Shown here one piece after another: positions 1 to 11,929 of a stretch of DNA of 11,929 bases. The notes under the pieces are model-generated. The model saw only the letters and a list, made by a program, of their open reading frames with translations, was not told where the DNA came from and made no database searches. The position numbers were made by a program, and so were the translations under genes. Numbering within the stretch: the stretch's first letter is position 1; each line of letters begins with the position of its first letter. Source of the DNA: a virus (lineage: Duplodnaviria; Heunggongvirae; Uroviricota; Caudoviricetes; Schitoviridae); IMG/VR virus record IMGVR_UViG_2974569618_000001, positions 1 through 11,929 of that record. One strand, written 5' to 3'.

Positions 1-21
1 AGGTAGATGATGGCGATAGTG

Positions 22-42
22 CCATACCATGCGTAAGCATGG
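22..42 (-). promoter_or_regulatory. Putative N4-type virion RNA polymerase (vRNAP) hairpin promoter firing leftward (+ strand is template)
   Basis: + strand reads CC-ATA-C-CATGC-GTAA-GCATG-G. N4 template-strand promoters as I recall them read CC-ATA-A-GTTGC-GAA-GCAAC (P1) and CC-AAA-A-GAAGC-GGA-GCTTC (P2). Spacing is the same: +1/+2 = CC (23/22), -8 G (31), -9 C (32), G..A loop closed by C-G. The loop is 4 nt instead of 3. Confidence 0.6.
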
Positions 43-43
43 G

Positions 44-119
44 GTGTACCTGTGTAGTGTGTATAAGAGTGTACCGGGGGGGTACTCTATATAAGATGGG
101 TGCTCCGCCCCAGTGTACC
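44..119 (+). repeat. Three direct copies of GTGTACC (44-50, 69-75, 113-119)
   Basis: Read directly from the sequence. Copies 2 and 3 extend to AGTGTACC; copy 2 supplies the left arm of the GTACC-GGGGG-GGTAC inverted repeat (71-85). Confidence 0.7.
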
Positions 120-386
120 CTGCATTGAGACTTACCTATCATCCGATTTCGTAAAAAATATGCAGAATATATTTATAGAAAACTTATCTCTAATGCTTGA
201 TAGAAAAGAAGCTGGTTTACGTCCAGCAACGGTTGAATCAACAAGGCTATAAGGTGCTACGTCAGGGGGTGTAGATGATTGGAGTTGTCCTTGTCTTCAA
301 CTGGTTCCGTTAACTCACGGTTTCCTTGAGGGCACGTCTATCAAAGCAATCAGGAATAGGGGGGTCTTTCCATTTCCATAAGGATA

Positions 387-415
387 TAGACATAAGACTT
401 AAAATACCCTATAAA
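387..415 (+). promoter_or_regulatory. Candidate sigma70-type late promoter
   Basis: TAGACA (387-392), 17-nt spacer, TATAAA (410-415), just upstream of the first RBS (AGGAG 432-436). N4 late genes use host sigma70 RNAP. The -10 lacks the conserved final T, so support is moderate. Confidence 0.4.
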
Positions 416-443
416 GGTGGACACAATCAACAGGAGATTTATG

Positions 444-761
444 ATGACTAATCGTGTAACCATTGAAGATGTACAGGCAGCTATCAAGTCAGAGACTTAC
501 ACCTTACTGCCTGATGGCAGAACCACTATCTGTCAGCTTACTCTGGACAATGATTTCACTGTCGATGGCAAGAGTGCTTGTGTTGCCAAAGAGAACTACG
601 ATGAAGCACTGGGTAACAAGTATGCCCGTGAGAATGCTGTCGAGAAAGTGTGGCAGTTCTTAGGCTTCCGTCTGGCAGATACACTGCACAAAGAGAAGCA
701 GGCCAATGATTTGGTGGCTGGCCTCAGTGATGAGGGTGACTGCGAAGGCTGCAAGATTTAA
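444..761 (+). CDS. N4 Gp49 / Sf6 gene 66 family protein (Phage_gp49_66-like), 105 aa
   Basis: Motif TTICQLTLDNDFTVDGKSACVAKENYDEALGNKYARENAVEKVWQFLGFRL fits the family pattern (C.L.L.NGF.V.G.SACV...NFD...G...A...A...IW.LEGY.L). RBS AGGAG at 432-436 favours ATG 444 (or 441) over GTG 417. Confidence 0.8.
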   Translation: MTNRVTIEDVQAAIKSETYTLLPDGRTTICQLTLDNDFTVDGKSACVAKENYDEALGNKYARENAVEKVWQFLGFRLADTLHKEKQANDLVAGLSDEGDCEGCKI

Positions 762-784
762 CCTTTCTTTTCTGGTTCAAATTC

Positions 785-810
785 AGGGGAGCTTAGTGCT
801 CCCTTTATTA
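785..810 (+). terminator. Rho-independent terminator-like hairpin
   Basis: GGGAGC (787-792), loop TTAGT, GCTCCC (798-803), then TTTATTA. The U-tract is short. Confidence 0.6.
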
Positions 811-824
811 TATGAGGTGAACGT

Positions 825-1511
825 ATGCTCTCTCTTGATCTGGTTCAGAAGGCTGTGCCTGCAAACCTCAAGAATGGTATTACCCAACAGTTGGTGGACA
901 ACATCAACAACATTAGCACTGACCCACTGACAGCACAGACTATCCGTGAGAACTTCATTTCTTATACGGGTGTGCTCAAGGATGGTAAGTTCAGCACAGA
1001 GCAGTACATGAATGCTGTGGCGTTTGTCAGCTACAAGCTGATGGGCCATACGAACCAAGAGGCTTATTTCAAGACCTTCCCTCAGCGTTATCAGGATATG
1101 GTGTCTGCCGGGAAGACCCAGAAAGAAATCTCTTCGTTTGTTTCTATCTATGCCAAAGGTAAGTTGGTGAACCTGATCATGGAACAGTCATTGGTGCCGA
1201 CATGGGTACTCAATGCTGACATTTTCCAGAAGGCCATCAACACTCAGGCTGAAATTATGAATGACGTTGGGGTGAACCCTCGTGACCGTGTGGCAGCAGC
1301 CAACTCCATTCTGACCCATCTGGCAAAACCAAAAGAGGTAGGGCCACTACTGAACATTGATATGCGCGAGCAGTCTGGTGTCAACGAACTTAGAGATTTG
1401 TTAGGGAAGCTGGCAACTAAACAGGTTGAGGCCATTGGTAATGGTGAGTCTGTTCAGGAGATTGCTGGTTCTCGTTTGTTCGAAGGAGAAAAGGTCGATG
1501 GCTCTAATTAA
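825..1511 (+). CDS. terS: N4 gp69-like protein, probable terminase small subunit, 228 aa
   Basis: RBS GAGGTG upstream; immediately precedes and overlaps terL by 14 nt; size and position match the conserved N4-like gene before terL. Function is inferred from synteny. Confidence 0.7.
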   Translation: MLSLDLVQKAVPANLKNGITQQLVDNINNISTDPLTAQTIRENFISYTGVLKDGKFSTEQYMNAVAFVSYKLMGHTNQEAYFKTFPQRYQDMVSAGKTQKEISSFVSIYAKGKLVNLIMEQSLVPTWVLNADIFQKAINTQAEIMNDVGVNPRDRVAAANSILTHLAKPKEVGPLLNIDMREQSGVNELRDLLGKLATKQVEAIGNGESVQEIAGSRLFEGEKVDGSN

Positions 1512-3096
1512 ACAAGACATTGATAAGTGGCTCGATGAGGTCAGTTACTCCTATCTGAATAGTGGTAGCTATGTTCCCTCAGAGTTCTCTCTTATCTTCA
1601 TGAACTTTATTAAGCTGGTGAACGGCGTAGAAGGTGAAAGTCATAAAACACCTCCTGTGCATCTCGCCATGCTTGATAAGGTTGTTGGCCCTTCGCAGTA
1701 TATCGCTAACTTATGTTTCCGTGGTGCAGCCAAAACCACTCTGTTCATGGAATACTTTGCGCCTTTTGTTGCAGTGTTTCACGGTTTACCGGGATTCGGT
1801 GAGATTGACGGTATGATCTACGTCTCTGACTCAATGGATAACGGTGTTAAGTCTGCTCGAAAGAACATTGAGTTCCGATATAACCAAAGTGAGTTCCTTC
1901 AAGAGTGGCTTCCTTATGCGAAGTTCACTGACAACTACATTGAGTTCAAGAACAAAGAAGGGAAGATGTTCGGCATCAAGATGTTTGGTGCTAAAACAGG
2001 TCTTCGTGGTACGAAGATCTTTGGTAAACGTCCTACTCTCTGTGTACTCGATGACTTAGTAAGTGATGATGACTCCAAATCTAAGGTATCAATGGAGGCC
2101 ATTAAGGATACTGTCTATAAAGGTGTGAACCACGCATTGGATCCAACGAAGCGTAAGGTCATCTTCAACGGTACTCCGTTTAACAAAGACGACATTCTCA
2201 TTGAGGCAGTTGAATCTGGTGCATGGGATGTGAACGTCTGGCCTGTCTGTGAGAAGTTCCCTTGCTCTCGTGAAGAGTTTCAGGGTGCATGGGAAGATCG
2301 TTTCTCATATGACTATGTAAGTGAGCAATACGACATGGCAGTGAAGACAGGTAAACTGTCTGCCTTCATGCAAGAACTGATGTTGCGTATTACCTCAGAG
2401 GAAGAACGTCTGGTTCAGGATTCTGAGATTCGGTGGTACTCACGGGCAACTCTTCTCAAGAACGCATCCACATTCAACTACTATATCACCACTGACTTTG
2501 CCACCAGCGGTAAGCAAAAGAGTGACTACTCGGTTATCTTTGTCTGGGCGTACAACGCTAATGGTGACTGGTTCTGGGTAGACGGCATCTGTGCTCGTCA
2601 GACGATGGACAAAAACATCGATGACCTGTTCAGGCTGACCCAGAAATATAAACCTGTCAGTGTGGGTATTGAAACTACGGGCCAGCAGAATGCGTTTATC
2701 CAATGGCTGCAACGAGAAATGATGGGGCGTAATGTCTGGTTCAACTTTGCCAGTTCAGCCAAATCAGGTGAGCCGGGTATCCGTCCAGTAGTGGATAAGC
2801 TGCAACGATTTAATGTCGTTGTTCCGTGGTTCAAAGCAGGTAAAATGTATTTCCCGGAAGAGATGAAAACCAGCAACATTATTGGGATGATCATCGAGCA
2901 AATCCGTCTGGCAACCCAGTCAGGTTTGAAAGGGAAAAACGATGACTGTATCGATGGCATTTCGATGCTTGGTTATCTCAATCCGTGGAAACCTTCTGAG
3001 TCTGCTCCTGTGTCTGAGCATGATCAGTCAGATGTGTACGAACTGTTTGAGGGGCCAGAACAAAACTCATCCGGGCTTTCCTCTTATATAGTGTGA
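1498..3096 (+). CDS. terL: Terminase large subunit (N4 gp68-like), 532 aa
   Basis: Walker A-like CFRGAAKTT, Walker B LCVLDDL, motif-III region FNGTPF, RNase H-like nuclease acids ITTDFATS..DYSV and NDDCIDGIS. Start moved from 1426 to ATG 1498 (AAGGAG RBS, overlap with terS end). Confidence 0.95.
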   Translation: MALIKQDIDKWLDEVSYSYLNSGSYVPSEFSLIFMNFIKLVNGVEGESHKTPPVHLAMLDKVVGPSQYIANLCFRGAAKTTLFMEYFAPFVAVFHGLPGFGEIDGMIYVSDSMDNGVKSARKNIEFRYNQSEFLQEWLPYAKFTDNYIEFKNKEGKMFGIKMFGAKTGLRGTKIFGKRPTLCVLDDLVSDDDSKSKVSMEAIKDTVYKGVNHALDPTKRKVIFNGTPFNKDDILIEAVESGAWDVNVWPVCEKFPCSREEFQGAWEDRFSYDYVSEQYDMAVKTGKLSAFMQELMLRITSEEERLVQDSEIRWYSRATLLKNASTFNYYITTDFATSGKQKSDYSVIFVWAYNANGDWFWVDGICARQTMDKNIDDLFRLTQKYKPVSVGIETTGQQNAFIQWLQREMMGRNVWFNFASSAKSGEPGIRPVVDKLQRFNVVVPWFKAGKMYFPEEMKTSNIIGMIIEQIRLATQSGLKGKNDDCIDGISMLGYLNPWKPSESAPVSEHDQSDVYELFEGPEQNSSGLSSYIV

Positions 3097-3103
3097 GGCA
3101 CAC

Positions 3104-3808
3104 ATGAATGTAGAGCAGTTATTTACCAATCTGTCTTACGGAGAACTGAGTAACCTCTCACTCTCTGCTGATGGTTCCGGTAGTATTCAGGAAGAACGAC
3201 AACCTCGGATCATTCTCTATGCAAATGAGGGTTTGCTCAGGTTGTACAGTCGGTTCCTCCTGCTTGAAAAAGATATTCTGATCGAGATGGTGGAGCACAT
3301 TACCAACTACCATTTCTTGAAGAAATTTACGGAATCTCATCACGATCCAGAGTCGGAACACTACCCGTACATCAAGGATCTGATCGGGGAACCATACGAA
3401 GAGGACATGCTGAAAATCTTGGCTGTGTATAACAGTCTTGGTCAGAAGGTTCCTTTAAACGATAATGAACGAATCGACTCAGTGTTTACTCCACGCGACA
3501 AGTTACTGCAAGTACCTCGTCCGATTGACGGAGCATCACTCAGCGTGTTGTATCAAGCGAAGCACCCAACGCTAACCATCGATGACTTGCAGCAGGAGAT
3601 CATTCTTCCTGTGGTTCTCGAAGGAGCCTTAACCGCTTATATCGCTTACAAGGTGTTCAGTCACATGAACACAGACGTTAGCTCTCAGAAAGCTCAAGAG
3701 CACATCCAAATCTTCAATAACATCTGTGATGAAGTCGAGGATCGTGACATGGTTGGTTCCAGTGTAGCCACTACAAACGCTCGTTTCGGTAAACGAGGAT
3801 GGGTATAA
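3104..3808 (+). CDS. N4 gp67-like virion structural protein (probable head-tail adaptor), 234 aa
   Basis: RBS GAGG. N-terminus LFTNLSYGELSNLSLS and ANEGLLRLYSRFLL match my recollection of N4 gp67 homologues; position directly after terL is the conserved gp67 slot. Confidence 0.8.
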   Translation: MNVEQLFTNLSYGELSNLSLSADGSGSIQEERQPRIILYANEGLLRLYSRFLLLEKDILIEMVEHITNYHFLKKFTESHHDPESEHYPYIKDLIGEPYEEDMLKILAVYNSLGQKVPLNDNERIDSVFTPRDKLLQVPRPIDGASLSVLYQAKHPTLTIDDLQQEIILPVVLEGALTAYIAYKVFSHMNTDVSSQKAQEHIQIFNNICDEVEDRDMVGSSVATTNARFGKRGWV

Positions 3809-3812
3809 AAAT

Positions 3813-4901
3813 ATGCGTACAGTAAATGATCCTTACGGTGGCTACTCGCCACTGGTAGACAAGATGATTGGCAATGCCTACGAAGTTGTTAAGCACGTAG
3901 CCATGAATCTGATGTACGTCCGTCATGTATCGGGCAATCTGGAACAAGTTTTTACGGTTGCAACGAACATTCAGGACGTGCTGACCAATGCTCGCAATAT
4001 GGATTACATCCAGAAAGTCTCTGCCATTGATGCAGAGGTTATTGCACTTGGTTCCAACATTAATGGTCTGGTGAATCTTGCCAATAACCTCGCTGCTCTG
4101 CTGCATCTGAACAGCAATATGGCTCCACTGATTTCACTGGAACCAAAGGCAGATGATCTGGTTAATCTGAACAGTCACCAGACTGAGTACATGGCTGTCT
4201 ATAACTCGCTGTCTGACATTAAGGCCGTTAGTGCTGACCTGACTGCTATCAACGCAATCTACGCCAACATCAATGACCTCGTGAAAGTCGGTAAAAATGC
4301 TGATGCTCTGGTTGAAGTGGCTAATGCTCTGCCAGCTATTACTGCCGTGCAGCAGAAACTGGATATTCTGGAAACCATTTACACCAATCTGGCCCAGATC
4401 ACCCCAGTTGGTCAGAATATCGAGAAGGTAATTGCTGTCTCTGATGACCTGACCAACATCAATGCAGTGAATGCAAAGCTGACAGAGATTGAAGCAGTGG
4501 CTCAGTCCATCGCTAATGTCAATTCTGTTGCTGGTTCTCTGACAAAGGTGAATCAGGTTGCTGACGACTTGGCTAACATCAACGCTGTAGCAGCAAAATT
4601 GCCTCAGCTTGATACCATTGCCAATAAAGTAGACAACCTGCAATCACAGAAAACTGTCACAGGTACTGCACCTGCTGTTTCAGCGTCAGTAAACGTGGCA
4701 ATGGGTACGGCAGCAACAACCGTGAAAGCAGTAAACGTGAAAGTAACAGGTACTGACGGGACAGTTTACTTCCCATCTGCATCGACTTTCAGTTATTCCC
4801 TTACTGGTTCCAATCTGGTTGTGACTTCTGCTGCATCTGCTCCAGCAAATATGGTCGGTGGTGCTATCGAAGCCCTGATCTCCTACACTCCGGCATCATA
4901 A
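3813..4901 (+). CDS. gp66-like tail fibre/appendage: virion anchor, long decad-repeat helical stalk, small beta-rich C-terminal domain, 362 aa
   Basis: N-terminal LVDKMIGNAYEVVKHVA resembles N4-like fibre anchors. Residues 21-280 show strict 10-residue periodicity. The last ~80 aa are Thr/Val/Ser/Ala-rich with beta-strand patterns. No enzymatic domain seen. Confidence 0.75.
   Translation: MRTVNDPYGGYSPLVDKMIGNAYEVVKHVAMNLMYVRHVSGNLEQVFTVATNIQDVLTNARNMDYIQKVSAIDAEVIALGSNINGLVNLANNLAALLHLNSNMAPLISLEPKADDLVNLNSHQTEYMAVYNSLSDIKAVSADLTAINAIYANINDLVKVGKNADALVEVANALPAITAVQQKLDILETIYTNLAQITPVGQNIEKVIAVSDDLTNINAVNAKLTEIEAVAQSIANVNSVAGSLTKVNQVADDLANINAVAAKLPQLDTIANKVDNLQSQKTVTGTAPAVSASVNVAMGTAATTVKAVNVKVTGTDGTVYFPSASTFSYSLTGSNLVVTSAASAPANMVGGAIEALISYTPAS
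3873..4652 (+). repeat. 26 tandem 10-aa repeats (consensus x-[N/D/K/S]-L-x-x-[I/V/L]-x-x-V-A)
   Basis: For example DDLTNINAVN/AKLTEIEAVA/QSIANVNSVA/GSLTKVNQVA/DDLANINAVA/AKLPQLDTIA; hydrophobic residues at positions 3, 6 and 9 with no register break. Confidence 0.85.
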
Positions 4902-4910
4902 GGAAAGGAA

Positions 4911-7094
4911 ATGAGGGATAAACCGTATCTGCCACAGCACTACTTCCAATTGGATGATCAGTGGTCAAGCCGTGTAATCCAAAACCACGGTGGGCAACCA
5001 GCGAAAAAAGTCTCGTTGGTTCCTGATGCTATTACTTTTGGGTCTGTAACGGCTGGACAGCTCTCAGTTGTCCAAAAAGCAACGTTAATGAACACGGGTT
5101 ACTTGCCTTTACTGGTTCGAAAAGTCCGTTTAGCTGGTGATTTTGTTGTGTCTCACAACCTGCCAATTAGCGGAGTAATCGAACCAAACGAAAGTATTGA
5201 GTTCCAGCTACAATTCGCACCTCAACGTGTGGGTATCACAACTGGTGGTCTGTATATCGACACCGATGCACACGGGGAAAACGAATATGTGGCGTTACTG
5301 GGTAACGGTCTGGCATCCGGTGTTGGTGTGGCTGTGCTCTCTACTACTTCACTGTCTTTTGGTAGTGTAAAAATCAACACTACCTCTGCTGTGAAACCCG
5401 TAGTTGTGACCAACTCAGGCACAGAAGACCTCACAATCAGTAAAATTGCAGTTACTGGTGAGTTTGCTGCTGCATTGAGTACCCCGGTTGTACTGGGTGC
5501 AGGTCAAAGTGCCACTATCAACGTGACATTTAGCCCAACCTCAGTGGGATCCAAGAACAGTACACTGACGATTACCCATGATGGTAACGGTGGTAACACT
5601 GTTTCCTTATCTGGTTCAGGTACGACAGGTACTGGTCTGCCAACTCTCTCTATCAGCAATGCTGTTATTGAGACTTCAATCGGATCAGCCAGTGTATCGG
5701 CCTCAACTCAGTCACTGTCATTTGCAGACACGACTGTTGGTAATAGCAGTGATGCTCAATCTGTCACCCTGACTAACTCAGGAGACGGATCAGCAAAGAT
5801 AGTTGACCTGTCATTCCCCACCAGCAACTTCAAGTTTGCATCTGGAAGTGCTGCGACAGGTACTGTCATTCCTGCTGGGGGTTCTGTCACAGTGAAATTG
5901 GTATTCTCTCCGGCTTCTGCCGGGGAGGTTACTGGCACACTGTTGATTTCTACCGATGCAGCAGTTGGCAATGAGTTTTCAATTGCTCTTGCTGGTTCTG
6001 CCATTGCTGCTCCAGTTGTGATGAAGCGACTGAGTACCAGTGGTACGAAATTTGTCGATGAAGACGGTAAAGAAGTACGTCTGAAATCGGTCAACTGGTT
6101 CGGTATGGAAGATGAGAACTACACTCCGCATGGAACATGGATCCGTCCGTGGAAAGCCATCATTGATGACATTGCTTCAATGGGCTTCAACTGTATTCGC
6201 CTTGCCTTTTCTGGTTCTGCGACAACAGCCGGAAGGACTCCACCAGCTTCTGCTATTAACAGCGAAGCAAATCCCGATTTGGTAGGTCTGACTTCGTTAG
6301 CCATTCTGGATAAATATGTCGATTACTGTACTCAGAAGGGTGTTTACATTGTTCTTGATCACCATCGCCGTACTGCTGGCTCCGGGGGTACTGACGGCTC
6401 TCCTGTTTCATCGGACTACACCTTAGCAATGTGGAAAGCATCATGGGCAGTCATGGCAAATCGCTATGGTAACAACCCAACTGTTGTGGGTGCAGACTTG
6501 CACAACGAACCACACCAACTGGATTGGCCTACATGGAACAGTTATGCCACCGAAGTGGGTAACGCTACTCTGGCTATTGCTCCTGATTGGATCATGTTTG
6601 TTCAGGGTGTTGGAACCAGTACAGATGGAACCAATAACTGGTGGGGTGGTGCTCTGAAAGATGTTGCCACGACTCCGGTTGTGCTGAACAAGGCTAATCG
6701 TCTGGCGTACTCGCCTCACGAATACGGTCAATCAGTGGGTTCACAGGATTGGCTTGCTACTGACAGCAAACCAGTCACCAACTACCCAAATAACCTGCCT
6801 GCTATCTGGGATAAGAACTGGGGCTTTATCGTTAAAAACGGAATTGCTCCTATCTGGATCGGTGAGTTTGGTGGTAAATTTGGGGTCGATGGTTCTGGTG
6901 CAGTTAACCAGCCAAATGGCATTGTTGAAAAACAGTGGGTACAGACTCTGGTCAGCTATATGAACACGAATAAAATGTCATTTGCTTACTGGTCTTATAA
7001 CCCTAACAGCACAGACACAGGTGGACTGATCCAAGATGATTGGGTAACTCATCAGACTGTCAAACTCAACTTACTGGCCCCTGCTCTGGCCTAA
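4911..7094 (+). CDS. Modular GH5 (subfamily 1-like) endoglucanase: N-terminal extension, 3 ASH/choice-of-anchor-D Ig-like domains, GH5 catalytic domain, 727 aa
   Basis: GH5 motifs RLKSVNWFGME, LDHHR, DLHNEPH (acid/base E533, nt 6507), YSPHEYGQSV, IWIGEFGG (nucleophile E652, nt 6864), WSYNPNSTDTGG parallel Acidothermus E1-type Cel5A. Three repeats of L.F..V..G..S....L.N.G...L.I......F......[LI]..G.S....V.F.P...G...G.L.I.......V.L.G.G at aa ~34-133, ~139-237, ~260-364. No signal peptide. RBS AAGGAAAGGA. Confidence 0.93.
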   Translation: MRDKPYLPQHYFQLDDQWSSRVIQNHGGQPAKKVSLVPDAITFGSVTAGQLSVVQKATLMNTGYLPLLVRKVRLAGDFVVSHNLPISGVIEPNESIEFQLQFAPQRVGITTGGLYIDTDAHGENEYVALLGNGLASGVGVAVLSTTSLSFGSVKINTTSAVKPVVVTNSGTEDLTISKIAVTGEFAAALSTPVVLGAGQSATINVTFSPTSVGSKNSTLTITHDGNGGNTVSLSGSGTTGTGLPTLSISNAVIETSIGSASVSASTQSLSFADTTVGNSSDAQSVTLTNSGDGSAKIVDLSFPTSNFKFASGSAATGTVIPAGGSVTVKLVFSPASAGEVTGTLLISTDAAVGNEFSIALAGSAIAAPVVMKRLSTSGTKFVDEDGKEVRLKSVNWFGMEDENYTPHGTWIRPWKAIIDDIASMGFNCIRLAFSGSATTAGRTPPASAINSEANPDLVGLTSLAILDKYVDYCTQKGVYIVLDHHRRTAGSGGTDGSPVSSDYTLAMWKASWAVMANRYGNNPTVVGADLHNEPHQLDWPTWNSYATEVGNATLAIAPDWIMFVQGVGTSTDGTNNWWGGALKDVATTPVVLNKANRLAYSPHEYGQSVGSQDWLATDSKPVTNYPNNLPAIWDKNWGFIVKNGIAPIWIGEFGGKFGVDGSGAVNQPNGIVEKQWVQTLVSYMNTNKMSFAYWSYNPNSTDTGGLIQDDWVTHQTVKLNLLAPALA

Positions 7095-7107
7095 TAAGGA
7101 AACTTAA

Positions 7108-9516
7108 ATGCGACAAGCACGTTTCACCGTAACGCTGTCACAAGCGTCTACGGATACCGTGACTGTCGATTGGAAAACTGTCGATGGATCGGCAGTTTCA
7201 CCAAGCGACTATACGGCAGCAAACGGTACTCTCACTTTTAAACCGGGTGAGACTACCAAAGATATTCTTGTAGCCGTTCGTGATTACGTCGAAGGGTCTA
7301 CTGATGAAGGTTTTACTGTTGAGTTAAGCAATGCATCGAATGCCAATCTTGATACCAAGACAGCAGGTTCCGCTGTCATTCCGGGTGATCCGGCTGCTCT
7401 GCCTTCTTATTTGGATCGTTTCAATACGGTCTATGAAGCAGTGCATAAAACCGACAACGGTTACTTCGGCCCACCATCGGGTAATGCTGCCCGTACCGTT
7501 CCGTACCACTGTATCGAAACTCTGATCTGCGAAGCACCAGACTGGGGTCATCAAACAGTATCGGAAACCGCTTCTTTCTATGTTGGTCTGGAAGCGTGGC
7601 ACGGTCTGCTGAATAACAAGTGGGATGGGTACAATCTGGCATGGTCAGTCATTGATCAGGTCTATGTGCCGAAAACTACGAACCAGCCAACGAAGGTATA
7701 TAAGCCAGCTAAACCTGCTGACTATACCCCAGAAGGTGATACACCATCTGCTTACCCAACTTTGGGTGATTCCACTGCTGCCGTGGGTATCGATCCACTG
7801 GCTGATGAACTGGAGTCCACCTACGGTAATAAGAGTGTATATCTCATGCACTGGATCATCGATGTTGATGGTGCATACGGTTTCCACAATGGTGATGGTT
7901 CCAAGTTCAACGTGTTCATCAACACGTACCAACGTGGTTTGCAGGAATCTGCATGGGAAACCATTCCTCAGCCTGAGTGGGAAGATTGGCAGTTTGGTAA
8001 TACCTATGGCTTCCTGCCTCTGTTTACTCAGGGTCTGCCTTTGTATCCAGCAGCAGAAAACGAATACGGTAAGCAATGGCGTTATACCTGTGCTCCCGAT
8101 GCAGAAGCTCGTGCAATTCAATGGGCATTCTGGGCGCAGAAATGGGCTAATGCATCTGGCAAAGCAGGATCAATTTCTGTTGCTACTGCCAATGCTAAAA
8201 AGATGGGTGACTATCTTCGTTATTGCCTGTTTGACAAGTATTTCCGTCAGATTGGCCCTAACCGTGCTCAGGGTTCCAACAACGATGATCCATACACAGC
8301 ATGTCACTACCTGATTTCATGGTATGTGTCATGGGGTGGTCAGGTTCCTACCTCTACGGGTGATGCTTACTGGGGATTCCGTGTTGGTTCCTCTGAGGCA
8401 CACTTTGGTTATCAGGCTCCTGATATTGCCTACTTCATGGCAAAAGAAGGCGGTGCATTTACACCTCTTTCTGGATCAGCATCTGATATTTGGCTGGGTT
8501 CTCTGTACCGTCAACTTGAGATGATCCGTTGGTTGCAGACCGAAGCTGGCCCAATTGCTGGTGGTGTGTCGAACTCATGGCATGGTCGTTATGAAACACC
8601 TAACGATGGTCGTGATAACTTCACGTTTTATGGTATGCATTATACCTATGCACCAGTCTGGCATGATCCACCGTCAAACAACTGGTTTGGTTTCCAAGCA
8701 TGGGGCTTAGGCCGTGTTGCTGACCTGTACAAAGAGGTAGCACTTAAAACTGATACTCTCAGCGTCAATGTTCGTAACATGTGTGGTGTGATTCTGGATC
8801 GCTTCCTTAACTGGATCCTCGACAATGTTAAAGTCGATGTGACAGCAGGAACCATGACACTGCCTGATACCCTGAACTGGACTTCACCGACTCAGGTTGC
8901 TGGTACTACCAACAGAGCCAACCTTGAAGGTGTGTATGAATACATTCCTTCTATGGCATGGGATGGAACAGGCGATACCACAACGTTCTGGAGCAACTCA
9001 AGTGTGCCAAACCCAACACTGAAATTCCGTGTTGTGGCTACAGGTAAAGACTTAGGCGTTGCTTCTTCATTGGCTCTTTTGATGCTGCATCACGCTGCTG
9101 CTAAACGAGACATGAATCAGTTTGACGCTAAACTCGGAGTAGGCAATCATACTGCTCGTGAGGTCTACCAGATGGCTAAAGATCTGGTTGACGTTATGTG
9201 GGGTCAGCATTGGGATGGTGTTGGTATCTGCCGTGAAGAGGGTCGTTCGGACTACAACCGTTATAACCAACAGTTGTATGTTCCACCGAACTATCAGGGA
9301 ACGATGCCTAACGGTGATCCAATCAATGCCAGTTCGACGTTTATTTCTATTCGTAGCTGGCAGAAAGCTGATCCAGATTGGCCTAAGATTCAGGCTTATC
9401 TCGATAGTCAGACGGAAAGCAGTATTCCTAAGTTCACATACCATCGTTTCTGGGGTCAATGTGAGTATGCCATGTGTTGTGGTGCTTTATACCACTACTT
9501 TAATGACATAAACTAA
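7108..9516 (+). CDS. GH48 cellulase (processive exo-/endo-glucanase family) with an N-terminal Calx-beta domain lacking its first strand, 802 aa
   Basis: GH48 motifs EAPDWGHQTVSE (catalytic acid E153, nt 7564), YQRGLQESAWETIPQP, QWRYTCAPDAEARAIQ (putative base D331, nt 8098), FDKYFRQIG, HYLISWYVSWGG, SSEAHFGYQ, WHDPPSNNWFGFQAW, FTYHRFWGQ. Residues 1-94 match Calx-beta (FTVTLS..STDTVTVDWKTVDGSA....DY....GTLTFKPGETTKDI.V.V.D......DEGFTVELSN). No signal peptide. RBS AAGGA. Confidence 0.95.
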   Translation: MRQARFTVTLSQASTDTVTVDWKTVDGSAVSPSDYTAANGTLTFKPGETTKDILVAVRDYVEGSTDEGFTVELSNASNANLDTKTAGSAVIPGDPAALPSYLDRFNTVYEAVHKTDNGYFGPPSGNAARTVPYHCIETLICEAPDWGHQTVSETASFYVGLEAWHGLLNNKWDGYNLAWSVIDQVYVPKTTNQPTKVYKPAKPADYTPEGDTPSAYPTLGDSTAAVGIDPLADELESTYGNKSVYLMHWIIDVDGAYGFHNGDGSKFNVFINTYQRGLQESAWETIPQPEWEDWQFGNTYGFLPLFTQGLPLYPAAENEYGKQWRYTCAPDAEARAIQWAFWAQKWANASGKAGSISVATANAKKMGDYLRYCLFDKYFRQIGPNRAQGSNNDDPYTACHYLISWYVSWGGQVPTSTGDAYWGFRVGSSEAHFGYQAPDIAYFMAKEGGAFTPLSGSASDIWLGSLYRQLEMIRWLQTEAGPIAGGVSNSWHGRYETPNDGRDNFTFYGMHYTYAPVWHDPPSNNWFGFQAWGLGRVADLYKEVALKTDTLSVNVRNMCGVILDRFLNWILDNVKVDVTAGTMTLPDTLNWTSPTQVAGTTNRANLEGVYEYIPSMAWDGTGDTTTFWSNSSVPNPTLKFRVVATGKDLGVASSLALLMLHHAAAKRDMNQFDAKLGVGNHTAREVYQMAKDLVDVMWGQHWDGVGICREEGRSDYNRYNQQLYVPPNYQGTMPNGDPINASSTFISIRSWQKADPDWPKIQAYLDSQTESSIPKFTYHRFWGQCEYAMCCGALYHYFNDIN

Positions 9517-9532
9517 GGCCGTTCCGACACAC

Positions 9533-9560
9533 AGGGGAGTCTGAATAGACTCCCTTTTTT
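9533..9560 (+). terminator. Strong Rho-independent terminator
   Basis: GGGAGTCT (9535-9542), loop GAAT, AGACTCCC (9547-9554), followed by TTTTTT (9555-9560). Confidence 0.9.
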
Positions 9561-9584
9561 ATTACCTGCGAGGAAGCAATAGAG

Positions 9585-9920
9585 ATGGCGGATAATATTG
9601 AAGTCCATGTGCAAATGGCCCGTCTTGAGGAACGCCTAAAGATTATTACTGAGGGTTTAGCTCAAGATAGAGAATCTCGAAAACAACAATATGAAGCGAC
9701 AGCAGAGATTACTAAGATCCTTGCTTCACTTGATAATCGTGTTGGTGTCGTAGAAAAGGGCTTCGCTGAGTCTGCCCCGACTATTGAAGAGTTCATTACC
9801 ATCAAACACCGTGTTGTTGGTGCTGGTCTTGCTGGGAAGTGGATCTGGGCGGGTGCAGGAGCAATCCTCACTTTCTTGTTTACGTTCCGAAAAGAGATTA
9901 TTGCATGGCTTTCAAAGTGA
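9585..9920 (+). CDS. Lysis-cassette membrane protein (holin or antiholin; N4 gp63-like position), 111 aa
   Basis: N-terminal amphipathic/coiled-coil region plus one C-terminal hydrophobic segment (VVGAGLAGKWIWAGAGAILTFLFTF) followed by RKE. First gene of the cassette. Holin versus antiholin cannot be decided from sequence. Confidence 0.6.
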   Translation: MADNIEVHVQMARLEERLKIITEGLAQDRESRKQQYEATAEITKILASLDNRVGVVEKGFAESAPTIEEFITIKHRVVGAGLAGKWIWAGAGAILTFLFTFRKEIIAWLSK

Positions 9921-10150
9921 TAGAAAATTGGAAACGAGCACACAAGTTCGGATCTATTTGGTGGGCAATTGCAGGTGTAATTGCAATGCTTCTGGAGATA
10001 TTCAATAACACTTGGTTCAGCTTACCAAAAGACATTCAGGATAAGATCCCTAATGCTCCTTTGGTAAGCCTGCTCATGTTTATTGCGATCATCATCTCCC
10101 GTGTAATCGTTTGGGTTCGCCCGGAGAAAGAAGACGATGGCTCTAAGTAA
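9905..10150 (+). CDS. Putative two-TM holin-family protein, 81 aa
   Basis: Start reassigned to ATG 9905 (overlaps previous gene by 16 nt). Basic-aromatic N-terminus VIENWKRAHKFGSIW is typical of a phage holin family; TM1 ~aa 15-33, TM2 ~aa 51-71; charged C-tail RPEKEDDGSK; directly precedes the endolysin. Confidence 0.7.
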   Translation: MAFKVIENWKRAHKFGSIWWAIAGVIAMLLEIFNNTWFSLPKDIQDKIPNAPLVSLLMFIAIIISRVIVWVRPEKEDDGSK

Positions 10151-10742
10151 AACAGCAAAAGTTGGTGGTGGTATTGGCTCAGTTGCTGCTGCCATTATTG
10201 CAGCAATTTTTGCAGTCGAAGGTGGGTACGTGAATGACCCAAAGGATCCGGGTGGTGAAACCAATCATGGTGTCACCAAAGTAGTTGCCCAACAAAATGG
10301 ATATACAGGGGCAATGAAGGATCTAACGCTTGATATGGCTCAGTCCATTTACTACAAAGACTACATTGAGAAACCGGGATTCGTTCCTCTTTTAACAGTC
10401 GCCCCAGTTGTGACACAGAAATTGGTAGATTCTGGCGTAAACACTGGGCCTGCTCGTCCTTCTCGTTGGTTCCAAGAGTCACTTAACTCTCTGAACCGGA
10501 ATGGCAAAGACTACCCTCAAATTAATGTTGATGGTAAAGTTGGCTCAGGAACAATTGCAGCCTACAAATCTCTGCAACGAGTACGTGGAAATGTTAAAGC
10601 CTGCGAACTGATGATCAAGCTACTTGATGCACAGCAAGCCAGCTACTACATGAGCCTGACTAACCTCAAGCAGTACACGGTTGGTTGGATTGATAACCGT
10701 ATTGGGAATATCCCAATCAGCCGTTGCCAAGAGGAAAAGTAA
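10137..10742 (+). CDS. SAR endolysin, GH108 N-acetylmuramidase (N4 gp61-like) with C-terminal peptidoglycan-binding region, 201 aa
   Basis: EGGYVNDPKDPGGETNHGVT is the GH108 signature (E28). A Gly/Ala-rich weakly hydrophobic segment (aa 9-27, VGGGIGSVAAAIIAAIFAV) after basic residues is a signal-arrest-release domain. VDGKVGSGT PG-binding-type motif. Confidence 0.92.
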   Translation: MALSKTAKVGGGIGSVAAAIIAAIFAVEGGYVNDPKDPGGETNHGVTKVVAQQNGYTGAMKDLTLDMAQSIYYKDYIEKPGFVPLLTVAPVVTQKLVDSGVNTGPARPSRWFQESLNSLNRNGKDYPQINVDGKVGSGTIAAYKSLQRVRGNVKACELMIKLLDAQQASYYMSLTNLKQYTVGWIDNRIGNIPISRCQEEK

Positions 10743-10746
10743 AATT

Positions 10747-11304
10747 ATGGGCCTGAGCAATTCTGTTAGAAACGCAATACTGGCCCTGTTCCTTCTTCTG
10801 GTTCTATTCGGTGAATACAAACTGTGGTCTGCTGGTGTAGACCACGGTTCTAATGCAGTCACCAAACTGTGGAACCAAGACAAAGAGAAACAGGCTAAAG
10901 CTCTGCAAGATGCCAAAGACAAAAATGCTTTGCTGATGGCAGATAACCGTTCACTCTCTGAGAAACTTACCCATGACCTTGCCAAACAAGAAACTGCTCA
11001 TCAAGTCGAGCTTGCTCGTGCTAAGTCTGAGTTTGATAACCGCTTGCTCCAGTCAGAAAAAAGAGCCAGCGTATATAAACGAATGTCCGAAGCTGGATCC
11101 ACTGAGTGTGGAAATCTCGCAAGCCATGCAGCCGAACTCGACAGATCTCTTGAACAGGGCAGACAATTGGTACGTGAACTCAGGGAAACTCTTAGATACC
11201 GTGACGAGCAACTGAGATCAGTAAGTGCTAAATTACTCGCTGACAGAAACCTACTAACTTCGGATGATGCAGATGGAAGACAAAATTCTACCTCGCACAA
11301 GTGA
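10747..11304 (+). CDS. Rz: i-spanin (Rz-like), 185 aa
   Basis: N-terminal TM (AILALFLLLVLFG), long periplasmic coiled-coil, one periplasmic Cys (C121), follows the endolysin and contains the o-spanin. Start ATG 10747 (GAGGA RBS) rather than TTG 10681. Confidence 0.88.
   Translation: MGLSNSVRNAILALFLLLVLFGEYKLWSAGVDHGSNAVTKLWNQDKEKQAKALQDAKDKNALLMADNRSLSEKLTHDLAKQETAHQVELARAKSEFDNRLLQSEKRASVYKRMSEAGSTECGNLASHAAELDRSLEQGRQLVRELRETLRYRDEQLRSVSAKLLADRNLLTSDDADGRQNSTSHK
10973..11215 (+). CDS. Rz1: o-spanin lipoprotein (Rz1-like), 80 aa, embedded in the +1 frame of Rz
   Basis: Signal peptide MTLPNKKLLIKSSLLVLSLSL, lipobox ITA|C25, Ser at +2 (outer-membrane sorting), Pro-containing periplasmic part with a second Cys (C38). 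Fully nested in the i-spanin gene as in lambda Rz/Rz1. Confidence 0.9.
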   Translation: MTLPNKKLLIKSSLLVLSLSLITACSSQKKEPAYINECPKLDPLSVEISQAMQPNSTDLLNRADNWYVNSGKLLDTVTSN

Positions 11305-11929
11305 AGAGGCTACTGAGAAAAAGTTAACTGACTGGAGTAACGAACCAACGTTACGTCAGTTGAAAGTTGACTTTGATCAGTCAAAGCCCGCACATGATGC
11401 TCAGGTTGGTCGTATTAAACACTGGCAGGATCTGCTCAATGTAACCGGAGCACAGAAGCCACCAAAGGTAAAAGGCCGTTCTTCGGTACAGCCAAAGTTG
11501 GTGAAGCGTCAGGCTGAATGGCGTTACTCAGCACTGACAGAACCTTTTCTTGGTTCCAACAAGCTGTTTAATGTCAGCCCGGTAACGTTTGAAGATGCTC
11601 CTGCTGCTGTTCAAAATGAACTCGTTCTGAACTGGCAGTTTCGCACCAAACTGAACCGTGTGAGTCTGATCGATACTTTCGTCCGAACCACAGTGGATGA
11701 AGGTACTTCTATTGCTCGTATTGGCTGGAAACGTGTCACTGTTAAAGTGAAAAAAGAAGTCCCTGTGTACTCGTATTATCAAATCGAGCAACAGGAACAA
11801 CTTCAACAGTTACAGCAAGCAATCGAACTGGAACAAGACAACCCACGAATGTTCCATGAGCAAGCACCACCTGAACTGGCTGCTGCACTGGAATATTACA
11901 AAGAATCTGGTGTTCCTGTTTATGCTGAA
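11273..11929 (+). CDS. Portal protein (N4 gp59-like), 5' part only; runs off the window
   Basis: Manual translation, open to the window end: MEDKILPRTSEEATEKKLTDWSNEPTLRQLKVDFDQSKPAHDAQVGRIKHWQDLLNVTGAQKPPKVKGRSSVQPKLVKRQAEWRYSALTEPFLGS... The LTDW.NEPT and GRSSVQPKL..QAEWRYSAL.EPFL motifs match N4-like portals. In-frame ATGs at 11264, 11267 and 11273; overlaps the Rz 3' end. Confidence 0.92.
   Translation, partial: MEDKILPRTSEEATEKKLTDWSNEPTLRQLKVDFDQSKPAHDAQVGRIKHWQDLLNVTGAQKPPKVKGRSSVQPKLVKRQAEWRYSALTEPFLGSNKLFNVSPVTFEDAPAAVQNELVLNWQFRTKLNRVSLIDTFVRTTVDEGTSIARIGWKRVTVKVKKEVPVYSYYQIEQQEQLQQLQQAIELEQDNPRMFHEQAPPELAAALEYYKESGVPVYAE

Follow-up and report, generated by a model that had tools for sequence, protein, structure and literature searches.

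In chaperone-usher pili (Fim, Pap and Caf1), an Ig-like sandwich lacking an edge strand is completed non-covalently by a peptide from another polypeptide. SpyTag, which was engineered from the CnaB2 domain, forms a covalent isopeptide bond, and for cellulosomes the synergy of GH5 and GH48 enzymes is established. Among phages, the podophages GP4, VP1 and A1002 hold fibre dimers on a "rope" protein by beta-sheet augmentation and have a split nozzle (PMC13730344); the term "Calx" has 0 occurrences in that paper. The closest described genes are those of Erwinia phage S6, whose infection requires bacterial cellulose and which encodes gp095, an experimentally verified GH5 cellulase, and gp094, a Calx-beta plus GH48 protein with its catalytic acid assigned to E155 (PMC9544554). 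There, the Calx-beta domain of gp094 is labelled and treated as complete, neither its missing strand nor an orphan strand in gp095 is mentioned, and the way in which both proteins attach to the particle is said to remain to be shown (PMC9544554). Literature searches on donor strand or strand complementation, and on Calx together with tail fibre or tailspike, retrieved no publication describing docking through a split Calx-beta domain.

The window analysed here, the whole stretch of 11,929 nucleotides from an Erwinia phage, encodes a pair of proteins orthologous to S6 gp095 and gp094, at the same position in an N4-like genome. Between them, the two proteins carry the parts of one Calx-beta domain: a peptide corresponding to strand A (hereafter the plug) in the GH5 protein, and a domain without strand A (the socket) at the beginning of the GH48 protein. 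Each half is unique in the genome, and the two co-occur across phage lineages.

Two halves of one domain in adjacent genes

The GH5 protein (P0001; 4911..7094, plus strand, 727 aa, from the open reading frame and its translation) is organised, from the N- to the C-terminus, as an anchor motif, ASH1, ASH2, the orphan strand, ASH3 and the GH5 domain. Pfam retrieves Cellulase at 8e-49 and three Ig domains of the ASH/HYDIN type, and PHROG describes the protein as a hydrolase and tail protein. Its first 35 residues (DKPY...SSRVI; 4911..5015, plus strand) form a probable virion-anchoring motif, as judged from the sequence; residues 11-20, with a pairwise identity of 0.76, are among the most conserved 10-residue blocks of the N-terminal half, and the enzyme-less scaffold of the N4-like contig L021 starts with a motif resembling it. 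The catalytic domain (aa 382-700; 6054..7010, plus strand) matches PF00150 over the whole profile (167 bits, positions 1-272 of 272) and contains the catalytic NEP and GEF motifs, as HNEPH and IGEFGG in the translation, which assigns it to the GH5 family.

The plug, LPTLSISNAVIET, occupies aa 243-255 (5637..5675, plus strand), exactly where the first-pass annotation had located an isolated strand A. It sits between short Gly/Ser/Thr linkers and is flanked by ASH2 (about aa 144-237; 5340..5621) and ASH3 (about aa 262-365; 5694..6005), two Ig-like domains on the plus strand supported by Pfam and by AlphaFold2 at pLDDT above 90. In this monomer model, the plug is a coil without secondary structure at a pLDDT of about 53, and it is part of neither ASH domain. 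Strand A of 722 complete cis Calx-beta repeats from bacterial proteins was the only input to a 13-column matrix. Among the 89,044 six-frame windows of the 75.9-kb genome, the one at nt 5637 ranks first with this matrix (14.5 bits, against 12.3 bits for the runner-up), and when the window's open frames (at least 60 aa from stop to stop) are shuffled with their composition preserved, the result is p = 0.005. Therefore, the match goes beyond chance. The phage-plug profile A4 likewise has a single match in the genome, which is the plug (E = 6e-8). Homologues retain the plug at the same position, and the corresponding peptides of Fifi450, S6, L009, L010 and L012 do not reach significance with the generic matrix. 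With a mean pairwise identity of 0.57, against 0.51 for aa 1-370 (rank 72 of 358 windows), the plug is not the best conserved stretch of the N-terminal half, an idea that these measurements reject; it is conserved only about as well as the cores of the neighbouring domains.

The GH48 protein (P0002; 7108-9516, plus strand) begins with MRQARFTVTLS. Its first 94 residues form the socket (7108..7389, plus strand; Pfam and structural model), and aa 101-802 together with the stop codon (7408..9516, plus strand) correspond to the catalytic domain, placed in the GH48 family by PF02011 at 701 bits and by the SETASF acid motif, which is conserved with S6 gp094. That the protein starts at strand B, as noted before, is borne out by Pfam, in which aa 4-86 match Calx-beta (PF03160) at profile positions 24-111 of 119 (52.2 bits, cut-off 27), so that about 23 initial profile positions are missing. 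The genome scan yields the socket as the sole Calx-beta match (56.8 bits, profile 23-111). An AlphaFold2 model of aa 1-100, computed without the plug, contains six strands at a mean pLDDT of 85.6, although such a model neither proves nor excludes that the socket is stable by itself. Aligned with VIA-align, it reaches Z 11.5-12.3 to solved Calx-beta domains, with alignments beginning at residue 387 of NCX1 CBD1, 457 of CALX CBD1, 1005 of integrin beta4 and 518 of NCX1 CBD2. We take these starts to lie about 15-17 residues past the beginnings of the solved domains, just past strand A. In a profile search of PDB sequences, query position 15 falls on residue 45 of 2dpk_A, and no phage Calx-beta structure was retrieved. 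The GH48 protein thus does not hold a complete seven-strand (A-G) sandwich in one polypeptide, since the match covers only profile positions 24-111 and starts at residue 4 after an in-frame stop, and six strands are modelled. Where bacterial Calx-beta repeats close with a DDD motif, this socket has IPGDP, as judged by eye.

The gene junction (7092..7107, plus strand) comprises TAA TAA, an AAGGAAA ribosome-binding site and an in-frame TAA (7105-7107) just before the GH48 start, and therefore the GH48 frame has no upstream extension. The two genes lie in different frames (offset 1), as previously pointed out, with a 13-nt gap. Such proximity could suggest that programmed readthrough or frameshifting joins the two proteins and that the split is only apparent. 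However, two consecutive TAA codons and a third in the GH48 frame would have to be passed, and even a fusion would leave the plug away from strand B, since 470 residues separate it from the GH5 stop downstream. Homologous gene pairs are 9-15 nt apart and have frame offsets of 0, 1 or 2, which argues against any conserved readthrough or frameshift fusion. This explanation, ruled out by the junction sequence together with the variable offsets, retains virtually no chance of being correct.

Plug and socket in other phages

The plug-socket pair recurs in N4-like podophages, Henunavirus myophages, Lastavirus-like podophages and a P2-like prophage, with scaffolds and payloads that differ among phage types. 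Both of its members are conserved in Fifi450, S6, Pastis and relatives from metagenomes at identities down to 36-40%, and they are retained where the flanking domains have diverged or been replaced; in S6, for example, the domain after the plug looks unlike the window's ASH3 (by eye). In Henunavirus myophages, a baseplate domain is followed by the plug, an ASH domain and GH5, and then by a socket-GH48 protein. In the P2-like prophage, GH5 is preceded by two plugs in tandem (18.1 and 15.2 bits) and again followed by socket-GH48. The scaffold need not be an enzyme, and plugs are also found in an enzyme-less ASH-plug-ASH protein, in a baseplate protein and at the C-termini of small tail proteins. 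The first of these occurs in L021, where the next socket is carried by a 972-aa payload other than GH48, and the last are proteins of about 120 aa that adjoin socket proteins in Parlo, LASTA, L004 and L020. A small ORF of the window (9585-9920) was considered as a plug carrier similar to those of Parlo and Hena1; it encodes instead a different, membrane-type protein. The Gp77 fibre-tail adaptor domain is found by Pfam on the GH5 scaffolds of the relatives L013 and L020, and also in P0171 of L011.

All 11 Calx-beta domains of six phage genomes begin at profile position 17-29, and those whose genes were read are all at the protein N-terminus. This common truncation point indicates a selected architecture. 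In Hena1 gp202, the socket is followed by a plug after about 5 residues, a spacing that copies the junction between tandem Calx repeats. The head-to-tail geometry of CBD12 is known, and given this geometry the linker of gp202 does not give the plug enough reach to fold back in cis.

Across lineages, the distance between plug and socket never exceeds one or two genes. Their numbers are equal in the window's genome (one each), Fifi450, S6, L020 and L021. As a general rule this equality fails, the ratio of plugs to sockets being 3:2 in an IMG/VR provirus and 2:1 within the locus of L023, with one plug found for two sockets in LASTA, Parlo and Pavtok. Four socket-bearing contigs (L022, L034, L043 and L049) show no plug within the 10-12 kb examined. 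Loss of the plug from homologues that keep the truncated domain, which the first-pass annotation had named as a test of its reading, was examined and does not overturn it.

Regarding the origin of the split, the earlier suggestion that ASH3-GH5 was inserted into an ancestral ASH-ASH-Calx-GH48 gene found no support. Among the best 150 of 32,908 matches from 1.84 billion representatives, no unsplit Calx-beta or ASH-ASH-Calx plus GH48 protein was retrieved, and every Calx plus GH48 protein begins at strand B; many of these 150 are giant multi-Calx proteins, and the absence of an unsplit ancestor is not proven by this result. Two candidate internal Calx-GH48 fusions (P0371 and P0368) turned out to be CBM2-linker-GH48 proteins without a Calx-beta match. 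From their distribution, plug and socket seem to behave as independently mobile modules.

Proposed docking and competing explanations

We consider that the GH48 protein is probably docked onto the virion-anchored GH5 protein by non-covalent strand complementation. The GH5 protein would act as a scaffold-enzyme anchored in the virion, displaying the missing first strand of 13 residues on a flexible linker between two ASH domains. The GH48 gene, 13 nt downstream, is probably co-translated, and its product would start with a 94-residue sandwich without strand A. The plug could then slot into the socket where its edge is open, between strands B and G, completing the fold non-covalently and hanging the processive GH48 on the endoglucanase. 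The virion would thus carry both cellulases and digest the cellulose layer of the host. The central idea of the first-pass annotation, that strand A on the GH5 protein and strands B-G on the GH48 protein join in trans, is strengthened by the retention of both halves across diverged or replaced flanks, on other scaffolds and with other payloads; the binding of the two proteins, their complex on the tail and their joint enzymatic action are inferred.

A first alternative is that the plug is a relic of domain shuffling, now serving only as an interdomain linker, with a socket that is stable alone or packed on the GH48 barrel and a GH48 protein that is either set free at lysis as a soluble enzyme or attached by different means. 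The unexceptional conservation of the plug, the confident six-strand model obtained without it and the socket-bearing phages with no detectable plug nearby would fit such a scenario, as would the fact that we found no virion proteomics placing GH48 on particles. Nevertheless, a relic would not be expected to last while its flanking domains are replaced, as in S6, Hena1, L021 and L023, to reappear at the C-termini of unrelated small tail proteins adjoining socket genes, or to be the single best strand-A match of the genome, and the truncation point shared by 11/11 phage Calx-beta domains also speaks against it. We therefore judge this explanation unlikely.

It could also be that plug and socket are real interaction elements with other partners, the plug being an intersubunit beta-strand that oligomerises the GH5 spike, and the open edge of the GH48 protein docking elsewhere on the tail, for instance on the 362-aa fibre (3813-4901) or the adaptor. 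As a rule, tail spikes are oligomeric. The podophages GP4, VP1 and A1002 provide documented cases of beta-sheet augmentation with rope or nozzle proteins (PMC13730344), and the unequal plug and socket counts of some genomes leave room for additional partners. However, the window's genome has a single plug and a single socket, what the socket is missing is precisely the strand that the plug matches, and the two are never more than one or two genes apart in any lineage, which makes other partners quite improbable.

Returning to docking by strand complementation, a broader proposal, to which we give about an even chance, is that tailed phages generally use the split Calx-beta pair as a portable tag and catcher joined without covalent bonds, with mixing of scaffolds and payloads and exchange of modules. 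Any scaffold anchored in the virion, whether an Ig-domain stalk, a baseplate protein or a small tail protein, would use a plug of about 13 residues to capture any payload starting with a strand-A-less domain, be it GH48, another enzyme or a fibre. Tandem plugs and socket-plus-plug adaptors could then build branched or chained appendages, and module exchange among podophages, myophages and prophages would be a main route for swapping enzymes that degrade surface sugars. Should the joint itself prove real, it would be a natural split-domain docking pair that mounts interchangeable enzymes in at least four phage lineages, and would account for the mosaic way in which these tail modules have evolved. 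Annotation would improve as well, given that the "Calx-beta" label now suggests calcium binding and that the small plug-bearing proteins are now called tail fibre or hypothetical proteins. The pair could also provide a compact docking tool for protein engineering.

Comparison with known systems

The docking reading would answer how S6-like fire-blight phages hold their second cellulase, namely through 13 residues of one protein and 94 of the other. The pair had been compared to a "mini-cellulosome", and the likeness lies in an endoglucanase and a processive GH48 brought onto one scaffold by a small non-catalytic docking pair. This remains an analogy, as there is no cohesin or dockerin among the Pfam matches of P0001 or P0002 (E <= 0.01). 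In contrast to cellulosomes, the proposed joint is the completion of one split domain rather than the binding of two folded domains, and the scaffold is itself an enzyme and a part of the virus particle.

Like the GP4-type system, the proposed joint would use strands of a scaffold to extend or fill in the beta-sheets of tail appendage proteins encoded by other genes; one GP4-type scaffold can also have several docking sites in tandem, comparable to the tandem plugs of L013 and L023. However, GP4-type fibres are dimers of 140-170 aa with a different fold, while the payloads here are large glycoside hydrolases; the window's proteins carry no Gp77 domain (Pfam) and do not group with the chain-like fibres of the GP4 type. 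The SpyTag/SpyCatcher pair is similar in that a short peptide tag completes a truncated beta-sandwich on another protein and that the pair is portable, but the split described here occurs in nature, affects a Calx-beta fold and presumably involves no covalent bond.

The chaperone-usher pili share with this locus an acceptor fold without one strand and a donor strand on another polypeptide, as judged here from sequence and model. In their pilins, the strand left out is the C-terminal G strand and an N-terminal extension serves as donor, whereas the socket is without its N-terminal A strand and the donor peptide is internal or C-terminal; the fold is Calx-beta, the apparent role is to mount an enzyme on a virion, and the binding is inferred rather than solved. 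No chaperone or usher family was found in the Pfam scan of the window's proteins. By analogy, the plug-socket joint may work like donor-strand complementation, yet it is not a member of the chaperone-usher systems. If confirmed, it would bring donor-strand complementation, which is known from bacterial pili, into virus assembly, with another fold and another missing strand.

Genomic context of the cellulase pair

The window covers the first 11.9 kb of a 75.9-kb phage genome; across both cellulase genes it is 98.8% identical to Erwinia phage Fifi051. Its genes are ordered as in N4-like podophages. Terminase and an SU10-type adaptor-like virion protein come first, followed by a fibre-like protein of 362 aa and then GH5 (4911-7094) and GH48 (7108-9516); beyond these lie a small membrane protein, the holin, a GH108 endolysin, the spanin and the portal. 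The published orthologues of the GH5/GH48 pair are gp095/gp094 of phage S6; gp095 is a verified cellulase, infection by S6 requires bacterial cellulose, and the location of both proteins on the particle was left to be shown by the authors (PMC9544554).

The 362-aa protein immediately 5' of GH5 (3813-4901, +) has PHROG appendage and tail-fibre matches in its N-terminal and middle parts and no enzymatic domain; it may be a stalk or adaptor bearing the GH5 scaffold. Just 5' of the holin, a 111-aa protein (9585-9920, +) with a hydrophobic C-terminal segment belongs to phrog_5211, of unknown function. Its label in related records, "putative tail-length tape measure protein", is implausible, as it is too small for that of a podophage, and a lysis-cassette membrane protein is more likely.

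A Calx-beta domain divided between two proteins

Between two ASH-type Ig domains of the GH5 protein, residues 243-255 (nt 5637-5675, +) read LPTLSISNAVIET, and no Calx-beta body follows them. The first-pass annotation took this segment, hereafter the plug, for an isolated Calx-beta strand A, a reading with which both its coordinates and a matrix search agree. The phage-independent test set comprised 722 distinct complete Calx-beta repeats of bacterial multi-repeat proteins, in which the strand-A positions are the residues just upstream of the part aligning with the GH48-protein domain; their consensus is ..PPTLSIDDVSVTEGNSG, then strand B. When a 13-column strand-A matrix was scanned across the whole genome in six frames, nt 5637 ranked first of 89,044 windows (14.5 bits vs 12.3 for the next), with p = 0.005 against composition-preserving shuffles (open frames of the window with at least 60 aa between stops). 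At the sequence level, the resemblance of the plug to strand A is confirmed as not due to chance. The plug profile A4 also has a single match in the genome (5631-5681, E = 6e-8). When GH5 residues 140-368 were modelled as a monomer (pTM 0.50), both ASH domains had pLDDT above 90, and residues 240-259 came out unstructured (pLDDT about 53, no secondary structure); the strand therefore lies outside both neighbouring ASH domains.

The GH48 protein begins MRQARFTVTLS at nt 7108, with an in-frame TAA directly before it. Its residues 4-86 align with Calx-beta profile positions 24-111 of 119 in the only Pfam Calx-beta match of the genome (7114-7365), which bears out the earlier claim that this protein starts at strand B, the first strand being absent. 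This truncated N-terminal domain is hereafter the socket. From an alignment of 12 sequences, AlphaFold2 models residues 1-100 with six strands and a pLDDT of 85.6, a confidence that carries no information on stability. By VIA-align, the model matches every solved Calx-beta type (Z 11.5-12.3), beginning at NCX1 CBD1 387, CALX 457, integrin beta4 1005 and CBD2 518, which we take to be ~15-17 residues into each solved domain, just past strand A. The pairing in this genome is thus one plug and one socket.

Plugs and sockets in other phages

Co-conservation of both halves in homologous phages, to which the first-pass annotation had looked, was found in Fifi450, S6, Pastis and the metagenomic contigs L008-L010, L012 and L017. 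These N4-like relatives retain a peptide at the plug position (TISISNAVIEA, TINVTDGVLET, ALSVSDGVIKS, IIYIQDGILEA, SISVSAGVIEP), and in each the downstream gene begins at strand B (M-R/Q-Q-A-R/A-F...). Both features persist although identity in the flanking ASH domains falls as low as 36-40%; by eye, S6 has a different-looking domain following its plug. Conservation does not peak at the plug (mean pairwise identity 0.57 vs 0.51), and several diverged plugs of relatives score below significance with the generic bacterial matrix. For the GH5 protein of Fifi450 (gp6, L002:2756-5014), the annotated start gives ~25 extra residues (MRLLLLLLQVV...) that overlap the gene before it; judging by the conserved MAKKPYL... 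N-terminus, the true start is probably the internal ATG.

The N4-like IMG/VR contig L021 encodes a 281-aa enzyme-less protein (5144-5989) with a window-like N-terminal motif, ASH, plug and ASH, followed by a 972-aa non-GH48 protein (6001-8919) whose sole Pfam match is an N-terminal truncated Calx-beta. Plug carriage would be the only recognisable role of this scaffold. Across six phage genomes, the Calx-beta starts at profile position 17-29 in 11/11 domains, and truncated domains sit N-terminally in all proteins whose genes were read. Other viral proteins (L024, L025, L028 and others) have complete cis Calx-beta domains, and truncation is therefore confined to the N-terminal class.

The Henunavirus myophages Hena1 and pEp_SNUABM_01 encode a baseplate-type N-terminal domain, plug, one ASH and GH5, and next a socket-GH48. 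The following 117-aa protein (Hena1 gp202, L006:7131-7484; pEp_SNUABM_01 gp073, L005:7533-7886), annotated as hypothetical or putative tail fibre, consists of a socket, ~5 residues and a C-terminal plug, a layout mirroring the junction of tandem Calx-beta repeats. Since tandem Calx domains have a head-to-tail geometry, as in NCX1 CBD12, the short linker would rule out completion in cis, and the protein could be a chain extender linking a plug to another socket. A P2-like prophage (L023) carries two tandem plugs (18.1 and 15.2 bits) ahead of GH5, then a socket-GH48.

In Lastavirus-like phages and proviruses (LASTA, Parlo, Pavtok, L004/L013, L020), two different tail proteins begin with a socket, and a ~120-aa protein adjoining one socket gene terminates in a plug (..ASISDAVIGGQ, ..VISVSNAVIVEA, ..RLSVSSVAVEDI). 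In this group, the GH5 scaffolds have the Gp77 fibre-tail adaptor domain of phage GP4 at their N-terminus, which fits a virion-anchored scaffold. LASTA, Parlo and Pavtok each have two socket-headed tail proteins, for which a single plug was found, C-terminal in the small protein that follows the second of them; the GH5 proteins of these phages have no plug, and their fibre-type socket retains the EG/NG loop, with no partner plug found for it. Plug and socket numbers differ in some genomes, and in some socket contigs no plug was found within the fetched flanks. In the 60.6-kb IMG/VR provirus L013, a 1026-aa tail protein (760-3840, minus strand) comprises a Gp77 adaptor domain, an ASH, a tandem pair of plugs, a second ASH, GH5 and, C-terminally, an alginate-lyase domain (PF08787), so that one scaffold bears two different polysaccharide-degrading enzymes.

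Origin and relation to known systems

The first-pass annotation suggested, as a route that fits the layout, an origin of the pair by insertion into an ancestral unsplit gene. The GH48 protein was searched against 1.84 billion representatives, and among the best 150 of 32,908 matches no complete Calx-beta or ASH-ASH-Calx array fused to GH48 was found; the four divergent Calx+GH48 proteins among them all begin at strand B, and bacterial GH48s among the matches listed bear CBM2, PKD or Ig domains instead. Plug and socket behave as mobile modules older than this gene pair, which makes the insertion, though conceivable, unnecessary as well as unsupported. One of the four (P0267, 1397 aa) is a socket-GH48 with an extra C-terminal GDSL esterase/lipase domain, and a docked payload can therefore itself hold two enzymes.

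Sequence, models and comparative genomics together point to non-covalent docking of GH48 on the GH5 protein by trans-complementation as the best-supported, and a reasonably probable, explanation. The comparative evidence is the main new result on this split Calx-beta pair, and the plug/socket pairing is of clear interest for phage structural biology. We found no description of such a joint in the literature. The proposed "mini-cellulosome" is apt as regards outcome, the only likeness, and fails as regards parts, cohesin and dockerin being absent. Among published phage systems, the closest are those of GP4, VP1 and A1002 (PMC13730344), with beta-sheet augmentation between rope and fibre and with a split nozzle, neither of which uses Calx-beta. 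Donor-strand complementation in chaperone-usher pili has a similar working principle, from which the proposed joint differs in fold, in the missing strand and in lacking a chaperone.

Follow-up and report, generated by a model that had tools for sequence, protein, structure and literature searches.

The window, a stretch of 11,929 nucleotides that forms the first 11.9 kb of the 75,929-bp genome of an N4-like Erwinia phage, carries adjacent genes for a GH5 and a GH48 cellulase at the position where phage N4 encodes gp65 and gp64. Our main reading, to which we give a probability of about three in four, is that two tail-mounted cellulases replace gp65 and gp64, and that the virion binds and cuts the cellulose made by the bcs genes of the host, as a first receptor, a barrier or both. 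An earlier note on this DNA had proposed tail cellulases directed against host cellulose, and each part of that proposal open to computational checking is supported by the sequence comparisons given below. The pair is largely known already, because the equivalent pair and slot of Erwinia phage vB_EamP-S6 (S6), the cellulose dependence of S6 and the activity of its GH5 enzyme have been published. The new part is a proposed plug-and-socket mounting of the second enzyme.

Gene order and the N4 tail slot

The window covers the right-hand end, with structural and lysis genes, of an N4-like Erwinia amylovora phage (Schitoviridae, Yonginvirus) that is almost certainly phiEaP-8. The Fifi051 genome matches it with 98.7% nucleotide identity, covering 99% of the window, and EaP-8 is the closest relative of Fifi051 according to the authors of the latter. 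The genes are ordered TerS, TerL, gp67-like, gp66-like, GH5, GH48, gp63 homologue, holin, endolysin, Rz and portal, collinear with N4 gp69 to gp59. The features discussed here are as follows.

3104–3808, + strand: gp67-like virion structural or adaptor protein, 234 aa, at the position of N4 gp67 (phrog_2125 virion structural protein, 3.1e-80; Pfam SU10_adaptor, 5.4e-06)
3813–4901, + strand: gp66-like appendage stub, 362 aa, without an enzymatic head (match to the solved N4 "60 kDa protein", gp66, 9lc0/9yf4/9yf5, 5.6e-19)
4911–7094, + strand: predicted GH5 tail endoglucanase of 727 aa that occupies the N4 gp65 slot and is orthologous to S6 gp095 (PF00150, 8e-49; phrog_18474, 3e-167; phrog_5717 "tail protein", 1.7e-62)
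4911–4988, + strand: conserved N-terminal peptide of the GH5 protein, residues 1–26, candidate virion anchor
5010–6005, + strand: three Ig-like domains of the ASH / choice-of-anchor-D type, residues 34–134, 140–238 and 261–365 (Pfam HYDIN_VesB_CFA65-like_Ig, ASH, Cep192_D4)
5637–5696, + strand: putative donor strand LPTLSISNAVIETSIGSASV, residues 243–262 of the GH5 protein, between Ig2 and Ig3
6027–7085, + strand: GH5 catalytic domain, residues 373–725 (E533, codon 6507–6509; E652, codon 6864–6866)
7108–9516, + strand: Calx-beta/GH48 cellulase of 802 aa that occupies the N4 gp64 slot and is orthologous to S6 gp094 (PF02011, 1.4e-210)
7108–7383, + strand: N-terminal Calx-beta domain without strand A, residues 1–92, putative acceptor or anchor
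7390–9513, + strand: GH48 catalytic domain, residues 95–802 (E153, codon 7564–7566; D331, codon 8098–8100)
9533–9556, + strand: terminator-like hairpin at the junction of GH48 with the gp63 and lysis genes (10-bp stem, then TTTTATT; a pattern match from a consensus scan)
9585–9920, + strand: N4 gp63 homologue of 111 aa whose C-terminal segment is hydrophobic, the first gene on the lysis side (53% identity to N4 gp63, 1e-37; phrog_5211, 3.9e-40)
9839–11304, + strand: lysis cassette, with the holin (9839–10150), a GH108 endolysin (10137–10742) and an Rz-like spanin (10681–11304)

Both cellulase reading frames were found exactly where the earlier note had placed them, as was the pair itself, between the gp66-like gene and the lysis cassette, in the slot that N4-like phages use for appendages. 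The 362-aa protein upstream belongs to the N4 gp66 appendage family, with homology to gp66 over residues 138–258, and lacks the C-terminal part of gp66, which is 556 aa long. In tblastn it also matches the N4 "appendage" and the N-terminus of the Ea9-2 and Frozen EPS depolymerases. Downstream, the hairpin lies in the 68-nt gap 3' of the GH48 stop codon; the lysis cassette was recognized from profile matches (PF05838, 5.8e-21; PG_binding_3; phrog_315; phrog_6197), with the holin assigned from the Fifi051 annotation.

In N4 the two slots between gp66 and gp63 that the cellulases occupy here are filled by gp65, the tail sheath and receptor-binding protein, and by gp64, a tail-assembly protein. 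No similarity was detected by BLASTP between the GH5 N-terminus and gp65 or between the GH48 protein and gp64 (best E-values 1.5 and 2.1, respectively), and the two cellulases are not members of the sheath or tail-assembly families, with which they have only the slot in common. Homologues of gp65 and gp64 were also not found anywhere in the 75.9-kb genome, although for gp65 an empty search answer proves little. Because the N-termini of both enzymes are unlike gp65 and gp64, we infer their attachment to an N4-type tail from other phages.

Domain architecture of the two cellulases

The GH5 protein is, by fold match and catalytic motifs, a predicted beta-1,4-glucan endoglucanase. The Pfam Cellulase profile, which describes the (beta/alpha)8 catalytic domain, is matched over its entire length (positions 1–272 of 272) by residues 382–700, and the closest solved structures are CelE2 (8fc0, 6e-81) and the Acidothermus endocellulase E1 (1ece/1vrx, about 3e-76; 4.1e-76 for 1ece). 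In the alignment of the catalytic domain to 8fc0 and 1vrx, E533 falls within NEP and E652 within GEFG, and the same motifs are found in E1 and CelE2. In this family the glutamate of NEP is the acid/base and that of GEFG the nucleophile. These roles have also been given for the corresponding residues of S6 gp095 (PMC9544554).

The catalytic domain is preceded by the N-terminal peptide and the three Ig-like domains, and the AlphaFold2 model of the whole protein (m703b5fcf126d) has a mean pLDDT of 82.9. The N-terminal peptide has pLDDT below 50 in this single-protein model, and K4, P5, F12, D16, S19, S20 and R21 are invariant in it (alignment A1). Together with Ig1 and Ig2, it is shared with Ea92_83, a 243-aa protein in the same slot of Ea9-2 (residues 7–236, 38% identity, 7e-50), and with "tail fiber" proteins of Stenotrophomonas N4-like phages. 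Homologues of residues 1–380 are mostly cellular choice-of-anchor-D Ig-repeat proteins, mainly from Acidobacteria, along with eight usable phage homologues.

The GH48 protein is assigned to its family by a full-length (alpha/alpha)6 domain with the catalytic residues in place. Solved GH48 enzymes match it at 1.8e-158 to 1.2e-121, covering residues 93–797, and in the alignment to 6d5d the catalytic acid E153 lies in VSE (TSE in the solved enzymes) and the proposed base D331 in APDA. The structure-based alignments thus place all four carboxylates, E533, E652, E153 and D331, as the earlier note had claimed. Its reading that signal peptides are absent also agrees with the hydropathy of the first 45 residues, where the highest Kyte-Doolittle value of any 10-residue window is 1.47 for the GH5 and 0.54 for the GH48 protein.

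The GH48 catalytic domain is headed by a Calx-beta domain (PF03160), predicted by profile and model to have the beta-sandwich fold of the NCX/integrin-beta4 type. The Pfam match (7.7e-14, residues 4–86) begins at residue 4 with profile position 24 of 119, so that the first strand is absent and the domain is incomplete. The Calx-beta domains of all 46 aligned homologues start at the same point, likewise without strand A. Six strands are present in the AlphaFold2 model (m8d0d84629d72, pLDDT 88.8), which VIA-align superimposes on NCX1 CBD1 (3gin) with a Z score of 13.0 and an rmsd of 2.0 over 96 residues, and on 3ead and 3fq4 with Z scores of 12.5 and 12.5 (rmsd about 2.0 and 91–96 residues across all three). 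The same strand-A-less domain forms the N-terminus of the PEp14 EPS depolymerase, of Parlo gp70 and gp73 and of further proteins from tail modules. Tail association of the pair is thus supported, at the level of sequence, by N-terminal modules that both enzymes have in common with other phage tail proteins.

Proposed docking and spread of the pair

The GH48 protein may hang on the GH5 protein by strand complementation, with GH5 segment 243–262 supplying the missing first strand of the Calx-beta domain. We consider the chances of this even, as judged from sequence conservation and models. The docking is suggested by the lack of the first strand together with a conserved, model-disordered motif that occurs with such domains and is missing where the domains are missing. 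P244 and I248 do not vary across the phage homologues, and residues 243–247 and 251–255 are the only internal stretches of the GH5 protein with pLDDT below 50 in the single-protein model. Donor-strand complementation is familiar from chaperone-usher systems.

The strand motif recurs beside strand-A-less Calx-beta proteins in other phages, with 14 matches against 0.47 expected in the loci from which it was derived. As the pattern was written after the first examples, independent evidence comes only from loci L014, L015 and L004 and from the control sets. Among these loci, fetched afterwards, the motif is found three times in the GH5 protein of L015, a distant N4-like phage, and once at the C-terminus of the protein upstream of GH5 in L014, a 112-kb phage. 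It is absent from L004, where GH5 and GH48 are fused and the Calx-beta domain is missing. The controls show no enrichment (1 match against 1.7 expected in 112 cellular Ig-repeat proteins, and none in 120 GH48 proteins). Two phage GH5 homologues (P0149 and P0221) are missed by the strict pattern and retain a similar segment. A match at residue 786 of the 888-residue Ea9-2 EPS depolymerase was set aside as chance, Ea9-2 having no Calx-beta partner.

The GH5 gene and the Calx-GH48 gene go together in at least five phage architectures. In the non-fused contexts examined besides the present one, the genes are adjacent or one gene apart and lie within tail or baseplate modules; these contexts are Bcep22-like podoviruses (L005–L007), the Hena1 baseplate, L015, L014 (where the pair follows the tape-measure gene) and a 346-kb contig. 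In L004, a contig of a lambdoid-type phage, the fused 1326-aa protein P0050 lacks both Calx-beta and an N-terminal anchor and is flanked by lysozyme-type lysis genes and the small terminase. The evidence leaves us evenly divided on the wider proposal that the two genes are a mobile "virion cellulase cassette" that passes among at least five unrelated phage architectures and is attached by a general plug-and-socket, in which a strand-A-less Calx-beta on tail enzymes would be completed by a short strand on a tail-resident protein.

The description of GH48 as rare in viruses applies to deposited phage records, of which 15 of 50,697 have a full-length GH48, all from Erwinia phages, and does not extend to metagenomes: among the best 120 listed 90%-identity clusters, more than 100 have the same Calx-beta and GH48 layout, many on phage-sized contigs. 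The earlier note had suggested a GH48 phylogeny to reveal the donor lineage, and none could be named for the phage clade. In the tree (FastTree, SH-like support, midpoint root only) the phage enzymes group in a single deep clade, for which a recent donor could not be identified. A recent capture of GH48 from a cellulolytic bacterium was rejected because the Calx-type sequences share one branch with 100% support, separate from every one of the 69 other representatives.

Proposed role of the pair and comparison with known systems

In the proposed mechanism, the GH5 protein would combine the N-terminal anchor peptide, the three Ig-like domains and an endo-beta-1,4-glucanase, and the GH48 protein the Calx-beta domain and a processive cellulase. 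A strand of the type P-T-I-S-I-S-D/N-A-V-I on a tail-resident protein, here residues 243–262 of the GH5 protein, would complete the Calx-beta socket. By orthology with S6, the virion would most likely bind and cut the bcs-made cellulose around the host, and the cell surface would be reached through endo/exo cooperation of the two enzymes. That the enzymes sit on the virion, that they act on cellulose and that infection depends on the cellulose of the host are points that we infer by analogy. S6 is described as cellulose dependent and its gp095, with the same predicted catalytic residues, as active on carboxymethylcellulose (PMC9544554), a bcs deletion strain serves as the phage-resistant control (PMC9544554, PMC13101476), and a later citing paper reports that S6 virions have cellulase activity (PMC13220884). 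The publication that the earlier note named for S6 exists (Knecht et al. 2022, Environ Microbiol 24:3436, cited by PMC12540986). The phiEaP-8 paper makes no mention of cellulases (PMC6200048), and a literature search on GH48 in phages and on Calx-beta as a tailspike anchor returned nothing besides the S6 commentary (PMC9544554).

Cellulose could instead be only a barrier, with the enzymes clearing the biofilm matrix and LPS or an outer-membrane protein acting as the true and sufficient receptor. Altered LPS also blocks infection by S6: such E. amylovora mutants resist both S6 and M7, and the authors consider an additional interaction with LPS possible for the two phages (PMC13101476), so that cellulose may not be the sole determinant of infection. 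The S6 commentary raises a second, protein receptor as a question, and recalls that N4 uses exopolysaccharide as its first receptor and NfrA as its second (PMC9544554). We nevertheless regard a pure barrier, under which hosts lacking cellulose would be infected equally well or better than the wild type, as unlikely: the resistance of the bcs deletion strain and the cellulose dependence ascribed to S6 are the opposite of what it predicts, and the genome offers no gp65 homologue as an alternative receptor-binding protein, a point of limited weight given how little that empty search proves.

The two enzymes might also be soluble late proteins, released at lysis, that free the progeny from the cellulose matrix or destroy the receptor on debris. 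The cellulase genes do adjoin the lysis cassette, and the anchorless P0050 of L004 lies beside lysis genes. This role appears improbable, since both proteins start with modules common to tail proteins, the non-fused pairs examined elsewhere sit in tail or baseplate modules, GH48 and the lysis genes have a terminator-like hairpin between them, and a citing paper ascribes cellulase activity to S6 virions (PMC13220884). More improbable still is that they are auxiliary metabolic genes, digesting plant cellulose or other environmental beta-glucans for the host or for the niche of the phage and unrelated to adsorption. In soil-virome surveys, viral genes of cellulase families are indeed treated as candidates for carbon degradation (bioRxiv 10.1101/2024.12.20.629349), and GH48 comes classically from cellulolytic bacteria. 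Against this stand the missing secretion signal, the placement in a tail module with tail-anchor modules, the host's production of its own cellulose, needed by S6, and the separate clade of phage GH48s tied to phage contexts.

If the pair does act as tail-mounted cellulases, the Yonginvirus phages (phiEaP-8, Fifi051 and the Kuerle group) are predicted to share the cellulose dependence of S6 and therefore to fall into the same cross-resistance group, all of whose members should suffer when the host loses bcs, pgm or related functions, a grouping relevant to the design of phage cocktails for fire-blight biocontrol. The breadth of the phage-specific Calx-GH48 clade, with GH5 as its constant companion, points to bacterial cellulose as a frequent receptor or barrier for phages well outside Erwinia. 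A cellulase-family gene in a virome should therefore not be taken automatically for an auxiliary gene acting on plant carbon. If the plug-and-socket is true, many soil-virome "viral cellulases" would be adsorption devices against bacterial cellulose rather than carbon-cycling genes. As this socket is also found at the head of EPS depolymerases and of tail proteins resembling sialidases, it would then be an undescribed mode of attachment for phage receptor-binding proteins, and split Calx-beta docking, if real, would offer a simple modular handle for the engineering of tail enzymes.

A solved precedent for such docking is the baseplate tripod of phage Tuc2009, in which the C-terminal beta-hairpin of BppU completes the beta-sheet of BppA domain 2 (PMC4742702). 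There, an accessory carbohydrate-binding protein is held on a phage tail through completion of a beta-sandwich of one protein by another. The two cases differ in folds and proteins, and the Tuc2009 assembly was solved experimentally whereas the docking proposed here is drawn from sequence and separate-chain models. The likeness to N4 lies in a slot that also handles host exopolysaccharide as the first receptor (PMC9544554); N4 modifies or binds its glycan, whereas two depolymerising cellulases are encoded here.

Hena1 (Vequintavirinae; gp204/gp203) and the Bcep22-like podoviruses (PEp14, Parlo, LASTA and the metagenomic L005–L007) have the module of the third Ig-like domain and GH5, with 46–51% identity over residues 274–727, and all pair the strand motif with a strand-A-less Calx-beta domain. 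Hena1, pEp_SNUABM_01 and L005–L007 also carry a Calx-beta/GH48 protein, whereas PEp14 and Parlo have GH5 and lack GH48. The virion architectures are different from that of the present phage, and so are the N-terminal anchors: Hena1 has a baseplate wedge fusion, and the Bcep22-like phages have an N-terminus of the Gp77 type.

The relationship to S6 suggested in the earlier note was borne out: S6 (Schitoviridae, Waedenswilvirus) is of the same family, infects the same host species, and carries syntenic orthologues of both the GH5 and the Calx-GH48 gene in that slot. The order gp67-like, gp66-like, GH5, GH48, small protein, holin and endolysin corresponds to S6 gp097-096-095-094-093-holin-endolysin. 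The domain layouts match, the catalytic residues are E570/E689 and E155/D331 in S6 (PMC9544554) against E533/E652 and E153/D331 here, and gp095 contains a donor-like motif, LPALSVSDGVIK. The genera differ, however, with identities of only 37% (GH5) and 55.6% (GH48), the gp66-like proteins are unlike (362 aa here, 317 aa in S6), and the S6 pair is backed by experiment whereas the present one is known from its genes. Within Yonginvirus, the GH48 protein of Fifi051 (gp8) is 100% identical. The Kuerle group (Kuerle, Fifi067, Fifi287 and Fifi450) has an identical layout with identities of ~37% for the gp66-like protein, 55% for GH5 and 74% for GH48, against ~75% at the DNA level for the flanking genes. 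The gp66-like/GH5/GH48 module is therefore a divergence hot spot, as expected of host-recognition genes.

Cellulase genes and their genomic slot

The + strand carries one long gene run across the window. The GH5 and GH48 enzymes that the earlier note had placed at 4911-9516 correspond exactly to two ORFs, on which Pfam and solved relatives agree. The features of this region are:

4911-7094, + strand: GH5 protein P0001 (727 aa), three Ig-like domains (ASH / choice-of-anchor-D type) and a C-terminal GH5 domain
7108-9516, + strand: GH48 protein P0002 (802 aa), N-terminal Calx-beta domain (7.7e-14) and full GH48 domain (PF02011, 1.4e-210)
9533-9556: strong terminator-like hairpin (10-bp stem, 4-nt loop) followed by TTTTATT, within the 68 nt that separate GH48 from the gp63 homologue
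9585-9920: N4 gp63 homologue (111 aa, 53% identity to gp63) with a hydrophobic C-terminal segment

The GH5 domain matches PF00150 at 8e-49, and the nearest solved structures to P0001 are the cellulase CelE2 (8fc0, 6e-81) and the Acidothermus endocellulase E1 (1ece/1vrx, ~3e-76); solved GH48 cellulases align with P0002 at 1.8e-158. All four catalytic carboxylates named earlier are retained in the expected motifs: E533 within NEP and E652 within GEFG for GH5, E153 within VSE (opposite TSE) and D331 within APDA for GH48. The reported absence of signal peptides also holds, as no signal-peptide-like hydrophobic core is present at either N-terminus.

The genes run in the order TerS-like, TerL, gp67-like, gp66-like, GH5, GH48, the 111-aa protein, holin, GH108 endolysin, Rz and portal; those of N4 run gp69, gp68, gp67, gp66 (appendage), gp65 (sheath and receptor-binding protein), gp64 (tail assembly), gp63, holin, endolysin, Rz and portal. 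Since the flanking genes match gp66 (the solved N4 protein is matched by a 362-aa protein at 5.6e-19) and gp63, in the same order, the GH5 and GH48 genes occupy exactly the gp65 and gp64 slots, which bears out the assignment to the receptor-binding-protein slot of an N4-like phage. No similarity of the two proteins to N4 gp65 or gp64 was found, and a search of the whole 75,929-bp genome gave no homologue of either elsewhere. The hairpin, a pattern match, suggests that the cellulases are grouped with the packaging/structural genes, not with the lysis cassette, and that the packaging/structural transcription unit ends with them.

Erwinia phage Fifi051 is 98.7% identical to the window across 99% of its length, with a 100% identical GH48 protein. 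The authors who described Fifi051 give EaP-8 as its closest relative and assign both to Schitoviridae, Erskinevirinae, Yonginvirus (PMC11984208). The Fifi051 annotation calls the two genes 'hydrolase protein' and 'putative glycoside hydrolase protein', and cellulases are mentioned neither in the Fifi051 paper (PMC11984208) nor in the phiEaP-8 paper (PMC6200048). The 111-aa gp63 homologue is labeled 'putative tail-length tape measure protein' in Fifi051, which looks like a misannotation. In Kuerle-type Yonginvirus phages, the proteins of 3813-9516 are ~37% (gp66-like), 55% (GH5) and 74% (GH48) identical, and the terminase and portal regions on either side share ~75% DNA identity; this module is a divergence hot spot inside one genus.

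The incomplete Calx-beta domain and a candidate strand donor

The Calx-beta match of the GH48 protein starts from residue 4 and profile position 24 of 119, and the identical starting point is found in 46/46 aligned homologues. In the AlphaFold2 model (pLDDT 88.8) the domain is six-stranded, and it superposes on NCX1 CBD1, CALX-CBD1 and the integrin beta4 Calx-beta domain (Z 12.5-13.0). The late profile start, its conservation and the six-strand model together indicate that the first strand is missing.

The model of the GH5 protein shows three confident Ig domains, with low confidence confined to residues 1-26 and 243-255, which are among the best-conserved stretches of the phage GH5 homologues. 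Segment 243-255 reads LPTLSISNAVIE and is similar to a Calx-beta first strand. We propose that residues 243-262, between Ig2 and Ig3, would supply the first strand to the incomplete domain, mounting GH48 on the GH5 protein. From sequence and models, we put the probability of this arrangement at about 0.5; that the genes form a mobile cellulase cassette mounted through split Calx-beta docking is an evenly balanced proposition. In the solved precedent of phage Tuc2009, a BppU hairpin completes a sheet of BppA (PMC4742702).

An 8-residue strand pattern, written post hoc from the first examples, occurs 14 times (0.47 expected) in the ORFs of the loci from which it was derived. In 13 of the 14 cases it lies in a GH5 tail protein (this phage, Fifi051, gp095 of Erwinia phage S6, the metagenomic loci L005 and L007, Hena1 gp204) or right at the C-terminal end of a protein of ~115-124 aa adjoining a Calx-bearing protein (L006, L007 with its copy in L008, Hena1 gp202, Parlo gp74, PEp14_00020). 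The remaining hit, in the Ea9-2 EPS depolymerase, was taken as chance, because no Calx-type protein partner was found in that phage. Further metagenomic loci and the control sets were tested after the pattern had been fixed. The GH5 tail protein of L015 (7971-9992) has three tandem copies, 'ELPTLSI(S/A)DGVLE', ~17-20 residues apart, compared with one in the window; in L014 the protein immediately upstream of GH5 bears a single copy at its C-terminal end; Calx-less L004 has none. There was no enrichment in 112 cellular Ig-repeat proteins (1 hit, 1.7 expected), and 120 GH48 proteins gave 0 hits. Hena1 gp202 (locus L009, 11463-11816) and an L006 protein (9666-10004), of ~112-117 aa, are each made up of a strand-A-less Calx-beta domain followed by the C-terminal strand motif, and could be chain links or circularly self-completing.

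Probable tail location and spread of the enzymes

Residues 7-236 of the GH5 protein, which cover the anchor peptide, Ig1 and Ig2, share 38% identity (7e-50) with a 243-aa protein that holds the corresponding slot in Ea9-2, an amylovoran-dependent N4-like phage. This protein, Ea92_83 (locus L011, 7001-7732, gp65 slot), consists of the anchor peptide, Ig1 and Ig2, and stops just short of the donor segment, where the strand motif would start; it thus shows the cellulase part to have been added to a conserved base. The first ~130 residues of the GH5 protein are also matched by 'tail fiber' proteins of Stenotrophomonas N4-like phages, and the N-terminus of the gp66-like protein recurs in the tailspikes (EPS depolymerases) of Ea9-2 and Frozen. 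The Calx-beta domain of GH48 is also N-terminal in the PEp14 EPS depolymerase, the sialidase-like Parlo gp70, Parlo gp73 and several further unnamed tail-module proteins; heading such different enzymes, it looks like a general tail-enzyme anchor in Bcep22-like phages. In PEp14 dpo (locus L013, 9446-12232) and Parlo gp70 (locus L012, 10026-12344) it is strand-A-less, as in GH48.

In the non-fused contexts examined, the GH5 gene lies immediately upstream of Calx-GH48, or one gene apart, in a tail/baseplate module. The pair is found in Bcep22-like podoviruses (L005-L007, among them a prophage-like region of Novosphingobium), in the myovirus Hena1 (baseplate wedge, GH5, GH48, tail fibres), in the same slot of the distant N4-like phage L015, with a GH48 only ~40% identical, after the tape-measure gene of the 112-kb phage L014, and on a 346-kb contig. 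From these common N-terminal modules and gene contexts we infer that both enzymes are probably tail parts. That they instead serve as soluble lysis accessories has a low probability; it is favored by the one exception to the tail/baseplate setting, L004, a lambdoid-type metagenomic contig whose fused protein lies between lysis genes and terminase:

L004 6853-10833: P0050 fusion (1326 aa), GH5 (14-343), GH48 (391 to ~1080) and Ig (1092-1190), lacking both Calx-beta domain and strand motif

The neighbors of P0050 are lysozyme-type lysis genes and a small terminase.

GH48 is a small family, with 532 representatives (E <= 0.001) among 1.84 billion 50%-identity clusters. The earlier statement that it is rare in viruses stands for cultured phages (15/50,697 records, all Erwinia phages) but not for metagenomic phage contigs. 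In a FastTree phylogeny of 102 catalytic domains (SH-like support, midpoint root), all 31 GH48s with N-terminal Calx-beta and two nested derivatives (P0050 and P0243) are set apart by a 100%-supported branch from the other 69 representatives. The first outsiders, among the matches listed, are actinomycete CBM2-GH48 proteins (~40% identity). Phage-type GH48, with identities down to 38%, is old and diverse, and the tree identifies no recent donor. The Hena1-type myovirus GH48 is nested among podovirus ones, which indicates module exchange between phage types. One protein, P0101 (1397 aa), extends Calx-beta/GH48 with a fused C-terminal GDSL/SGNH esterase domain (837-1084), and could combine cellulase and deacylase against modified cellulose.

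Comparison with phage S6

Erwinia phage vB_EamP-S6, proposed as a relative, has the same layout (gp097, gp096, gp095 with GH5, gp094 with Calx-beta and GH48, gp093, holin, endolysin), with 37% (GH5) and 55.6% (GH48) identity, which confirms the kinship; the report named in the earlier note, Knecht et al. 2022, exists. According to a commentary (PMC9544554), S6 requires bacterial cellulose, gp095 degrades carboxymethylcellulose, gp094 combines Calx-beta and GH48 and has E155 and D331, the cellulase genes occupy the N4 polymorphic region, and their location in the particle 'remains to be shown'. A further paper mentions that S6 virions have cellulase activity (PMC13220884), and in later work S6 and phage M7 are still treated as cellulose dependent, LPS changes also blocking both (PMC13101476). 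The GH5/GH48 pair of this phage is thus of a kind already published through S6, and its interpretation as putative cellulose-binding and -digesting tail enzymes is supported by orthology and gene context.
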